IMG/VR virus record: IMGVR_UViG_3300035180_001680 | DNA length: 64,000 bases | Reading direction: 5' to 3' (one strand) | Origin: a virus | Taxonomy: Duplodnaviria > Caudoviricetes | In this document: positions 1-64,000 of the stretch, piece after piece | Layout of the letters: each line of letters opens with the position of its first letter | Numbering within the stretch: the stretch's first letter is position 1 | Made by a program: the position numbers and the translations under genes | Notes under the pieces: generated by a model | What the model was told of the DNA's origin: nothing | Database searches by the model: none | What the model saw: only the letters and a program-made list of their open reading frames with translations

Positions 1-2
1 GG

Positions 3-1604
3 GGAATTAGCATTACTGGGACTGCTGCAAACGCAACAAGTTTAGGTGGAACACCAGCAGCGTCTTATGCGTTACTTGCTTCTCCGTCTTTTACGGGAAC
101 TCCTACTGCCCCCACTGCGCCTTCAAATACTAATACAACACAAATTGCCACAACAGCATTTGTCCTTGGTCAAGCAGGCACATCAAATCCAATTATGGAT
201 GGGACAGTTGCAGTTGGAACTTCTTATTTATATTCACGTCAAGACCACATTCACCCAACAGACACTTCTCGTGCCCCAGTTGCAGGTAGTAGTTCAATCG
301 TAACAGTTGGAACAATCACTTCTGGTACCTGGAATGGTTCAACAGTTGCTACTGGTTATGGTGGAACTGGTTTATCCTCAATTGGTTCTGCTTACCAAAT
401 TCTTGGAGTTAACTCTGGAGCTACTGGACTTGAATATAAAACAGTTTCAGTAGGTTCCGGTGTTAGTGTAACAAACGGAACAGGGACATTAACAATAACA
501 AATACTGGTGTAACATCAAACGTTGCAGGTTCCGGTATTGGAGTGTCTAGTACAACTGGAACAGTAACAATTTCAAACACTGGTGTGTTGTCAGCTGTTG
601 CAGGTTCGGGAATTAGTGTTTCAAGTGCAACAGGAAACATAACATTTGGTAACACTGGTGTACTTTCATTTAATACAAGAACTGGTGTAGTAACATTGAC
701 TTCAACAGACGTAACAACAGCTTTGGGTTTCTCCCCAGTCAACAAGGCTGGAGACACAATGACTGGTTTATTGGTTCTTTCTGGAGATCCAACAGTTGCT
801 CTTGGAGCTGCTACAAAACAATACGTTGATAATGCAGTTGCCGGCTTATCTTGGAAAGAATCTGTTAAGGTTGCAACTACAGCAAATATTACCCTTTCTG
901 GAACACAAACAATTGATGGTGTTGCAGTTATAGCTGGAGACCGCGTTCTCGTTAAGAATCAAACAACAGCCTCCCAAAATGGTATCTACGTTGTTGCTGC
1001 TGGTGCTTGGGGTCGTGCTACAGATGCAACAACTTCTGCTCAAGTTGCTGGTATGGCAGTTTATGTCGATCAAGGAACAACTTTAAATAGTACTGGTTGG
1101 ACAGAGTCAGTTTCTGGCCCAATTACAGTAGGAACAACAAACCTTACGTTCTCACAGTTTACTGGAGCTAATACATATACTGCTGGAACAGGTTTAACGT
1201 TAACTGGAAACACATTTAGTATTACAAACACTGCAGTTACTGCAGGTTCTGGGTATAATACATTTAGTGTGAACGCCCAAGGTCAGGTAACTGCTGCATC
1301 CACAACTGCATATTTAACTGGAAATCAAACAATTACTTGTACAGGTGATGCGACTGGTTCTGGAACAACAAGCATTCCGTTAACACTTGCAAATAGTGGT
1401 GTTGTTGCTGGAACGTATAACACAGGTGGCTCAAACCACTATCCAATTACAGTTAATGCTAAAGGTTTAATAACTTCAGTTGGAACTGCAGTGAATATTA
1501 CAGTTCCATTCTCACAAGTTACCACAACTCCAACAACTACTGTTGGTTATGGAATTACAGATGCAATGATCGTTGGACAGGTTATTGACGGAGGAACTTT
1601 TTAG
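3..1604 (+). CDS. Tail fibre / virion fibre protein (5'-partial)
   Basis: Frame is open from base 3; SPSFTGTPTAPT..NTTQIATTAFV fibre repeat, GDTMTG/AATKQYVD motifs, Gly/Thr-rich. Confidence 0.85.
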   Translation, partial: GISITGTAANATSLGGTPAASYALLASPSFTGTPTAPTAPSNTNTTQIATTAFVLGQAGTSNPIMDGTVAVGTSYLYSRQDHIHPTDTSRAPVAGSSSIVTVGTITSGTWNGSTVATGYGGTGLSSIGSAYQILGVNSGATGLEYKTVSVGSGVSVTNGTGTLTITNTGVTSNVAGSGIGVSSTTGTVTISNTGVLSAVAGSGISVSSATGNITFGNTGVLSFNTRTGVVTLTSTDVTTALGFSPVNKAGDTMTGLLVLSGDPTVALGAATKQYVDNAVAGLSWKESVKVATTANITLSGTQTIDGVAVIAGDRVLVKNQTTASQNGIYVVAAGAWGRATDATTSAQVAGMAVYVDQGTTLNSTGWTESVSGPITVGTTNLTFSQFTGANTYTAGTGLTLTGNTFSITNTAVTAGSGYNTFSVNAQGQVTAASTTAYLTGNQTITCTGDATGSGTTSIPLTLANSGVVAGTYNTGGSNHYPITVNAKGLITSVGTAVNITVPFSQVTTTPTTTVGYGITDAMIVGQVIDGGTF

Positions 1605-1615
1605 ACATTTTAATA

Positions 1616-1727
1616 CTATGAATACTTCTTTTATGGAGAAGTATTCATAGAAGACATAAACCGTATGATCATAAAAGGTATATTAAGTAATAAAACCTTG
1701 TATATACAAGGTATTTTCCTATATAGG
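1616..1727. promoter_or_regulatory. 13-bp-stem hairpin plus two perfect palindromes in an intergenic region
   Basis: CTATGAATACTTC..GAAGTATTCATAG (1616-1650), ACCTTGTATATACAAGGT (1695-1712), CCTATATAGG (1718-1727). Confidence 0.45.
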
Positions 1728-1735
1728 AGGGCCAT

Positions 1736-2824
1736 ATGGCTACAAATACAATTTTAATTAAAAGATCAGCAGTTGCAGCGAAGGTTCCATCTACTACTGA
1801 TTTGCAGTTGGGTGAAATTGCCATTAATACGTATGATGGTAAGATGTATATTAAAAAGAACAATGGAACCGATTCTGTTGTTCAAGTTGGACCACCAGAA
1901 GCATTATCTGGATTAACAGATGTTAATCTAACATCACCCACAACTGGACAGGTCTTGTATTACAATGGAAGCGTGTGGGTTAATAATGCCACTACTCCAA
2001 GCTCTTATTCTACTGTAATTTCATCATGGACACTCGTTTCGGGAAACATATATTATGCAGATGTAACTCATAATCTTGGAACACAAAACGTTGTTGTTTC
2101 TTTGTTCGATAATTCCACAAACGCTTTAATTCAGGCGGATAGTGTTGTGTTGACTTCTACAAATACAGTAACTGTTAAAGTTGCAGGAAATACAAGACAG
2201 ATCAGAATCGTTATCGTTGCAAATGGTTTAACTGTCGTTGGCTCTGGAGCCGTAACATCTGTTGCGGGGAAAACGGGTGCAGTTACTCTTGTTCCTTCAG
2301 ATATTACTGGATTAACTTCAATTATTCCACCTCTCAGAACATTTACGTATTTCCCAGCTAGTTTAGATTCACCAAATAATGCAGATTGGGCTGTTAATGC
2401 TCTTGCTCCTACTGTAACCGATCCGAATAATATTGGTTTAAATGTTCGCCAATTTTCAAATACTGTTGAACAGGGAGTTGGGTGTTATGTATCAATTCCA
2501 TTAGGCGCAACAAATTTAACGTTTTATTATAAGGGGAGGGCACAAACTGCTCCAGGAACAACGGCATCCATACAACCCAAACTTTATGTTAGAAGTCTTC
2601 CAAATAATGGACCTATTAGTTCCTGGAATTTAATCTCTACGCTTGGAGTGTTATCTGTTCCAACAAACAACTATTTTCAGTATTATTCGCAAACAGTAAC
2701 ACTAGCGTCTTTATCGCTTACACCTGGAACTCTTTATCAATTTGAGTTTACAAGAAACAATAGTGTTTCAGGAAATCTTGCAAGTAATTGGTTATTATCT
2801 GAAATTAGTTTAGCGTTTACTTAA
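1736..2824 (+). CDS. Virion structural/fibre protein with Mtd_N-like N-terminus
   Basis: ILIKRSAVAAKVP..LQLGEIAINTYDGKMYIK N-terminus; GGAGG RBS. Confidence 0.7.
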   Translation: MATNTILIKRSAVAAKVPSTTDLQLGEIAINTYDGKMYIKKNNGTDSVVQVGPPEALSGLTDVNLTSPTTGQVLYYNGSVWVNNATTPSSYSTVISSWTLVSGNIYYADVTHNLGTQNVVVSLFDNSTNALIQADSVVLTSTNTVTVKVAGNTRQIRIVIVANGLTVVGSGAVTSVAGKTGAVTLVPSDITGLTSIIPPLRTFTYFPASLDSPNNADWAVNALAPTVTDPNNIGLNVRQFSNTVEQGVGCYVSIPLGATNLTFYYKGRAQTAPGTTASIQPKLYVRSLPNNGPISSWNLISTLGVLSVPTNNYFQYYSQTVTLASLSLTPGTLYQFEFTRNNSVSGNLASNWLLSEISLAFT

Positions 2825-2835
2825 TAGGATAAAAT

Positions 2836-3903
2836 ATGGCACTTCAAAATTATATAGCAACCTCCTCAGGAAACGCTTCATTTTTGTCTGCATATCCTTT
2901 AAAAACCACCGGAGTTCCTAATATTCCTGTTGATACAACGGGAGCATATACCATGATGTTTTGGATGAATACGGCTTCTATTGCCGCAACAAGTGGAGGT
3001 GGTGGTACAGCATCAAGTATGGTTGGAGTATATAATGGTTCCCATCAACAACAAAATGGAACAACTACAACTGGTATGCAGATGGGCATGAATCAAGGTG
3101 GCACAGGTTCGACTGCCCCAGGAACGTTAACATGTTGGACATGGGGAGGAGCAAACTTAGTAACTTCAAATGGTGTTGGATTGACAGGGACAATTTCTCC
3201 TACTTTTGTTGTTACTGGTTCCATTTCTGGTAATACTTTAACAGTGACTGGTGTAACAGCTGGAACAGTTGTTGTGGGGAAGGGGATATCCGGAACTAAT
3301 ATTCAAAATGGAACCCAGATTGTTGCACAATTGACTGGTTCAGGAGGAACAGGAACATATGTAGTTCAACCTGCCCAAACTGCAGCTTCTGGTACAATAA
3401 ACGGAAGATATATTTCTCCCATCGATACATGGGTTCATTGTGCATACAGTTGCACAGTTTCATCAAATGGAGTAGGAACAGCCGGGACTCAAATTCATAG
3501 TATTTATATCAATGGACTTCTCAACAACACTGCTTCAAATGCAATTCAGATAGCAGGATTGCCTACGATGATTTATGTAAATGGATACCCTGTAATACCT
3601 GGTTATACAGGTGCTGAATCAAATAATACTAAAGTTGATGATGTTTATTATTTTAATCGTTTGTTGTCTTCTGAAGAAATTCAAACAATTTATACTACTA
3701 AAGGAATGAGTGATGGAATAACATACGGATTAGTGGGAAGATACGATTTTAATGAAAGTCCAGTTGACACAATTGTAACTTCATGTGTTGATTATAGTGG
3801 AAATGGGAACGTTATGTCACTTACAACTACAGGAACAGGATATGTGTCTCCAACGTATGTTCAAGATTATGCTCAGTGTGATACAAGATTTTTACTTGGA
3901 TAA
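2836..3903 (+). CDS. LamG/concanavalin-A-like lectin domain virion protein
   Basis: YTMMFW..WVHCAY..IYING..VDDVYYFNRLLSSEEI pattern. Confidence 0.75.
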   Translation: MALQNYIATSSGNASFLSAYPLKTTGVPNIPVDTTGAYTMMFWMNTASIAATSGGGGTASSMVGVYNGSHQQQNGTTTTGMQMGMNQGGTGSTAPGTLTCWTWGGANLVTSNGVGLTGTISPTFVVTGSISGNTLTVTGVTAGTVVVGKGISGTNIQNGTQIVAQLTGSGGTGTYVVQPAQTAASGTINGRYISPIDTWVHCAYSCTVSSNGVGTAGTQIHSIYINGLLNNTASNAIQIAGLPTMIYVNGYPVIPGYTGAESNNTKVDDVYYFNRLLSSEEIQTIYTTKGMSDGITYGLVGRYDFNESPVDTIVTSCVDYSGNGNVMSLTTTGTGYVSPTYVQDYAQCDTRFLLG

Positions 3904-3905
3904 AA

Positions 3906-3913
3906 TATAAATA
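3906..3913 (+). promoter_or_regulatory. T4-type late promoter TATAAATA
   Basis: Exact motif upstream of a structural gene; recurs at 10824, 15279, 20137, 27343, 57035 (+) and 31511 (-). Confidence 0.65.
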
Positions 3914-3935
3914 CATTTGTTAAAAGGAATTTTAA

Positions 3936-4739
3936 ATGTCAACTCCAGTTTTAGGTTCATATAGTTTTTCAAATACGCCAGACGTTAACGGAAAACTTGT
4001 ATTATTAAATGGTGGTGGGAATCCTCAAATGTCTTCTGGACTTTTATCAGCTCGTCCTTCATTTGGCAATACAGGGAATATTTACATTGCAACAGATGCA
4101 GCAGCAATGTATCAAGATACAGGCACAAGTTGGATATTAATTGGTGGTGTTGATCCAAATCAAGTGTTTTCAGGAACAGGTTCAATTACTGTTCCTGTGG
4201 GAACAACTGCACAACGTCCAGCATCTCCTACATTCGGAATGATTAGAGGAAATACAGATTTAGGAAATTATGAACGATATACAACACAATGGATTCCTTT
4301 CGGTCAGGTTGTTCAGTTAATTACAGGAAATATTCCTAATCAAACAGGAACAGCACAAATTCCTTATGATAATACAACTCCAAGTTCTTCTGGAGGTTTT
4401 CAAATTTGGAGTCAACCATTTACGCCACTTCTCCCTGATTCTACCGTGATGATATTGTTTAGTTTAATGTTGGATAATTCAACGTCCGGTAGAACAATAA
4501 CAACTGCTGTATTTCGTAATACCACGTTAATTGGAGCTACCTCTGCTAACGTTGGAACTGCAGGAAGACCAATTAATACAACAATATCAAGAACAGACAA
4601 ACCTGGTTCAGTTTCAACGGTTACTTATTCCGCAAGACTGGGAGCCAATGGTTCAGGGACATCTTACGTTAATAGAGGTTCAACTGCAAGTCTAGGAGGA
4701 AGTGGAGACAGCAATTATATAATTATTGAATTTAAGTAA
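3936..4739 (+). CDS. Tail fibre-associated structural protein
   Basis: VPVGTTAQRP..GMIR motif, beta-rich C-terminus, fibre-gene context. Confidence 0.65.
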   Translation: MSTPVLGSYSFSNTPDVNGKLVLLNGGGNPQMSSGLLSARPSFGNTGNIYIATDAAAMYQDTGTSWILIGGVDPNQVFSGTGSITVPVGTTAQRPASPTFGMIRGNTDLGNYERYTTQWIPFGQVVQLITGNIPNQTGTAQIPYDNTTPSSSGGFQIWSQPFTPLLPDSTVMILFSLMLDNSTSGRTITTAVFRNTTLIGATSANVGTAGRPINTTISRTDKPGSVSTVTYSARLGANGSGTSYVNRGSTASLGGSGDSNYIIIEFK

Positions 4740-4795
4740 AATTTAAACAATAAGTTAACATTTACCCATAAATACATAAAATTAGGAGATAAAAA

Positions 4796-5257
4796 ATGGC
4801 AATGACGTATATACAAGCAATTGGAATCGGTTTCCCAGCAGTTCAGTGTCACGCACTTGGTGATGGTTCTGTGTATTCTGATCTCGTTTGGGATGCAGGT
4901 TCTCCAATTCCCGATCAAGCAACACTAGATGCATGGATTGGTGCTAACCCAGATGTTACAGTAAATAACACAATAATCACAAAGCTAGCATTTAGAAATC
5001 GTTTCACACAAACAGAAAAAGTTACAATTGATTTAGCGTCAATAGACAACCCCACAGCACCAGCAGCAACAAGACAATTATCTGCAGCCCTTCGGGTAAT
5101 GGCTGCAGATATGTCAAATGCGTCAAATGTAAATCTTGCACGTCCAGACACGATTGCTGGAGTTCAGGCTCTTGAAACGTATGGATTAATTGGACCGGGT
5201 AGAGCAAATACTATTTTAACTGCTCCAATTCAACCAGAAGAAGTTCCGGCGGCATAA
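4796..5257 (+). CDS. Tail fibre assembly-type protein
   Basis: ITKLAFRNRFTQTEK motif; late promoter and AGGAG RBS upstream. Confidence 0.55.
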   Translation: MAMTYIQAIGIGFPAVQCHALGDGSVYSDLVWDAGSPIPDQATLDAWIGANPDVTVNNTIITKLAFRNRFTQTEKVTIDLASIDNPTAPAATRQLSAALRVMAADMSNASNVNLARPDTIAGVQALETYGLIGPGRANTILTAPIQPEEVPAA

Positions 5258-5272
5258 TATAAGGAGAACGTA

Positions 5273-5923
5273 ATGTGGGCAAAAGCAAAATGTGTGTTAA
5301 CAACAACGTGGAATAATATAAAAAATTTCATTTCGACTACAATTGGAAAAATTAATTGGGTTACTAAAAAAACGTTAACTCCAGAAGAATTTGACGAAAT
5401 TCGAAAATTGTTAGTAGATAACTATTACATAATTGCTTCAAGACACGATGGACACTTGTCCACTTACGCCATAGAAATTGCTCATTGTGTGTTAACTGGA
5501 AAAAGAGGGTATTACGGTCATGTATTCATGAACCTTGAAGATACAGTAGAATCGGATGATAGTTATAGGTTTATCGAAGCTACGGGAACTGGTGTTCATT
5601 ATTCAGGATTTAGTACTGTATTTGATAATCAAACTAGTTCAGTTGCATTATTAAAACCCAAATATATGCCTTTATCAGATTGGACAGCAGTTTTAGACGC
5701 ATCGAAAACATATCTGGGACGTCCTTATGATACTTTATTCAATCTTGCAGATGACAACGCTCTTTCTTGTGTGGAGTTGATTCGTGATGCTTTGAAAGGC
5801 GACCCAGATTATTTAACAAACTTTGCAAACTTTGAAGCAATGATTTCAGCAGACGGAAATTTGGACCCACAAATGTTTTTAGAATGTCCAGACTTTGAAG
5901 TGGTTTGGGAAAAAAGACATTAA
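5273..5923 (+). CDS. Permuted papain-like amidase (YiiX/YaeF, peptidase C92 family)
   Basis: YGHV..FIEA..GV then YLGRPYD..SCVELI (His before Cys). Confidence 0.75.
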   Translation: MWAKAKCVLTTTWNNIKNFISTTIGKINWVTKKTLTPEEFDEIRKLLVDNYYIIASRHDGHLSTYAIEIAHCVLTGKRGYYGHVFMNLEDTVESDDSYRFIEATGTGVHYSGFSTVFDNQTSSVALLKPKYMPLSDWTAVLDASKTYLGRPYDTLFNLADDNALSCVELIRDALKGDPDYLTNFANFEAMISADGNLDPQMFLECPDFEVVWEKRH

Positions 5924-6103
5924 TTTATTGGTGTCTGTTGAGGGGAACATCATAAATACTCATGTGATAAGATATTGAAATATATTTTATCATAACCCTT
6001 GATGTGAATTAAAATAATTTGTATTATATTAGAAGTGAAAACTAAAAAGAAGAAAAACTACTTAAATGTAGATATAACGAGAAAAGCGAAAAGGAGAACA
6101 ACA

Positions 6104-7048
6104 ATGGCTCAACTCTCAATGGAGGCCCTACGGGCACAATTCAAAAAAGCAGATACAAACGAAGGTGGTAGTGGTCAAAATAATTATTACCCATTCTGGA
6201 ATATGGAAATTGGTGAACAATCAATAGTTCGTATTCTCCCAGACAAGAATGAAGACAATCCAAGAGGATTTTTAGTTGAAAAAATGATGCATTCATTAGA
6301 AATTAATGGAGAAAAGAAATCCGTCCCATGCTTAAAAATGTATGGAGAAGATTGTCCGATTTGTAAGGTTTCTACAGCATTTTATAAGAAAGACGATAAA
6401 GATAATGGAAAGAAATACTATCGCAAGAAACAGTATCTCGCTCAGGCTCTCATAATTAGTGATCCACTTCCGGTCGATAAAGATACCGGAGAAACACACG
6501 AAGGGAAGGTTCGTTATCTGGCTCTTGGTAACAAACTTTATGAATCTATTAAGGATGCGTTTGAAAGTGGTGATCTTGAATATCCTCCTTATCTATACGA
6601 AAATGGAACAAACTTTATAATTAAGAAACGCCAGTCTGGTGATTATGCTGATTATTCGCGCAGCTCGTTTGCAAAAAATCCAAGCGATTTGGATGAAGAC
6701 ACAGTTGAACATGTGTCGTCGTCTATCATCGATCTTTCAACTCTTCTTCCAAAACACCCAGGTGTTGATAAAGTTGAGGCTATGTTAAAGGCTGCAATGA
6801 CAGGCGAGGAATATAACATTGGTGATAGTTCGGATAGCGATAGATACGACTCTAGTGACGAAGATGACGTTCTTACTGAAAAAGTTGGCTCTGTAAAAGA
6901 AGCTGCGTCAAAGTCAACGAAAGCAAAGACTCCAGAACCAGTTCAAACAAAAGAAGAACCAGTAAGCAGTTCTGATGGTGATTCTGAAGAAGATCCAGAA
7001 GCTATTCTAGCACGTTTGCGCGCTCGTCGTAAAACAAAAGCAGAATAA
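6104..7048 (+). CDS. Single-stranded DNA-binding protein, T4 gp32-like
   Basis: YYPFW..VRILP, CPIC Zn site, acidic tail; start chosen after AAGGAG RBS; next to uvsX. Confidence 0.85.
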   Translation: MAQLSMEALRAQFKKADTNEGGSGQNNYYPFWNMEIGEQSIVRILPDKNEDNPRGFLVEKMMHSLEINGEKKSVPCLKMYGEDCPICKVSTAFYKKDDKDNGKKYYRKKQYLAQALIISDPLPVDKDTGETHEGKVRYLALGNKLYESIKDAFESGDLEYPPYLYENGTNFIIKKRQSGDYADYSRSSFAKNPSDLDEDTVEHVSSSIIDLSTLLPKHPGVDKVEAMLKAAMTGEEYNIGDSSDSDRYDSSDEDDVLTEKVGSVKEAASKSTKAKTPEPVQTKEEPVSSSDGDSEEDPEAILARLRARRKTKAE

Positions 7049-7060
7049 TTTTTGAGTTAC

Positions 7061-7081
7061 GGGGTGCTTTTTAGGCACCCC
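7061..7081 (+). terminator. GC-rich stem-loop between ssb and uvsX
   Basis: GGGGTGC-TTTTTAG-GCACCCC; no clear U-tract follows. Confidence 0.5.
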
Positions 7082-7102
7082 AATTCACTACTGGAGATTT
7101 TT

Positions 7103-8188
7103 ATGTTAAAATTTAGAAAAGAATTTGAAAAAGATATGGAGAAGGCTGGAATAGATTTAGGAGATTCCGATCCTCCCCGCTATTGGTTTTCAACAGGAAA
7201 TTATGCTTTAAACAAAACAATATCAGGAAGTTTTTTTAGAGGAATTCCACAAGGAAGAGTTGTGTGTTTTGCTGGTCCTTCTGGTTCTGGAAAAACATTT
7301 ACTTTGTGTAATTGTATGAGAGAAGCACAGAAAGAAGATATTTTTGTAGTTGTTGGGGACAGTGAACACGCATTGGATAACAGTTTTGTTTCAAAAATTG
7401 GAGTTGATGTAAGCGAAGACTCATATTTGTATGGTGAATTAGATACAATCCCACAAATGCAGAAATATATCTCATCTTTCCTTAAATCGTACGAAAAAGA
7501 ATATGGTATTGGTAATCCAGATGCACCCAAAGTTCTCATAGTTGTTGACAGTTTGGATATGTTAATGACAGAAACAGAAGAAGAAAACTTTGATAGAGGT
7601 GTATTAAAAGGTGACCAAGGTCAACGTAGCAAACAGATAAAATCTGTGTTAAGGCAATTTGTACACGCCATTAAACACCAAAATGTAAGCATTATAGTGA
7701 CTCACCAAGTGTACAGAAATCAGGATATAACGAACGGTGAAGGGGTGTGGATTGTGAATGAAGCTGTTAAGTATTCATTATCACAAATTACGCTGTTGAC
7801 CAAATTGAAACTTAAAGGTGATGTTGCTGGTGAGGTCCGTGGAATTAGGATGAAGTGTGAAGGTTATAAAACTCGTTTTACACAACCATTTCAGACAGTA
7901 ACAATTGAAGTTCCTTATGAAACTGGAATGGACCCATTCAATGGTTTAATGGATGCCGCAGAAGCATTGGGGGTTCTCACGAAAAAAGGTGCTTGGTATT
8001 ACTTTGGAGAGAAAAATTTTCAATCAAAAGATTTTGGTAGTGTAGCCGTTGATGTATTAATGGCTTGTGAAGCAAAGTCTGATGCGTTCCTTCAGGTAGA
8101 ACTCAAGGAAGGTGAAAAGGAAGATCTGAGTGGTAAATCATCAAAGAGTAAAAGAGTCGCAAAAGCACTAGGAGAACAAAATGAATAA
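7103..8188 (+). CDS. uvsX: RecA-like recombinase UvsX
   Basis: STGNYALN..GIPQGR..AGPSGSGKT, VVDSLDML, KKGAWY. Confidence 0.92.
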   Translation: MLKFRKEFEKDMEKAGIDLGDSDPPRYWFSTGNYALNKTISGSFFRGIPQGRVVCFAGPSGSGKTFTLCNCMREAQKEDIFVVVGDSEHALDNSFVSKIGVDVSEDSYLYGELDTIPQMQKYISSFLKSYEKEYGIGNPDAPKVLIVVDSLDMLMTETEEENFDRGVLKGDQGQRSKQIKSVLRQFVHAIKHQNVSIIVTHQVYRNQDITNGEGVWIVNEAVKYSLSQITLLTKLKLKGDVAGEVRGIRMKCEGYKTRFTQPFQTVTIEVPYETGMDPFNGLMDAAEALGVLTKKGAWYYFGEKNFQSKDFGSVAVDVLMACEAKSDAFLQVELKEGEKEDLSGKSSKSKRVAKALGEQNE

Positions 8189-8214
8189 ATCGAATAAATC
8201 AAGTAGAGGTGATA

Positions 8215-8555
8215 TATTTTATAGGATTCTCAGTTTGGGATGATAAAAATAATTGTTTAAGTTGGAACGATACAATTGAATGGTTCAACATACTTGAAAT
8301 TCAACACGTTCCAGCGATATACGATGGAATATACAACGAAAAAGTGTTCGTTCTGTTGTAGCTGATAATGACTGGTCTAGTCATGAAGGTTATGTTATTA
8401 GAATAGCAGATAGTTTCTCTTATGGAAACTTTCGCAACAATGTTGGGAAAGTTGTCCGGAAGGGACACGTGCAAACAGCAGCACACCACTGGGACTATCA
8501 AAGAATAACACCAAATCTTTTAAAGGTAAAACAATGGACCAAAGAAAAGTTTTAG
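8215..8555 (+). pseudogene. C-terminal remnant of an RNA ligase family gene, frameshifted
   Basis: YFIGFSVWDD..WFNILEIQHVPAIYDG, then after a 1-nt shift HEGYVIRIADSF..KVVRKGHVQT; N-terminal half absent. Confidence 0.65.
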
Positions 8556-9079
8556 AACGAAATAAAATTGTTGAAATGTATGCAGGCTCACGAGCATACG
8601 GAACAAGTCTTCCTACGTCTGATATTGACATTCGAGGAATTTTTGTTGGGGATCCTGTGAGTATTCGAACACCTTTCTTTCATGTAGATGAAGTGGAACT
8701 TCCAGAAAATGATATTAAATTTTTTGAGTTAAATAAATTTATAAAGTTAGTTGTAGACCAAAATCCAAATGTTGTTGAATTGTTGTGGACAAGTGGACCT
8801 GACATCATCATGTCATCTCCTGCGTACGAATTGCTCCGGCAAGCTAGAGGCAACCTGCTAACATCCAAGGTTGCATTCGCAACTTCTGGATATGCATTTT
8901 CTCAACTTTCCAGAATGAAAAATTCCAAAAAAAATGTAAACAGTTTAGAACCATTAAATGACCTTTGTTCTCTGTTAAAACGAGCTGTCGAAGATGGTAA
9001 TATTGATAAAAACTTTATCGAAGAACACTGTGGAAATAACGTTTTAAATTATATGTTAGAAAATAAATACTTAGTATAA
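8534..9079 (+). CDS. Pol-beta-superfamily nucleotidyltransferase (PF10127/RlaP-like), N-terminal part
   Basis: AGSRAYGT..SDIDIRG, ELNKFIKL..NPNVVELL..GYAFSQL. Confidence 0.85.
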   Translation: MDQRKVLERNKIVEMYAGSRAYGTSLPTSDIDIRGIFVGDPVSIRTPFFHVDEVELPENDIKFFELNKFIKLVVDQNPNVVELLWTSGPDIIMSSPAYELLRQARGNLLTSKVAFATSGYAFSQLSRMKNSKKNVNSLEPLNDLCSLLKRAVEDGNIDKNFIEEHCGNNVLNYMLENKYLV

Positions 9080-9115
9080 ATGCTCTTATGCAACTTAAAG
9101 GCATGGACGGTCATA

Positions 9116-10150
9116 ATGGAAGATATTAACAATAATTTTATTGAGCGAATTAAAAATAGCTCCCTGATACGGAAAGATGGAAAAATTAATTCTCCAGCTA
9201 TAAAAAGTGTGCGTAATACACAATTAATTCAAGAAATAATACAAAGTACTAACTACCTTAACAACGATATTTCTTTTTCTCAGAGATGGTGGCATATACA
9301 AAACGGAAAAAATGTTCCTACATGCACAGAATGTAATAAAGAATTGATGTGGAATACCCGCTTATGTAAGTATCTTCGCTTTTGTAGTCAAAAATGTGCT
9401 GTAACTTCTGAGGAGGCATCGGACCGAACCAGTAAACATTTTATGGGACAAAAATTGACAAAAGAACAAGTACAAAAAAGAAAACAAAAAAGAAAACAAA
9501 ACGGATATTATGTGAACAGAGAAAAAACGATTGAATTATTAAGTCAACAAAAACAAGGAGAAAAAAATCCTCAATATGGAAAAACACCATGGAATTTTGG
9601 ATTGTGTGGGGAATTAAATCCTAACTTCGGAAAAAGGCGACCTGGAACTGGTTTAAAGGGAGAAAAAAATCCTCAATATGGGAAATCCCCATCCAAACAA
9701 GCAGGGAGGGGGATTAATGGAAAATTTAACAATTTACACTTTCGTAGTAGTTTAGAAATGTTATATTTAATGTATTGGTATGAAAACAATGTTAATGTTG
9801 TCAGTGCTGAAAACATTAAGTTTCGGGTCAAGTATATTAATTCCAGTGGAGTTAAACGAACATATTCACCTGATTTTTTTATAAATGAAACTAACACGTT
9901 GGTGGAAATTAAACCAGAAAATCTTCACACAAACGTAGAAGTATTGCAAAAATTTAATACCCTAAAAGAAACTCATACACAATTGGTTTGTGAGTTGGTG
10001 GGGTTTAAACAAATTAGTAATTTTATTCAAACAATTATTAAACAAAACAAGATTGATTATTATATAAAATCTGGTATATTAGAAATTTCTTTATTTCAAC
10101 TTGAAAGGCTAAAACACAATTATGGTGACATCATTAGAGCAACTCTTTAA
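9116..10150 (+). mobile_element. Free-standing homing endonuclease: Zn-binding motif, NUMOD3-like repeats, PD-(D/E)xK nuclease
   Basis: CTEC..FCSQKC, 2x GEKNPQYGK, FRSSLE..YSPDF..LVEIKP; lies inside the NTase gene. Confidence 0.8.
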
Positions 10151-10799
10151 AACATATCAAGTTGAAGCGACAAAAGCGGAACAAATGAAACGCGTATGTA
10201 AGCCAAGCCAAGCAACACACACCAACATTTATTTAACTCAGTCTCTAAACCCATTTCGTGTTAACTTTGATGTAAACTTGGAGGGATACATACTTCAACA
10301 CAGATTTTCAACTTCTTTTGATATAGTAAAAAGTACCAACAAACGAAGTACTATATTTACACGAAGTGGTGATTTAAATGTTGGTGATGGAAAATCCAAT
10401 GGGACAATAATCGGTATATTGTTCTTTGATGAACCATCTTACCAACACGCTAAATCAAATTATGATAAATTTTGGGAATGGAAACTTAATCGAAATTCAT
10501 CTCGATCAGCATTAGAGGAACAATTTGGATACGATACTAAACATGCAATGCATCTTGTGCGTTTGTTGCGGATGGGTCACGAAGCATTAACAGAAGGTGT
10601 GATTAGAGTTCGACGCCCTGATGCTCAAGAATTACTATCAATTCGAGCTGGCGCTTGGACATATGAGCAAGTCGTGGAATATGCAGAACACATGAACGCA
10701 GAAGTGGATAAAGCGCTGAAAACATCGCAACTTCGAAAAGATGTAGATTTAATTCAAGTTACAAAGCTGATTATGGATGTGCAAAATTCGGTCTGGTAA
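10122..10799 (+). CDS. Nucleotidyltransferase, C-terminal part
   Basis: WEWKLNRN..LEEQFGYDTKHAMHLVRLLRMG..VRRPDAQELLSIR. Confidence 0.85.
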   Translation: MVTSLEQLFKTYQVEATKAEQMKRVCKPSQATHTNIYLTQSLNPFRVNFDVNLEGYILQHRFSTSFDIVKSTNKRSTIFTRSGDLNVGDGKSNGTIIGILFFDEPSYQHAKSNYDKFWEWKLNRNSSRSALEEQFGYDTKHAMHLVRLLRMGHEALTEGVIRVRRPDAQELLSIRAGAWTYEQVVEYAEHMNAEVDKALKTSQLRKDVDLIQVTKLIMDVQNSVW

Positions 10800-10857
10800 A
10801 ATGTGTAGCTTCCTTGTTCTTTTTATAAATAACTTTGAAGAACAAGGAATTACTTTT

Positions 10858-11343
10858 ATGGTCGAAACATCTAAAGATTTTTTAATTGAAATCATAGATA
10901 CGTTAAACAAGCGTAATTTTGTATATCAACGTGTTACAAACGGTATCGCTAAAAAAATAGATTTTGTTTTTGAAGCAATCATTGAACATTTAAATCAGAA
11001 CGCCCATGAGATGGAATGGGAAAGCATTGAAGTGTCTGATGATTTACTTGTCGTCGTCGCAAAAATTCCAGGTGAAACAGCCAAACAACAAAACGTGTTG
11101 TCTGTTGGAGTTCCTCTTGAAGTTATAAAAACACAATCAAAGGAAAAAGTTTTAGAGTTTTTTGTACAAGCTGAAGCTTTAAGAGTGACAAGAGAAAAAG
11201 AATTAATGGAACTTATTAAGAATTATACAGAAGACATTTCAATGGTTTATGATTCTTTTGATGATGTTGACAATTTAGAAGAAGACGGTGATAATGATAT
11301 GGAAATAGAGAAAAAATCTGTTCCCAAACGAACATTACACTGA
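10858..11343 (+). CDS. Hypothetical protein
   Basis: ORF with AAGGA RBS and TATAAATA upstream. Confidence 0.7.
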   Translation: MVETSKDFLIEIIDTLNKRNFVYQRVTNGIAKKIDFVFEAIIEHLNQNAHEMEWESIEVSDDLLVVVAKIPGETAKQQNVLSVGVPLEVIKTQSKEKVLEFFVQAEALRVTREKELMELIKNYTEDISMVYDSFDDVDNLEEDGDNDMEIEKKSVPKRTLH

Positions 11344-11344
11344 A

Positions 11345-11809
11345 ATGCAACGACCATTAGAATTATTACACGAAAACGTTACAAACATTGTCCGCATACT
11401 CGATGTGTATGAACAATACCTAGACAATTACAAAGACCACCTTCGACTTCAAGGTAAAAATTTAGTTGTAGCAAATAATGAACAACCTGGGTGGTTAGTT
11501 TATTATGATTCCAGACGTTCAGAATTAAAATCTGCTTTAGAATATATGGAAGTTCAAGTTCAGAAAGTTCGAGGGAAATTATGGAAAGATTACACAGAAA
11601 ATTACTCTAGAGAACTTCAAGCAAAAGACAAAGAACAATACATAAACCATGAACCAACATACCTTGATACGTATGAATTATATCTCGAACTAAAAGACTT
11701 ATACGAACAATACGTTTCTGTAGTCGATGCATTTAAGGCTCGGGGATATGCATTAAATAACATTACAAGAATAGTCAGTTCAGACATGGCTGATTATATG
11801 ATAGATTGA
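11345..11809 (+). CDS. uvsY: Recombination mediator UvsY-like
   Basis: Helical 154 aa, KDKEQYIN..DAFKARGYALNNI, directly before uvsW. Confidence 0.7.
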   Translation: MQRPLELLHENVTNIVRILDVYEQYLDNYKDHLRLQGKNLVVANNEQPGWLVYYDSRRSELKSALEYMEVQVQKVRGKLWKDYTENYSRELQAKDKEQYINHEPTYLDTYELYLELKDLYEQYVSVVDAFKARGYALNNITRIVSSDMADYMID

Positions 11810-13317
11810 TGGACATAAAACACTTTGTTGAGCAAACATACGCCAAGTCAGTCACGATAACACTAAAAAACGAAGTTCAGTGTATTGTGTCTGGTCTTCA
11901 TCCTGACGATTCAAAATATTTTGAGGATCAATTCGCCTATTTGTCTGAAGGGTATTTTTTTAAACCAAAATATAAGCTAGGTGTGTGGGATGGCAAAGTT
12001 CGTTTCTTTACATCAGCTGGTAACACCTATAATCATTTATTAGATCAAATAATTCCAACAATAAAATCATTTGGATATAAAATCAAATTAAATGATAAAC
12101 GTGTTGGTGTATTTGAGGAAGTCGATCCTATAGACAAAGACTATTTTCAACACATTACAAATCCAAAGACCAATGAACCATATCAGATTAGACCATATCA
12201 GATAGAAGCTGTTAATAAATTAACAGCTGATGGTGGAGGGATCGTTGTTGCAGCAACTTCGGCAGGAAAAACTACAATAAATGCAGCCCTTGTTGACTTG
12301 TACGGTAAAAAGGGTTTACGCTCAATTACGGTAGTTCCCAATATTTCTCTTGTATCTCAAACAACCAAAGCGTTCCGAGCTTTTGAGTTAGACGTGGGAG
12401 AATATAGTGGTGATTTAAAAGACACCAATCACCTCCACGTTGTGTCAACGTGGCAAGCGTTACAATATAATCCAAAAATGGTAAGTGAGTTTGATGTCCT
12501 TGTAATAGATGAATGTCAAGGTGCTAAAGCAAATGTTATTGGAACTTTAATTAAAGAATATGGCAAAAATATTGCTCATCGGTTCGGTTTAACAGGAACA
12601 TTTCCAAAAAATAAAGCTGATGCAATGACCATTAACACAAGTCTTGGATTTATAAAGTATACTATTCCAGCAGAAGTGTTAATAAAAGATGGATGGTTGG
12701 CGACCCCTAATATTACTATAATTCAGCTCGATGACCAAGATCGTTTTAATCAATTATTACGAGAAACAAGCAAACCTAACAATGATACGGAAAAATTTAC
12801 TTACGATAACGAAACTGCGTTTCTCCAACAAGATAAAGTTCGATTGCAGTGGATTGCAGATTTTGTTATCGAAAAAGGTTCTGCTTATAAAGGAAATGTC
12901 TTGTGTTTGGTTAATTCCATTAAGATAGGAAAAAAATTATCGAAGATTATTCCAAGTTCGAAGTTTTTGTATGGTAAAGATAAACAAAAAGTTAGACAAG
13001 CAGTTTATGATTTATTTGAGACGTTTAATGACCTTATAGTAATTGCTACAGTGCAAATTGCAGGGGTAGGGTTAAGTATTGATAGAATCTTTAATTTAAT
13101 ATTCATTGATGGTGGAAAATCTTTCGTTCGTGTTATCCAAGCAATAGGAAGGGGGCTTCGTATAGGAAAAGATAAGGACAGTGTTGACATAATTGATATA
13201 TGTGGAAACCTCGAATATTCTCGACGGCATTTATCAGCTCGAATAAAATATTACAAAGAAGCTAAATATAAACACAAAAAAATTGTTGTAAATTACAATG
13301 AACTTGTTGATGTTTGA
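11806..13317 (+). CDS. uvsW: SF2 DNA helicase UvsW-like
   Basis: IRPYQ, ATSAGKT, DECQ, GLTGT, QAIGRGLR. Confidence 0.9.
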   Translation: MMDIKHFVEQTYAKSVTITLKNEVQCIVSGLHPDDSKYFEDQFAYLSEGYFFKPKYKLGVWDGKVRFFTSAGNTYNHLLDQIIPTIKSFGYKIKLNDKRVGVFEEVDPIDKDYFQHITNPKTNEPYQIRPYQIEAVNKLTADGGGIVVAATSAGKTTINAALVDLYGKKGLRSITVVPNISLVSQTTKAFRAFELDVGEYSGDLKDTNHLHVVSTWQALQYNPKMVSEFDVLVIDECQGAKANVIGTLIKEYGKNIAHRFGLTGTFPKNKADAMTINTSLGFIKYTIPAEVLIKDGWLATPNITIIQLDDQDRFNQLLRETSKPNNDTEKFTYDNETAFLQQDKVRLQWIADFVIEKGSAYKGNVLCLVNSIKIGKKLSKIIPSSKFLYGKDKQKVRQAVYDLFETFNDLIVIATVQIAGVGLSIDRIFNLIFIDGGKSFVRVIQAIGRGLRIGKDKDSVDIIDICGNLEYSRRHLSARIKYYKEAKYKHKKIVVNYNELVDV

Positions 13318-13364
13318 CCATTATTGAGTTATAATGTGTATTAACGATTATAATAAGGAAAATT

Positions 13365-13850
13365 ATGTTAATATATAATGACCAAACAGAACCAATGTTT
13401 ATTGAAAGTATTCACACTCCTCTCGATTCAACACACATGTGGGTTTTAGATGTAGAGTTGTATGATTATACATTAGCACCAATTTTAATGCTTGAGGAAA
13501 TTTATTCACCAGCAATAACTCTTGATGTGTTGGGTTTTCAATTTACTCTCCCATCAAACTGGTTTGTAGTAGTTTATGATTTAGAAACAACACAATTAGA
13601 CGTTGTACAGATTTCAGAGTTAACAGGACAAGTTCACACAATTTTAGGTGGTGGACCAAACATAACAAGAGCTGTCCCGATTTATGCCACTCCCGTTGAT
13701 TATAAACCATTATTTAAACACGTTGGTCCATCTCTCAATAAACACCAACTGTTGTGTCATCCAGTTGCCCCTGGGTATTGGATTAATGTATCCCCCATTG
13801 ATACATATAGTAAATATCTAAAAGAATCTATTGTGGGTGATTTGTGTTAA
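13365..13850 (+). CDS. Hypothetical protein
   Basis: 161-aa ORF with AAGGA RBS. Confidence 0.7.
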   Translation: MLIYNDQTEPMFIESIHTPLDSTHMWVLDVELYDYTLAPILMLEEIYSPAITLDVLGFQFTLPSNWFVVVYDLETTQLDVVQISELTGQVHTILGGGPNITRAVPIYATPVDYKPLFKHVGPSLNKHQLLCHPVAPGYWINVSPIDTYSKYLKESIVGDLC

Positions 13851-13862
13851 GGAGACAAACAA

Positions 13863-14372
13863 ATGCTAATTTATGATCCAAATTCTAATATTTCTGAACA
13901 TTTTAAAATGTATGAGGTAATGCAATCGAGCGTTGCTTCTAGGAATAATATCGACAACATTCCAACTTCACCAATTTTGGAAGCTGCTACTTTAACTGCA
14001 AAAAAAGTACTTGAACCAATTCGGAATTACTTCGGAATCCCATTTTCACCAAATTCTTGGTATAGAGGTGAATTGTTGGAAAAGTTTATTAATGAGATTC
14101 CATACAAACAGTGGTGTAATAGAAAAGGGTTAAGTGTTAACAAAGACTCGTGGCAACAATATTTTGTTTTAAAAAGTCATCCAAGGGGTGAAGCTGTAGA
14201 CATAAAAATTCCAGGAATAAAAAATGATGATTTGTTAAAATGGATTGCAGATAATATTGAATATGACCAATTAATTCGTGAATTTCCAAAACCGAATGAT
14301 CCTCATTCTGGTTGGGTTCATGTTAGTTTCTCCTCAACCCACAACAGACACGAACTTTTCACAATAGTTTAA
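13863..14372 (+). CDS. Peptidase M15 (Zn D-Ala-D-Ala type), possible lysin
   Basis: SWYR..SH..GEAVDI..YDQLI.E..WVHVS. Confidence 0.85.
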   Translation: MLIYDPNSNISEHFKMYEVMQSSVASRNNIDNIPTSPILEAATLTAKKVLEPIRNYFGIPFSPNSWYRGELLEKFINEIPYKQWCNRKGLSVNKDSWQQYFVLKSHPRGEAVDIKIPGIKNDDLLKWIADNIEYDQLIREFPKPNDPHSGWVHVSFSSTHNRHELFTIV

Positions 14373-14382
14373 GGAACACATT

Positions 14383-14748
14383 ATGTCGGAACAAAAAGAA
14401 GATACCATTTCATTAAAGGATTTTAAGTCTTGGCTCCAGGGAGTTGAGGATATGCAAGAGGATGATTGGATTCCTAATGCAGTACAGTGGAAAAAAATAA
14501 GATCGAAAATTAATTTACTTGATGATGCGCAACAAGCACCATATAGACAAAACAACTCACCTGTTGTGAATACCCCTCAATATATGAGTCCTATGCCTAT
14601 GCCTATGCCTATGCCATCCCCCTCACAGGGATTCAGTAGTGCTTTTGATACGTATATTCCACCACCTGCAGGTCCTTCGATTTTAGCATCACCCAAAACT
14701 CCAGATATTGATACTTCAGATGGCAGTTATCAAACAAGCTACCTGTAA
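14383..14748 (+). CDS. Hypothetical protein with (MP)n tract
   Basis: ORF; (CCTATG)4 at 14590-14613. Confidence 0.7.
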   Translation: MSEQKEDTISLKDFKSWLQGVEDMQEDDWIPNAVQWKKIRSKINLLDDAQQAPYRQNNSPVVNTPQYMSPMPMPMPMPSPSQGFSSAFDTYIPPPAGPSILASPKTPDIDTSDGSYQTSYL

Positions 14749-15277
14749 AACAAGATTAAAAGATAGAGATTTGTGGTTTGATGGAGACATTTCCGTGTCT
14801 CCCGAATTGCTTGTATCTATGTTAATGAAAGGAATCGATATAAATTCTCTGTTTACAACAGAGATTACACCAGATATTCGTCAATATAACAATCTTGCAA
14901 CTAGACAAATATCAGTTAAGGAAGGAATTAATTCGTTAAACTTTGAGTGGAATTTCGGTAAATCATATCAACAAATCGATATAGAAGACTTTGTTTTAGA
15001 GTGTTTAGAACAAGAGATTCAACATTTTTCAAAAAGTGAACAAAGTGTTCGTATTAAACGAACGATAAAAGAGTTAGAACTGTTTAAACAACACTCGTTT
15101 ATGACTGTTTTGAAATTGATGGTTTTTATAATCGATGTATTTGAACAACAAAATGTTGTGTGGGGAGTTGGACGAGGAAGTAGTGTATCATCATATGTTT
15201 TATATTTAATTGGTGTTCATGATATAGACAGTGTAGAATATAATCTTCCAATTGAAGATTTTTTCCATTATCACTAA
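14720..15277 (+). CDS. DNA polymerase III alpha (DnaE)-like, N-terminal fragment
   Basis: WGVGRGSSVSSYVLYLIGVHDIDSVEYNL resembles the DnaE GRGS motif. Confidence 0.8.
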   Translation: MAVIKQATCKTRLKDRDLWFDGDISVSPELLVSMLMKGIDINSLFTTEITPDIRQYNNLATRQISVKEGINSLNFEWNFGKSYQQIDIEDFVLECLEQEIQHFSKSEQSVRIKRTIKELELFKQHSFMTVLKLMVFIIDVFEQQNVVWGVGRGSSVSSYVLYLIGVHDIDSVEYNLPIEDFFHYH

Positions 15278-15310
15278 TTATAAATAAACTGTTAACAGAG
15301 GAGATAAGTT

Positions 15311-15532
15311 ATGGCAAAGCGTATTAGAAGTGCAAAAGGAGAAATGGTTGATTTTGATATTTTAACAATTAAACAACAGATTGCTGCTGGGAAAAGTAAA
15401 GCTGTCGTTGAACCAATTGTTGAAGTAAAGAGACAAGAGAATTTTATTGATAAGAGAAACAAACGTCGCATTGCGAAGGTTGTTAATAAACAACCCGATG
15501 ATGTTACAGAAACCGAACCAACAACTGAATAG
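15311..15532 (+). CDS. Hypothetical protein
   Basis: Late promoter and GAGGAG RBS upstream. Confidence 0.65.
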   Translation: MAKRIRSAKGEMVDFDILTIKQQIAAGKSKAVVEPIVEVKRQENFIDKRNKRRIAKVVNKQPDDVTETEPTTE

Positions 15533-15542
15533 TGGAGAAAAT

Positions 15543-15830
15543 ATGTTACGACCAATTGGAGATTCAATTATTTTTATATTTGAAGATGATGTAGATGAAA
15601 AAGGTTTTACCAATAAGACATCTGGTGGACTCATTTATAAGTCGTTTGATGTGGATGTTAAATCACCTCGTTGGGGGAAAGTAATTTCAGTTGGAGATAA
15701 AGTTGAAGAAATTCAACCAGGGATGACTGTTTTGATTGAACCACTACGTTGGACTGACGGGTTTAAACATGAAGATGTTAAATATTGGAAGACAGTAGAA
15801 AAAGAGATTATGGCTATAAGAGAAGAGTAA
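15543..15830 (+). CDS. groES: Co-chaperonin GroES-like
   Basis: MLRPIGD..TSGGLI..GKVISVG..G.TVL. Confidence 0.8.
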   Translation: MLRPIGDSIIFIFEDDVDEKGFTNKTSGGLIYKSFDVDVKSPRWGKVISVGDKVEEIQPGMTVLIEPLRWTDGFKHEDVKYWKTVEKEIMAIREE

Positions 15831-15831
15831 C

Positions 15832-16095
15832 ATGGAAAATTTGAATATGATTAACCAACGAACTTGGGAAGAATTCAGAGAAACCAAACTATTGTGGTGG
15901 ATAAATCGTTTGTTACATACTTTCGGTTGGGCTATTGTATATGATTTTGATTCGGACGGTCAACTTTTTTCAGTGTTTCCTGCTCGAGTCGACCCCCGTG
16001 GGTTTACTGAAAAGAGTGAAACAGAAGGTTTTATTGGATTGACTCAGTATATCAAAGACAATATATATACTTTAAATACTAAATGTATGGAATAA
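15832..16095 (+). CDS. Hypothetical protein
   Basis: Tightly packed ORF. Confidence 0.6.
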   Translation: MENLNMINQRTWEEFRETKLLWWINRLLHTFGWAIVYDFDSDGQLFSVFPARVDPRGFTEKSETEGFIGLTQYIKDNIYTLNTKCME

Positions 16096-16096
16096 T

Positions 16097-16984
16097 ATGT
16101 TTTTTATCGCAATTTTGTTTATTACTACGTTATCTATAGCTGGGACCGCAGCGTTTTTCAGTGTATATGGATTAGCACAGTTATTCCAGGGTATGATGAT
16201 CCCAGTTATGATTATGGGGGCATCACTAGAAGCAGGTAAACTTGTAACTGCTTCTTTTTTATATAGGTATTGGAATAAACTAAAGATTGGATTTCGGATA
16301 TATCTTGTAACAGCTGTTATAGTGTTAATGGCTGTTACTTCGATGGGTATATTTGGGATGTTGTCGTTGGGATATCAAGCTGATACTCTTCCGTTAAAAC
16401 AAGTCAATTCACAAATTAAATTATTGAATGAAGAGCAAATTCAACTAGCAACTCGTAAACAAGAGATTGATAAACAAATTGAATCACTTCCGGCAGATTA
16501 TGTAAAAGGTCGCCAGAAATTGATGAAAACGTTTGCCCCTGAATTAACTAGAATTAACAATCGGTTACCAGAAATTACAACCGAAACACAAAAATTAAAC
16601 ACACAATTGTTAACAACACAAGCACACGTTGGTCCCATCATATACATTGCTGAGGCGTTTGGTCAAGACGTTGATGATGCTACTAAGTATGTAATTTTAT
16701 TAATTATTGGTGTGTTCGATCCACTTGCAGTTGCATTAACAATCGGTGTTAACGTGGCAATTAGAATTCGAAAAGAAGAAAAACTTGAAGAAAAAATCGA
16801 AGACCAGATTATTGAAACTACAACTGAATCATCACCAACTTATAATGGGTTAACTTCTGATGAAATTAGGTTGTTGGTTGAAGATGAAATTAAAAAATCC
16901 CACCAAGAACAACCTACCAATCATCACCTTGACTCTCTTGCCAAAAAACAACAAATAGTTTCTGATTTAAGGTCATTTTCTTAA
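16097..16984 (+). CDS. Membrane protein with coiled coil
   Basis: Three N-terminal hydrophobic segments, coiled coil, later FDPLAV hydrophobic segment. Confidence 0.75.
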   Translation: MFFIAILFITTLSIAGTAAFFSVYGLAQLFQGMMIPVMIMGASLEAGKLVTASFLYRYWNKLKIGFRIYLVTAVIVLMAVTSMGIFGMLSLGYQADTLPLKQVNSQIKLLNEEQIQLATRKQEIDKQIESLPADYVKGRQKLMKTFAPELTRINNRLPEITTETQKLNTQLLTTQAHVGPIIYIAEAFGQDVDDATKYVILLIIGVFDPLAVALTIGVNVAIRIRKEEKLEEKIEDQIIETTTESSPTYNGLTSDEIRLLVEDEIKKSHQEQPTNHHLDSLAKKQQIVSDLRSFS

Positions 16985-16988
16985 TTTC

Positions 16989-17017
16989 TTGTCATTATTT
17001 AATTCTATGAGTATAAT
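16989..17017 (+). promoter_or_regulatory. Sigma70-type promoter
   Basis: TTGTCA-N17-TATAAT. Confidence 0.75.
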
Positions 17018-17038
17018 TATAGAATAATTACAGGAATA

Positions 17039-17971
17039 ATGTTTATGGCACTGGAAAAATTGTGGGTTGAAAAATACAGACCTCAAGTTCTCAAAGAATA
17101 TGTTTTTCATGACGAAAAACAACAACAAGCCTTTTCAAAGATGGTGGAACAAAAATCAATCCCACATCTGCTTTTGTCTGGAGTTCAAGGAACAGGTAAA
17201 ACTACTATTGCCCGAATTTTAATAAACGAATGTGATGTAGAAGAAACAGATATTCTTATTATTAATGCATCTGATGAAAACAGTGTAGATGTTATTCGAG
17301 ACAAGATTAAAGGATTTATTACAACTTACGCTTTGGGGGATTTTAAAGTTATTCTTCTTGAAGAAGCGGACTATATTACTCCAAACGGACAAGCTGTTCT
17401 TCGTGTTTTAATGGAAGAATATTCAAATGAAGCTAGATTTATTTTAACATGCAATTATGAAAACAAAATTATTCCAGCTATTCGTTCCAGGTGTCAACAT
17501 TTTAGATTTAAAGCCGGAGATAGAGATGACATTTCTGAATATGTAGCAACAATTTTAATACACGAAAAAGTAAAATTTGACCTACAAACCCTTGATAAAT
17601 TCATTTCAATTGGATATCCAGACATTCGAAAAATTGTTAACACAATGCAGCAACACACTCATAGTGGTGTTTTAACAATCCCCAGTTCCCAGGGAGAAGT
17701 TGGTGATTACAAATATGAGTTGTTGGATTTGATACAATTAGATAAATGGGTCAAAATGAGAGAAATTGTGTGTGGAAATGTTTCAGGAGAAGAATGGGAA
17801 GACTTATATAGATTTTTATATGAGAATCTTCACAGAGCACCAAAATTTGAAAACACACAAAGGTGGGAAGAAGGGATTATTATTGTAGCTGACCATCTAT
17901 ACAAACACACATTATCTGCAGACCCGGAAATAAATGCAGCTGCAATGTTTATAAAACTTGGACAATTATAA
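17039..17971 (+). CDS. Clamp loader AAA+ subunit (gp44/RFC-like)
   Basis: LWVEKYRP, GVQGTGKT, NASDE, EEAD, AIRSRC. Confidence 0.92.
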   Translation: MFMALEKLWVEKYRPQVLKEYVFHDEKQQQAFSKMVEQKSIPHLLLSGVQGTGKTTIARILINECDVEETDILIINASDENSVDVIRDKIKGFITTYALGDFKVILLEEADYITPNGQAVLRVLMEEYSNEARFILTCNYENKIIPAIRSRCQHFRFKAGDRDDISEYVATILIHEKVKFDLQTLDKFISIGYPDIRKIVNTMQQHTHSGVLTIPSSQGEVGDYKYELLDLIQLDKWVKMREIVCGNVSGEEWEDLYRFLYENLHRAPKFENTQRWEEGIIIVADHLYKHTLSADPEINAAAMFIKLGQL

Positions 17972-17982
17972 GGAGAGTAAAA

Positions 17983-18618
17983 ATGAATAAACCATTAACA
18001 ATAAAAGATATTAAAAGTCTAATGTCTACGTCTAGTATTGACGAGATAACTGCCAATATTGAAAATCGTGAATTTAACGATTTTTATAATAAGTGGTCTG
18101 ATATTACATTTGATAAAAAACAAGAAATGTATGAACAAACAAGCAAACAATCTTTTAGAGATTGTATTGCATCAAGACCTAAAACTGCTGCTAGACCGAT
18201 AACAAGACAAAATACTACATCATCTCATCCGGTGGTGACCAGTGGAACAAGTACAACAGGTAGTTTTTCGTATGAAGATTTTCAACTAGATTTTCAACAA
18301 AGTGTTAAGTATATTGATAACTTTAATCCTTTTGAAGTATCGTATGTTCCACCATCAACAACAAAAGACTTTTTCATTACTTCTCATTCCAATAGTTGGG
18401 GTTCACAAGTAGAAACTCTTCTAAAGGGTCAAACTAAAGATGATAACATTATTCATATTAAAAGTGAAGCAGCACAAGAATTGGATGAATTGCGAACTAT
18501 GCTAAACATCCCACAGGGTGAGTCTGTAGTTTCTTTTATAAAAGAAAAATTTTGTCCAGATTACGAAAAACTACGTTCTGATCCTGAAATTATTTCTTCA
18601 ATAATGAAAACTTTTTAA
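17983..18618 (+). CDS. Hypothetical protein
   Basis: ORF with AAGGAG RBS. Confidence 0.65.
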   Translation: MNKPLTIKDIKSLMSTSSIDEITANIENREFNDFYNKWSDITFDKKQEMYEQTSKQSFRDCIASRPKTAARPITRQNTTSSHPVVTSGTSTTGSFSYEDFQLDFQQSVKYIDNFNPFEVSYVPPSTTKDFFITSHSNSWGSQVETLLKGQTKDDNIIHIKSEAAQELDELRTMLNIPQGESVVSFIKEKFCPDYEKLRSDPEIISSIMKTF

Positions 18619-18629
18619 TAGGAAATATA

Positions 18630-19019
18630 ATGTCAAGAATGAAAAAGCCCGAAAATGAGACAGAAGAACAAGTTAAGATTCGACATATTTTTGAATCTGT
18701 TTCCAATCATGCGACTCGTAGCGAGAAAACCGCTTGGGAGCGCAAACGGACCAACATGGATAAGTTAATTAAACAATTGAGTCCACTGGAAGACAAGATT
18801 ATGGAGATACGGGCAAAAATGGAACCCATCTATGATGAAATTGCTGAACTTCGAACGTTAATGGTTGAAGAGTGTATTCATCCGTTTGATATGTTGCTGT
18901 ATAATGATGACCAAACTATTCGTTGTAAATTTTGTGAGAAATTGTTAAAACCAACAGAAACAACCGAACGAATAACCGAAACAGCATTGGATATTCCAAA
19001 TGGAACCAAAAAAGTATAA
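18630..19019 (+). CDS. Hypothetical coiled-coil protein with CxH..CxxC
   Basis: ORF. Confidence 0.65.
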   Translation: MSRMKKPENETEEQVKIRHIFESVSNHATRSEKTAWERKRTNMDKLIKQLSPLEDKIMEIRAKMEPIYDEIAELRTLMVEECIHPFDMLLYNDDQTIRCKFCEKLLKPTETTERITETALDIPNGTKKV

Positions 19020-19467
19020 ACTTGATATCTTTACTACGTTACAACAGATAAATCTCAAACGAGTATTCTTTTATAATGATTTAACTGATGAAGAACGAAA
19101 AGGATTTCAACCATTAGTAACAATGAGGTGGATGTCTGGAACGAAGTCTTCGTTCCAGATTATTCTGTTGAATGAATTGGTTAATCCTTTCGTGTTTTCA
19201 TTATCTAATCATAAAGAGTTGTTGTATAAATTAATGACCATCTGTGCAACCAAACCACAACATTACAGTTGGTTAAAGATGCAAGATAAACAACACAAAT
19301 ATAAACAGAGCTTGAGTCTTATAAGTAAACAATATGGCTACAGTTCTACACAGGCTAAAGAGGTGTTTCCATTGTTTTCAACGGAAGATATCCTCGATAT
19401 GGCCGAAACTCAAGGATTACAAAAAGAAGAATTAGTTAAACTAAAAGCAGAACTAAAGACGCGATGA
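19000..19467 (+). CDS. Probable second clamp-loader subunit (gp62-like)
   Basis: Small helical protein LDIF..FQPLVTMRWMS close to the gp44-like gene; family recalled, not verified. Confidence 0.5.
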   Translation: MEPKKYKLDIFTTLQQINLKRVFFYNDLTDEERKGFQPLVTMRWMSGTKSSFQIILLNELVNPFVFSLSNHKELLYKLMTICATKPQHYSWLKMQDKQHKYKQSLSLISKQYGYSSTQAKEVFPLFSTEDILDMAETQGLQKEELVKLKAELKTR

Positions 19468-20141
19468 AAGAAAAACCCTTTGAATGTTCGTTTTGTGGAG
19501 CTTCATTCGTTCACGAGACAAGGTATCTGAAACATAAGTGTGAGAAGATGCAACGTCATGAAGATATTAAAAGTACAATCGGGCAAAGTGCATACATGCT
19601 TTATCAAATGTGGTTTACAACAAAAAAGAAAACTGCCCCATCTATTGAGTCTTTCATAAATTCAAGGTATTACAAACCATTTGTGAGATTTGCAGAGTTC
19701 GTAAAACGTGTTCGTTTACCTGAACCCGAATTATACATTAAATTAATGAATGAAAACGGTGTATCACCTTCCATGTGGACTATGAATGAGATGTATGGAC
19801 AGTTCCTTGAATTTCTTGACCGGAAATTATCTCCCAAAAAACAAGCTGGTATTACTATCCGAACTATGGAAAAAGTTGCGGATGCTGCAGAATGTGAAAT
19901 ATATCAAATATTTGACGTATTAACTGGTTCGGATATTATCCAATTAATCAGAGAACGGAAATTATCTCCTTGGGTTTTATTGAGAAGTAGGAAGTTTATG
20001 GTTAAGGTTGAATTGATGTCTAAGGAAGAACAACAAATTGTTGAAAGCCTAATTCGTGTAGATTATTGGAAACAAAAGTTTCAAAACAGACAACCCGAAA
20101 AAGCTTATATGGATAAATTAGTTAAAGAGTTGGACTTATAA
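19464..20141 (+). CDS. Hypothetical protein with N-terminal Zn finger
   Basis: FECSFC..F..E..YLKHKC. Confidence 0.7.
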   Translation: MKEKPFECSFCGASFVHETRYLKHKCEKMQRHEDIKSTIGQSAYMLYQMWFTTKKKTAPSIESFINSRYYKPFVRFAEFVKRVRLPEPELYIKLMNENGVSPSMWTMNEMYGQFLEFLDRKLSPKKQAGITIRTMEKVADAAECEIYQIFDVLTGSDIIQLIRERKLSPWVLLRSRKFMVKVELMSKEEQQIVESLIRVDYWKQKFQNRQPEKAYMDKLVKELDL

Positions 20142-20182
20142 ATAGTAAATATGATATGCAGCAATTAATGTGAGGAATTCAA

Positions 20183-21709
20183 ATGGCTGGAACTATTTAC
20201 ACAATCGATTTTACTAATTCATCTGTAGACCCAACAAAAGCACCGTTTCAAATAAACCCTGGTGGCTTTGATGGACCAGCAGGTACAAATACTCACACAT
20301 CTCTTAATTTGTTTGGCGAAGGCTTCCTTCAATATGGGCAACGAGCAAATGAGAATTTTTTGTGGCTTTTGGAAAATTTTGCAAGTCCAGGTTGGCCACC
20401 AAATCCCACTATCGGACAACTTTGGTTTGACACAAGTGTAAATTTATTAAAAGTTTTTGACATGAGTCATAGTTGGAGTGTTGTCGCCGGTGGTGTTCCT
20501 CCTCCTAAAACATTCCTTATTGTTAGTGCAAACACTGGAACGTCTACATTCTACGTAAGCGGTGACGCAACACCGTATTTAACAGCTGGAGGACAGTTTA
20601 TAGTTCAAGGCGGAGCAAATGCTGGAACGTACACTATTTCATCTGCTGTGGGGTCGGTAACATATATCTCGGGGACAGATCAAACAGCGATTGTTGTAAC
20701 CTCAACAGTTCCTTCTTCTGCTGGTGGTGGAACGATCGTTTCTGCACCCTCTCCAACATCTCCAGTTACAGGTGAACTTTGGTTCAACGTGATTGAAGGT
20801 TCGTTGTATGTATATACAGGAGCTGCCTGGTCTAAGATTTTTTCAGGAAATGCAACTGGTGATATTGATATGTTAAACACACATAAAGTTATCAACCTTC
20901 CAGATCCAACAAATACCGATGATGCTGCTAACAAGAATTATGTTGATACACAAATATCAACATTATCATCTTCACTTTCATCTAGCAATCTGGGACTTCA
21001 GTCTCAAATAGATCAAAAGGTTACCAAAACAGGTGACACTATGACGGGGACTTTGGTGTTTTCTTCTGGTGGAATTAGTTTAAACAACGCAACGAATATT
21101 AATTTGATTGGTGGTAGTTTGGCTGTTAGTAATAATGGCAGCGTTTCCTTGTCAGTTGGTTCTATATTGACACTCGGCCAAGATCCTTCTTCACCATTGG
21201 AAGCTGCAACAAAACAATATGTCGATAGTCGACTTTATTCTTTACCCCAAGCAACGACTTCTGCGATAGGTGGAGTTGTATTAGCGACAGGAAGTGAAGC
21301 CATAGCCGGAACAAACACACAAAAAGCTATAACCCCTGTAGCTTTACAATCAGTTACAAATTTAATAACAACAGAGATTACATCTCGGGTGCCTTACGAT
21401 TTGTTAGTAGTTCCTTATTCTTCTTCGATTTCTTTCGACTTTGCAACTTCAAGAAACTTTTCTATAACTTTAACAGGACAAGTATCTATTCTCAGTCCAA
21501 CAAACCTAATAACAGGACAATCTGGGGTCATTTATATTATTCAAGATGGAACTGGAAGTAGAATGGCTTCTTTTTCAACAAGCACATGGAAGTTTGAAAA
21601 CGGAACAGTTCCAGCACTTTCAACAGCGGCTGGATCAATTGATGTGTTAGTGTATGAAGTCTACAACACTAACACAATTGTAGCTTCATTACTTAAAAAG
21701 GTTAGTTAA
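20183..21709 (+). CDS. Tail fibre protein 1 with C-terminal adaptor domain
   Basis: LLENFA..P.IGQLWFD anchor domain, AATKQYVD repeats, late promoter at 20137. Confidence 0.8.
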   Translation: MAGTIYTIDFTNSSVDPTKAPFQINPGGFDGPAGTNTHTSLNLFGEGFLQYGQRANENFLWLLENFASPGWPPNPTIGQLWFDTSVNLLKVFDMSHSWSVVAGGVPPPKTFLIVSANTGTSTFYVSGDATPYLTAGGQFIVQGGANAGTYTISSAVGSVTYISGTDQTAIVVTSTVPSSAGGGTIVSAPSPTSPVTGELWFNVIEGSLYVYTGAAWSKIFSGNATGDIDMLNTHKVINLPDPTNTDDAANKNYVDTQISTLSSSLSSSNLGLQSQIDQKVTKTGDTMTGTLVFSSGGISLNNATNINLIGGSLAVSNNGSVSLSVGSILTLGQDPSSPLEAATKQYVDSRLYSLPQATTSAIGGVVLATGSEAIAGTNTQKAITPVALQSVTNLITTEITSRVPYDLLVVPYSSSISFDFATSRNFSITLTGQVSILSPTNLITGQSGVIYIIQDGTGSRMASFSTSTWKFENGTVPALSTAAGSIDVLVYEVYNTNTIVASLLKKVS

Positions 21710-21710
21710 T

Positions 21711-22199
21711 ATGAGATATGCTTTTATTGAAAACAACAAAATTGCCCAGGTATTTGAGACTGGTCAGGCATTCACGTTAAATGGTTTTGGCTATCCACCC
21801 AATTGGTTAGATTTATCTACGTATTCGGAAAAAACAGAAATTGGTTTAGTTGAACTTACAGAATCAGTTCGTCCTAATCCAACATACCATTCTTGTTCAG
21901 AGAGTTTTGACATAGTAAATGGAGTTCCTTCTTCGGTTTGGGTGTGTACTGATTTGGATGTTACCACATTAAAAACAGAATTAACGAATATTGTAGATAA
22001 AGTGATGTTTAATTTACTATCACCAACAGATTGGTATGTAACTAGATTTACTGAAGTTGGAACCGCGATCCCACCAGAGATAACTGCAAATCGAGCTGCT
22101 ATTCGTTCTGAGTATGCTTCACTTAAACAGCAAATCGCTTCTTCAGTAACTATATCTGACCTTGAAACCGTTTGTGTAAATTTACCTACAATATTATGA
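21711..22199 (+). CDS. Tail fibre assembly-type protein A
   Basis: YPPNWL..TDWYVTRF.E.GT.IP; paralog of 24701..25174. Confidence 0.65.
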   Translation: MRYAFIENNKIAQVFETGQAFTLNGFGYPPNWLDLSTYSEKTEIGLVELTESVRPNPTYHSCSESFDIVNGVPSSVWVCTDLDVTTLKTELTNIVDKVMFNLLSPTDWYVTRFTEVGTAIPPEITANRAAIRSEYASLKQQIASSVTISDLETVCVNLPTIL

Positions 22200-22597
22200 A
22201 AAAATTATTACTTCGTCGTCATTCCACGTTAATTGCTGGAGGACCATTGATTTATACATATACAATCCCCAATAACGCTGGGGGAACAGGTGAGGGGTTT
22301 TATAGAACCATTGCTTCTTGGACGAATTCGACTGGTTTATCGGGGCACGTGAATGTAAATGGAACTTTTGCTCCAGCTACATGCGAAAAGGTTGTTGATT
22401 GGCAGATATTAGTTGATGGTGTATCTCAAGGTGCTCATCAAGTATATAACAGCGGGAGCTGTACTGCCGCTGCTTGGTCATTCAACCAAGATGTTCCTGT
22501 ATTGGACACGAGTGTTGTTGTTCTTCAGGTATACATATGGGGAGCTTATAATTCAGATCGTATCGGTTCTGGAATATTTAACATAAACGCTCACTAA
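22196..22597 (+). CDS. Putative fibre-tip adhesin A
   Basis: MKKLLL N-terminus, beta-rich; positional analog of 25171..25809. Confidence 0.5.
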   Translation: MKKLLLRRHSTLIAGGPLIYTYTIPNNAGGTGEGFYRTIASWTNSTGLSGHVNVNGTFAPATCEKVVDWQILVDGVSQGAHQVYNSGSCTAAAWSFNQDVPVLDTSVVVLQVYIWGAYNSDRIGSGIFNINAH

Positions 22598-22649
22598 TTA
22601 AAATAGTTCCCATAAATACTTTAAATTAATACAAAAAAGGAACGATTTT

Positions 22650-24287
22650 ATGGCACATTTAATTAATTTCACGGATTCGTCTATTGCTCCGGAAAAATCA
22701 GCCTTCGCCATACCAGAATATAAAACGGAAGGTCCTACCTCTCCACTTAACTCAACGCCAAATTCAGGAACACCTCCGTTTAATTCTGCAAAGGCATCTA
22801 CGACACTATTGTTAGTCGGTAAAGGTGTTCCTAACTACGGTGAAATCATTCAAAATAATTTAGTTCATCTTCTTGAGAATTTTGCAAGTAATGGAGTACC
22901 TCCTGTGTATCCCACAATTGGACAATTGTGGTATAATTATCAAACAAAAGAACTTTCTCTTTATAAAAATACGAATGTTTGGGATGGAATATTGAGTTTG
23001 TCGGGTGGAATTATGACAGGGCCCTTACATTTATCAGGTTCTCCTGTTACTGACGACCAAGCAGTTAATAAAAAATATGTGGACAATCTCGCCTCTTTAT
23101 ATGTTTTGTTGGATGGAACAAATTCAATGACAGGTCTTTTAACGTTAAGTGGTGATCCAACAACAAACTTACAGGCAGCTACGAAACAATATGTTGATAA
23201 TAGTTTGATATCTCACGAGAGCGATCTTGCGTTACATTTAACACCAACCGAGAACGTGTGGATCGATTCGATTACTGCAACATCAGCAGAAGTAAATTAC
23301 TTATCGGGGTCAACAAGCAACATTCAATTTCAGTTAAATCAAAAAGTTGCAAAAACAGGAGACACAATGACGGGATTATTAGTCTTGTCGGGTAATCCTG
23401 TTGACAATTTAGGTGCGGCGCCTAAACAATATGTTGATACTTCTTTAACAACTGCTTTATCTCAATATTTGCCGTTATCTGGTGGAATCCAAATGACAGG
23501 ATTTTTTGATTTAGTTGGGAATCCCGTAAGTGCACTACAGCCTGCTACAAAGCAATATGTAGACGCTGTTGCAGGAGGGGGAGGAGGGGGAGATGGTGTT
23601 GTTACAGGAGGTTCAATGGATCCACCAACGGGTATTCTTACTCTATCACGTAGTGTTGGTGGAAATGTTTTAATAAATAACATTGCTGCCTTTACTCATA
23701 CACACACTGCATCCGATGTTTCATATGTTATTTTATCAAATACGGGAATTTTAAACTATTCTTACAGTGTTTCACCGAATTATCCAAACATAACGGTTTT
23801 GGATGCTTTGTCGAGTTTTGATCGATATGCAGCAAGCACAATATCACCTACATTCTCAGGTACAGTTACTCTTGGTCAAGATCCAGTTTTACCTCTTGAA
23901 GCAGCTACGAAACAATATGTTGATACTTCTTTAACAACTACTTTATCTCAATATTTGCCGTTATCTGGTGGAATCCAAATGACAGGATTTTTTGATTTAG
24001 TTGGGAATCCCGTAAGTGCACTACAGCCTGCTACAAAGCAATATACCGACAACAAAACGACGATTCAACGAACTCTTATAACTTCAACTGGACAAACGGT
24101 ATTTGATTTTACTACATCATCACCTAACATATCATATGTTGTTGGTTCAAACAATTTGTGGGTCTTTGTTAATGGAATTAAAGCATACATAACCGATTCA
24201 TATTTAGAAACATCAACGACTTCAGTAACGTTTACTTATACTGTTCCTGTGGGAGTAAATGTTGAGTTCCTGGTTTTTGGAATATAA
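22650..24287 (+). CDS. Tail fibre protein 2
   Basis: N-terminal domain paralogous to 20183; many MTG..ATKQYVD repeats. Confidence 0.8.
   Translation: MAHLINFTDSSIAPEKSAFAIPEYKTEGPTSPLNSTPNSGTPPFNSAKASTTLLLVGKGVPNYGEIIQNNLVHLLENFASNGVPPVYPTIGQLWYNYQTKELSLYKNTNVWDGILSLSGGIMTGPLHLSGSPVTDDQAVNKKYVDNLASLYVLLDGTNSMTGLLTLSGDPTTNLQAATKQYVDNSLISHESDLALHLTPTENVWIDSITATSAEVNYLSGSTSNIQFQLNQKVAKTGDTMTGLLVLSGNPVDNLGAAPKQYVDTSLTTALSQYLPLSGGIQMTGFFDLVGNPVSALQPATKQYVDAVAGGGGGGDGVVTGGSMDPPTGILTLSRSVGGNVLINNIAAFTHTHTASDVSYVILSNTGILNYSYSVSPNYPNITVLDALSSFDRYAASTISPTFSGTVTLGQDPVLPLEAATKQYVDTSLTTTLSQYLPLSGGIQMTGFFDLVGNPVSALQPATKQYTDNKTTIQRTLITSTGQTVFDFTTSSPNISYVVGSNNLWVFVNGIKAYITDSYLETSTTSVTFTYTVPVGVNVEFLVFGI
23424..23558 (+). 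repeat. 135-bp direct repeat, copy 1
   Basis: Identical to 23910..24044 except one G/A. Confidence 0.9.
23910..24044 (+). repeat. 135-bp direct repeat, copy 2
   Basis: See copy 1. Confidence 0.9.
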
Positions 24288-24303
24288 CAAGGAGTTTTAA
24301 TAA

Positions 24304-24699
24304 ATGACTATTGCAACAATAAAAGCATTTCAAGTAGACACAAATGAAATAGTTGATGTTCCAACGTTTAACTCTCGAGTTCCTTGGAATATGTTAACAT
24401 TACCGTATTCAACTTTATTGGTTCCTGATTTTACATTGTCACGCAACTTTATCGTAACATTGACAGGAAATACAACATTTGATAATCCATTAAATGTTAC
24501 CCCTGGACAGTCGGGAGTAATTTATATTGTTCAAGATGAAGTTGGAAGTCGTTCTGCGGCATTTAATAGTTTTTGGAGTTTTGAGGAGGGGGTTGCACCC
24601 ACGTTGTCAACACTTCCTGGTGTAGTCGACGTATTAGTATATGAAGTTTACACTACTACCAGAGTAGTAGCAACGCTGTTAAGAAGGGTTGGAGGTTAA
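24304..24699 (+). CDS. Stand-alone fibre adaptor domain
   Basis: Paralog of the C-terminal ~105 aa of 20183..21709 (SRNF.TLTG..GQSGVIYI.QD..DVLVYEVY). Confidence 0.75.
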   Translation: MTIATIKAFQVDTNEIVDVPTFNSRVPWNMLTLPYSTLLVPDFTLSRNFIVTLTGNTTFDNPLNVTPGQSGVIYIVQDEVGSRSAAFNSFWSFEEGVAPTLSTLPGVVDVLVYEVYTTTRVVATLLRRVGG

Positions 24700-24700
24700 T

Positions 24701-25174
24701 ATGAATTATGTCGTAATTGAAAATGGTGTTATTGTAATGGAACTTATTAGTGGTGTTCCGTTTACACTTCACGGTATTCAGTACCCAAACAATTGGCTTG
24801 AACTTTCAACTGATCTTGAAAAAACAGATCGGGGAATTGTTCTTGTCAATGAAGTTGCTCAACCTAACACCTTTTTCTATGATGTATCAGGATCAGTTCA
24901 ATTAATTGGAGGAGTTCCAACGCGTGTGTGGCAAACAACAGATAAAGATCTGGTAACGTTACAACAACAGTTAACTGAAATTGTAAAAAATAAAGCAAAC
25001 ACTGATTTGCGTTCTACTGATTGGTATGTTACTAGATTTGTTGAAATGGGAACATCCATTCCAAGTGATATATCTAATCAACGAAACAATATTCGAACAA
25101 CCTTAAATAACAATGAAACTAATATTACAAATGCAACATCGGTTAGCATTCTTGAAAGCTTGAATTTAGTATGA
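24701..25174 (+). CDS. Tail fibre assembly-type protein B
   Basis: YPNNWL..TDWYVTRFVEMGTSIP; GGAGG RBS. Confidence 0.65.
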   Translation: MNYVVIENGVIVMELISGVPFTLHGIQYPNNWLELSTDLEKTDRGIVLVNEVAQPNTFFYDVSGSVQLIGGVPTRVWQTTDKDLVTLQQQLTEIVKNKANTDLRSTDWYVTRFVEMGTSIPSDISNQRNNIRTTLNNNETNITNATSVSILESLNLV

Positions 25175-25809
25175 GAAAATTATTACTTCATTCCCCGAGA
25201 AGATTAATTTATATTGGAACGGATTCAACAACAAGTGATTTATCTACATATTCATTTACATTTGTGATTCCGTATGGTGGATTGGTAATAGCCACAATGG
25301 CAATTGGGATATTGACAGGAGATGGTTCACAAGAGTTTACACAAACGACTATCGGTGGTGTTCCAGTTACCCCCTTGGTGAATTTTTCAAGTACAGAACC
25401 AACAACAATATTTACTAGAAGAATAATATCTGGTGGTTCAGTTACTGTTACAGGAACTGTTCCTGTAACAGGTGTTAGGTCTTCCGTAGGAATATTTTTA
25501 TTGTCTAATAACAACAGTGATGTTCCAGTGTTTACAGGTTCTAATATAACACCAGGAACTTCTGTTTCTTTAACAACTTCTGCGTCTGGTGTTGGAGTAT
25601 TTTTCTCCACCTCGGATAATCTAGCAGAAACCATTAATTGGACACCAAACGTAACAGAACAATATGAACATCTTTTAACAGATGGGACGGGATTCAGTTC
25701 TCATGCAGCGGCTACAACAAACGGAATCATGCCAACAGGTAATGTTGTAACAGCAAGTGGAACTGGATCTACTCATACTAGAAATTTGGTTGGAGCTATT
25801 TGGATCTAA
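25171..25809 (+). CDS. Putative fibre-tip adhesin B
   Basis: MRKLLL N-terminus, Ser/Thr/Gly beta-rich. Confidence 0.5.
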   Translation: MRKLLLHSPRRLIYIGTDSTTSDLSTYSFTFVIPYGGLVIATMAIGILTGDGSQEFTQTTIGGVPVTPLVNFSSTEPTTIFTRRIISGGSVTVTGTVPVTGVRSSVGIFLLSNNNSDVPVFTGSNITPGTSVSLTTSASGVGVFFSTSDNLAETINWTPNVTEQYEHLLTDGTGFSSHAAATTNGIMPTGNVVTASGTGSTHTRNLVGAIWI

Positions 25810-25824
25810 TAACCTGGAGAAAAG

Positions 25825-26187
25825 TTGGTGTTTGTTGAAAACGAAATTCAAAATTTGAAATTCTATGATATGTTTGGTGGTTCCACTAGAATTAACTCAA
25901 ATGATATTATATTCAAATTTGTGTGTGTTCGAAAATTTTCTTTGTTGAATAATGTGGATGGTTCAATGGCTATTATTGATGAATTAACCACGTCCCCTTT
26001 TGTTGTTAGCCTTCAGAAGAATGGTTATCAATTTGCAACAATTACCTTTAATTCCAATTCACAAGCGGGGGTGTTTGAAGGTATACCCGTGAGTTTTGAA
26101 ATTGGTGACATTTTATCTGTTGTTGCTCCTGTATTATACGAATCAACAAATTCAGGAATTTGGTTTACTATTTCTGGAGTATTATAA
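25825..26187 (+). CDS. Hypothetical structural protein
   Basis: GTG start after GGAG. Confidence 0.55.
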   Translation: MVFVENEIQNLKFYDMFGGSTRINSNDIIFKFVCVRKFSLLNNVDGSMAIIDELTTSPFVVSLQKNGYQFATITFNSNSQAGVFEGIPVSFEIGDILSVVAPVLYESTNSGIWFTISGVL

Positions 26188-26726
26188 TGCGATATATAAT
26201 AACAAAAAATAATACTATCCTACAAATCCTTCAAAAAGAACCTTTGTTTATTCCATCCACCACAACTTGTTTAGTTTATAATGGAAGCGAACTTGATGAA
26301 AGTTTATTCGTTGAAGACAATCAAATTAAAATAAAAGAATTTAAAATACAGCAGTATCAACATGAACAATTTGAACTTATACAAACCAGAATAGATGAGT
26401 TGCGTTCTTTATTTGCCTCTGTTATTTCGAGTCAAAATGATGTTTATTGGGAAAAAACACAGGAAGCAATAGATTATGCATCGTTAGGGTTCCCCGAAGA
26501 TATCTCAAATTATCCATTTATTGCCGTTGATATCGAATTAACAGGTAAAACAGGAAAAGAGGTAACACAGAATATTTTAACTAAACGAAAACAGTGGTTA
26601 AGTATAGCTGCACAAACAGAAAAAATTAGAAAACAAGCGTATAGCAAAATTTTTGTTTGTGAAACTAAAGAATGTGTCGATAATGTTATACAAAATATAT
26701 TTTTACAATTAGATAGTCTTTCTTGA
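26187..26726 (+). CDS. Hypothetical (tail assembly-like) protein
   Basis: TAATG coupling; VYWEKTQEA motif. Confidence 0.55.
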   Translation: MRYIITKNNTILQILQKEPLFIPSTTTCLVYNGSELDESLFVEDNQIKIKEFKIQQYQHEQFELIQTRIDELRSLFASVISSQNDVYWEKTQEAIDYASLGFPEDISNYPFIAVDIELTGKTGKEVTQNILTKRKQWLSIAAQTEKIRKQAYSKIFVCETKECVDNVIQNIFLQLDSLS

Positions 26727-26751
26727 CAATTTTTTCAATATCAGGTATAAT
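26723..26751 (+). promoter_or_regulatory. Consensus sigma70 promoter
   Basis: TTGACA-N17-TATAAT directly before the second DnaE-like fragment. Confidence 0.85.
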
Positions 26752-26757
26752 TAAAAT

Positions 26758-27342
26758 ATGCCTGATATTGATATTGATACTCAAACCTCATTCGACGCAC
26801 AGAGTGTTTTTAAAACTTCTGTTGCTGCTTCTATGGTAAAAAATGAAGAACTTGTACGACATCCAGTTGGAACGTATTTTCAAGAAATTCCGAAAGATAA
26901 AGTAACAGGTTTATCAGCTATACCATATAAAGATGCTGAAGACTTGGGATATTTTAAAGTTGATTTCTTGCACCTGTCATTACTTGATTATTTTGAAAAC
27001 AAGAATGAAATTAGAGTGTTATTGAAAAAAGAACCAAATTGGGATTTATTGAAGATTCCATCTGTTGTTAGTAAACTGTTTCACTTATCGAACCACTATG
27101 ATGTTGTTTCTAGAATTGCCCCAAGGTCCATCCAAGAGTTGGCTGACGTTCTCGCTTTAATTCGTCCTGGGAAAAAATACTTGTTAGAAGCTTATATTAA
27201 AGACAGAGATATTGTTCGCGATGAGTTGTATAAAACACCAACTAAAAAGAATGCCATTTGGTTTAAAAGAAGTCATTCTGTTGCTTACGCCCACAATATT
27301 GTACTCCAACTCCATTTAATAAACGTAGGAATTGAAATTTAG
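26758..27342 (+). CDS. DNA polymerase III alpha (DnaE)-like, catalytic fragment
   Basis: MPDIDID, RHPVG, GYFKVDFL, LALIRPG, FKRSHSVAYA. Confidence 0.85.
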   Translation: MPDIDIDTQTSFDAQSVFKTSVAASMVKNEELVRHPVGTYFQEIPKDKVTGLSAIPYKDAEDLGYFKVDFLHLSLLDYFENKNEIRVLLKKEPNWDLLKIPSVVSKLFHLSNHYDVVSRIAPRSIQELADVLALIRPGKKYLLEAYIKDRDIVRDELYKTPTKKNAIWFKRSHSVAYAHNIVLQLHLINVGIEI

Positions 27343-27359
27343 TATAAATATATTAAATC

Positions 27360-27761
27360 TTGGAGAATATAATGCGTGTCATGCCAACGGTTAACTTAAC
27401 CAATCACCAAAAAATGCTACTTGCTAAAATAGCAAATGCACCAGAATCCCCTAATGGTGGAAAAAAAATTCATATTGATAGTGATAAATTGAGTAGTGCA
27501 AAAGAATTTTTGTTGAAACTTAATTTAATTACATTTGATACAGAAACCGAATTAATGAATCTTACAGATACAGCAATAGTTCTAATGCAAGAGGAAGGCA
27601 TTTTGGATGAAACAGGACAACTTACAGATATAGGTAAACAATATGCAAAAGGAGAAACTCCTTCCACCACTGAAGAATCTGCTTCTCCTCAAAATCAACA
27701 ATTGTCAAACGAAACTTTTCACATTTCGTTTAAAAATTATCTTATGTTGCTCGAAAGGTAA
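27360..27761 (+). CDS. Hypothetical late protein
   Basis: TATAAATA at 27343. Confidence 0.65.
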   Translation: MENIMRVMPTVNLTNHQKMLLAKIANAPESPNGGKKIHIDSDKLSSAKEFLLKLNLITFDTETELMNLTDTAIVLMQEEGILDETGQLTDIGKQYAKGETPSTTEESASPQNQQLSNETFHISFKNYLMLLER

Positions 27762-28143
27762 TAATGTTACTCGGGGAAACTCTTCGTTTCCTACGAATCT
27801 TTTGAATGTTATCCATATCAAAGGAAGGAATTGGGCCAATAACTCGGGACACGGAATCCACAGCATACGAACGATATATTTTGGATGCTTCGGATGTTAA
27901 TCCTTTTTTTGCAAACTCTATTGATACAGGATATGGAGGATTTTTACTATTCCACCACTCATTTGCAACATTAATAATTTCAATTTCATCTACGTTTGCT
28001 ACTTCACAAAAGTCCAATACATATGCTTTTATTGTTTTTTTGTCACAATTGTCGATTATTGTTAATAAATGTTTTTCGTTAAACTGAATCAGTGTGATGA
28101 ATGAATAACCGTTATACTCTTCTGGATGTGTTTCTACTATCAT
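27742..28143 (-). CDS. Hypothetical protein
   Basis: 133-aa ORF. Confidence 0.65.
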   Translation of the reverse strand: MIVETHPEEYNGYSFITLIQFNEKHLLTIIDNCDKKTIKAYVLDFCEVANVDEIEIINVANEWWNSKNPPYPVSIEFAKKGLTSEASKIYRSYAVDSVSRVIGPIPSFDMDNIQKIRRKRRVSPSNIITFRAT

Positions 28144-28231
28144 GTTGTTCTCTGTAATTGTTCTTCACGGGTTATTTATAGTGTAGGAACGAATAGTGAT
28201 AAATAAATATAATAAATTGAAAAGAAAAAAT

Positions 28232-28762
28232 ATGCCTCTAACCTTTAAAGACTATTTGAGCAAAAACTCTATTACTAATCCTATTAATCGAAATCAAGCA
28301 AACGCTGGTTCTGGTTATTATGCTGGTTATAATAATCCACACAATAAACAACAGATTGGTGATGTTGTGGGTGGTTCTATATCTTCAACATTACCAGACG
28401 AAGACAATGAAGAAAATGATGATTTATTACAGTTAGATGTAGAAAATACTGAAGATCAAGATCAGATGGACCCACAACAAACGACAGTAGATGAACAAGA
28501 TCCTAATAGACAGGGAGCCATCCGTGTTGTTAAAGGTGCTCACCTGGTGTATAAACGTGAGTCAGAAGATGGAACTTTTTCAGAATTGTGGGTATATAAG
28601 ATTGGTGACCAACGAACAGATGAATTTAAAATTCGAAAAAATATACTGGCTGGAACAGATATTCCAATTGATAATACAGCATCAGAAGATGGAACACAAA
28701 CATATTCTTTGTGGACTTCCGGAAACGTTCAGATGATAAAAATTGAAGGATTACCAAATTAA
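28232..28762 (+). CDS. Hypothetical acidic late protein
   Basis: MPLTFKDYL start, ATAAATA upstream. Confidence 0.65.
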   Translation: MPLTFKDYLSKNSITNPINRNQANAGSGYYAGYNNPHNKQQIGDVVGGSISSTLPDEDNEENDDLLQLDVENTEDQDQMDPQQTTVDEQDPNRQGAIRVVKGAHLVYKRESEDGTFSELWVYKIGDQRTDEFKIRKNILAGTDIPIDNTASEDGTQTYSLWTSGNVQMIKIEGLPN

Positions 28763-28821
28763 TCGTAGATTTGTTTTTGTCTTTATTGTATAATATATGT
28801 TATATTTTGAAGAGGCAAAAC

Positions 28822-29160
28822 ATGAATGATAAACCTTCTATCATTGAAAATGATGAGTTTTCCTATGAATTAATAAGCGACTCCATTCAAGAATCTGTGG
28901 AAACAACAGATAAGTTAACAGTTGAAGAACAAGTTGAAACTGAAATAATGTCAATGCTTAAACAAGTTGTCGAATATAGATCAAAGTTCAGTGAAGCGAA
29001 GACGTCAGCTAAACGAAAGTATTTTTCAAAGAAAATTCAACACATTACACCAATAATCGAACAAGCATTATCATTCTATGAACGATTCAAAGTTCAAAAA
29101 CAAGCTGCTGTTGAAAAAAAGTTAGCTGAAATAAAAGAAGAATTAGTAGAGGTGGAATAA
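28822..29160 (+). CDS. Hypothetical protein
   Basis: ORF with GAGG RBS. Confidence 0.6.
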   Translation: MNDKPSIIENDEFSYELISDSIQESVETTDKLTVEEQVETEIMSMLKQVVEYRSKFSEAKTSAKRKYFSKKIQHITPIIEQALSFYERFKVQKQAAVEKKLAEIKEELVEVE

Positions 29161-29771
29161 TGCTAATTGCTATTTCCGGGAGTCAAGGTAGTGGCAAATC
29201 TACCATTATTAATGAGTTAGTGAAACGAGAGTTCCATGATGGACAAGAATATGTTCACGCAAAAACGATTGATAGAAAAACTTCGCGGTCTATTCTCTCT
29301 GAATGGAATGTCACTCTAGAAGAAGTTAATAACAACCCTGATCTTACGCTTAAATTTCAAGACGAGATTATTCTTCGTAAATATAACGATGAATGTGATG
29401 CAGTTAATTCTTCCCAGTTGTATTATGGAGAACGGACGTATGCGGATTTATTTACATATGCGCTTATTTCTTTGGGAAAAGACAACAAATATTCAGACTG
29501 GTTAAATGAGTATTACAAAAGATGTATGTTGTTTCAACAACATTACGAGCATGTTTATTACTTACGTGCAGGATATTTTAATGTTGTAAGCGATGGGGTT
29601 CGTGGGGCAGGTAAACATTACAGTCGAATGGTTGATTTGGTTATGTTAGATTATACTCAACAGATGACGATGAGTAGTAAGATCAACACCATTCAAACAC
29701 CAGATTTGGAAGAACGTATTAATATAATTGCAACACAAAGTGAATATAATTGGAAAAATAAGACAAAATAA
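29160..29771 (+). CDS. P-loop nucleotide kinase-like protein (AAA_28/NMP-kinase type)
   Basis: IAISGSQGSGKST, ERTYAD. Confidence 0.75.
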   Translation: MLIAISGSQGSGKSTIINELVKREFHDGQEYVHAKTIDRKTSRSILSEWNVTLEEVNNNPDLTLKFQDEIILRKYNDECDAVNSSQLYYGERTYADLFTYALISLGKDNKYSDWLNEYYKRCMLFQQHYEHVYYLRAGYFNVVSDGVRGAGKHYSRMVDLVMLDYTQQMTMSSKINTIQTPDLEERINIIATQSEYNWKNKTK

Positions 29772-29784
29772 TAAGGAGAAATAT

Positions 29785-30777
29785 ATGTCATGTAGCGAAG
29801 GAACAGGATGCTGTGGTAATTGTGTGGATTCATCAACTGAAACCAATCTTTCAGATATTCAACATCAAAAGTCGCAACTTAAATCGTTTGATTGGGATTT
29901 AAAAGTTACAAAAGATGATATTCCAGATCCACAAAATTTACATTTTAATGAACACGCCCAAGTTAGGATTCCAAAAGTTGGAATTAAGAGTTTGGTGCTT
30001 CCACTAAACGTTAAGCGTCGTGCTGGAGATGTTATTACTGTTAAGGGTGATATAAGTGCTTACGTATCATTAGACGATGTTCATGCTCGGGGTATTAATA
30101 TGTCACGGTTAGCACGTTGTTTTTATGACCATGTAGACGGGAAAGGAAGTATTGAATTACTTGATTTGATTAAAGTCGTCGAAGATTATAAGGAAAAGTT
30201 ACCAGCAGTGGAAGGATATTTGAAAGTTCGCTTTGATTATCCATATAAACAGAAACACTGGCGTGAAGAACATTCCGGTTGGTTATACTATCCAACTGAA
30301 TTCGAAATTCAAGACGTTGACGGTGTACTGAAAACATACATAACTATCGTTTACACATATAACAGTGCCTGTCCATGTTCATATGAATTGGCACGTTATT
30401 CTCGTGAACAACTGGATACACCAGCAATTTCTCATTCACAACGAAGTGAAGCAACTATTAAGATTGAATTTGATCCATATTGTAATGATTTATTGTGGAT
30501 TGAGGATATTGTTGATCTTTGTCGTAAAATTCAACCATCAGAAGTATTATCGGGTATTGTAACTCGTGTTGGTGAATTTAGTATGGCTCAAATGGTTGGT
30601 AGTAATGACGCAATCGGGTTTATTGAAGATTTGTTGAGAAAGTTCTGGAAAGGTCTCAATGATGAACCAAGAATCACGGATTTTTCAGTAGGATTATGTC
30701 ACTTTGAAGCACTGAATGCTAACTTCGCGGTAGGATTTATTAATAAATCTCTGAAGTCAGGTGTTGGGTTGAGTTAA
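29785..30777 (+). CDS. folE2: GTP cyclohydrolase IB (FolE2)
   Basis: KVGI..RGINMSR..SACPCS..HSQRS. Confidence 0.88.
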   Translation: MSCSEGTGCCGNCVDSSTETNLSDIQHQKSQLKSFDWDLKVTKDDIPDPQNLHFNEHAQVRIPKVGIKSLVLPLNVKRRAGDVITVKGDISAYVSLDDVHARGINMSRLARCFYDHVDGKGSIELLDLIKVVEDYKEKLPAVEGYLKVRFDYPYKQKHWREEHSGWLYYPTEFEIQDVDGVLKTYITIVYTYNSACPCSYELARYSREQLDTPAISHSQRSEATIKIEFDPYCNDLLWIEDIVDLCRKIQPSEVLSGIVTRVGEFSMAQMVGSNDAIGFIEDLLRKFWKGLNDEPRITDFSVGLCHFEALNANFAVGFINKSLKSGVGLS

Positions 30778-30778
30778 T

Positions 30779-30802
30779 AAAAAGGGGCCTAGGCCCCTTT
30801 TT
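30779..30802. terminator. Bidirectional intrinsic terminator at the strand switch
   Basis: AAAAAGGGGCCTAGGCCCCTTTTT. Confidence 0.85.
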
Positions 30803-31376
30803 AACTATGCAGTCTACTGGTTTCTGGAACATTCTGCATTAAATATTCCATCTGGTCAGCCAGAATCTTTCTGTTTGCAAGAATCAAAAATTCACTCTTT
30901 ACGGGGACATATGGAACATACAACAATTCCATGTTTGCACCTTGAGGAGTTCTGTCAGCCTTCCTATGGTTACAACTTTTGCAAGCGGATACCAAATTCA
31001 TCCACGTGTCTTTTCCATGCATCCGTTGGGGGATGATATGGTCACGAGTTAAACTATCTTCCGAGAAAGGACGTCCACAGTACGCACAGATGTGGCGATC
31101 TCGACGAAAAATTAATTTACTTGACAATGGTGGTTCCTTTGCAACTCTTTTCCATGTTTTCCCAACGTCCATACCATCAACAGCAATGATGCTTTGTGTT
31201 GAAATTTTGGAACGTTCTCCTGTCATACGTGAAGTTCCACCCATAAAGGTATAGTCACTCTGGCCATGTTGCCAAGCAACAAGACCTTTTGCATGATAAA
31301 CAATTGCATCTTGCCACGTAACCCACTGTCGCGGCATTCCTGATGTGTCCAAAGTTAAGATCAACGGTGCGCTCAA
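30801..31376 (-). CDS. HNH endonuclease
   Basis: RDRHICAYCG..TRDHIIP..W.NLVSACKSCNHRK. Confidence 0.9.
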   Translation of the reverse strand: MSAPLILTLDTSGMPRQWVTWQDAIVYHAKGLVAWQHGQSDYTFMGGTSRMTGERSKISTQSIIAVDGMDVGKTWKRVAKEPPLSSKLIFRRDRHICAYCGRPFSEDSLTRDHIIPQRMHGKDTWMNLVSACKSCNHRKADRTPQGANMELLYVPYVPVKSEFLILANRKILADQMEYLMQNVPETSRLHS

Positions 31377-31414
31377 TTTACTTCTCCAATATTAAATAAA
31401 GTTGTTCCGGAGGG

Positions 31415-31502
31415 CGGTGAATAGAGGAATTGAACCCCAACCTGTTTTTCAAGATCGATCTGTTTTCGAAACAGCCCCCAAGACCACAAGGGATTATTCA
31501 CC
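31415..31502 (-). tRNA. tRNA-Ser(CGA)
   Basis: Cloverleaf, loop TTCGAAA, long variable arm, G73; late promoter at 31511-31518. Confidence 0.75.
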
Positions 31503-31547
31503 ATAATATCTATTTATAGTAGCCCTTTTTGGGGGAAAGATCAACAG

Positions 31548-31883
31548 TTAATTTTGAGGAATTGGAAGAGTTTGCATTTCACGTTTATATCTATCCAACA
31601 ATGCTTTGTCAAGTGGAGTAGCTTGTTTAGTTTGAACTTTATATTCATACGTGAAAATGTAGTCGTCAAGTTGTTTCCGTCTCATCTCAATTCCTACGGA
31701 CCTTACTTGTTTTTGTATTTCGATCTGCTTTTGATCTTCTTGTTGGAATTGTTTGCTGACGTCAGTTGCATGAGCATATCTATCATCCACTGTATTAACA
31801 GCTACAAAAACACCCACCACTGAAACTAACATGCTTCCAGTAAGTTTCAATAAGTTCATCTTTTTTATGCTTTCTGTTATCAT
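31548..31883 (-). CDS. Small membrane-anchored protein
   Basis: Single hydrophobic segment followed by coiled coil. Confidence 0.6.
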   Translation of the reverse strand: MITESIKKMNLLKLTGSMLVSVVGVFVAVNTVDDRYAHATDVSKQFQQEDQKQIEIQKQVRSVGIEMRRKQLDDYIFTYEYKVQTKQATPLDKALLDRYKREMQTLPIPQN

Positions 31884-31891
31884 AATATTTC

Positions 31892-32287
31892 CTATAGAAC
31901 TGCGATAATAACAACTTTTCCTGTATAAGTTTTAGTGAAATCAATTTGAATGTTGTTAGCGTCTATTACAGTAATTGATAAGGGGGAAATTATTACTTGA
32001 GAAGCCCCATCGTCCACATATACCGTAAATTGTAAGTTTGAGTTGTTTAAATTATGATTAATAGACCATGAAGAAGAAGGTGTTGTTACGGTCCCCACAA
32101 ATCCAGTAGTGTTTCCTGAAACGACTTGATTCCAGTTTGTTCCGTCGTGGAAATATAATCCAGCACCGCTTCCAGTCTTGAAAAATAATTCCCCAACATT
32201 TGGTGTTCCAGGGAAAGCTGAATTGTGGTCAATCGTTAAATTGACAACGTCCGACCCTTCAGCAATTTCAATACCATAATGTTTCAT
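31892..32287 (-). CDS. Small virion structural protein
   Basis: FP..P.VGELFF, W.INHNL motifs; ATAAATA upstream. Confidence 0.6.
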   Translation of the reverse strand: MKHYGIEIAEGSDVVNLTIDHNSAFPGTPNVGELFFKTGSGAGLYFHDGTNWNQVVSGNTTGFVGTVTTPSSSWSINHNLNNSNLQFTVYVDDGASQVIISPLSITVIDANNIQIDFTKTYTGKVVIIAVL

Positions 32288-32317
32288 ATAATAACCCCAA
32301 TATTAAAGTTATTTATG

Positions 32318-32353
32318 AAAATAGTGAAATCCCCGAAGGGATTTCACTATTTT
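32318..32353. terminator. Intrinsic terminator after the bS21 gene
   Basis: AAAATAGTGAAATCCC-CGAA-GGGATTTCACTATTTT. Confidence 0.85.
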
Positions 32354-32361
32354 GTGAAACA

Positions 32362-32571
32362 TCAATACAATTTTTTGATTAACTGGTGTTTTTGGAGTTC
32401 ACGAAGTTGTCTGCTTACCGCCGCCGCTTTTTTTCGTTTACGTTCAACTGTTGGTTTTTCATAAGATTCTCTCGCTCGAAGTTCTTTGAGTAAACCAGAT
32501 TGATCTACAACTCTCTTAAAACGTTGAATGGCGCGATCGATGTTTTCATTTTCTTTTACATAAACTTTCAT
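32362..32571 (-). CDS. rpsU: Ribosomal protein bS21
   Basis: [36 protein letters not shown]. Confidence 0.93.
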
Positions 32572-32593
32572 ACTGTTTCCTTTTTATTAGTTG

Positions 32594-33169
32594 TTAAACT
32601 TCTTTTTCGAATGGAAATACCACCCATCCAAAATCTTTGGGGATTATGTGTCCTACATAATCTGGGGCGAATACTGCTGATTCTTTATGATACAAAGCAG
32701 CTGTAGTAACTTCAAATTTTTGTGACTTTAAAATATCAACGATTTCTTTAAACGTGTGTCCACTATCAACAATATCATCAACCAGAAGAACTTTTGTTGG
32801 TTTGAGATTATATTTATTGTGTAATATCCATTTTGGTATATTATTTAATGACTGTTTTCCACCTTGTCCTTTTTTTGATGAGTATTCCAGTGGTTTAAAT
32901 GGGATACCAAATTGATGAGAAATTATAACACCTGGAAGTAGTCCTCCTCTTGATAACCCAACAATCAAATCAAAATTCGTTTTTTGTGTTTGAATATCAT
33001 CCCATATTTTAATACTTAATGCGTGAATGTAATCATATGTTGGATGAGATAGAATTAAAGGTACATTTTCATTCTGTTTTCTTTTGTGATATGCCAATGC
33101 ACCTTCATACTTACCATCATTAACCAAAGTACAGTTCCCAGGTTTTTTATCTTGATATATTTTTTCCAT
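32594..33169 (-). CDS. Type I phosphoribosyltransferase (purine PRT-like)
   Basis: GLSRGGLLPG, VLLVDDIVDSGHT, WVVFPFE. Confidence 0.88.
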   Translation of the reverse strand: MEKIYQDKKPGNCTLVNDGKYEGALAYHKRKQNENVPLILSHPTYDYIHALSIKIWDDIQTQKTNFDLIVGLSRGGLLPGVIISHQFGIPFKPLEYSSKKGQGGKQSLNNIPKWILHNKYNLKPTKVLLVDDIVDSGHTFKEIVDILKSQKFEVTTAALYHKESAVFAPDYVGHIIPKDFGWVVFPFEKEV

Positions 33170-33172
33170 ATG

Positions 33173-33787
33173 TTAATCTTCCAAAAATGATCTACATAGT
33201 GTTTTTGCTGTTCTCACTACAGCCAGTGAAGCTTTTGCATCTTCAAGAGCGTTGTGTGCTGCTCTTTGAACACCTACAAGTTCAAACACGTCATCAGAAT
33301 TAAAACAATCAAATACTGTCCATCCCACTGTACTGGTATCAATAAACCTGTTTCCACTTGTAAATTCAAGATCAAATTTTCGGAATAGTTGACGCATAAA
33401 CCAAATATCAAATGTAGCTACATTATGCCCCAAACATCTAACAGATCGCTGAGAACTGAATTCGGATTTGGGGTCCCAATATTTATAAACGAAATTTGCA
33501 ATTTGAACAAGTGCATCTTCTTCAGATAGTCCGAAAGTATCTAAATGTTGTTTCGTTAAACCGTGAATGGCTTCCGCCGTTTTGTTCCACTTTGATTCAC
33601 CATTCCACTTGATTTCAACATAGAGTTCGTCAATTTGTTTCAGCGTGGAAGCATCTGCTACTACCAATCCCCAAGACACAGCTTGATAGCCTATTGACGG
33701 GTCATCGCTATTAACAGCTAACCCACTTGTTTCACAGTCCATTGCAAGAACTTTTCCAAAATATCCTTTTGTTGATGCGTTACTCAT
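33173..33787 (-). CDS. DEDDh 3'-5' exonuclease
   Basis: MDCETSG, GHNVATFD, HNALEDA. Confidence 0.88.
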   Translation of the reverse strand: MSNASTKGYFGKVLAMDCETSGLAVNSDDPSIGYQAVSWGLVVADASTLKQIDELYVEIKWNGESKWNKTAEAIHGLTKQHLDTFGLSEEDALVQIANFVYKYWDPKSEFSSQRSVRCLGHNVATFDIWFMRQLFRKFDLEFTSGNRFIDTSTVGWTVFDCFNSDDVFELVGVQRAAHNALEDAKASLAVVRTAKTLCRSFLED

Positions 33788-33805
33788 TCCTTGTGTCCTT
33801 TATAA

Positions 33806-34966
33806 TTATACACCTATGTGTGGAGTATATATTTCTCCACCAATTTTTACATTAATTTGATGAATTTCTTCTACACTTAAGTCCATTGATTCACTGTGAT
33901 CCCAATAATTTTGGACACCTCGTGATATAACAACCAGTTTAGTTTTTTCAACATTCGTGGTGTTTATTGATACTAATTGAAATCTGGCTCCTGTATACCC
34001 AAATGCTGGTTTGATAGCGTAATATTGCCTTGTGATAAAAATAGGAATACGGAATTTTTCATAAAATTCTTGAACGCGTTCCTTTCCAACGGGTTGGAAT
34101 ATAACTTCTATATTATTTCGCTTAACTGGTTTATCCGTGATAAAATACACAAGTGTATAACGATCTTTTTCAATAAAAAGGTTTAATTCTTTTAAGGGAG
34201 GCTGCTTTGGTGTTTGGATTTTTGTAATAATTTCTGAAACGCTTAAATCAGAATAAAATTCAAAAACCGGATCACCCTTTTTAATGTTATTATAGTTCCA
34301 TACGTTAGTTGGGTCAACGATTCGTTTTATACAGAACTTTCGTTTTACGTTACACAAATCTGTGGTGGACATACGGCCTGATTTCTCGTCTGTGGAAACC
34401 AAATTATATGCACCGACGTATTCACATTCTAATCCACTGTGAAGTAAAATAATATCACCGATGTTAATATCTTTAATTGGGACTCGCGTCTTAACACGTT
34501 TTGTGTTCACTATAGCTTGTTCGTATGGTTCTGAATTAATTGGAAGTAAAACATTTTGAGCTTTATCTCTACCCCAAACACACTCCATCTTGATTTCACC
34601 GTTTTCTATGGTCGTGCAGTCAATAATTTTTGCAAAGTTTGACGAAGAAATTTCTAATTCGAATCCACGAGGGTCGACGATTCTCCAAACAACATTTCCT
34701 CCACCCCAATAAACACGGCGAACACTTTCTGCAATCTTAAAACCTGCTACAGGTGTGTTGTTAATAATAACGGGGTTTATAGAATCAGGTGTGGTTCCCC
34801 GGGTATTGAAGTTTGCCCACCTGTCAACAGTCTCTTTTCTTTTTTCGTATGCTTTCGTTCCTGGTTCGTGTGGAGTAGCAAATCCAAGAGGCAAAGACGA
34901 TTCGGCTTTATGTTGTTGTTTTAAACCTACATAAAATTGGTCGGGAATTTTAATTGAGATGCTCAT
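33806..34966 (-). CDS. Hypothetical protein
   Basis: 386-aa ORF, IVDPRGFELEISSSN. Confidence 0.75.
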   Translation of the reverse strand: MSISIKIPDQFYVGLKQQHKAESSLPLGFATPHEPGTKAYEKRKETVDRWANFNTRGTTPDSINPVIINNTPVAGFKIAESVRRVYWGGGNVVWRIVDPRGFELEISSSNFAKIIDCTTIENGEIKMECVWGRDKAQNVLLPINSEPYEQAIVNTKRVKTRVPIKDINIGDIILLHSGLECEYVGAYNLVSTDEKSGRMSTTDLCNVKRKFCIKRIVDPTNVWNYNNIKKGDPVFEFYSDLSVSEIITKIQTPKQPPLKELNLFIEKDRYTLVYFITDKPVKRNNIEVIFQPVGKERVQEFYEKFRIPIFITRQYYAIKPAFGYTGARFQLVSINTTNVEKTKLVVISRGVQNYWDHSESMDLSVEEIHQINVKIGGEIYTPHIGV

Positions 34967-35029
34967 TTAATATCATTCAGATGTCAGTATATTTTATATA
35001 TTACACTATATGTTTGTTGAAATCAACGC

Positions 35030-35305
35030 TCATTCATCTTCATCAACAATTCCAATGTGTTTTCGTCGAATAATTGCTCTTAAAGCGACTCCAAACGTGA
35101 AGCCTTTCATGAATTCTTCTTGTCTGTTTTGATCTTCATCAGGACAAGCTTCTGGGGGATTCGGCTTTTTGTTCGCTTCTCGGAATGCCGAATTGAACCC
35201 ATCTATATAATAATCAGAAGCTTTTGATAACAACTGTTGAAGTTCATCATGAAGTTGAGTTGCAATGAGAAAAATTTCCGTTTGGGAGGCTGTTGAATAT
35301 TTCAT
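35030..35305 (-). CDS. Hypothetical protein
   Basis: ORF in operon. Confidence 0.55.
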   Translation of the reverse strand: MKYSTASQTEIFLIATQLHDELQQLLSKASDYYIDGFNSAFREANKKPNPPEACPDEDQNRQEEFMKGFTFGVALRAIIRRKHIGIVDEDE

Positions 35306-35307
35306 AT

Positions 35308-35823
35308 TTATTTGTGGTATTTCTGTTCCATGGTTTTTGGAGTTCCGTCTTCGTTGAAACCGTAATCTCCATTATATTGAGATAATGCTTCTGCTTCCCA
35401 TAATAACATTTGACCTACTCTTGTTCCCGGTTTGATTTTCATTGGTCCACCATGAACATGTAAACATCCAGCCATTGAACCATTGTACCCACTATCATAA
35501 TTTCCTGATGTAATGAATACACCATTACGGTTTAGTGTTGATCGTGTAATAACAAAACCGGCTTCTGTTTCACCCATTTTGATAATATGATTGGTTGTAA
35601 TTTCGTAAGTTCCAGGTTCAAGAAACCAATAACCTTCTTCATCCAACGCTACTTCTTCTGTCTCACGATGTATTTTTGATTCTTCGTCAATTACGAATAA
35701 CGTCGGCTTGATTCGGCGAACTGTTTTTAATCGAAGATCAACAGCGTTTTGTTGAATACAATCTGCGTCTAAATTTGTTAATTCCGTTTTACTTTTTGAT
35801 GATGCAGCATGAACCATACTCAT
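35308..35823 (-). CDS. dCTP deaminase / trimeric dUTPase family protein
   Basis: NAVDLR, RSTLNRNG, YDSGYNG, G.RVGQ. Confidence 0.85.
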   Translation of the reverse strand: MSMVHAASSKSKTELTNLDADCIQQNAVDLRLKTVRRIKPTLFVIDEESKIHRETEEVALDEEGYWFLEPGTYEITTNHIIKMGETEAGFVITRSTLNRNGVFITSGNYDSGYNGSMAGCLHVHGGPMKIKPGTRVGQMLLWEAEALSQYNGDYGFNEDGTPKTMEQKYHK

Positions 35824-35874
35824 AACTTAACTCCTTTTTATTATTGTTATTATACTTCTGTAAACCTTTTCTTA

Positions 35875-36054
35875 TTATTCTCGAATCCAGGTCATAAGTG
35901 TCCACATACTTATAGATCCAAGAAAGACCCCTAAAGCATACACAACTGACGTTTCTGTATTTAACGGCCCACCATACAACCCAAAGAACCCCACACTCCC
36001 GAATACCAAAGAAACACCAAGTGCAGTTAAACCACACATATCATTCTTGTGCAT
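35875..36054 (-). CDS. Small two-TM membrane protein
   Basis: Two hydrophobic segments; start uncertain. Confidence 0.45.
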   Translation of the reverse strand: MHKNDMCGLTALGVSLVFGSVGFFGLYGGPLNTETSVVYALGVFLGSISMWTLMTWIRE

Positions 36055-36895
36055 ACCAAACTCCACTGTCTTGCACTGTATCAAATAAACCAATAGTCAT
36101 TTTTACATTATGTTCAATTCTTTTTAAAGTTTCTTTGTCTTTTGTTAAAGGATAATCAAATTTAACAGGCATCTTTAACTTCTTTGTTGCCATATAACTA
36201 TCGGAATTTGTTGTATATTCATGACCGAGAATTGCAGCCCACACAGGTCCAGACGAATCAATCGTATCTAATGCTTGCATTCTCATTAGTGTGGGAATTT
36301 CCAATGCTGGTCCAGAATTTAATCCAAGATAATGGTGGTGTTTGTTGAAATTAAACAACCCTCTGTCAATCAACATTTGAGTCATTACGACTCTTGAGTA
36401 AGATGGGTCACACCAAGGAATAGCGTTTGGAACACCAAGAATAGACATTCCAATAATGTCAACATCGGAATTGTTAGCAGCCCAATCATATGAGGCGATC
36501 CAATCCGCCGTATCTCCGGTTACAGATTGTGGAACGAAGAAAGTTCCAAATCCAGCATCTTTGAATAATGGAATAAATTCTCTTGCAGCATCAATCGTTT
36601 TCGAAGAATGTTGAAAAGGATAATCTGGAAGAACTATAACATCAGCCCCACACTCGTGTCCCAATTCAATTAATTTTTCAGGTGAATATGGTTCTTTGAG
36701 TTCATAGGCTGAGTTGTCCATGATAATTAAGTCGTCTGATTCACTGAAATTTTTGTAGATTGATGCATACGTTTTGTCTTTTTCTACGAGATGAGCTAAC
36801 ACCAAATGTGTAGATGACAAAGCTGACATTTCAATATAATTAGTTGGAGCTATAAAACAGAATGATGGGGTGTAATCTTTTAATTGTTTTTTCAT
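36041..36895 (-). CDS. tRNA-guanine transglycosylase-like (DpdA-type) TIM-barrel protein
   Basis: IIMDNSAYE, ADVIVLPD, HHYLG, DTIDSS resemble TGT/DpdA motifs; adjacent to the DpdL-like gene. Confidence 0.6.
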   Translation of the reverse strand: MKKQLKDYTPSFCFIAPTNYIEMSALSSTHLVLAHLVEKDKTYASIYKNFSESDDLIIMDNSAYELKEPYSPEKLIELGHECGADVIVLPDYPFQHSSKTIDAAREFIPLFKDAGFGTFFVPQSVTGDTADWIASYDWAANNSDVDIIGMSILGVPNAIPWCDPSYSRVVMTQMLIDRGLFNFNKHHHYLGLNSGPALEIPTLMRMQALDTIDSSGPVWAAILGHEYTTNSDSYMATKKLKMPVKFDYPLTKDKETLKRIEHNVKMTIGLFDTVQDSGVWYAQE

Positions 36896-36904
36896 GTATA
36901 ATCC

Positions 36905-37309
36905 TTATATGGAGTCTCGAACGTATTTAATAATTGCCCCATTTTCGTTATCTTCACTTACATTAACATGCACGGTTCGATCAAATCCGTACTCATTTTG
37001 AATGTGTTTTAGTAATTCGTGGGCGAGCATCTCACAACTTTTATAATCCAAATCAAGTGTTTTCTGGTCATAAAGTCTTTCAATCCAACGTTTAAATTGG
37101 ATAAATTCGATATCCCTGTCTGCGTGGTAAACTTCTATGGTTACTTCAATATGGAAAATGTGCCTATGTAAGTGTCCTAAAAAACTTACATCTTTCCAAG
37201 CATTCTCGGGGTCATCCTTTGTGTTGAGTAAAGGATCTGTTAACGCTGCTGGATAACAGTGTATTCCTTCTTTTTGAGTTTTTACATAGATGAATGATTT
37301 TATTCCCAT
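36905..37309 (-). CDS. QueD-like T-fold protein, DpdL-type (candidate CDG decarboxylase)
   Basis: LGHLHRHIF fits the recalled LxxxHRHxF signature; DIEFIQFK; SCEMLA; VSEDNENG. Confidence 0.7.
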   Translation of the reverse strand: MGIKSFIYVKTQKEGIHCYPAALTDPLLNTKDDPENAWKDVSFLGHLHRHIFHIEVTIEVYHADRDIEFIQFKRWIERLYDQKTLDLDYKSCEMLAHELLKHIQNEYGFDRTVHVNVSEDNENGAIIKYVRDSI

Positions 37310-37364
37310 ATAATATCCTTTACATTTTAGATAGTATATGGGATTTTGAATAAAAATTCAACTA

Positions 37365-37859
37365 TTAATTTGTTGATAAGGAAAGACTGGTTTCGACGGG
37401 AATAAGAGAACCAACTGGAATATTTTCTGTAGATGTAACTGTATTTAATTTCCCATGTGAACGAACTGTTAGCACATAACCAATAATAACTGTATCTCCA
37501 GGAATCATGTTACAATGAACAACTGGTTGGGGTGAGTAAGGAGTTTGTGGACTTGCCAGTTCTTGCCCAGTGACTGTTCCAACGGCAGCACCAACACCCG
37601 TTGCAATCAATTTTCCACTACCTCCACCAATTGAGTGTCCAATAACACCACCAGCAATTGCTCCAAGAACTGCTCCAATATTTGAATTTTGTTGGATGTA
37701 TTGTTGTGGTGCTTTTCCTGTTTGATAATCATTGACGCATACTTGTCTCATACCTGTAGTTCCAAATTGAGGTTTTGAGGCGAGAACGTGAACGTATTCT
37801 GTTTCCGCATAACACAAACTACTCGACAGTAACAACACGCTTAATAGAATACTTTTCAT
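37365..37859 (-). CDS. Secreted glycine-zipper 2TM protein
   Basis: Signal peptide, GAVLGAIAGGVIGHSIGGGSGKLIATGVGA. Confidence 0.8.
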   Translation of the reverse strand: MKSILLSVLLLSSSLCYAETEYVHVLASKPQFGTTGMRQVCVNDYQTGKAPQQYIQQNSNIGAVLGAIAGGVIGHSIGGGSGKLIATGVGAAVGTVTGQELASPQTPYSPQPVVHCNMIPGDTVIIGYVLTVRSHGKLNTVTSTENIPVGSLIPVETSLSLSTN

Positions 37860-37930
37860 TTTTCAATCTCCTAATAGAAAATGGGGTTAATAACCCCATT
37901 ATCCCACTTTACCTTAAAAAGTCAACCGAA

Positions 37931-38917
37931 TTATAAGTCCAGATATTGCTTTAACGTCTCAACTCGCGAGGAAGATTCGTTTTCAAGTTCCGCCCAGCGT
38001 AGTATTCTTTTAATACCAGTTGCTTTATCTCTAAATTTCACCAAATGTGAACTTGTTAAGTCGTTGAACAATTTAACAAGTTCACCATTGGTTAAATTAT
38101 TCAGTTTGTTTTCAATTTGTTTAATATCTCTACGGTCTCCAGATTGTTTAGTTGGATACACACTTTTTTCAAAAACATCTTGTTTGTGGGCTGTTACAGA
38201 ATCAACTTCTCCATAAACTTCATATTTCCAACAACGTCCTTTAGTGTTGTTGTAGTCCCTCGGAATAGATACGACATCTGCTGGGTTGATTTTAACTAAA
38301 ACAACTCTTGTATAATTAGGATTACCACCGTAATTTTCGAGGTATGATTGAGAACAGAAGTGTAATCCTTTTGAGCAGGTATTATTTCGATTGTCGTCAA
38401 CTTGGTCCCTTGACATCTCACATATACTTCCTACAGAATTGTCAAAAGTTCCAGAGTATATATCTTTATAATCTAATCCAACTTTTTTGTAAGCAAGAAA
38501 ACAACCATCTTCAGTAATTGGCATATTTCCAGATTCCAAAAAATCATATAATTCATTAACGGCCGTTGAACTTGGATTTTGTAATAAATTTGCTAAAAAC
38601 TCCACCATTGGTTTAACATCAAAACCATCTTTCCACATTTTAAAAATTCGGGAAGTGAGTGTATTGTGAATCGTTTTACCACCATACGTAACGACTTCAT
38701 AGTCAAAATCTATGTAAAGTAAATTATTTTGTTGTTGGTTCATTTGTTTGTCAAACCAAGTTTTAATATTAAGAAGTGATTCAATGTTTTCCCAATCTTG
38801 GTTGCGAATAGCGTTATAGACTTCAGTGAAATTCCGGTGAGTCTGGTCAATTGTGTACGCTTTTGAATCAATCGTAATTGATATAAACGTGTCTGTCATA
38901 ATATAAGGGTAAGCCAT
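37931..38917 (-). CDS. rIIB: rIIB-like protein
   Basis: PITEDGCFLAYK..DDNRNNTCSKGLH..INPADVVSIP. Confidence 0.88.
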   Translation of the reverse strand: MAYPYIMTDTFISITIDSKAYTIDQTHRNFTEVYNAIRNQDWENIESLLNIKTWFDKQMNQQQNNLLYIDFDYEVVTYGGKTIHNTLTSRIFKMWKDGFDVKPMVEFLANLLQNPSSTAVNELYDFLESGNMPITEDGCFLAYKKVGLDYKDIYSGTFDNSVGSICEMSRDQVDDNRNNTCSKGLHFCSQSYLENYGGNPNYTRVVLVKINPADVVSIPRDYNNTKGRCWKYEVYGEVDSVTAHKQDVFEKSVYPTKQSGDRRDIKQIENKLNNLTNGELVKLFNDLTSSHLVKFRDKATGIKRILRWAELENESSSRVETLKQYLDL

Positions 38918-38919
38918 TT

Positions 38920-41064
38920 TTAATCTCCGTTAATAAATTGTATGAAATCATTATCAAAATTCTCATTTATCATTTGTTCAAAATCTAAATATTTTAATAT
39001 TGGGTATTTAATGATAATATTATCCCATAATTTTTGGTAAAAGTCTACTTTGGATTTTCCCACTTTATAAATATTTTCCTTTGAATCAGTTTTTGCTTGA
39101 ACTGTATTTCCCAACCGGCTCCAATAAGATATTGTATCATAGTTATATTGATGTTCTTGTGATAAAGATGTAAAGAATTCTTTTACATTTTCATCCTTTA
39201 TATCCACTGAAAACTGTTTGAAAGATTTTTGTTTTTCGACAAGACCAAGTCTTAAAAAGAGTTTGAGTAGGGGAAGTGACTGTGCCCTGAGTTGATCATA
39301 CACCATCTTGGTGTATATCATTTTTTTAGCACTTGGATCTTCACAAGATCGTTGGGCTAATTCGACTAAATTGACCCAATGTTTTTCTTTCTTGAGTTGT
39401 TTCAAAACTCTTGGCCCTACACCATAGACTGTTATGTTTGGTTTAATGAGGTTAAGGCGTGACATTAATTGCACTAGGTCATCAATGTTAGCTGTTGAAC
39501 CAGAATCTTTGATTGCAACACCAAACCTATCTAGTTCAACATAATACCCACCATCCTTTATATCAACAGAAACAGAATTCCACATGTCCCGTTTGGTAAC
39601 CCGCATTCTGCCATTCCGTTGATAACAATTTATCGTTCCTGGCTGATTAACAACTCTAACCTTCGTCGTTTGTGTGACAACGGGGAGCGGCAACTCATCA
39701 ACGTTTTTTATTGGAGGGTTTCCTAGTAAATCAATTAATTCATCATATGCTCGTTTTGCCTCGTCTGAATTCGAATCCAGAGAAATTAGATACAGTTCTC
39801 CTGGTTGTTTCTTTGCGTGTTCTTTAATTCGAATTCCCGCACCCTTTGAACTATTATTAAGAAAAAAGTGAGAATTGGAATATTCTCCGCGTACTTCATT
39901 TGATAAATATTTTCCAGTTCGGTGTCCTCGTCGGTTTGCAAACACTTTTATTGTAATATGTGTCGTTATAGTTAAAGATTGTTTAAAATTAAACTGAACA
40001 TCTAATGCTTTACCATTTTTCCATTTTAAGTTGTGGGGGAGAATGCTTCCAAACGAACGGAAAAGTGCAGTGAACTGTTTGCAGGCTTCCCAAAAGGTGG
40101 GTAGAGCGTCTAAATCTTTAACCATTTTGTCGACAATTTCATTTTGAGTTGAAACGAGAGTCTTTTTTAATTGTTCGCACGTGTAAGCATCATAAGAAAG
40201 TGCTTCACGTGACAATGCAACGTCTAGATTTCCACGTTCATTGTTATCATCAAACATATCAAAATAAAAATCTATTGGAGAATTTATCAGTGAGCTAACA
40301 CAGTCTGGAATATCTTGTTTGTATACTGAATTAAAATTAACTGGGTAAAAAACCCCACCTTGAATTACTCGTGGACCTCCAAATCGTTTTGTTCTCAATC
40401 CCCAGTTTGTTCCTCTTATAAGATATTCATGACTGTCGAACGCAACTCGTTCAGGTGCAAGTCCCTTTATGTTTGGTAAAGGAGTAAAATATTGTAATAC
40501 AGAAAAAACCTTGAGTTGAAATACATTAAAATCGTATTGTTTAATTGGAACGATTACTTCCAAACCAGAAGGTTCGTCGTTCGGTTCTTCGTTTATTAGA
40601 GCAAGAACCGGGATTCCTTCTTCGCCAATATAAGCAGTGTATGTTCGTTTAAATTGTTCGATTCGGGACACGATTGTAAAATTATCTGTATACGCAAACG
40701 GACTCTTCGCACCAACCCCAAAAGCTCCAATTTCTCTGTTGGATGAATTTTTAGTACTCTCCGAATATGTAGTATAGATGTCAAACATTTCCGTGTGAGT
40801 TAAACCTTTTCCATAATCACGAACAGAGAAGTGAGGATACATTTCATTCGGAACATGAATGTCAAAAGGAATATTTTCTTTTCCTGCTACTGTATGAGCA
40901 TCTTTTGCGTTACTTGCAAGCTCTCGTATTACAGCTCCTGTTTTATCGGCATATATTTTATCTGATAAAAGGTTAAACATTTTAGCGTCAGCTTTAATAG
41001 TAAAAGCTTTTTCAGTAAAATTGCCGCCACGTTCAACAGTTTTCTGAATTACTTCCTGTTTCAT
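38920..41064 (-). CDS. rIIA: rIIA-like protein (N-terminal GHKL ATPase)
   Basis: LSDKIY..VIRELASNAKD, DYGKG, GAFGVGAKSPFAY. Confidence 0.88.
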   Translation of the reverse strand: MKQEVIQKTVERGGNFTEKAFTIKADAKMFNLLSDKIYADKTGAVIRELASNAKDAHTVAGKENIPFDIHVPNEMYPHFSVRDYGKGLTHTEMFDIYTTYSESTKNSSNREIGAFGVGAKSPFAYTDNFTIVSRIEQFKRTYTAYIGEEGIPVLALINEEPNDEPSGLEVIVPIKQYDFNVFQLKVFSVLQYFTPLPNIKGLAPERVAFDSHEYLIRGTNWGLRTKRFGGPRVIQGGVFYPVNFNSVYKQDIPDCVSSLINSPIDFYFDMFDDNNERGNLDVALSREALSYDAYTCEQLKKTLVSTQNEIVDKMVKDLDALPTFWEACKQFTALFRSFGSILPHNLKWKNGKALDVQFNFKQSLTITTHITIKVFANRRGHRTGKYLSNEVRGEYSNSHFFLNNSSKGAGIRIKEHAKKQPGELYLISLDSNSDEAKRAYDELIDLLGNPPIKNVDELPLPVVTQTTKVRVVNQPGTINCYQRNGRMRVTKRDMWNSVSVDIKDGGYYVELDRFGVAIKDSGSTANIDDLVQLMSRLNLIKPNITVYGVGPRVLKQLKKEKHWVNLVELAQRSCEDPSAKKMIYTKMVYDQLRAQSLPLLKLFLRLGLVEKQKSFKQFSVDIKDENVKEFFTSLSQEHQYNYDTISYWSRLGNTVQAKTDSKENIYKVGKSKVDFYQKLWDNIIIKYPILKYLDFEQMINENFDNDFIQFINGD

Positions 41065-41227
41065 TTATTCTCCAATTCTTTAAGTTCTTTATCTTTCAAC
41101 CTTTTGTAGTCAACCTTTTATAGTCAAGCACAACATCTATAGGTAAAGCGTAATATCGTTCTTTGTAGATAATACAACCCCTACCCATTCTCGTTTTTTT
41201 TCGTAATAAAGTCAACTTTTATGTCGT

Positions 41228-41641
41228 TCACACCATTCTCCCAAAAGTAATATGCATATTGTTAATTGGTTTGAATCCAAGTTCTTTTCTATAGTCGTTT
41301 AATTTTTTGCTACGAACAGGAAGTGCGAAGAATTTCCAATGTTGTTCAAATTCAACATTGTATTCGAACGTGATGATTTCACCAGCATGAGCTTTCCACG
41401 TGTTTCGAAATTCAGGCTTAACTGGATACCGTCCATCAAGAACTGTGACATGAGCTTTCCACGCTGGAAGTTGAAGTCGAAGCCCCCACATTCTTTCAAC
41501 CCACCAATTGTAATAATTTGCAATACGGGGGTCCGTTTCGACGATTAACCACCAATCATCGTTTTGGCGAGTTTTCCGAAGTTCTGGACGTTTTGGTTCA
41601 TATACAAGTTTCCCTGTTGCTTTAACCCAATTAGTCGTCAT
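41228..41641 (-). CDS. 2H phosphoesterase family protein
   Basis: Two HxT motifs: AHVTV and MHITF. Confidence 0.7.
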   Translation of the reverse strand: MTTNWVKATGKLVYEPKRPELRKTRQNDDWWLIVETDPRIANYYNWWVERMWGLRLQLPAWKAHVTVLDGRYPVKPEFRNTWKAHAGEIITFEYNVEFEQHWKFFALPVRSKKLNDYRKELGFKPINNMHITFGRMV

Positions 41642-41704
41642 GATGTAAACCCCAAATTTTATATCAAATATAATTATACATCATGAAGACATAAGGGTCA
41701 ACAA

Positions 41705-41917
41705 CTACATTACTAGTTTTTTTGGAAACTTCTTTTTTCGTAATTTTTCCACGACCGCCCAACATGTAATAGCTTGTTCTTCACTTACAGTTACATCATC
41801 AGGCCACAGACCAAATTCATCCATCGCATATAACGCTTCGGAGAGATCACCGACTAACTCGGGGTCATCTTGTTCAAAAAACTTTGATACTTGTTCTCGG
41901 TGTTCTTCATATTCCAT
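41705..41917 (-). CDS. Hypothetical protein
   Basis: Acidic ORF. Confidence 0.55.
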   Translation of the reverse strand: MEYEEHREQVSKFFEQDDPELVGDLSEALYAMDEFGLWPDDVTVSEEQAITCWAVVEKLRKKKFPKKLVM

Positions 41918-41918
41918 T

Positions 41919-42095
41919 TTATTTCCCTTCATCTAAATCAATACCGTCGTCAATTGAAACAGGTATTTGATATCTGTGGTAACAGATTGGACATTTAATG
42001 ATAACATTAATAGATTGTTCATCTGTTGTATACGTATTAACTGTTAAGTTATTGTTCCTAAAAACAAACGCAGCTCCACAATTAGGACATTTCAT
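41919..42095 (-). CDS. Small Zn-ribbon protein (58 aa, not in the ORF track)
   Basis: MKCPNC..KCPIC, translated by hand. Confidence 0.6.
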   Translation of the reverse strand: MKCPNCGAAFVFRNNNLTVNTYTTDEQSINVIIKCPICYHRYQIPVSIDDGIDLDEGK

Positions 42096-42139
42096 TTTAT
42101 TCGGTTAATACTAAATTTGTGTTTTTTTCATTATTCTTC

Positions 42140-42784
42140 CTAATCAATCCCAACGATTTTTTCAATTTCAACCCGAACGCGTTCGGCTGCGACACTGGTG
42201 TATGCTTCGTTGAACATTTCTCGACAAGCCTTTAAAGATTTCGGGTCTGGAGTAAATCCACGGCCAACAAATCTGTAAAAACGGATTACCCTCAAGTAGT
42301 CTTCTTTGATACGGTCTTTGGGTTTTCCAACAAAACGTAACGTTCTCGTTTTAATATCGTCCATTCCCATACCAGTTGGGTCAATAAGCTCCATCGTTTT
42401 GGTGTTAATGTATAATGCGTTTACGGTAAAATCGCGACGGTGAGCATCATCATCGATTGTTCCCAATTCAACTTCCGCGTGGCGACCATCACATACCACA
42501 TCTTTTCGGAAATTGCTGACTTCAACGGTATAACTACTGAAATGGACGTTAAGCACAAAGTGTGCGACACCAGTCAAAGACACTTCAAATCCACCGTCTT
42601 CAAACAGTTCGATTAACCGTTTCATTGGGATATCCGTAACGATGTCGTAATCATTTGGAGTTTTTTCCATCAACAAATCACGAGTCGCTCCCCCCACAAC
42701 GTAATTGTTGTCAGAAAATGCGTTTAGTACTGTAATAATTGGGAATAACTTAATTGGGCACGTTCTTTTAAAATCAATTTTCAT
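42140..42784 (-). CDS. cca: Class II tRNA nucleotidyltransferase (CCA-adding/poly(A) polymerase family), short form
   Basis: VVGGATRD..DYDI, RRDFTVNALY, EDYLRVIRFYRF, ERV. Confidence 0.85.
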   Translation of the reverse strand: MKIDFKRTCPIKLFPIITVLNAFSDNNYVVGGATRDLLMEKTPNDYDIVTDIPMKRLIELFEDGGFEVSLTGVAHFVLNVHFSSYTVEVSNFRKDVVCDGRHAEVELGTIDDDAHRRDFTVNALYINTKTMELIDPTGMGMDDIKTRTLRFVGKPKDRIKEDYLRVIRFYRFVGRGFTPDPKSLKACREMFNEAYTSVAAERVRVEIEKIVGID

Positions 42785-43100
42785 CAAAGATCCTTTTTGC
42801 AGCAAAATCCAGTGTTGATAATAAAACTGGTAATGTAGTATCAAGAACACGTATACCTTGTTGTAACCAGTGTAGTATCGTGTGTTGTTCGTAAGATGTT
42901 GTGGGTATTGGTTTAATTCGTTCTGTTAATAAAAGTTGTTGATCCATATCAAGAGACGCGTTAGTCTCTTTGAGAACACAACCAATAAAGGCCCGTGCTG
43001 CCCAAGGATGGGCTTCAACGATTGTTTCTACAAAACCGGGTGTGAACGTAAGAATTTTACGCCCTGGTGTTTTTGATTTTCGTAATGTGTGGGTTTTCAT
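42774..43100 (-). CDS. Hypothetical protein
   Basis: ORF. Confidence 0.5.
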   Translation of the reverse strand: MKTHTLRKSKTPGRKILTFTPGFVETIVEAHPWAARAFIGCVLKETNASLDMDQQLLLTERIKPIPTTSYEQHTILHWLQQGIRVLDTTLPVLLSTLDFAAKRIFDEN

Positions 43101-43158
43101 AAAGAGTATTATCATAGTTAATAATGCGATAATACCTTACCCCTCAAACGAAGAAATG

Positions 43159-43407
43159 TCAACTGCTAATTTGTATACCCTTATATTTTTGGAGGAGATA
43201 ATCGAAAGTGTCGTCAAACGCATATGAATATACCATAGAACTTGGAGCTTCAAAGTATCCCCATGCTTCACGAAGACCGTTTAACTCAACTGGACCAATA
43301 TATCGTGCCAGTTCATTGAACTTTCGTGATTTTGTCATATAATCGTCGTTGTTCTTGATAGACTCAATTAAGTCTGTGATTAAGTCTGTTAATAGGCGTG
43401 TGTTCAT
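43159..43407 (-). CDS. Hypothetical protein
   Basis: ORF. Confidence 0.5.
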   Translation of the reverse strand: MNTRLLTDLITDLIESIKNNDDYMTKSRKFNELARYIGPVELNGLREAWGYFEAPSSMVYSYAFDDTFDYLLQKYKGIQISS

Positions 43408-43455
43408 GTTTGCTTTGTTTGTCGTTGAATGTATTTACAAACAAAAAATGAACAG

Positions 43456-44241
43456 TTAACTATTCATTTTTTGTTCATGTTGTGCAATTTTCTTTTTGAT
43501 TATTTCGTGAGCAGGAGTTCCAGGCTTTGTTTTTGATAAAGCCGTTTTGTGAACTTCTAATTCCTTTTTGAGTCGTTCTTGTTCCGCCGCTCTTCTACTG
43601 TCTTGCATTTGTTTAATTACACGTTGTTCTACTTCTTCTCTTGATTCTTTCCGGCGTAGTGTTACTCTATCGTTCATATCAGACCAAGCACGGTATTCTG
43701 AATTTCGTTGTTCGATTAGCATAGATGATTGTAATTTCATAAATGTGTCTTCATTAGCTAATTGCATAGGCATTAACTGTATATATTCTTCGAAATTATT
43801 TGTCCGAATTGCTTCTCTTACATCTGTTGCGGATGTAATTCGGGGTGTTTGTTTTACTTGAATATTCAATCCTGTCTTTTTGTTACTCTCTTCAACAATT
43901 TCTCTATATCGCTTAATTCTGTCTTCACCAGCATAAATTGCACGAATTTGTTTTCCTTCGTTTTTTAAATGAAACAACATTCCATTTAAGTTAGCGTTCA
44001 TTACTTCGATTACAATTGCAGAAGGAAATACTTCATGTATTAACGATTTTTGTTGTTTAAACGATAATGGATTGTTAACTTTATCTTCTGAAGAGTTTTT
44101 GCCTTTAACAACTGCGATTATAGGATTCTTCATAGATTCAATTATAGAAGCGTGCCCTTTGTGGAACGGTTGGAATCGTCCCACAAATAAATCATATTCT
44201 TGTCCTTCTTCAATGAGATACTGTTTAAACGTCTTTGTCAT
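43456..44241 (-). CDS. Cytidylyl/adenylyltransferase (HxGH) protein
   Basis: FVGRFQPFHKGH, GEDR, ITSATDVR. Confidence 0.82.
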   Translation of the reverse strand: MTKTFKQYLIEEGQEYDLFVGRFQPFHKGHASIIESMKNPIIAVVKGKNSSEDKVNNPLSFKQQKSLIHEVFPSAIVIEVMNANLNGMLFHLKNEGKQIRAIYAGEDRIKRYREIVEESNKKTGLNIQVKQTPRITSATDVREAIRTNNFEEYIQLMPMQLANEDTFMKLQSSMLIEQRNSEYRAWSDMNDRVTLRRKESREEVEQRVIKQMQDSRRAAEQERLKKELEVHKTALSKTKPGTPAHEIIKKKIAQHEQKMNS

Positions 44242-45359
44242 TTCACTATTCCTTGTTCACGAAGCACTGAAACTATTCTATTAATAGTTTCTTTTCGCTC
44301 TTGTGTTAACCCTTGTTTTATATTTATTCTTTTCTTTTCTTTTTGTAAAAGATTGGCAAGAGTGATGTATAATTCTTCAGCCCACCAATGATAATTATTA
44401 ATTAATGGACCCATAAACAACGGAAGAAGTGAATACGTTATGTTAGAAAAACGTTGCTCTTTTTGAACTAACATAAATTGGTTAAGGTTTTTAAGTTCTT
44501 CACTGTGTATCATACACATTAACAATGTTAATCTTGATATAAAGTAAATGAAAGTGTCATCTGTGGTTTCGTCTAGTGAGAATGTGGTATGTTTTATATA
44601 TAGATCCACGTCCTCTTCTAAATGTTGAAATATAATATCCGTTAACAGTTTCTTAAAGTCACTCATTTCATTATATCGTTCTTCTTGTTTATCTGAAGTA
44701 AACAGTGGGTCCACAAGTTTTGCAGAACATTTATTGTTTTCAAAGTAAAATACAAGCCCCTCATATCCCCCTTCGTGTAACCAACTTAAGTGTTCTGGTG
44801 TTTTGAATATAGACATAATATATTCAATAAACTCTTTTCCGCCATATTTGTGTTTTCGTTCTTCTGCTGACGTTATAACAAATGATTTAATTTGTTTTTT
44901 CTGGTTTTCTGATAATTTTCCACTGAACAACACAGGAGGTTCAGAAATGTCTAATAGAGATGCAATACGTTTATTTTCAGGGTTAGTTGGTAATAGTGTA
45001 GAACCACTCTGATTAATATATGACAATATTAAGTTGTTTTTGGGTTTAGTTGAATATTGGACTTTAGTTTTTAGTTTTTCGTTAAACAATTCCAAATATA
45101 TTTCAGAATTATCTGGAATTTTGTTGGATAAAAGAGGCTCAATATGATGAATGCAATCTTCATAAATGTCCATCGTTGAACGTTTTATGTTATTAATTTC
45201 CCCACGACCTTCTCTTCCGTGGTAAGAAAATATTCCATCATTCTTCTTAATTACAAATGCACACTGGTCAATCTTCACGTTGATAACCACAGTATCATTC
45301 AAAAGATTATCCAAATAGGTGTCACCTTTTTTGGTATAAATGTCGTGTAAATGTTCCAC
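44238..45359 (-). CDS. Divergent ATP-dependent ligase-fold protein (RNA-ligase-like)
   Basis: VKIDQ (KxDG variant), IYLEL, PPVLFSG, EGLVF, KLVD. Confidence 0.5.
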   Translation of the reverse strand: MEHLHDIYTKKGDTYLDNLLNDTVVINVKIDQCAFVIKKNDGIFSYHGREGRGEINNIKRSTMDIYEDCIHHIEPLLSNKIPDNSEIYLELFNEKLKTKVQYSTKPKNNLILSYINQSGSTLLPTNPENKRIASLLDISEPPVLFSGKLSENQKKQIKSFVITSAEERKHKYGGKEFIEYIMSIFKTPEHLSWLHEGGYEGLVFYFENNKCSAKLVDPLFTSDKQEERYNEMSDFKKLLTDIIFQHLEEDVDLYIKHTTFSLDETTDDTFIYFISRLTLLMCMIHSEELKNLNQFMLVQKEQRFSNITYSLLPLFMGPLINNYHWWAEELYITLANLLQKEKKRINIKQGLTQERKETINRIVSVLREQGIVK

Positions 45360-45366
45360 TTTTAAT

Positions 45367-45936
45367 TTATATTTGATATGTTAATTTTGGTAATCCTTGA
45401 TGGGAAAAATCCACGTTTAGTAGGTTACAAGCCCGAGCGTGGTGTTCCAATGTCAAGCCAATCTCATACTGTATATAAAGTAGATGTGATTCAATATCAG
45501 GTATTAATATGGAAGCAGACGGACTTATTAAGTCAGGGTCATCATCAACGATGATGAAATTGTCAACATAATGAACATCCAACCAACGTTTTATTTCTTC
45601 AGTTCTCCCACCATCACCGGCTCTTGGTGTGTGCCAATTTTGGTGTAACTGAATTTTCAAATTGTTGTTTTTGAATGTCAGTTCAATTTGTTCTCGAGAC
45701 GCATAATGAAACCAGTTTGATGAAATAACTCCAACAACATCATTGTTCTCTGTCCACACGTTAAAGAAACTGACGGCAATTGGGTCAAATTTAACAATGT
45801 TGTGTAAATCCTTGTGTCCAAAGGGATGATTTCCAGATTTTCGGGATTCATTTAAAAGTTGAATATTTTCAGGTAGACACCAAGCTCTACGTGGAAGTAG
45901 TGGTCCGTCGATGTCTATAAATATGATTTGTGACAT
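45367..45936 (-). CDS. HAD phosphatase (RNA-repair HAD type)
   Basis: IFIDIDGPL, ISSNW, IIVDDD. Confidence 0.8.
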   Translation of the reverse strand: MSQIIFIDIDGPLLPRRAWCLPENIQLLNESRKSGNHPFGHKDLHNIVKFDPIAVSFFNVWTENNDVVGVISSNWFHYASREQIELTFKNNNLKIQLHQNWHTPRAGDGGRTEEIKRWLDVHYVDNFIIVDDDPDLISPSASILIPDIESHLLYIQYEIGLTLEHHARACNLLNVDFSHQGLPKLTYQI

Positions 45937-46224
45937 TTACGATTGAGCTTTCCTAATAGCTTTATCTTCAATCCATGTAACTTCTTTGCTGTTCAATTCT
46001 TTTTTCCAATTGAATTTTTTTGCGTGGTTGTTTTTATAAAAAGCGTCTGTAATGTGGACTTGATAATCTGTGGGACTATCACCAGTACCATAACCATCGG
46101 GGGTAATTGTTACTTCAAGTTCAAAAGTAATCTTATCGTTTTCATTTTCAGTTTCGTGGGTGTAATCAATTTCAACTGGTACAGTTTCTGCTCTGTTATT
46201 TTCAAAAAGTTGTTTTAGTTTCAT
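45937..46224 (-). CDS. Hypothetical late protein (MKLKQLFE N-terminus)
   Basis: ATAAATA and AAGGA upstream. Confidence 0.65.
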   Translation of the reverse strand: MKLKQLFENNRAETVPVEIDYTHETENENDKITFELEVTITPDGYGTGDSPTDYQVHITDAFYKNNHAKKFNWKKELNSKEVTWIEDKAIRKAQS

Positions 46225-46257
46225 GGTAGTTTCCTTTGTATGGATAATATATTTATC

Positions 46258-46506
46258 TTACCACGAATCGTAATCTGTGAGATCAATTTCTTCTCCAGTT
46301 ACTGCCTCTTGAACTTTCACAATTATCCCAAGACTGGTTGGAGTAAACTTGTAAGTTAACCCACCTCCAATCGCCCCATAATATGGAGCTCCTTTCATTG
46401 AAAGTCCAGGAGGTAGGTCTGATTGAGAGTTAAAAGCTTTTTCGTACACTTCATCCTGCCACACGTAAAGTCTTTCTAGTTGTTTTTGATCAAGCGCAAA
46501 CATCAT
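46258..46506 (-). CDS. Hypothetical protein
   Basis: YYGAIGGGLTY.FTPTSLG motif. Confidence 0.65.
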   Translation of the reverse strand: MMFALDQKQLERLYVWQDEVYEKAFNSQSDLPPGLSMKGAPYYGAIGGGLTYKFTPTSLGIIVKVQEAVTGEEIDLTDYDSW

Positions 46507-46724
46507 TCTTCATCCTCTTCGAACCAATTTGGGTGTAATTCTTTGAACACTTCTCGAACTAGTGGATTTTCCCAATAATTGCTGTCACTTTCACAGTCCC
46601 AATCCATATCTTCAAGTTCGCTAATTAAATGTCGTAAAAACTGTTTTTTGTCTGTAACAGGATTTTCACCTATTAAAATGTCACAAACCTTATCAAACAC
46701 GATTGTTCCGCCACACCACCCCAT
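46503..46724 (-). CDS. Hypothetical protein
   Basis: MGWCGG..DWDCE. Confidence 0.65.
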   Translation of the reverse strand: MGWCGGTIVFDKVCDILIGENPVTDKKQFLRHLISELEDMDWDCESDSNYWENPLVREVFKELHPNWFEEDEE

Positions 46725-46739
46725 ATTAATTCTCCTTGT

Positions 46740-46928
46740 TCACCAATCGCTGTTAAGCAACTGTTTACTGATAAACACAGGAGAATTTAAAGAACATGAA
46801 TTTCTTGGGTCTTCTGTGTCTGTTGATATCACAGCTTGTATATCATCTTCACCAATTTCTGTTCCTCGAGTTTTGTCGGAAGTCGTAACATATCCTGAAA
46901 AATAGAAAAGGTATTTTGGTTGTTTCAT
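46740..46928 (-). CDS. Hypothetical protein
   Basis: TAGATG coupling to the upstream ORF. Confidence 0.45.
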   Translation of the reverse strand: MKQPKYLFYFSGYVTTSDKTRGTEIGEDDIQAVISTDTEDPRNSCSLNSPVFISKQLLNSDW

Positions 46929-47102
46929 CTATACACATCCTGTTGGTTTTGGTGTTCCAGCATATCTTCCAGCTTGTTTCGCTGGACCAAAAGGGAACAA
47001 ATCAAACAAAAATTTCTTCTCTCCCCACTCATCTCCAATTAAGGCTCCGTACAACCCACCCAGTATCTTATCAGATTGATTAAACCATTCTTCTCGTATC
47101 AA
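46929..47102 (-). CDS. Truncated TusE/DsrC-family sulfur carrier (57 aa from TTG, or a frameshifted remnant)
   Basis: Hand translation ends FLFDLFPFGPAKQAGRYAGTPKPTGCV*, the DsrC/TusE C-terminal signature. Confidence 0.75.
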   Translation of the reverse strand: MIREEWFNQSDKILGGLYGALIGDEWGEKKFLFDLFPFGPAKQAGRYAGTPKPTGCV

Positions 47103-47178
47103 TTTAACATCCTCTCGTGAATATTACTAACATTTAACATTCCTTACATATAAATTATTTTGTTACAATTCAATAAAT

Positions 47179-47207
47179 ATTATACACTATTTAAACATTA
47201 AAGTCAA
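47179..47207 (-). promoter_or_regulatory. Sigma70 promoter
   Basis: TTGACT-N17-TATAAT on the minus strand. Confidence 0.8.
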
Positions 47208-47210
47208 CTT

Positions 47211-47783
47211 ATGAAGAAAACAGTTTTGGACACGACTGTCCACAGTTTATCATTAGCATTAAAGGAACGGGACATCGTTACAGGACTTCATTCTGAACGA
47301 GTGTGTGAACTTGCGAGATTATTAGCACAAGAACTTAAGATTACAAACAAGGATTTTCATGTTCTTAAAATGGGGGCATGTTTTCATGACATTGGAAAAA
47401 TAGGGATACCTGATAGTATTTTATTAAAAACATCTTCATTAACTGAAAAAGAGTGGGAGAAGATGAAAACCCATACAGTTATTGGTCAACAGATTGTCAA
47501 TGCTTTGGGTGTTGAAGGGTGTATTGAAGCAGGAACAATTGTTCGGCATCATCACGAATGGTTTAACGGGGAAGGATACCCCGACCAACTCGTTGGTAAG
47601 GATATCCCGCTAAATTCCCGAATTGTTAGTATAGTTGACGCATATGATGCTTTAGTATCTCATAGAACGTACCATTGTTCATTGACACACGAAGAAGCAA
47701 TTGAAACCTTAAAAACAGAAACTGGAACTAAATTCGATCCTGAAATAATGAAGGTGTTTTTATCAATTACAAAACCGTCTTAA
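47211..47783 (+). CDS. Stand-alone HD-GYP cyclic-dinucleotide phosphodiesterase
   Basis: HSERV, HDIGK, HHEWFNGEGYP, RIVSIVDAYDAL. Confidence 0.92.
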   Translation: MKKTVLDTTVHSLSLALKERDIVTGLHSERVCELARLLAQELKITNKDFHVLKMGACFHDIGKIGIPDSILLKTSSLTEKEWEKMKTHTVIGQQIVNALGVEGCIEAGTIVRHHHEWFNGEGYPDQLVGKDIPLNSRIVSIVDAYDALVSHRTYHCSLTHEEAIETLKTETGTKFDPEIMKVFLSITKPS

Positions 47784-47960
47784 TTACCATCCTCCTGAAG
47801 AACCGCCAACGTCAGTCAAATGACGCACTACTGGAATCCGAATCAAAAGAAGACCAACTACCAGAACTACAAAATTAGTTAGTAGTTGTTGATTTTTACC
47901 TATATCTCAAAATAGTTTCACTGCTGACCTTATAAACGATTAAAGGGTCAACAGATATTT

Positions 47961-48599
47961 TTAATCAGGTTTCCAAATAGGGTCAATTAGAACTAACTGG
48001 GGACCAACAGAAGTTAACCTTGCCATAATGTTTCCTGAATGTAAGTCTAAATCTGCTATAGTACCATACGTGCGTAAGAAATTAACAACTTCTTCAAATT
48101 GAGCATTGCGCTCAATTTTTTTGTTAACAATAGCATCATGATAATAATTAATCAATTGACTCGTTGCAAGACTTTTGGCAAACTGTTCACTCATTCCGAG
48201 TGCCTGAAGTTGGTGAGAAATAGCATCTTTAATTTTAGGAGAATTTAATGGTAATAATTTTTCCATGTCAACAACTCCTGTATTATCATAAACAGAATCT
48301 ATTCTGTTGATGTATATATCAAACTCTTTCCGATACAGACGAATTTTATAAATTCGAGGTAAAAAGGGGTTATTTTGGTGTTTTTGAATAAACCGCAGGA
48401 ATTGAAGATACCCATCTTCTTCTGTGTTAAAACCAAAGACTTTTGTTACCACTCCAGGCTTCTTTATTCTATCAACTACAACAGCCTGAAGGCCAGCTCC
48501 AAGGCGTTTTAATGAATCTGTGTCTGTGTAACCATTTCTAACTTTAACACTATCAGATTTTCGAAGAGCTTCTCCTCCGATAATTTCAAATAACTTCAT
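47961..48599 (-). CDS. Protein-kinase-like fold protein
   Basis: LGAGLQAVV..VTKV, LPRIY, DMEKL, DLHSGNIM, LIDP. Confidence 0.75.
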   Translation of the reverse strand: MKLFEIIGGEALRKSDSVKVRNGYTDTDSLKRLGAGLQAVVVDRIKKPGVVTKVFGFNTEEDGYLQFLRFIQKHQNNPFLPRIYKIRLYRKEFDIYINRIDSVYDNTGVVDMEKLLPLNSPKIKDAISHQLQALGMSEQFAKSLATSQLINYYHDAIVNKKIERNAQFEEVVNFLRTYGTIADLDLHSGNIMARLTSVGPQLVLIDPIWKPD

Positions 48600-48720
48600 A
48601 CAATACTCCGATTTTGAGTATTTATCAACCTCTCAACTAAGAAAACCCCAGATGCTTCTTAAAATATTATAGTTAGAATCGTTTTGATAGTCAACTACCT
48701 CGTTTCCTTGTTATATATGT

Positions 48721-48804
48721 TGGTCCACCCGGAGGGATTCGAACCCTCATAGTCAAAGACGCGAGATTAAAAGTCTCGTACCGTACCAGTTCGGTGTCGG
48801 ATGG
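48721..48804 (-). tRNA. tRNA-Lys(TTT) with 13-nt variable arm
   Basis: CCATCCG/CGGGTGG acceptor, loop CTTTTAA, variable arm CGTCTTTGACTAT, encoded CCA. Confidence 0.85.
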
Positions 48805-48809
48805 AAATA

Positions 48810-48883
48810 TGGTACACCGCCACGGTATTGAGCCGTGTTCTACAGGGTAAGAGCCTATTGCATCACCTTAATGCTTGCGGTGC
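48810..48883 (-). tRNA. tRNA-Lys(CTT)
   Basis: Loop CTCTTAC, encoded CCA. Confidence 0.8.
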
Positions 48884-48892
48884 ATTATATTT

Positions 48893-48967
48893 TGGTAGGG
48901 CGCCTGGAATTCGAATCCAGCCTAAAAGATTAAAAGTCTTCTGTGCTTCCGCTGACACTAACACCCC
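48893..48967 (-). tRNA. tRNA-Lys(TTT)
   Basis: Loop CTTTTAA, short variable loop, encoded CCA. Confidence 0.88.
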
Positions 48968-48982
48968 ATTAAATTCCACTTG

Positions 48983-49067
48983 CTCCGGTCCGAGGAATCG
49001 AACCTCGCCTCCTTTCGGAGCCTTCGCATTAACAGTGCGAGACCTTCACCAAGCCAGTCCGACCGGA
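48983..49067 (-). tRNA. tRNA-Asn(GTT) with 16-nt variable arm
   Basis: Loop CTGTTAA, variable stem CTCC-GAAA-GGAG, G73, no encoded CCA. Confidence 0.85.
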
Positions 49068-49080
49068 GCAAGTGAAACTT

Positions 49081-49154
49081 TGGTAGTCCCTAGAAGAATT
49101 GAACTTCTGTATCTGCCATGTCACGACAGCACTCTACCATTGAGTTAAGGGACT
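49081..49154 (-). tRNA. tRNA-Val(GAC)
   Basis: CTGTC-GTGACAT-GGCAG, encoded CCA. Confidence 0.8.
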
Positions 49155-49174
49155 ATTAAATTTTTAAAGAACAT

Positions 49175-49208
49175 AAAAAAAGCCTCGGGAGATTTCTCTG
49201 CCGAGGCC
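49175..49208 (-). terminator. Attenuator terminator of tRNA array 1
   Basis: GCCTCGG..CCGAGGC followed by T7; 5' arm complementary to GCCGAGGC in the leader ORF. Confidence 0.85.
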
Positions 49209-49227
49209 TATTAACTTTTGTTTACTT

Positions 49228-49329
49228 TCAGATGATTAGTTTGATTTCAACAGTCAATGCCTCGGCGTGTGAACGTTTATTATTAACGTTTACATTATTG
49301 ATAAAAATTGGTTTAGTTGAATCGAACAT
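49228..49329 (-). CDS. Putative leader peptide 1, MFDSTKPIFINNVNVNNKRSHAEALTVEIKLII
   Basis: 33-codon ORF between promoter and terminator; Asn/Val/Lys run. Confidence 0.75.
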   Translation of the reverse strand: MFDSTKPIFINNVNVNNKRSHAEALTVEIKLII

Positions 49330-49365
49330 TTGTAAATTCTTTAAGTTTGTTAAGTTAGTGTTATA

Positions 49366-49394
49366 AGTATATATGACTTATTTATGAAAGTCAA
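49366..49394 (-). promoter_or_regulatory. Sigma70 promoter with embedded late-promoter motif
   Basis: TTGACT-ttcATAAATAagtcata-TATACT. Confidence 0.8.
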
Positions 49395-49592
49395 CAAAAG
49401 TTTACAGATAACTGTTGCAACTTCATAATCTTTAGATTTTTTTCAAATCTTCGTCATCTTTTTCATATCCTTTTTTGAAATCCCTCATACCTCTGTCAAA
49501 TTGTTTTTCAAGCGTACGAAGTCGGCGTGGTTCCTATGTTTTTTTGATAGTTCAGTAAATTCGTCTACTAAATCCGCTTGTGTATCTTCCAC

Positions 49593-49868
49593 TCATTCAG
49601 ACATTAAATGGGTTGCATCTTCACGCAACTGTTTTGTCTTACCTTTTGTGATTTCACTTTCATTCAACTTTTCCATACCACTCTTCGTAATCTTTCCAAC
49701 AATCTTTCCATCTTTCTTTACTTCGACAGGGTATCCCGTCTTTTCAGAATGTTTCTTCATTGTCGAAATCACTTCTGGTGTAAGATTAGCAGCACTCGTG
49801 ATAAATCCATTGGACTTTGAACAATAAAACTTATATAATTCAGTTTCAAATAATTGTTTTAATTTCAT
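49593..49868 (-). CDS. Hypothetical late protein (MKLKQLFE N-terminus)
   Basis: ATAAATA upstream. Confidence 0.6.
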   Translation of the reverse strand: MKLKQLFETELYKFYCSKSNGFITSAANLTPEVISTMKKHSEKTGYPVEVKKDGKIVGKITKSGMEKLNESEITKGKTKQLREDATHLMSE

Positions 49869-50018
49869 TATTTTTCTCGGTTATTCGAGTTATTTATTAT
49901 TAAGCGTGTTGGTTTCCAATAATCATAAAGTGATTGTATAAAACATGATTTTTACCACGTAAAAACCAAATCACGGTTGCCATTGCTCTCAAAGACGTTG
50001 TTTTAATTACCATTTGAC

Positions 50019-50237
50019 TTATCCTTGAAGGCTTTCATGGGCCTTTTCATTTAAAATATACCCATATTTATCGGAAAACTCATTCAATTCATCATCAGAC
50101 ATATTTGACCCATCTTCAAACGTACCTGAACAAAAATAAGCATCACAGAAATCAGGATAATCTAAAGAATCAACTCCATCAACCTCCAACGAATTAACAT
50201 TTACTTCTTTATCATTGATAATAAATTGTTCAGTCAT
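50019..50237 (-). CDS. Hypothetical protein
   Basis: DYPDFCDAY motif. Confidence 0.65.
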   Translation of the reverse strand: MTEQFIINDKEVNVNSLEVDGVDSLDYPDFCDAYFCSGTFEDGSNMSDDELNEFSDKYGYILNEKAHESLQG

Positions 50238-50521
50238 AGTTTTTCATTCCTTTCCAAGATTGGATTAATAGTTACACCAGAAGGGCAATCGTTATTTTCA
50301 AAAAGTTTAAAATTTGTGTATGGGTTACCACAAACAACACATTTTGTATATGGAGTTATTGAAGATCTTTGTCCATTATATAATGTTTGTTGGTCTTCAA
50401 TTGATAGTGTATCGAAATATTCATTAAAAGTGTTAACAATATTTTGAACATATGCCAATGATACACCAAAATGAACCTGTCCACATTTTTTACACGTCGT
50501 ATATCTGATATCGTTGTTCAT
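50234..50521 (-). CDS. Hypothetical Cys-motif protein
   Basis: CKKC..H, CVVC, CP. Confidence 0.65.
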   Translation of the reverse strand: MNNDIRYTTCKKCGQVHFGVSLAYVQNIVNTFNEYFDTLSIEDQQTLYNGQRSSITPYTKCVVCGNPYTNFKLFENNDCPSGVTINPILERNEKL

Positions 50522-50538
50522 TTTTCATCTCCATAAAT

Positions 50539-50614
50539 TGGTCCCGTCGGTCAGATTCGAACTGACAAAATAATAGTTTAGGAAACTATTGCCTTTCCCT
50601 TTGGCTTCGACGAG
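50539..50614 (-). tRNA. tRNA-Arg(CCT)
   Basis: ATAGT-TTCCTAA-ACTAT, encoded CCA. Confidence 0.8.
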
Positions 50615-50622
50615 AAAGAGTC

Positions 50623-50829
50623 TTACTTCTTAACCCTTTTTAAAGCATCTTTGCGCATTAACACTGTTCTATCATTTCCATATTTGTGAACTTGAAGAAA
50701 CTCAACTCCGTCGATTGAACGAATGTCATAGATGTCGTTGCATTCCCACCGCTCCTGATTTATCGGGTTTTCAAAAATCCCTGGAACTGGTACTGGTTTT
50801 ACTGCTTGTTTTACTTTTCGCTTATCCAT
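50623..50829 (-). CDS. Hypothetical protein
   Basis: AAGGA RBS. Confidence 0.55.
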   Translation of the reverse strand: MDKRKVKQAVKPVPVPGIFENPINQERWECNDIYDIRSIDGVEFLQVHKYGNDRTVLMRKDALKRVKK

Positions 50830-50984
50830 TTTTATTCCTTTTTGGTGTCAACTTCAAATTCTTTTTGAAGTTGTTCTAACAATAAACGCCTAGATTCTTT
50901 ATCTTTTCTAAGTTTTTGTAACTTTCGTTCTTTTGCCTTTTGAGCTCGAAGTTGTGCTTTTTTACCCGTTCTACTTCTGCCTCA

Positions 50985-51272
50985 TCACTCAATCTGAATT
51001 TCTTTGAAAATTTGTAATCGTTGTTTTGTGTCCGTTAACCATTCTTTTGATGTAGTATGAGCACCTTCATCGTAATCTTTATCGCCATTGTAAATGCACA
51101 CAACACAATTAGTTGTGACTAATAAAATTTCCCGATGTTCTTCATCGATCTTAATTTCATCAAACGATTCTCCATCAAAAAACACAAAGCAGTCTTCATT
51201 TTCAGAAATAATAGAAATAACCTTTTCAGTGAATTTGCGTGCATTTAACCAACGTTTATCAAAAATGTTCAT
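50985..51272 (-). CDS. Hypothetical protein
   Basis: ORF. Confidence 0.55.
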   Translation of the reverse strand: MNIFDKRWLNARKFTEKVISIISENEDCFVFFDGESFDEIKIDEEHREILLVTTNCVVCIYNGDKDYDEGAHTTSKEWLTDTKQRLQIFKEIQIE

Positions 51273-51371
51273 TCTGGGTCACCTGTTATAGTTAACATAT
51301 CGGTTGTACTTTTGAGCACCATTTAAATTTTCTTTAAGTGTATATTAATACTCTATACTTTCAAGGCGGTC

Positions 51372-51731
51372 TCAAGATGTAATACCTCGAGGCTTTGAAT
51401 TGATATATACAACTCGTTTGCTGCTATATCGTTTTTCAGCAATATCCTTGTCAGTAACGTATGCATCGTCTTCCCAATCAACATATCTTTTGTAAGAATT
51501 TTTCAGTTCTTTAACCTCTTCAGGTGTAAATTGAAAGTTCATGTTATTTTGGTGTCTACCTTCTTCAGATTGACACTGTTTCATGTAATTTTCGAATGTC
51601 ATTCTAACTAAACTTCCTTCAATGAATTTGGAATCGATGTGCATATAATCGCCGACCATGCTATTCCACAACACGACTTCAGGATTACCTTCAAGTTCTG
51701 TTAACATTTTAATCAAGTCATTCTTTCTCAT
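51372..51731 (-). CDS. Hypothetical protein
   Basis: ORF. Confidence 0.6.
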   Translation of the reverse strand: MRKNDLIKMLTELEGNPEVVLWNSMVGDYMHIDSKFIEGSLVRMTFENYMKQCQSEEGRHQNNMNFQFTPEEVKELKNSYKRYVDWEDDAYVTDKDIAEKRYSSKRVVYINSKPRGITS

Positions 51732-52078
51732 TTGATTTTTCCTGGCGTAATAATTATTGTTGCAATGCAGTGTTGGTTCCTTGGAAGGTCTTTTTCACAC
51801 TGAATCACATTCTTGTGAAGCTGCCGCGCCATGGTGTTCAGTGTTGTATTATACACATATAAGTTATATCCAAGCCATCCCAAAGAAAAACTTATCACAC
51901 CAGTCTAGGTATAAAATTCCATAATTACGTAATGGTCACCGACAGGCATCTTTGTCTTTGTACTAACTCACGTTTTAGTTCCTTAGTTCATGATTTATCC
52001 TAAAATTGCTATATCGACATCATACTTACACTAATGTTAAAAGACAACATAAATATTAAATAACGACTGGGACATGAA

Positions 52079-52510
52079 ATGAGATTGAATGAGATTTTTA
52101 ATTCGAGTGTAGAAATACATGTTGACGTTAAAACATATGAGGAATGTAAAATGTTTTTCGTGGTTGGGGAGATGGAATATGTTTTCCATGCTTATGAGAC
52201 ACAAACGAATGATGACAAAGGAAATCAGGTTTGGAACGTTGCATTCCGTGCTCAAAAAGGAAATCAAACGTCACACGGAATAACAGGTTCCGGAAATGCT
52301 TCTCAAGTTATGGCTGCTGTTATCCAGTGTATTAAAAAATGGATTGAATTATATCCAAAAGTTGTTACGTTCTTCTTTTCTGCAAAATTAGATGAACCAT
52401 CCAGAGTAAAATTATACAACCGAATGGCTCAATCTATTAAAGTTCCAGGGTGGAAAATGTATAAGGAAACGTTCAAAACCAAAGAACTATATTATTTTAC
52501 AAAAGGTTAA
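52079..52510 (+). CDS. Hypothetical late protein (MRLNEIF N-terminus)
   Basis: ATAAATA upstream; ITGSGNA..SRVKLY.RM. Confidence 0.65.
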   Translation: MRLNEIFNSSVEIHVDVKTYEECKMFFVVGEMEYVFHAYETQTNDDKGNQVWNVAFRAQKGNQTSHGITGSGNASQVMAAVIQCIKKWIELYPKVVTFFFSAKLDEPSRVKLYNRMAQSIKVPGWKMYKETFKTKELYYFTKG

Positions 52511-52797
52511 TTGTTAATTTTCCCTTGTTCAATATTATCTAAATGTTTTCTAATGTAACGCATAAACAATATTGCTTTGTCAGAATCGTTGAATACTCCA
52601 TCCCCTGTGTCTGATACTGGAACAGGAAATTCAAATCCATTACTTGTTTTATACCATAATTCATTTTGTCTATAAAACTGAAAATGTACAGTTTGGTCTT
52701 TCACTAACTCTTTAACGTTCATGATAAAATTCCTTTTTTGAGGTGGGATATAAAAAGTTGTGGACTTTTTTCTTCGTCTGTTGACTCGTGCTTTCAC
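52507..52797 (-). CDS. Hypothetical protein
   Basis: FEFPVPVSDTGDG..DKAILFMRYIRK; start may be 52722. Confidence 0.65.
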   Translation of the reverse strand: MKARVNRRRKKSTTFYIPPQKRNFIMNVKELVKDQTVHFQFYRQNELWYKTSNGFEFPVPVSDTGDGVFNDSDKAILFMRYIRKHLDNIEQGKINN

Positions 52798-52855
52798 GTT
52801 TACACTAAAATCCCATTGTTGTATTTGTACTACAGAAATACACAGAATTGTGTAT

Positions 52856-52927
52856 TGGTCCCCTTGGCCTGAATCGAACAGGCATAAGGTCGCTTAGAAG
52901 GCGTCCCACCACTCCATTGGCAAGGGG
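52856..52927 (-). tRNA. tRNA-Arg(TCT), atypical D-arm
   Basis: Loop CTTCTAA, T-arm AGGCC/GTTCGATT, encoded CCA. Confidence 0.65.
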
Positions 52928-53084
52928 GAATAAAAGTGCATTACTTTAAAGTGTTTTAATTAAACGAATATTTATAATTTGGCGGCGCAAAAGTTAATGA
53001 AAACGTGTTACTATATTTATGCACAAATATTTTTCACATCATTTCCAACTAGAGACAACCGGTATATCTATCTTGTGTGCCAGG

Positions 53085-53168
53085 CGGAAGACGGAGGAAT
53101 CGGACCCCACCCCTTGCGGAGCGTTTCGTTTAGCAAACGAACCTGAACACCAGAACAGTTCATCTTCC
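53085..53168 (-). tRNA. tRNA-Ser(GCT)
   Basis: Loop TTGCTAA, long variable arm, G73. Confidence 0.8.
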
Positions 53169-53173
53169 AATAA

Positions 53174-53443
53174 TTATTCTATTTCATCAACCAATTTGTT
53201 TAACTTAATTCTTTGTTTCTTTCGTTCTTTCCACTTCATGTATGCTTCAAAGCGTCTTTTGTTTCCATGCCGAGTCCCTGGTTTATTCAAAAAATCGTAT
53301 AATATGTTTAACAGTTCAGGGTTTTCCAATTCTTCTTTACCTATCCAAAACGGGTGTTCGGTAGAGCAATCTGTATCTTCCCGATATTGACGTATTGCTC
53401 TTTTGGATTTATTCTTCTCTTTGTGTCTTAATGTGTTAGACAT
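53174..53443 (-). CDS. Hypothetical basic protein
   Basis: ORF inside the tRNA array. Confidence 0.5.
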   Translation of the reverse strand: MSNTLRHKEKNKSKRAIRQYREDTDCSTEHPFWIGKEELENPELLNILYDFLNKPGTRHGNKRRFEAYMKWKERKKQRIKLNKLVDEIE

Positions 53444-53518
53444 AGTTAATAATCTTTAAAAGTTTGTTCTCTCATTGTATTGAATACAAAGACTAATATC
53501 AACATTTGTTTATGATGT

Positions 53519-53590
53519 TGGCCTCCCATGATCGAGTTGAACGATCCAGAATTGATTCGTAGTCAATAAGCTAGTTCCCCTAGATGAGAG
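53519..53590 (-). tRNA. tRNA-Arg(ACG)
   Basis: ATTGA-CTACGAA-TCAAT, encoded CCA; irregular D-arm. Confidence 0.7.
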
Positions 53591-53598
53591 ATAATTTT

Positions 53599-53678
53599 TG
53601 GCGGGTGTGAAGGGAATTGAACCCTCCTGATTTTCCGAAGTGACAGTCCGGTGACCACGCCATGCAGTCCCCACACCC
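53599..53678 (-). tRNA. tRNA-Asp(GTC)
   Basis: Loop CTGTCAC, G73, encoded CCA. Confidence 0.82.
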
Positions 53679-53773
53679 AAAAGTTAAAACAACACACTAC
53701 TACTGTCAGGTTGTTACACACCCTTTCGTCGTCTTCGGTATAGCAGACCGAATGCTATTTGACGGTGTTGATT

Positions 53774-53858
53774 TGGTACCACCGGTTGGAATCGAACCAA
53801 CTTTGAGGTTTCCCTCCAGGATTATCGGTCCTGTGCCTAACCTATCGGCCACAGTGGT
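53774..53858 (-). tRNA. tRNA-Ile(GAT) with 15-nt variable arm and C33
   Basis: CAGGA-CCGATAA-TCCTG, variable stem GAGG-GAAA-CCTC, A73, encoded CCA. Confidence 0.82.
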
Positions 53859-53864
53859 GTTGTT

Positions 53865-53940
53865 TGGTAGGACCAACCGGGTTCGAACCGATGACAGTCT
53901 GCTTGTAGGGCAGATACTCTACCAACTGAGCTATGGTCCC
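53865..53940 (-). tRNA. tRNA-Val(TAC)
   Basis: TCTGC-CCTACAA-GCAGA, encoded CCA. Confidence 0.9.
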
Positions 53941-53964
53941 ATTGAACGATTTCTCGTCCGTTTG

Positions 53965-54342
53965 TTACTTTCTGTGCCTTCGTTTATATAATCGCAATAC
54001 ATCACGCAATTCATTTTTGAAGGAACCATTTTCGCTGTAATATACACAACGACCCAAAGTACCTTTATTCATTCTATATTCCAACGCTTCTACTGACGTT
54101 TCTTCTGGTTGGAACTGTTCCTCCAAACCATAACACGAACAGTGTGATCCATTAACCTCATACAGTATACCGTTTTTCTCATACAACACAAACGCGGATC
54201 CACTATAATCTTCGTACGAATACCAAGCTAATAAGATCTTTTCACCATCATTCAGTTCTATCTGAAATTTGTGTTCAACGTCTTCTACATCACCAAAATT
54301 TCCTAAAAAGTATTGTTTCATCATCATCTCCTTTGTGGTCAA
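53965..54342 (-). CDS. Hypothetical protein
   Basis: YEDYSG.AFVL..YEVNGSHCSCYGLE. Confidence 0.7.
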   Translation of the reverse strand: MTTKEMMMKQYFLGNFGDVEDVEHKFQIELNDGEKILLAWYSYEDYSGSAFVLYEKNGILYEVNGSHCSCYGLEEQFQPEETSVEALEYRMNKGTLGRCVYYSENGSFKNELRDVLRLYKRRHRK

Positions 54343-54383
54343 AAAATCGTTTAACTCATATTAGAGTTCTGTTATTACAATAC

Positions 54384-54460
54384 TGGTACCCTTGGAGAGA
54401 TTCGAACTCCCGACCTTCTCGTTCGAAGCGAGACAATCTAGTCCACTGATATACAAGGGC
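54384..54460 (-). tRNA. tRNA-Arg(TCG)
   Basis: Loop CTTCGAA, encoded CCA. Confidence 0.88.
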
Positions 54461-54651
54461 ATATCAAATCATTATATCCTCAATTTCTTTCTTAAATCTT
54501 GAATCCTTCTATTATACTCAGAAACGTTAATTTCAGCAACGTTGGAAGACTTTTTTATTAGGGCCATTTTTAATTCTGTTTCTAATCTATTCAACTGCCC
54601 ACGCATTTTTGCTACTTTTTATCTTCTTTGCTCATTTTACTTCGTCCTTTT

Positions 54652-54728
54652 TGGCAACCCCGTCGAGAATCGGACTCGAAAAATCAACAAGGGTCAAAAC
54701 CTTGCGTCATCACTAGATGAACGGGGCA
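54652..54728 (-). tRNA. tRNA-Gln(TTG), divergent copy
   Basis: CAAGG-TTTTGAC-CCTTG, G73, encoded CCA; T-loop TCCGATT, ~8-nt variable loop. Confidence 0.7.
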
Positions 54729-54735
54729 TCTGTTT

Positions 54736-54810
54736 TGGCACCGCCGATGGGACTCGAACCCACCTGAATCTCATAGACAGTGAGATGCTCTCCCCGAGAG
54801 CTACGACGGT
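54736..54810 (-). tRNA. tRNA-Asp(GTC), second copy
   Basis: TCTCA-CTGTCTA-TGAGA, encoded CCA. Confidence 0.8.
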
Positions 54811-54823
54811 ATTATACTTCAAA

Positions 54824-54897
54824 TGGCAAGCCCACCAAGAGTTGAACTTGGACTAGAAGATTCAAAATCTTCTGTGCTACCGCTACACCACGGGCCA
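54824..54897 (-). tRNA. tRNA-Gln(TTG)
   Basis: Loop TTTTGAA, U1, G73, encoded CCA. Confidence 0.88.
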
Positions 54898-54905
54898 ATT
54901 AAAGG

Positions 54906-54978
54906 CTAGGAAGTAGAGAATCGAACTCTATACGAATGCGCTCAGAACGCACCACCTCGACCAATCGGCTTCTTCCCA
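54906..54978 (-). tRNA. tRNA-Gln(CTG)
   Basis: Loop TTCTGAG, G73, CCA not fully encoded. Confidence 0.8.
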
Positions 54979-55009
54979 ATATATTTTCAAATTTTTAATG
55001 AACAGTTGT

Positions 55010-55048
55010 AAAACGAAAAACCCAGTCTCTTTTGGAAACTGGGTTTTT
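55010..55048 (-). terminator. Attenuator terminator of tRNA array 2
   Basis: AAAAACCCAGT..ACTGGGTTTTTCGTTTT; 5' arm complementary to GGCTGGGT at the end of the leader ORF. Confidence 0.85.
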
Positions 55049-55071
55049 CTTTTTAAGAATTTAGCTTTATG

Positions 55072-55167
55072 CTATACCCAGCCTCCAGACATAATAATAT
55101 CACTGTCGCGACGTACTTGGCGTCGGCGAATGATACTAATACTCTGTTGTTGTCTGGTTACGAACAT
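55072..55167 (-). CDS. Putative leader peptide 2, MFVTRQQQSISIIRRRQVRRDSDIIMSGGWV
   Basis: 31-codon ORF with AAGGAG RBS between promoter and terminator; codons match the downstream tRNAs. Confidence 0.85.
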   Translation of the reverse strand: MFVTRQQQSISIIRRRQVRRDSDIIMSGGWV

Positions 55168-55325
55168 TTGTAAAGCTCCTTAAATTAAATGGTGTTTACT
55201 ACTTTATCGTCTGCTTAATATACGCTTCTACGCACCCACATATTTCTATGTTTTGTTAGTACCGGGACGTCCTAGCTTTCAACACCTAACTATTTAGTTA
55301 AGCACTTTGCTCAACTGTTGATACA

Positions 55326-55354
55326 AGTATATATGACTTATTTATAAAAGTCAA
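55326..55354 (-). promoter_or_regulatory. Sigma70 promoter with embedded TATAAATA
   Basis: TTGACT-ttTATAAATAagtcata-TATACT; near-identical to 49366..49394. Confidence 0.8.
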
Positions 55355-55459
55355 CATTTATTTATCAATCTCAAAAACACATCTGGTGCTTGGAACATCA
55401 TATACGTCGTTGACATCTTATGTCTCCTTAAAAGATATAGTATTTTTTAAACTAACGAT

Positions 55460-55762
55460 TTATCTTTTTCTTTTCTTTTTTCGTTCAATGCTTTCATTAG
55501 CACTTACATAATATTCAGGTGGTTTTTTTGTAATCCACTTAACAAACTTTTGGATGTTTTCATACTCCAATAAACGTTCAATCGTGTGATAATAATTAGC
55601 CAATTCACGTTCACTGAATGTGGCGTGGATATATCTATGGCAAACACGGTGGAGCATAACTCCATCTTTCCCTTTAAACGTCTTTGGAATTAAATGGTGG
55701 AAATCCACATTAATGTCACCCAGTGTTCTTCCACACAATGGACATAAATCATTTTCTGCCAT
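55460..55762 (-). CDS. Small HNH endonuclease
   Basis: CPLCGR..HHLIPK..LHRVCHRYIH. Confidence 0.82.
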   Translation of the reverse strand: MAENDLCPLCGRTLGDINVDFHHLIPKTFKGKDGVMLHRVCHRYIHATFSERELANYYHTIERLLEYENIQKFVKWITKKPPEYYVSANESIERKKKRKR

Positions 55763-55905
55763 TTTTATATATTTCTTGAATTGATTTTTCTAATTTAGAA
55801 TAAGTTTCTGATTTCATACTCAACCAAATTTACTCGCCTGTCTTTTGTCTTTTACAGGAATCATTACTTTGTTTGGAAAATGACCATCGTCGCACATTGG
55901 GCAGC

Positions 55906-56217
55906 TCATATTACATCCCTTTTAAGAAATTCACTTCTTCGTCCTTGAACATAAAAAAACATTCTTTTCCTTGTTAACAAACGGTGCGCACTATCTTCAG
56001 AATATAAATGGAGAATTCCTGATGCGTCTCTTGAATATTCACAAGCATTCGGCACTGTTAGAGCTATTCGGAAAGAGAAATCTTTATCTCCGATAAAATC
56101 TTCTAACGCAATCCACAGGGCTACGTCTTTATGAGTTTTAATCAAATTATTACTCATTCTTATGGAATAGAGGAGACCTCTCAATAAAATCTGACGTTCA
56201 GTTTCAGTTATCTCCAT
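55906..56217 (-). CDS. Hypothetical protein
   Basis: ORF. Confidence 0.55.
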   Translation of the reverse strand: MEITETERQILLRGLLYSIRMSNNLIKTHKDVALWIALEDFIGDKDFSFRIALTVPNACEYSRDASGILHLYSEDSAHRLLTRKRMFFYVQGRRSEFLKRDVI

Positions 56218-56358
56218 ATATCTCCGTTCAAGATTGTTAGCAACAAACGCGGATGCTATTGACAGAGATACTAAAAATTCGTTCCAAAACTCATCTGGTC
56301 ATCCCTCATTGTTTAGTTTAACTTTGAACTCATCAATAGCAGAACATGCTTTATTGTG

Positions 56359-56652
56359 TCAGGAGTTTGAGTCGGATACGTTGCTGTCTTGATCATCATC
56401 TCCATCTTCAAATTCATCATCCCACTTATCGTATACAAAATCTTTTTCAATAATGACTTCTTTAGAACACGCAACTTTCATTCGTTCTAGAGTCACAAGA
56501 ATTTCTTCAACACTGTATCCTCCAACTCCGATAGCGTCTTCGGTCATTGCTGTAACATTTCCAGTATTGTTGTAGTATACCTCACGAATTTCAAAGTAAA
56601 CTTCACCACCACTTTCACACTGAACCAATCGATGATTCCAATGACAACTCAT
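56359..56652 (-). CDS. Hypothetical protein
   Basis: WNHR..IREVYY motif. Confidence 0.65.
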   Translation of the reverse strand: MSCHWNHRLVQCESGGEVYFEIREVYYNNTGNVTAMTEDAIGVGGYSVEEILVTLERMKVACSKEVIIEKDFVYDKWDDEFEDGDDDQDSNVSDSNS

Positions 56653-56954
56653 CCGAATACTCCCAAAACGTTAAATCCAGTTCCAGTCATACGACGTTTG
56701 CGTTCTTCTGCTGCATCGTGCCACTCTTGACAATCAACGCAAAATTTTGCTGTTGGATATGCCAACTGTCGTTCAACAGGAATTGGTAATTCACAGTCTT
56801 GACATAATTTGTTTGGGTCGGCCAATTTTGCTGCTTCTTCTTTCGTTCCCTGGAACACCTTTGATCGAATTTCATTTACACCAGACTCGCGTTCTGCTCG
56901 TTCTGTAAATTCAGCCAATTCAGCTTCATCATATACTTCTGTGTTTGTCGTCAT
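56649..56954 (-). CDS. TraR/DksA C4 zinc-finger protein
   Basis: CQDCELPIPVERQLAYPTAKFCVDCQE. Confidence 0.85.
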   Translation of the reverse strand: MTTNTEVYDEAELAEFTERAERESGVNEIRSKVFQGTKEEAAKLADPNKLCQDCELPIPVERQLAYPTAKFCVDCQEWHDAAEERKRRMTGTGFNVLGVFG

Positions 56955-57147
56955 ACATTTTCCTTATTAAATCTTAATTCGAGTGAGTGAATCATACACA
57001 TTCCCCTAATGAAAGTCAACATATTTATTAGTTGTATAAATATAAAATATAAAATATAATTACCATATACTTCAACAGAGGGCTCCAACAAGCCCCTTCT
57101 CATCATCAGATTTTGTGATGATACATTTTCTTAATTAAGGAGAAAAC

Positions 57148-57684
57148 ATGAGAGGGATACTATTGTCCATTTTTTTGTTAGTTACATCTACAGTTTACGC
57201 GGGTTCTGAATACCAAGAAAAACAGAACAATTTACAACAACTTATTGATACAAATAAAAGCTCTATCGATAAACAACGATACTGTTTAGCTGAAACAATA
57301 TATTTTGAAGCTGCAGATTATAAAAAATCACAACTTGCTGTTGCAAACGTAGTAATAAATCGTGTAATAGATTCAGACTATCCTAAAACAGTGTGTGCAG
57401 TTACACATCAAACAACCAAAACTCGGTCCGGAAAGCACGTGTGTCAATTCTCATATCAATGTGATGGGGATAAAGACATAAACACGGAATCTGATAAATG
57501 GGCCAGTGCTCAAGAAATTGCTGCAAGTATTATGCACGCATTTGTAATTCAACAACGTACAGATATAACACACGGTGCTACACATTTTCACGATGAACGA
57601 GTTACACCTTCTTGGGCAGTATCTCCAAGTTTTGTTGAAGTGTTAAAAACAAAGCACCTTACATTTTACAAAGAACGCGATTAA
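57148..57684 (+). CDS. SleB-like cell wall hydrolase (Hydrolase_2)
   Basis: Signal peptide, CLAETIYFEA, VANVVINRV, YPKTVCAV, CQFS, ATHFH. Confidence 0.9.
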   Translation: MRGILLSIFLLVTSTVYAGSEYQEKQNNLQQLIDTNKSSIDKQRYCLAETIYFEAADYKKSQLAVANVVINRVIDSDYPKTVCAVTHQTTKTRSGKHVCQFSYQCDGDKDINTESDKWASAQEIAASIMHAFVIQQRTDITHGATHFHDERVTPSWAVSPSFVEVLKTKHLTFYKERD

Positions 57685-57769
57685 CTACTTGTTTTTAAAG
57701 TCAGTTTCGTAATACCCTTCACCTTTTAGATGAAAGGGTATTCCTTGTGAGATAATTCTCAAAAACGTT
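57652..57769 (+). repeat. 118-bp direct repeat, copy 1
   Basis: Appears identical to 59056..59173. Confidence 0.92.
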
Positions 57770-58171
57770 TTGATGGAATCTGGCCTGGTTGCTGTTGCAT
57801 ACGCACCAGGAACTTGGGTACTGTTCACAGAAGAAGAGGTTACAGAGTAATGGCGCACGACGGTAAGAACGTCCACTGCTTATCGCGTGAACCTCTTGAG
57901 CGGAAGTTTCACGATGAGTGAAAAAAGCATCAGGAACAAAACCATACTCTGGAATACATCCTTTACCGTTGTGTTTTTACCGTTGAAAAAGTGATTGTTG
58001 ACTTTATGGGGTGAATGTGAGATGATTGCTTCATCCTATTATTTTATCTGGAGTATTTGTGATCAAACTTCAACACCTTTCTACACGCGCAATTGCAGAT
58101 GCCAACGTGTTTGCAAACGCATTCGCCACATCACACAGTGACGATTGAAACTTCTTGGGATTGAATTCTAA

Positions 58172-58417
58172 ATGAATGTGTACACTGATAAAACGCTAAC
58201 AGACCTTGCTGAAGTAACGGCGCCTGGTCAGGACACATTAAAGCAATTGGTGAAAGAATTCTTCTACTACCTTGATATGACAGAAGAAAGTGATTCGGGT
58301 AGAGTATTTCACCCAACCATCATAACGTCGTGCAGAGTGCACGACCAACAAGCTATCAATAAAATTCTTAAACAGTTGAAGGCACACGTAACAGACGATC
58401 GGGATTCAACTGAATGA
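58172..58417 (+). CDS. Hypothetical protein in the insert
   Basis: FFYYLD..ESDSGRVFHP. Confidence 0.65.
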   Translation: MNVYTDKTLTDLAEVTAPGQDTLKQLVKEFFYYLDMTEESDSGRVFHPTIITSCRVHDQQAINKILKQLKAHVTDDRDSTE

Positions 58418-58704
58418 CAAAAGACATACGATATAACACGATCTCCGGATTGTTCGAAGATGACACAAGCCTCGTCCCCGTTAGCGTTCACTTTTCTGAA
58501 TGGTGGAACGGCGAAGGATTGACATTCAACTTTGATGATCAAAAACATATTTCACTGCACTCAGATGAAATCCGGGCACTGTGCGTGATTGCGATTGCAA
58601 CGGGTATGGTCAGCGTTGACGATTGCATAGAAGCTGCATACCAGATGAAGAAAGAATCATCTGACCGAGACGAAGCAATTCGCAAGACCAGAGAAGGTGG
58701 TTGA
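58414..58704 (+). CDS. Hypothetical protein in the insert
   Basis: ATGA coupling; SEWWNGEG. Confidence 0.65.
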   Translation: MTKDIRYNTISGLFEDDTSLVPVSVHFSEWWNGEGLTFNFDDQKHISLHSDEIRALCVIAIATGMVSVDDCIEAAYQMKKESSDRDEAIRKTREGG

Positions 58705-59055
58705 CTTTCGCCATCAGTTGGTGGTATAATGACCACATGAAATTAACAGAATTGAATGAATACTTTGAACCATCTCTGTATGAGATGTCAAACTTTTCCT
58801 CCCGCAATACAGGCCTCCCACCAGGAACTGTTCTCTGAGAACCGAGCCTACAGTATTACCTCACTCAAAATACAGAATCAAAATTAGTCACCCACAGAAT
58901 GGTACCGCGGTATTTGCTATTTGGGGAAACCACTTGGACAATTGATTGTGCTGATATTTTAGACAAACCAGCCCACTAAAAACAACGGTAGTAATGGTGT
59001 ATGATCCGACAGAGTATACGGAGTTGATCACGTTCATCTCCGAAGCCATTGAACC

Positions 59056-59173
59056 AAGCACCTTACATTTTACAAAGAACGCGATTAACTACTTGTTTTT
59101 AAAGTCAGTTTCGTAATACCCTTCACCTTTTAGATGAAAGGGTATTCCTTGTGAGATAATTCTCAAAAACGTT
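59056..59173 (+). repeat. 118-bp direct repeat, copy 2
   Basis: See copy 1. Confidence 0.92.
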
Positions 59174-59280
59174 GGTTTTCCACAAGATGGACAAATTTTT
59201 GGTTCATTGGATTCTTGGACTTTTTCGAGCACATCTTCTTTCGAATGACACGATGAACATTGATAAGTATAAAGAGGCAT
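59089..59280 (-). CDS. FmdB-family zinc-ribbon protein
   Basis: MPLYTYQC..C..CPSCG..F.LKG.GYY.TD. Confidence 0.85.
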   Translation of the reverse strand: MPLYTYQCSSCHSKEDVLEKVQESNEPKICPSCGKPTFLRIISQGIPFHLKGEGYYETDFKNK

Positions 59281-59403
59281 TTAACTTTCTTCGTCTTTCT
59301 CAAACCTTAATTTGGGTGCAATTAACCGTATAAATAATAGAAATACCACAATTACCATTCCTTCAGTTTCAAATATGAGAAGTAGTAGTTTTAAGAATTC
59401 CAT
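59281..59403 (-). CDS. 40-aa membrane peptide (not in the ORF track)
   Basis: MEFLKLLLLIFETEGMVIVVFLLFIRLIAPK..., translated by hand. Confidence 0.4.
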   Translation of the reverse strand: MEFLKLLLLIFETEGMVIVVFLLFIRLIAPKLRFEKDEES

Positions 59404-59461
59404 ACGATCACTTCACAAACCATCAAACACATTAGATATTTGAAGATTTTAACTGTCATAA

Positions 59462-60424
59462 TTATAGATGTTCAACAGCACCTTTGGAAAGTCCTTCGCT
59501 AACATAAATTTCTCGTGCTCCAAGGACTTTCAATTTCGTACTATAATATTGCTTAATATACGCAGCTAAAAACTCAACGGTTGTTTCAGTAGGAAGAACT
59601 ACAACTTTATGATAATCAGTGTTCAGTGTCATTTTGAAACGTCCACGCTGTTCGGTTGAATAACCAATCACTATTTCGTTGGGTGTAATTGATAATACGT
59701 TATCTTTACGAACAAACACTGTGTTGTCCAACTCTTTAGCAATTTCACACAATTCATCATATACCAAACTATTATAACTTACGTTATCGGTATGGATAAA
59801 CGAACGATGACCATGAGCAATGTTTTGACAACCAAACGATGTTGAATCTTTTAATCCGTGAACGTAGTGAAATGTGGCTGTAGCAACCATAATGTCAATT
59901 AAATGTTTATCCACATTATTAAAACATTGAACCTTTACATTAATATCTGGATACTTTGTTTGTAGATATGTTTGAACGTGTCGTCGAAAAGCATCACCAA
60001 TATAGTAGACACTGTATTCTGAATTTGTGTTCATTTTTTGTTCTATGACTCGAACAGCGTCTTTTGCCAAAATTAAAGTCATATTTGGTGTTACAATTGT
60101 AACAACATCGTCGGAACTATCATCAATAGAGACAACGTTCGAATATCCTTCAATTATCCACAATTTATGATCAAAACCATTTTTGTGTATATCAAATTCG
60201 TGTTTATCAATAGCAGTTTTAATATCTTTTTTAATAGTGGAAAAGTCTACAACGACTTTTTCTGTTGGGTCAGGACGACCAGATACGATAAAACTGGGAT
60301 TGAAAGACCCACCTTTAACACAGCCTTCGTTATCAATATAGGCGTGATCAACAACGGTTAAATTGTTGAGAAACATTGTTGATGATTCTGGTTCTTTGAA
60401 ACTATCTGGGATTTGTGTTATCAT
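59462..60424 (-). CDS. queD: 6-carboxytetrahydropterin synthase-like (long, two-domain QueD)
   Basis: VVDFSTIKK..GFDHKLW; HGLK..GCQNIAHGHRS; ETTVEFLA. Confidence 0.75.
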   Translation of the reverse strand: MITQIPDSFKEPESSTMFLNNLTVVDHAYIDNEGCVKGGSFNPSFIVSGRPDPTEKVVVDFSTIKKDIKTAIDKHEFDIHKNGFDHKLWIIEGYSNVVSIDDSSDDVVTIVTPNMTLILAKDAVRVIEQKMNTNSEYSVYYIGDAFRRHVQTYLQTKYPDINVKVQCFNNVDKHLIDIMVATATFHYVHGLKDSTSFGCQNIAHGHRSFIHTDNVSYNSLVYDELCEIAKELDNTVFVRKDNVLSITPNEIVIGYSTEQRGRFKMTLNTDYHKVVVLPTETTVEFLAAYIKQYYSTKLKVLGAREIYVSEGLSKGAVEHL

Positions 60425-60474
60425 TTTTTCTCCAATTTAATTGTTGTAGAATTATACAACAATTTTAAAATATT

Positions 60475-61437
60475 TTAAACATATATTTGACTAACAGACT
60501 GCTTGGACCTCATTCTTCGTATAGTTTCTGCAACCAAATCACTAATTGATAATTGTCTGATGTTATTTGGAATATTGCCTATTAGTGGAATTGTATCTGT
60601 TACTACTAATTCGTCTAACACTGAATGAGTTAAATTCTCGTAAGCATTATCTGATAAGACAGGGTGAGTGGCATAAGCGACAACTTTAAGAGCACCATGG
60701 TCCTTTAAAGATTTCGCAGCCTTACATAAAGTTCCAGCTGTATCTACAATATCATCAACCATAATACAAACTTTTCCCTCTACGTCACCGATGATGTTCA
60801 TAACTTCTGATTCACCAGCTCGTGGGCGACGTTTATCAACGATAGCTAATTGAGTGTCACCGTTTAACTGTTCTGCAATTTGTCTAGAACGTAACACTCC
60901 ACCAATATCAGGAGAAACAACCATAAGTGTTTTTTCTTCTTTTTCTTTACGATACATCATTCTGATATCTTTAATGAATTCAACGGAAGCGGAAATGTTA
61001 GTAAAGGGAATCGTAAAAAACCCTTGTTGTTGAAGAGAATGAATATCAACCGATACTAAATGGTCAATACCAGCTGCTTGAATCACATCTGCTACAAGAC
61101 GGGAAGTAATTGGTCCACGGCTAAATCCTGGACGCCTATCTTGTCTGGAATATCCATAATAAGGAACAACCGCAATAATGCGTTTTGCAGCAGCTCTTCT
61201 TAATGCGTCTGTCATTGTCAACAATTCCATTAAATTGTCGTTAACAGGATTGCACGTTGACTGAATAACAAATACAACACTTCCTCTAACTGACTCTTCA
61301 ATTTCAACAGATGTTTCACCGTCTTTGAACTTACTTACTTTAGCCTTACCAAGTGCTAACCCCATCCTACTTGCTATCTTTGTGGCAAATTCAATATTTG
61401 AATTTCCAGCGAAAATCTTAACATTTGAAAGAGACAC
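60475..61437 (-). CDS. prs: Ribose-phosphate pyrophosphokinase
   Basis: F.DGE, PYYGYSRQDR, VSPDIGG, VDKRR, VDDIVDTAGT; GTG start inferred. Confidence 0.95.
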   Translation of the reverse strand: MSLSNVKIFAGNSNIEFATKIASRMGLALGKAKVSKFKDGETSVEIEESVRGSVVFVIQSTCNPVNDNLMELLTMTDALRRAAAKRIIAVVPYYGYSRQDRRPGFSRGPITSRLVADVIQAAGIDHLVSVDIHSLQQQGFFTIPFTNISASVEFIKDIRMMYRKEKEEKTLMVVSPDIGGVLRSRQIAEQLNGDTQLAIVDKRRPRAGESEVMNIIGDVEGKVCIMVDDIVDTAGTLCKAAKSLKDHGALKVVAYATHPVLSDNAYENLTHSVLDELVVTDTIPLIGNIPNNIRQLSISDLVAETIRRMRSKQSVSQIYV

Positions 61438-61551
61438 ATTTTCACCTATATTTGTGTGAGTTGTTTCGTAAAATATCAATACCAACATAAATCAATACTA
61501 CAGAAGGAAGCCTGATAGTTAGTATCAGGACACTCCATATAAGTCACTCAT

Positions 61552-62433
61552 TTAAGTTCCAATTGCATTCTTAAATACAGGAACATGCACTCTATAACAG
61601 AATGTATACCCTTTTTCAATACACATATTAGCAACAGTCGCCGCTATGTTTGTTTGTTGCTCTTCAGTACACGCGGTTGGCATAATTAGAACATTATTTA
61701 GTTGAACAACACCAGCATCCCAATAAACCTTCATCGCTCGTTCAACTTCATCAAAATCTTCTGCATCTGCATCACACACAAATTTGAAATATTGTTCAGC
61801 ACGCTTTACTCTTTGTTGCGCTAACGCGACCTCTGGTTTAATCGCATCTTCCCATTTTTCTCCACTTGCCCGGAGTTTTGGTGAATTGGCAAATGTGATC
61901 TTTCGTCCAGGTTTCCACCACGAATTTAGTAAATTAATGAAATCATCACGTATAGGAACTGAACAATTTGTTTCAATTAATAGATGTTTACAATCGTCCA
62001 TCTTTGGATGATTTAACAAAGCAGAAAGTTGTTTTTGACGGAGAGTTGGTTCTCCACCTGTTAAACTCAAGATGACTGGTTGTCCAGTTACAGGATGAAC
62101 CCAAGATTTGTGGGGAATAGTATCTAATACAGCATCAATTAATTGTTCCTCATTTCCAGACTGCCACAAATGAGCAAAACGATTGTCCCAAGCATAAATG
62201 CTATCACACCCAAGAGTAATTGGTGGTAGTTCTTTTAATGTTTTAAATTTTGTGGGGTCAAATCCTAACCCTGTGTTTGTTTCGGTATCTATGTGGGTTG
62301 GATTATTAAAACCTTTACACATAAAGTTGCACTTTGTGAATCGGATATATGCTGTTGGTACACCAGCATAAGGTCCTTCACCTTCTATTGAAGTAAAAAC
62401 TTCACTCCACTCAAACTTTGCCATTTTCGTCAA
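61552..62433 (-). CDS. queE: 7-carboxy-7-deazaguanine synthase (radical SAM)
   Basis: EVFTSIEGEG..IRFTKCNFMC..CDS, LTGGEP, IETN, SPKL. Confidence 0.88.
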   Translation of the reverse strand: MTKMAKFEWSEVFTSIEGEGPYAGVPTAYIRFTKCNFMCKGFNNPTHIDTETNTGLGFDPTKFKTLKELPPITLGCDSIYAWDNRFAHLWQSGNEEQLIDAVLDTIPHKSWVHPVTGQPVILSLTGGEPTLRQKQLSALLNHPKMDDCKHLLIETNCSVPIRDDFINLLNSWWKPGRKITFANSPKLRASGEKWEDAIKPEVALAQQRVKRAEQYFKFVCDADAEDFDEVERAMKVYWDAGVVQLNNVLIMPTACTEEQQTNIAATVANMCIEKGYTFCYRVHVPVFKNAIGT

Positions 62434-62671
62434 TCTCCTCTTGTAATCGATCTATTTTAGCTTGAAAATAAAAAGTTAAAAACGACAGTATGGGATATAA
62501 TACAGTTACTAACCAAAAAAACCCTGCTATCAACAATTCCACTGTAGTAATTCCTTTAGTACAGTCAATTTCCAAGAACATGAATTTCAAAGAAAGGATA
62601 GATATTATCATTAATAAAACGAATTCAAAGCTGTGACGTTTCCATGTTTGTAAAAAAGCTACTTTCAACAT
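62411..62671 (-). CDS. Small two-TM membrane protein
   Basis: Two hydrophobic segments. Confidence 0.55.
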   Translation of the reverse strand: MLKVAFLQTWKRHSFEFVLLMIISILSLKFMFLEIDCTKGITTVELLIAGFFWLVTVLYPILSFLTFYFQAKIDRLQEEIDENGKV

Positions 62672-62673
62672 TG

Positions 62674-63027
62674 TTATACCCCAATTTCATATAACGCGTG
62701 GCGAATAAAACTAGCAAGTTTTTTGTGGAATACTGATGATTGTACTTGACCTGACAAATCAACATATTCAACAATTAACACCTCATCTTCATCATATACA
62801 ACTTCAGGATTTACTGCTATTAAAATACCAAGTTCGTGATCTGTAACATCAACTGCGATAATTTGTTGGTTAACACCAATGTCTGGAGCTGTAATATATT
62901 CGAGGTTATGGTGTTCCATAGTTGCTATCATATCTCGAACAATTATTAAAATGTCAGAAGATATTTTTTCCACCTTTTCTATCTTTGGTGGTATATCACT
63001 TATTGCTACAAGTTCTTTTATTGACAT
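62674..63027 (-). CDS. Degenerate peptide deformylase-like protein
   Basis: DMIATM..APDIGVNQQIIAVD..NPEV; EGCLS absent and HExxH altered to RHALYE. Confidence 0.65.
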   Translation of the reverse strand: MSIKELVAISDIPPKIEKVEKISSDILIIVRDMIATMEHHNLEYITAPDIGVNQQIIAVDVTDHELGILIAVNPEVVYDEDEVLIVEYVDLSGQVQSSVFHKKLASFIRHALYEIGV

Positions 63028-63176
63028 AATATTGTTCTCCATTATAGTTATATTTGTAAAGTATTTATTATAAGAGATTATACCAGATGTTAAATTTGAA
63101 GACAACTGAATTAAAAGGCTGGAACGTTGGAGAGATACAGGCTCTCAGTTCCGTTACTTTCCTGTAACGTAAAATT

Positions 63177-63250
63177 TGGTGGAACTGCGGGGAATCGAAC
63201 CCCGATAAAAAGCTTGCAAAGCTTCCGTAATCCCTTTATACTACAGCCCC
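63177..63250 (-). tRNA. tRNA-Ala(TGC)
   Basis: G3:U70, loop TTTGCAA, encoded CCA. Confidence 0.85.
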
Positions 63251-63259
63251 AAAATCTAG

Positions 63260-63374
63260 TGTTGTTGGATGGACTCGAACCATCGGCGAACGTTTTATCT
63301 GCAGCGTTGCGGTCCTTTACCGGGGGCTACACCCTCGAGCAGACGTTATCTCTAACCAACTGATATACAACAAC
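63260..63374 (-). tRNA. tRNA-like gene with a 42-nt structured insertion in the anticodon loop
   Basis: GTTGTTG/CAACAAC acceptor, CAGTTGGTTAGAG D-arm, GATGG-TTCGAGT-CCATC T-arm, AACGT/ACGTT anticodon stem enclosing 49 nt. Confidence 0.75.
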
Positions 63375-63403
63375 ACTAATATCAACAAACAATTTGGATT
63401 CGT

Positions 63404-63640
63404 TTAAAATAATCTTTTTGCTTCAGTTCCATTCACAACGATCTTTTCTACACGATCAGTAACATACTCTCCATTCATGTATTTATGTGCTTCACTTGAT
63501 GTGTTAAAAGGTCCGACAAGTGTTGGGTCAACAGTTCTGATAAACACATAATATTTCTCTGGATCAATATTTCCTTTATCTATATCATCAGTTTTATTTA
63601 AATTGTAAACAGTTTCATTTAATAAATCACGAAGTTTCAT
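63404..63640 (-). CDS. Hypothetical late protein (MKLRDLLNE N-terminus)
   Basis: ATAAATA and GGAG upstream. Confidence 0.6.
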   Translation of the reverse strand: MKLRDLLNETVYNLNKTDDIDKGNIDPEKYYVFIRTVDPTLVGPFNTSSEAHKYMNGEYVTDRVEKIVVNGTEAKRLF

Positions 63641-63667
63641 GTTAGATTCTCCAGTTTTTATTATTTA

Positions 63668-63741
63668 TGGTGCCCTCATGCAGAATTGAACTGCATTTCC
63701 TTCTATACCAGAGAAGAGTAATACCAATATACTATAAGGGC
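63668..63741 (-). tRNA. tRNA-Thr(GGT)
   Basis: CTTCT-CTGGTAT-AGAAG, encoded CCA. Confidence 0.85.
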
Positions 63742-63773
63742 GCAACAAGACACGTTTTTGCGTTTTAATGTCT

Positions 63774-63850
63774 TGGTGGTGATGTCCAGAATCGAACTGG
63801 AATGTTCCTCGTTATGAGCAAGGCGGTATTACCTTTTCACCCACATCACC
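63774..63850 (-). tRNA. tRNA(CAT): elongator Met or Ile2
   Basis: Loop CTCATAA, G1-C72, encoded CCA. Confidence 0.82.
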
Positions 63851-63928
63851 AATATTATCTTGCACCATGTGGACCAAAACCTTCTCGATCTATCGCGTAC
63901 AATTCAAATCTATACATTTTCATCCATT

Positions 63929-64000
63929 TGGCAGACCACCAGGGAGTCGAACCCCGGCCTGCGGCTTTGGAGGCCGCTGTGCTACCGTAACACTTGTGGT
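63929..64000 (-). tRNA. tRNA-Trp(CCA), 5' end cut by the window
   Basis: GCGGC-CTCCAAA-GCCGC, G73, encoded CCA. Confidence 0.85.

Follow-up and report, generated by a model that had tools for sequence, protein, structure and literature searches.

Putative leader-peptide transcription attenuators ahead of the tRNA arrays of a phage

Introduction

Attenuators of the enterobacterial amino-acid operons (ilvGMEDA for Ile/Leu/Val, thr for Thr/Ile, and those with the trpL, hisL and pheL leaders) carry a promoter-proximal ORF rich in regulatory codons, followed by mutually exclusive antiterminator and terminator hairpins between which the position of the ribosome decides. In the multivalent cases one leader senses several amino acids. 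The genes regulated are those of biosynthetic enzymes. In pheST (pheM leader) and the actinobacterial leuS leader, the attenuated gene belongs to the translation machinery and the leader codons are cognate to the served tRNA; the target is an aminoacyl-tRNA synthetase and a single amino acid is sensed. T-box riboswitches also set attenuation by the state of specific tRNAs, but there the RNA itself binds the uncharged tRNA, and neither ribosome nor ORF takes part. A further element of relevance is the boxA of rRNA operons (TGCTCTTTAACAATTT in Escherichia coli rrnB; PMC2176067), which directs Nus antitermination and stands at the start of a long operon whose RNA is not translated.

What phages gain from their own tRNAs is a decades-old matter of debate. 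Suggested roles include codon compensation, making good host tRNAs that have been degraded, and evasion of defences that cleave tRNAs. To our knowledge, the regulation of phage tRNA genes has hardly been addressed. An earlier note, made without database searches, had proposed a leader-peptide attenuator ahead of a phage tRNA array and knew of no described counterpart; no prior description of leader-peptide control of tRNA genes was found in the literature that we searched either.

Here we report that this locus is one of four in the same genome, and that it is probably (about 0.8, in the absence of RNA data) a ribosome-mediated leader-peptide transcription attenuator controlling its array. The cassettes share with the enterobacterial attenuators the leader ORF, the alternative hairpins and the multivalency. 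They differ in being phage-encoded, in having the antiterminator arm inside the ORF and a boxA-like site after the terminator, in covering up to 8–9 amino acids per leader, and in that the genes regulated would be tRNAs, the product itself relieving the stall. Unlike pheST and leuS they would control tRNA genes in blocks, and unlike T-boxes they have a ribosome-binding site, an ATG and a run of in-frame codons, features that point to translation.

Results

A leader ORF and a terminator precede array 2

The window, that is, the whole stretch of 64,000 nucleotides analysed, belongs to the 179-kb record of a giant, uncultured phage with four paralogous cassettes (A–D), each heading one tRNA array. 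Cassettes C and D, with arrays 2 and 1, are listed in Table 1. Between the cassette C promoter and its terminator there is a single ATG ORF, the leader. The terminator consists of a stem (55049–55015) and a U tract extending to 55010, and its 5' arm doubles as the partner of the antiterminator. The leader–terminator RNA folds at −56 kcal/mol (z = −7.3 against shuffles). A simple terminator scanner missed the attenuator terminators of both cassettes C and D, that of C because the T run is taken up by A-U pairing. The earlier note had described, in order on the minus strand, a promoter, an AAGGAG ribosome-binding site, a 31-codon ORF, an intrinsic terminator and 11 tRNAs. The first four held where they had been placed; the tRNA count held in part.

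Table 1. Coordinates of cassettes C and D and of the associated tRNA genes in the window
Feature	Position	Strand	Remarks
Cassette C promoter, sigma-70-type	55326-55354	minus	TTGACT-17-TATACT, 10/12 consensus matches
Cassette C Shine-Dalgarno AAGGAG	55176-55181	minus	8 nt ahead of leader ATG
Cassette C leader ORF, 31 codons	55072-55167	minus	Stop codon included; 24/30 residues in the amino-acid set of the array
Cassette C regulatory codons 5-25 (Arg, Gln, Ser-AGT, Ile, Val-GTA, Asp)	55093-55155	minus	21-codon decodable run
Cassette C antiterminator 5' arm, codons 28-31	55075-55086	minus	Ends at stop codon; 10-bp duplex with terminator 5' arm
Cassette C intrinsic terminator	55010-55049	minus	15-bp stem, 5-nt loop, U tract
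Cassette C rrn boxA-like box TGTTCATTAAAAATTT	54989-55004	minus	Between terminator and first tRNA
tRNA array 2	52856-54978	minus	9 firm and 2 weak tRNAs; small protein ORFs interspersed
tRNA-Arg(CCT)	50539-50614	minus	Possible last tRNA of array 2 transcription unit
Cassette D promoter	49366-49394	minus	Identical type to cassette C promoter
Cassette D leader, 33 codons	49228-49329	minus	Run NNVNVNNK
Cassette D antiterminator 5' arm, codons 21-28	49247-49267	minus	-25.2 kcal/mol; 0/2000 shuffles as good
Cassette D intrinsic terminator	49175-49209	minus
Cassette D boxA-like box	49158-49173	minus
tRNA array 1 (Val-GAC, Asn-GTT, Lys-TTT, Lys-CTT, Lys-TTT)	48721-49154	minus	tRNA calls

Nine tRNAs of array 2 were called by ARAGORN at default settings (Gln-CTG, Gln-TTG, Asp-GTC, Arg-TCG, Val-TAC, Ile-GAT, Asp-GTC, Arg-ACG and Arg-TCT). 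Two weak ones, a second Gln-TTG (54652–54728) and Ser-GCT (53083–53168), appeared only at a relaxed threshold; Infernal did not report the former and gave the latter weak support (36.7 bits to the tRNA-Sec model). Neither a cassette nor a convincing terminator was found between array 2 and the Arg-CCT gene. A weak promoter-like match (9/12) lies between the cassette C terminator and the first tRNA and is a possible bypass. The array tRNAs of the phage can read about 88% of its own codons.

The design is repeated at four arrays and confined to them

All four cassettes have the same order of elements: promoter, ribosome-binding site, TTTACAA(A)ATG, an ORF of 31–33 codons, terminator, boxA-like box and tRNA array. 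Promoter, start context, leader length, terminator and box are thus common to all, with the start context TTTACAAATG present in 4/4. The 29-nt promoter block occurs in four near-identical copies in the genome, every one ahead of a tRNA array. Leader stop codons sit 18–28 nt upstream of the terminator stems (22 nt in cassette C). Singleton tRNAs elsewhere in the genome (Gly-GCC, a tRNA with a CTA anticodon, Ser-TGA and a Met/Gly/Pro/Thr group) lack such a cassette.

Across the 179 kb, the boxA-like motif was found at the four cassettes and nowhere else, against an expectation of 0.01 occurrences per strand. It resembles the E. coli rrnB boxA, and the boxes of two related contigs (G001 and G006, below) share exact stretches of 13–14 nt with that sequence. 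By sequence match and position, the box after each terminator is likely to be an rrn-type boxA, differing in its setting within a tRNA operon and downstream of an attenuator; NusB/NusE binding and Rho suppression are inferred. The alternative that the conserved box is an internal promoter was rejected, given poor −10 elements as against the 13–14-nt boxA identity.

Leaders are matched to their own arrays

Codons 5–25 of the cassette C leader are all readable by array 2 tRNAs under standard wobble (21/21), and each of the nine anticodon types of the array has a cognate codon in the leader; both claims had been made in the earlier note and held. Given the codon usage of the phage, a decodable run of 21 codons has a chance of about 5e-13, and this leader ranked first among the 527 small ORFs of the genome for such a run. 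The enrichment was confined to the ORF frame: the other two frames of cassette C scored 10/30 and contain stops.

The same analysis was applied to the four leaders. At the amino-acid level, residues within the set of the own array numbered 15/30, 24/31, 24/30 and 11/32 (A–D), and codon-level counts were 14/30, 20/31, 23/30 and 10/32. The four-by-four matrix of leaders against arrays was diagonal at the amino-acid level, with off-diagonal counts of 2–12; the exception was leader D, whose 11 matches to its own array were exceeded by 12 to the larger B and C sets. Over their whole length leaders A and D were only moderately enriched (binomial P = 0.007 and 0.03). The longest windows with at most one miss spanned 14, 21, 23 and 9 codons (each P ≤ 1e-4), and own-array enrichment over the four cassettes gave a Fisher combined P of about 3e-11. 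Together the four leaders sample all 20 amino acids, up to 8–9 per leader.

Whether the match extends to individual codons was less clear. With all cassettes pooled, strict wobble gave no significant excess over the amino-acid match (110 against 106.8 expected, P = 0.25); one ortholog (B') had entered this test with out-of-frame coordinates. Where isoacceptors of Ser, Ile and Val are split between arrays, leader codons tracked the own array in 17/21 cases, where 11.3 were expected (P = 0.004). What holds across cassettes in general is a match at the amino-acid level, codon-level specificity being significant only where isoacceptors are split, and the codon-level sensing of the earlier note is corrected accordingly.

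Leader and terminator form an alternative helix

An antiterminator formed by the segment just before the cassette C leader stop and the terminator 5' arm had also been claimed, and it held: the duplex of GGAGGCUGGGU with the terminator arm has an energy of −15.4 kcal/mol, whereas shuffled sequences gave −7.1 ± 2.0 (p = 0.0005). In 8/8 cassettes, four from this phage, three from G001 and one from G002, the 3' part of the leader paired with the terminator 5' arm far better than shuffles (p values from <0.0005 to 0.02; Fisher combined P about 3e-14).

In a simple footprint fold, a ribosome on codons 5–20 left the antiterminator intact. In cassette C a ribosome at the stop codon abolished it, as expected of ribosome-dependent switching. 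This behaviour was not reproduced in cassettes A, B and D, where the antiterminator arm lies 5–10 codons ahead of the stop; the terminating ribosome sits in the antiterminator loop, off the arm, and the antiterminator still forms in the model. The OFF state of these three cassettes would consequently rest on sterics and kinetics beyond the fold model; it is possible, but is argued from sterics only.

A short ORF with ribosome-binding site and start codon, cognate codons, a terminator and an antiterminator that depends, in the fold model, on ribosome position are all present, which on sequence evidence places the locus in the class of ribosome-mediated attenuators; the attenuator geometry inferred earlier is supported, every sequence-level prediction having been met. 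Resemblance to known leaders is one of shape. Rfam scores were far under threshold (27.1 bits for Thr_leader, RF00506, cut-off 55; 29.8 bits for His_leader, RF00514, cut-off 49; a third score was 25.6 bits), indicating that the phage leaders are not homologs of these families. T-box identity was rejected, no T-box covariance model match (E ≤ 1 or 0.5) being obtained in the four leader regions.

Relatives conserve the design

Only three related phage contigs were found (G001, G002 and G006). G001 and G002 retain the cassette design with ortholog proteins just 35–76% identical, and double compensatory changes occur in both the terminator and the antiterminator helices. Among variable columns of the leaders, 17/25 have all residues inside the amino-acid set of the array, and the within-set exchanges include radical ones (F/E, T/H, I/D and S/Q). 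Natural strain variants of the cassette C leader carry a synonymous GTA>GTG change and CGA>CAA, an Arg to Gln change that stays in the set. The comparison with related phages called for in the earlier note is thus in favour as regards compensatory stems and within-set substitutions; for co-variation between leaders and arrays, relatives are few and array contents nearly identical. Two details bear on this. The G001 leader has four CGC codons, yet no Arg-ACG tRNA was found in the examined part of its array. The G001 array has an extra Ser-TGA tRNA and its leader more TCN codons, but the cassette C leader also has one TCT, so that the case is not clean.

In the more distant G006, a complete genome of 310 kb, an array of 24 tRNAs follows an ORF of 85 codons, a terminator and a boxA. 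Its antiterminator is significant (p = 0.002); with so long an ORF and so complete an array, the composition match is not informative.

No GenBank phage matched the region by megablast, and distant blastn of the array gave only single-tRNA matches to unrelated phages. Searches of metagenome contigs with the promoter pattern, and for close relatives with a 125-aa ORF inside array 2, found none. The sequencing runs containing DNA of this phage are sediment and microbial-mat metagenomes; no RNA runs holding its DNA sequence were found among sequencing runs. A possibly related, conserved 37-codon ORF, with a terminator, lies ahead of the tRNA array in cultured KVP40-like Vibrio phages, among them KVP40 and nt-1.

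Discussion

The mechanism that we propose goes beyond the anatomy, statistics, alternative folds and conservation shown above. Host RNA polymerase would initiate at the strong sigma-70-type promoter, and a ribosome would translate the 31-codon leader. If codons 5–25 are decoded fast, the ribosome would reach codons 28–31 and the stop and mask the antiterminator 5' arm; the terminator hairpin would then form 22 nt downstream, and transcription would stop ahead of the tRNAs. If a charged tRNA is scarce, the ribosome would stall upstream, the arm would pair with the terminator 5' arm, and the polymerase would read through. It would then cross the boxA-like site, probably recruiting host Nus antitermination factors, and transcribe the array. 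Because the products read the test codons, this would constitute a negative feedback loop on decoding speed. Neither leader translation nor termination at the hairpin has been observed, so that it is only by inference that we assign translational control over termination, a direction to the switch, a role to boxA and a natural trigger. The same applies to the proposal in the earlier note that stalling causes read-through and that the leader is a multi-codon sensor of tRNA shortage, which remains inference. Host tRNA cleavage, tRNA depletion, codon demand and starvation are possible triggers.

One rival keeps the switch but has it respond in nature to starvation for amino acids or to translation stress in general, instead of to tRNA supply. 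Stalling depends on charged tRNA, so starvation would yield an equal signal, and the match is robust at the amino-acid level while the pooled strict-wobble test is not significant. We nevertheless regard it as unlikely: extra tRNA is useless when the amino acid itself is missing, which would leave the coupling to tRNA genes without purpose, and an amino-acid sensor has no reason to have split-isoacceptor codons follow the anticodons of its own array. Reversed logic of the pyrBI kind, in which a close ribosome blocks the terminator so that fast decoding means ON and stalling OFF, draws support from the finding that ribosomes terminating near a terminator repress it (PMC4824070). At the stop-to-stem spacing seen here, however, such repression is weak or gone (PMC4824070), and no ORF runs into its hairpin. 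Blocking of the pyrBI type was rejected on the ground that the leader ORF ends ahead of the hairpin. Reversed logic would leave the conserved pairing of leader and terminator 5' arm without a function, and a positive feedback loop on the supply of tRNAs is hard to rationalise; we consider this reading very improbable.

Two readings dispense with sensing altogether. The short ORFs might encode functional micropeptides or be untranslated, with the hairpins acting as ordinary partial terminators or processing signals. Expression data are absent, and phage genomes often contain small ORFs and intrinsic terminators. Against this, four leaders match four different arrays in a single frame only, ortholog peptides change radically yet stay within the set of the array, and a significant antiterminator is present in every cassette tested, for which a plain terminator has no need; there is very little to recommend this view. 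Chance coincidence of the codons could be entertained for one 31-codon ORF, which might have been chosen post hoc. It is virtually ruled out by the fact that the ORFs were set by position and not selected, giving four independent tests, by the first rank of leader C and by retention of the design in relatives.

Starting from the attenuator reading, a bolder one can be formulated, on which the balance seems to us to tip slightly to the negative side. The phage would hold a near-complete private tRNA pool under closed-loop control, each of the four operons being switched by the decoding speed of its own codons. The arrays would be an inducible counter-measure, fired by anticodon-nuclease cleavage or by depletion of host tRNAs on host shut-off and self-silenced once decoding recovers, with the rrn-like boxA carrying polymerase through the long untranslated arrays.

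If the attenuator reading is true, textbook attenuation, known for amino-acid and synthetase genes, would extend to tRNA genes with direct feedback by the product, and the cassettes could give synthetic biology a compact and programmable means of sensing tRNA availability. The KVP40-like Vibrio phages, being cultured, are a potential test system. For the phage itself, it would mean that decoding speed is gauged for each codon class and tRNAs are supplied on demand. The leader sequence would then state the shortages that the phage expects, and for this reason the long-standing question of what phage tRNAs are for would become testable.

Four leader cassettes and the arrays they precede

The source of the window is a 178,796-bp IMG/VR phage record (36.5% G+C), estimated to be about half complete. 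Four copies of a 29-nt promoter are present in this record, all of them on one strand and each preceding a tRNA array. Every copy is followed, in order, by an RBS, the start context TTTACAA(A)ATG, an ORF of 31–33 codons, an intrinsic terminator, a conserved 16-nt box and the first tRNA. The cassettes of array 2 (cassette C) and array 1 (cassette D) lie inside the window; the remaining two, A and B, lie beyond its end.

The promoter, RBS, 31-codon ORF and terminator that the earlier note had claimed for array 2 were all found where it had placed them, and the ORF is the sole ATG ORF from promoter to terminator. The leader-terminator RNA of cassette C folds at -56 kcal/mol (z = -7.3 relative to dinucleotide shuffles). 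The claim of 11 downstream tRNAs held in part. ARAGORN called nine firmly, and the second Gln-TTG and Ser-GCT at relaxed settings only; Infernal gave weak support for Ser-GCT and did not report the Gln-TTG, so that the eleven amount to nine firm and two weak genes. In the Gln-TTG-like sequence the D arm is poor and the T loop odd, and the sequence may be a decaying duplicate. Promoter and leader are 154 nt apart in cassette C, as compared with a 5' UTR of 31 nt in a co-occurring relative (three metagenomes), and the first 60 nt of the cassette C 5' UTR are common to cassette B; either the long UTR thus arose by insertion or the short one by deletion.

Coordinates of features in the window, in the source record (G000:C1) and in a cultured Vibrio phage
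Feature	Position	Strand	Remark
Cassette C promoter	55354-55326	minus	TTGACT-17-TATACT
Cassette C promoter-leader spacer	55170-55325		
Cassette C RBS	55181-55176	minus	AAGGAG, ATG 8 nt downstream
Cassette C leader ORF	55167-55072	minus	31 codons
Cassette C terminator hairpin	55049-55015	minus	15 bp; U tract reaching 55010
Array 2, nine tRNAs	54978 to 52856	minus	ARAGORN
Gln-TTG-like sequence	54652-54728	minus	
Cassette D leader	49329-49228		
Direct repeat, two copies	57648-57769, 59052-59173		122 nt, 99% identical
Genes between arrays B and C	59462-63105	minus	
Ser-CGA	63259-63374	minus	31-nt anticodon-loop insertion; ARAGORN intron search
Tyr-GTA, first gene of array A	G000:C1:37395-37513		33-nt insertion; ARAGORN intron search
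Leu-TAA	G000:C1:9390-9709		235-nt insertion; ARAGORN intron search
CTA-anticodon tRNA	G000:C1:46568-46641		outside window
KVP40-like ORF, Vibrio phage nt-1 (L025, NC_021529.2)	~97820-97935	minus	

Leader content tracks array content

Codons 5–25 of leader C had been claimed to be readable by array 2 throughout, and this held under standard wobble. Given the phage's own codon usage, such a 21-codon run has a chance of ~5e-13, and the ORF ranks first among 527 small ORFs in the genome. The main evidence is the comparison of all four leaders with all four arrays, because these ORFs are set by position and were not selected. Leaders A, B and C scored only 2–10 against arrays other than their own. 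Leader D scored 12 with the B set and also with the C set, both of which are much larger than its own; it is therefore set apart solely by its run and by its score in proportion to its small set. The combined binomial P for own-array enrichment was 3e-11, and in simulation the longest window containing no more than one miss had P <= 1e-4 for every leader. Enrichment was restricted to the ORF frame; the two alternative frames were at background level and contained stops. For each of the 20 amino acids there is an array that carries the tRNA and whose leader tests that amino acid, and 88.5% of phage codons are readable by the array tRNAs.

Leaders and arrays of the four paralogous cassettes
Cassette	Array	Leader run	In own-array set	Longest window, <=1 miss (codons)
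A	Tyr, Cys, Leu, Gly, Ser	GLGYCLSLGSLS	15/30	14
B	Pro, Ala, Glu, Phe, Thr, His, Trp, Met	FTTFFTAFTTPEAWHAPEMA	24/31	21
C (array 2)	Gln, Asp, Arg, Val, Ile, Ser	RQQQSISIIRRRQVRRDSDII	24/30	23
D (array 1)	Val, Asn, Lys	NNVNVNNK	11/32	9

With all cassettes pooled under strict wobble, there was no excess of codon-level matches given an amino-acid match (110 versus 106.8 expected, P = 0.25). Most misses came from U34 tRNAs and were NNT or NNC codons, which a modified U34 may be able to read. Where the isoacceptors of an amino acid are split between arrays (Ser, Ile, Val), 17 of 21 codons were those of the own array as compared with 11.3 expected (P = 0.004): leader C uses AGT for Ser (three times), ATY for Ile and GTA for Val, leader A uses TCN for Ser (three times) and ATA for Ile, and leader D mostly uses GTT for Val. 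This favours, though only modestly, the sensing of tRNA species over that of amino acids.

Alternative folds of the leader RNA

The antiterminator claimed at the leader C stop was confirmed. In all four leaders a segment within the 3' portion of the ORF pairs with the terminator 5' arm when the terminator 3' arm is omitted from the fold. Measured against 2000 shuffles of the upstream 92 nt, the duplex was significant in all eight cassettes examined, relatives included (individual p from <0.0005 to 0.02; Fisher combined P 3e-14). The cassette C arm, GGAGGCUGGGU, covers codons 28–31 and finishes at the stop codon. When a 28-nt ribosome footprint was imposed on codons 5–20 the antiterminator was kept; at the stop codon it was lost and the terminator was freed. 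In the full-length fold this arm is also partly bound by an upstream segment, in a 1:2-type pairing.

The arm of cassettes A, B and D is at about codons 20–28, with the stop 5–10 codons beyond, so a terminating ribosome would occupy the antiterminator loop rather than the arm. The antiterminator still forms there in the simple footprint model. The OFF state of these three cassettes is therefore inferred from sterics and timing, and the model does not reproduce it.

Conservation in related phages

The comparison with related phages that had been proposed was carried out. Related IMG/VR contigs, few in number, were found by alignment of a conserved neighbour gene whose homologs in GenBank phages are annotated QueD-like; no Pfam domain was found in it. 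One contig (G001, IMGVR_UViG_3300020048_000168), with proteins 35–76% identical to those of the window, carries orthologs of cassettes A, B and C with an identical promoter; another (G002, IMGVR_UViG_3300035180_001563) carries an ortholog of cassette B. Every ortholog retains a significant antiterminator, and in the ortholog alignments (A2–A4) both helices carry double compensatory changes. Examples are G-C to A-U (antiterminators, families A and C), C-G to U-A (family B), and A-U to C-G and U-A to G-C (terminator, family C).

Conservation does not extend to the leader peptides as such. Among 25 variable columns of the regulatory parts, 17 are restricted to own-array residues, radical swaps (F/E, T/H, I/D, S/Q, G/C) included, as expected if selection acts on the tRNA called and not on the peptide. 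Three other metagenomes contain strain variants of leader C, with the synonymous change GTA>GTG and with CGA>CAA, which exchanges Arg for Gln, another member of the set. The single cassette of G006, a complete 310-kb genome at greater distance, combines a different promoter with an 85-codon ORF, a terminator and the box; 24 tRNAs follow it, and it has a 10-bp antiterminator (p = 0.002).

A boxA-like element

The four cassettes are the only sites in 179 kb with the motif TGTT[CA][AT]TTAA[AC]AATTT (0.01 expected per strand). The motif resembles the E. coli rrnB boxA region, TGCTCTTTAACAATTT (PMC2176067), with which G001 and G006 share exact stretches of 13–14 nt. By analogy with rrn operons, read-through transcripts may recruit a host Nus-factor antitermination complex, which would suit a long untranslated operon; there are no binding data. 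A proteobacterial host may be inferred from the box.

Gene surroundings of the arrays

Between arrays B and C lie a gene for which Vibrio phage homologs carry the annotation QueD-like, a PRPP synthetase gene (PF13793, PF14572), a short peptide-deformylase-like gene (PF01327) and a 293-aa ORF resembling QueE (putative; no Pfam match). The arrays are thus embedded among genes of nucleotide or queuosine-type metabolism and translation. The 122-nt direct repeat flanks a 1.4-kb segment with ORFs on the strand opposite to their neighbours and contains a second copy of the 3' end of a 63-aa zinc-ribbon-like ORF; it resembles an insertion or duplication scar. ARAGORN with intron search reported three tRNAs with anticodon-loop insertions. 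Short intervening sequences are unusual in phage tRNA genes. The CTA-anticodon tRNA, labelled Pyl by ARAGORN, would read UAG stops; it has its own promoter (TTGACA-17-TAATAT) and no leader cassette.

Discussion

Leader-peptide attenuation is a textbook class of mechanism, known from trpL, hisL, pheST and the multivalent ilvGMEDA and thr leaders. What sets the cassettes apart is their target, tRNA genes, with direct product feedback; their breadth, one leader testing as many as nine amino acids and the four together all twenty; and their phage setting and link to a boxA-like site. Only sub-threshold matches to the Rfam models Thr_leader and His_leader were obtained at cassette sites, so the cassettes are analogs in design rather than members of those families. 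A T-box was excluded, with no model match and with an RBS and ORF present. No description of leader-peptide control of tRNA genes was found in the full-text literature searched, outside which most subscription journals lie, so that an earlier description may exist. The design is also absent from a 2021 catalogue of uORF motifs.

KVP40-like Vibrio phages (nt-1, KVP40, phi-Grn1, D482, F86 and 1.081.O; L025–L030) have a conserved 37–38-codon ORF with an RBS, unannotated in KVP40, that ends just ahead of an intrinsic terminator directly upstream of the main tRNA array (~27 genes). Its peptide contains 18–19 of the 20 amino-acid kinds (16.1 +/- 1.3 in random 37-mers). The stop codon region can pair with the terminator 5' arm, non-significantly relative to shuffles in five of the six phages. 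This ORF may be a testable cultured counterpart of the cassettes.

Classical ribosome-mediated attenuation of a phage tRNA array is the best-supported reading, with a probability of about 0.8 in the absence of RNA data. A chance codon match is all but ruled out by the leader/array statistics. That the ORFs are micropeptide genes, or the hairpins plain terminators, is very improbable, as this gives no account of the diagonal matrix, frame specificity, within-set substitutions or antiterminators. A reversed, pyrBI-like logic is hardly more credible: a terminating ribosome represses a terminator at short distances only, termination nearing its maximum beyond ~18–30 bp (PMC4824070), and the 18–28 nt from stop codon to stem argue against such blocking. 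That the same switch senses starvation is conceivable but unlikely, since it would gain the phage no benefit and leaves the isoacceptor pattern unexplained.

The sequence analysis establishes the layout of the cassettes, the leader/array statistics, the alternative folds and their conservation, and under ribosome-mediated attenuation the translation of the leader ORF, the direction of the switch and its trigger are all inferred. Fast decoding of the test codons would lead to termination; a stall at any of them would allow the antiterminator to form, with read-through and tRNA synthesis. As the array products decode the test codons, the loop would be self-limiting. Candidate triggers are cleavage of host tRNA by defence nucleases, depletion after host shut-off, phage codon demand and starvation. 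A bolder reading, for which the balance of evidence falls a little short, is that the switch would be an inducible answer to tRNA-targeting defences.

Follow-up and report, generated by a model that had tools for sequence, protein, structure and literature searches.

Genetic context of the tRNA-Ile(GAU) gene

The 64,000-nucleotide stretch of viral DNA analysed here, which we refer to as the window, carries on its minus strand, at positions 53774-53858, an 85-nt tRNA-Ile(GAU) gene with an encoded CCA end that is detected by ARAGORN and by the Rfam RF00005 model and is recovered in the minimum-free-energy fold. A tRNA-Val(UAC) gene identified by ARAGORN and by its sequence lies 6 nt upstream on the same strand (53865-53940), and its anticodon loop, CCUACAA, does have the C33 that an earlier note on this DNA had attributed to it. 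Directly upstream of the tRNA array that holds the tRNA-Ile gene is a leader region (55010-55167, minus strand) recognizable from its sequence, which comprises a Shine-Dalgarno sequence, a 31-codon ORF MFVTRQQQSISIIRRRQVRRDSDIIMSGGWV (55167-55072) and a terminator-like hairpin with a U run (~55048-55010). The same note had described a leader with five Ile codons, and we find these (ATT, ATC, ATT, ATT, ATT) in the ORF at 55167-55072, together with Gln, Arg, Val and Asp codons. The Gln, Ile, Arg, Val and Asp codons of the leader correspond to tRNAs encoded downstream in the array.

The window corresponds to positions 65549-129548, read on the reverse strand, of a 178,796-bp IMG/VR viral contig, which has a G+C content of 36.5% and a completeness of 52% as estimated by CheckV. 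Its large terminase subunit shares about 50% identity with its counterparts in the Xanthomonas jumbo phages XacN1 and Xoo-sp13, and genes for a tail sheath, a portal, RIIA and a protein of the CCA-adding-enzyme family are also present. We assign the contig to an uncultured XacN1-like jumbo phage, of which it represents a piece of about 179 kb. Three uncultured phages were retrieved as relatives with the large terminase subunit as the probe, and none were found with RIIA as the probe.

ARAGORN detects 42 tRNA genes on the contig, 19 of which are within the window. The ORF of the CCA-adding enzyme/poly(A) polymerase family is located at 42140-42850 of the window on the minus strand (PF01743, 102 bits), and its presence agrees with the missing encoded CCA in several phage tRNAs. 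A search for a phage-encoded synthetase with PF00133 gave no match in the 52%-complete fragment searched. The contig also contains an amber-suppressor-type tRNA with anticodon CUA (G000:46568-46641), which has counterparts in XacN1 and in other relatives. We considered and rejected TAG recoding, and we assume the standard code because ORF coverage already reaches 83% under it and recoding adds little.

The codons read by the tRNA are frequent: AUU and AUC together account for 52.6 per 1000 codons (5.3%) in the phage's long ORFs, AUU is the fourth most frequent phage codon, and the gene at 53774-53858 is the sole GAU tRNA on the contig.

Architecture of the tRNA-Ile(GAU) gene

The acceptor stem ACCACUG/CGGUGGU forms 7 bp, including one G-U pair, and is followed by U8 and G9. 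The D arm (53835-53849), as drawn by ARAGORN, consists of a 3-bp stem GCC/GGC and the loop GAUAGGUUA, in which we assign A14, U15, G18 G19, U20 and U20a. The anticodon stem CAGGA/UCCUG closes the loop CCGAUAA (53822-53828), which contains C32, A37 and A38, with C33 at 53827 and the GAU anticodon at 53826-53824. The variable region totals 15 nt and is made up of a 12-nt hairpin, GAGG-GAAA-CCUC (53805-53816), with 4 bp and a GNRA tetraloop, present both in the ARAGORN prediction and in the minimum-free-energy fold, and of an unpaired 3' tail, AAA (53802-53804, ARAGORN drawing), whose final A stands in place of position 48. The T arm, GUUGG-UUCGAUU-CCAAC, is standard, and the discriminator A73 and the encoded CCA end occupy 53774-53777.

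The RF00005 covariance score of the gene is 49.4 bits, above the gathering score of 29. Its minimum-free-energy fold is the cloverleaf including the variable hairpin, and not the alternative fold devoid of the arm that the earlier note had named as the outcome speaking against its proposal. The 7-bp acceptor stem, the 5-bp T stem, the 7-nt anticodon loop, U8, A14, G18G19 and the T loop UUCGAUU are all as in a canonical cloverleaf, whereas C33 breaks the U33 rule of canonical tRNAs. The variable region exceeds 10 nt and forms a stem-loop, as in class-II tRNAs, whereas the GAU anticodon lies outside the class-II repertoire of Leu, Ser, Tyr or Sec anticodons. We conclude that this is a real tRNA gene. 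ARAGORN, RF00005 and the sequence itself concur with its first description as a tRNA-Ile(GAU) with a long variable arm, C33, A73 and CCA; the D arm had moreover been called Leu/Ser-type, which holds for its 3-bp stem but not for its loop, where the Leu-type signature is lacking.

Conservation of the variable-arm hairpin

We compared the region with contigs from four sediment and microbial-mat metagenomes, one of which may be the contig's own source. Strain variants differ by about 2% in the flanks and by a single base within the tRNA, an A to G change at 53804 in the unpaired tail that is found in three other metagenomes. A separate contig, present in all four metagenomes, aligns exactly to 53774-53858 with 17 differences, no gaps and unrelated flanks, and we therefore interpret it as a second, 80%-identical, 85-nt copy of the gene from another genome.

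The bases of this second copy were compared at the central 25 positions. Over this stretch, the anticodon loop CCGAUAA is unchanged, the variable stem shows two compensatory double changes (A-U to U-A and G-C to A-U) and the tetraloop GAAA is replaced with UACG, one stable type for another. These compensatory changes and the swap of stable tetraloops indicate that the hairpin has been kept as a hairpin. The variable stems of the Cys and Asn orthologues of XacN1, Xoo-sp13 and the contig also differ from one another with their pairing kept. We interpret the hairpin of the tRNA-Ile as a maintained structural element, as the covariation suggests; the covariation tells only that a broken hairpin harms, not that having one helps. 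We also considered an intron or a mobile insert in the variable loop and rejected it, since the extra segment measures only 12 nt and amounts to a simple hairpin, which the second copy preserves as such.

Searches for other copies and ancestry of the tRNA body

The second copy in the raw assemblies is the only other instance of this build that we found, and no second long-armed tRNA-Ile(GAU) of the same build was detected in 50,697 phage records or in IMG/VR. Blastn of the gene against the 50,697 phage records returned only partial matches with a coverage of at most 45%, which correspond to the T arm and 3' acceptor of tRNA-Ile, tRNA-Tyr, tRNA-Phe and tRNA-Arg genes. An exact word made of the anticodon arm and the variable arm had no match in IMG/VR, and the word rebuilt for the second copy was absent from IMG/VR and gave three chance matches devoid of tRNAs in the metagenome collection. 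A degenerate pattern matched one IMG/VR locus (L002), which we discarded as a chance match that is not a tRNA, and a looser pattern yielded 13 IMG/VR matches, none of which is a comparable tRNA. The candidate L135 was rejected: its acceptor stem is badly paired, and it lies 11 nt from the start of the retrieved locus.

An Ile stem-loop pattern had 17 matches in IMG/VR, of which only L122 is long. This 88-nt tRNA (L122:1813-1900, IMGVR_UViG_3300036832_001376) has a GAU anticodon on a typical Ser body, with a GGAGGCG acceptor, a 5-bp variable stem in the ARAGORN drawing and G73. We rejected it as an instance of the same build, as its body is of the Ser type with G73 and its anticodon differs from Ser GCU by a single base; the gene may have mutated, or it may encode a missense tRNA that inserts Ser.

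When the hairpin is removed from the comparison, the T5-like tRNA-Ile is the best match among ~490 phage tRNAs, with 60 of 73 positions identical, all others reaching at most 53. With the anticodon loop and the variable region masked out, a T5-like tRNA-Ile and a tRNA-Leu of RsoM2USA share the top score, and several tRNA-Leu rank among the nearest bodies. In view of this tie, we make no claim of descent from a tRNA-Ile by simple insertion. The likeness to the T5-like tRNA-Ile lies in the anticodon loop, the D loop and the T arm.

Over the full length, the closest relative of the tRNA (56 of 84 positions) has a CAU anticodon and belongs to the related phage G003. This 88-nt tRNA (L096:1487-1574, minus strand) shares the GCC/GGC D stem, has A73 and forms its variable hairpin from GAC-GAAA-GUC; it could be a Met tRNA or a lysidine-type Ile tRNA with a long arm.

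Long-armed tRNAs with class-I anticodons in large phages

According to the textbook rule, long variable arms in bacteria are confined to Leu, Ser, Tyr and Sec tRNAs. The contig encodes at least eight tRNAs of 80 nt or more, and those of 80-87 nt include Cys(GCA), Glu(UUC), Asn(GUU) (86 nt, 48982-49067), Lys(CUU), Lys(UUU) (84 nt, 48721-48804), Ala(UGC) and one Asp(GUC) (80 nt, 53599-53678), as annotated with ARAGORN; several of these long tRNAs have a GAAA-capped variable hairpin. Long Gly, Asn, Glu, Cys, Gln and CAU tRNAs occur in two of the three uncultured relatives examined, and tRNA-Leu of 75-76 nt likewise in two.

Long arms on anticodons other than Leu, Ser or Tyr, for which the earlier note had proposed a survey, are found in these relatives and in cultured phages alike. 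XacN1 has long tRNAs for Lys(CUU) (89 nt), Gly (86 nt), Thr (91 nt), Cys (89 nt) and Asn (89 nt), Xoo-sp13 for Cys (89 nt) and Asn (87 nt) and RsoM2USA for Pro (89 nt), and a T5-like coliphage combines an 86-nt tRNA-Asn with a short tRNA-Leu. GenBank labels the long-armed tRNA genes of the cultured phages by their anticodon, and the paper describing XacN1 calls its tRNAs 'canonical' and leaves the arm unmentioned (PMC5852040).

The arms share a common geometry, with at most one 5' nucleotide, a stem of 3-4 bp, a tetraloop that is usually of the GAAA type and a 3-4-nt 3' tail, and the long-armed tRNAs have a D stem of 3 or 4 bp and an enlarged D loop. The class-I long arms resemble the arm of the clade's tRNA-Tyr and differ from those of its tRNA-Leu (4-5 bp, with a 1-2-nt tail ending in U) and of its tRNA-Ser (5-7 bp, with a 1-nt tail). 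The idea of a repeated design, in which a class-I anticodon is set on a class-II scaffold, stands as far as recurrence is concerned, in the contig as well as in related and unrelated phages, but a Leu, Ser or Tyr body with a swapped anticodon, as this wording suggests, is not supported.

The converse exchange also occurs, as tRNA-Leu of 75-77 nt with short variable loops are present in the contig, its relatives and the T5-like coliphage (G000:37712-37788; L090:8364-8438; L097:5781-5936 and 9296-9370; L144:3051-3127, minus strand). The contig's Leu(UAG) is just 77 nt long.

We also observed several other unusual tRNA-like genes. Outside the window, a 93-nt tRNA-like gene with a UAU anticodon (Ile AUA; L005:1600-1692, corresponding to G000:39600-39692) lacks G18G19 and combines a variable hairpin of 5 bp with an unusual T loop, AGCGUUA; it was reported by ARAGORN only at a lowered threshold and scores 29.3 bits with RF00005 against a threshold of 29. 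With this long-armed gene and the tRNA-Ile(GAU) gene, both Ile-type anticodons of the contig are carried by long-armed bodies. Within the window, a tRNA-Ser(GCU)-like gene missed by ARAGORN (53086-53168, minus strand) matches the Rfam tRNA-Sec model weakly (36.7 bits) and looks like an 8/4-type tRNA with a longer acceptor and a 4-bp T stem, a form known from phages. Finally, a repeated phage element in which ARAGORN calls no tRNA (L131, L133 (two copies), L137, L138 and L140) is composed of a tRNA-Leu-like 5' half, GGUGGCGGAAUUGGUAGACGC, a non-canonical middle with ACCGAUAAU and then a normal T arm.

C33 is a common trait of phage tRNA-Ile(GAU)

U33 is nearly invariant in tRNAs by the textbook, and C33 may lower decoding efficiency through loss of the N3-H of the U-turn. 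Cultured XacN1 and a T5-like coliphage have the identical CCGAUAA loop in a tRNA-Ile(GAU) of ordinary length, and C33 is found in 12 of the 26 distinct phage tRNA-Ile(GAU) that we collected. A base other than U at position 33 occurs in 31 of 487 distinct phage tRNAs collected, 12 of the 31 being tRNA-Ile(GAU), and the next commonest cases are Pro(CGG), Val(UAC) and Val(CAC). The T5-like tRNA-Lys(UUU) has C33 too.

An Ile stem-loop pattern allowing C or U at base 33 had C33 in 10 of 17 viral matches versus 5 of 32 matches in cellular genomes (185,579 bacterial and archaeal genomes; Fisher p = 0.003), an enrichment that is only indicative because the stem context of the pattern is atypical of cellular tRNA-Ile. 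Two of the five cellular C33 matches sit in dense tRNA arrays. C33 recurs in at least four unrelated phage groups; it is not peculiar to the tRNA studied here but a common trait of phage tRNA-Ile(GAU). C33 also occurs in a tRNA-Pro(CGG) of the contig (G000:61294-61369), and such exceptions are repeated in RsoM2USA (Val UAC and Pro CGG) and in the relative G003 (Pro CGG).

Amino-acid identity

The tRNA has an A1-U72 pair, as in E. coli tRNA-Ile. Strong IleRS determinants are the anticodon and the discriminator A73 (PMC9976931), and the tRNA presents G34, A35, U36 and A73 along with A37, which is available for t6A, and A38. The minor Ile determinants of E. coli, C4-G69, U12-A23 and C29-G41, are absent, the corresponding pairs being A4-U69, C12-G23 and G29-C41.

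The other long-armed tRNAs of the clade are informative in this respect. Of 16 long-armed class-I tRNAs, 14 carry the discriminator that matches their anticodon, a rate similar to that of normal-length tRNAs (156/173): U73 is found in all long Cys and Gly tRNAs, and G73 in Gln and in two of three Asn tRNAs. Acceptor signatures fit the anticodon as well (U1-A72 in Gln, C1-G72 in Pro and GCGGG in Gly). Because the discriminators follow the anticodon, we interpret the long-armed tRNAs as apparent true isoacceptors rather than anticodon-swapped Leu, Ser or Tyr tRNAs.

We considered each of these three bodies for the tRNA-Ile itself. A Tyr body with a swapped anticodon was rejected, as TyrRS needs U35 and the tRNA has A35, and so was a Ser body, since the tRNA has a 4-bp variable stem, a 3-nt tail and A73, compared with 5-7 bp, a 1-nt tail and G73 or U73 in the Ser type. 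The determinants of E. coli LeuRS are A73, G18G19, A20a and the A15-U48 pair (PMC9976931). A15, GG-N-A20a and U48 are present in 23 of 23 long tRNA-Leu of the clade, whereas the tRNA has U15, U20a and A48, and it falls short of tRNA-Leu identity despite A73 and G18G19. The loop shared with ordinary phage tRNA-Ile(GAU) and, on the side of function, the high use of AUU and AUC, the absence of another GAU tRNA from the contig and the five AUY codons of the leader also point to Ile; the missing minor determinants and the masked body, which comes no nearer to Ile than to Leu tRNAs, speak against it. Taken at the level of sequence, the tRNA is most likely Ile-accepting and charged by the host IleRS, and A73 and the 3-bp D stem leave some room for LeuRS.

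Function of the reshaped tRNA

Our data suggest that the gene probably encodes a working Ile tRNA with a selected extra hairpin. The tRNA would serve as an elongator that reads AUU and AUC and is charged with isoleucine by the host IleRS, and it departs from an ordinary tRNA-Ile by a GNRA-capped hairpin of 12 nt with which the variable loop begins, by a D stem of 3 instead of 4 bp and by C33. It is part of a wider habit of large phages, which set Tyr-like arms on Ile, Asn, Cys, Lys, Gly, Thr, Glu, Gln and Pro tRNAs and to keep the identity marks of each.

As for the purpose of these changes, the reshaped lower half of the molecule, comprising C33 and the arm, could make the tRNA hard to cut for host defence or toxin nucleases that attack tRNAs. 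With a different base where the cut is made, a D stem reduced in length and an arm that sticks out of that region, such a nuclease might plausibly no longer fit and IleRS would stay undisturbed, and phage translation of the frequent AUU codons could continue while the host tRNA-Ile is under attack. A bacterial toxin that grips the D and anticodon stems makes its cut in E. coli tRNA-Ile(GAU) precisely at the C32-U33 step (PMC11724271), the T5 tRNA-Lys has been shown experimentally to escape PARIS AriB via an altered anticodon stem-loop (PMC11464382) and the general hypothesis that phage tRNAs are altered to evade host nucleases has been published (PMC10264068). We purely infer this purpose for C33 and the extra arm and put it forward tentatively. 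It is also possible, if somewhat doubtful, that the arm, the short D stem and C33 together represent a deliberate, family-wide reshaping directed against anticodon nucleases and tRNA-directed defences, or a self-marking of phage tRNAs for a phage factor. Such a reshaping would extend over Ile, Asn, Cys, Lys, Gly, Thr, Glu, Gln and Pro tRNAs, and synthetases that read the anticodon along with the acceptor end would still charge them correctly.

The hairpin and C33 could instead be neutral passengers on a functional tRNA-Ile, acquired through slippage insertion or tRNA-gene recombination and tolerated because IleRS, EF-Tu and the ribosome leave that side of the molecule untouched, with no adaptive role. 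The existence of natural class-II tRNAs, which tells that the translation apparatus copes with such arms, is consistent with this explanation, as are the Cys and Asn tRNAs, whose RAS14 forms at orthologous positions measure 75-76 nt where those of XacN1 and Xoo-sp13 are long, and the two short tRNA-Ile carried by the related phage G002. Nevertheless, we regard neutrality as unlikely in light of the compensatory changes and the tetraloop swap in the second copy, of the Cys and Asn orthologues whose stems differ yet stay paired and of the enrichment of C33 in viral over cellular matches, along with its recurrence in at least four unrelated phage groups.

Another explanation keeps the tRNA functional but changes its product: LeuRS would accept the body and ignore the anticodon, and Leu would be inserted at AUU and AUC codons, in parallel with the nematode nev-tRNAs. 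The long variable arm, the 3-bp D stem, A73 and G18G19 would suit such a missense tRNA, masking of the loop brings several tRNA-Leu into the group of nearest bodies, E. coli LeuRS requires A73 plus hinge or tertiary elements and can do without the anticodon and the arm (PMC9976931), and there is a precedent in the Leu-charged nev-tRNA-Ile(UAU) and nev-tRNA-Gly(CCC) of nematodes (PMC3333845, PMC4300185). We nonetheless consider Leu insertion quite improbable. The A15-U48 pair and A20a kept throughout the 23 long tRNA-Leu of the clade are missing here, the anticodon loop is that of genuine phage tRNA-Ile, the sister long-armed tRNAs with U73 or G73 and acceptor signatures of their own cannot be Leu bodies, and 5.3% of all phage codons would be affected.

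A non-decoding role, as a decaying pseudogene or a tRNA-shaped RNA acting as a nuclease decoy or a regulator, to which the violation of the near-universal U33 rule and the clearly aberrant tRNA-like genes of the same contig (such as the 93-nt UAU gene lacking G18G19) might point, is highly improbable here: no stem of the gene is disrupted, U8, A14, G18G19, CCA and the T loop UUCGAUU are in place, the general tRNA model gives 49.4 bits, strain variants and a diverged copy with compensatory changes preserve the gene, and it provides the only GAU tRNA for a phage whose fourth commonest codon is AUU.

In summary, the tRNA-Ile(GAU) described here belongs to a known but under-described kind, the long-armed phage tRNAs. 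Large phages routinely break the textbook rules on long arms and on U33 and keep the identity marks of their tRNAs, and public annotations are silent about it. If the working tRNA-Ile proposed here is correct, a class-II-type arm and C33 are acceptable to IleRS and the ribosome on a tRNA in heavy use, which would be useful for tRNA engineering. If the reshaping protects the tRNA, the principle of nuclease-proof phage tRNAs would extend from point changes to changes of whole arms, and a change of body plan would constitute a second route of counter-defence at the tRNA level, beside single-base changes of the anticodon stem-loop. The gene, which is probably functional, offers a clean and testable case of tRNA reshaping in phages.

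Comparison with known tRNA systems

The ordinary tRNA-Ile(GAU) of the T5-like Epseptimavirus vB_EcoS-26175I (MK907267.1, 57194-57269) and of XacN1 (AP018399.1, 46609-46684) share the CCGAUAA loop, including C33, and A73 with the long-armed tRNA, and the T5-like tRNA-Ile also has an identical T arm, GUUGG-UUCGAUU-CCAAC, and an identical D-loop core, AUAGGUUA. Both are 76 nt long, with a 4-5-nt variable loop and a 4-bp D stem, unlike the long-armed tRNA, whose acceptor stem is unrelated to theirs. The T5-like tRNA-Ile possesses all three minor Ile determinants (C4-G69, U12-A23 and C29-G41), whereas the long-armed tRNA has none of them; the XacN1 tRNA-Ile has U12-A23 and C29-G41, but A4-U69 as in the long-armed tRNA. 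The long-armed tRNAs of the cultured phages XacN1, Xoo-sp13 and RsoM2USA and of the T5-like phage have the same design, with the identity marks cognate to their anticodons, and none of them is a tRNA-Ile.

Nematode nev-tRNAs (PMC3333845, PMC4300185) likewise put a long arm on Ile and Gly anticodons, but they are eukaryotic, have UAU or CCC anticodons and are charged with Leu in vitro, whereas the phage tRNA is devoid of the bacterial Leu hinge determinants. We also rejected an allo-tRNA reading: allo-tRNAs and selC* tRNA-Cys (PMC5389517) require 8/4 or 9/3 branches and are mostly of Ser identity (G73 or U73), whereas the phage tRNA has a 7/5 branch and A73. The class-II tRNA-Tyr of Serratia phage BF (KY630187.1, 315603-315687) differs in its GUA anticodon, which contains U35, and in its D arm and acceptor stem, which are unrelated, but it has the same length of 85 nt, the same arm geometry, T stem and A73, and its arm is built, like that of the tRNA-Ile(GAU), from a short stem, a tetraloop and a 3-nt tail.
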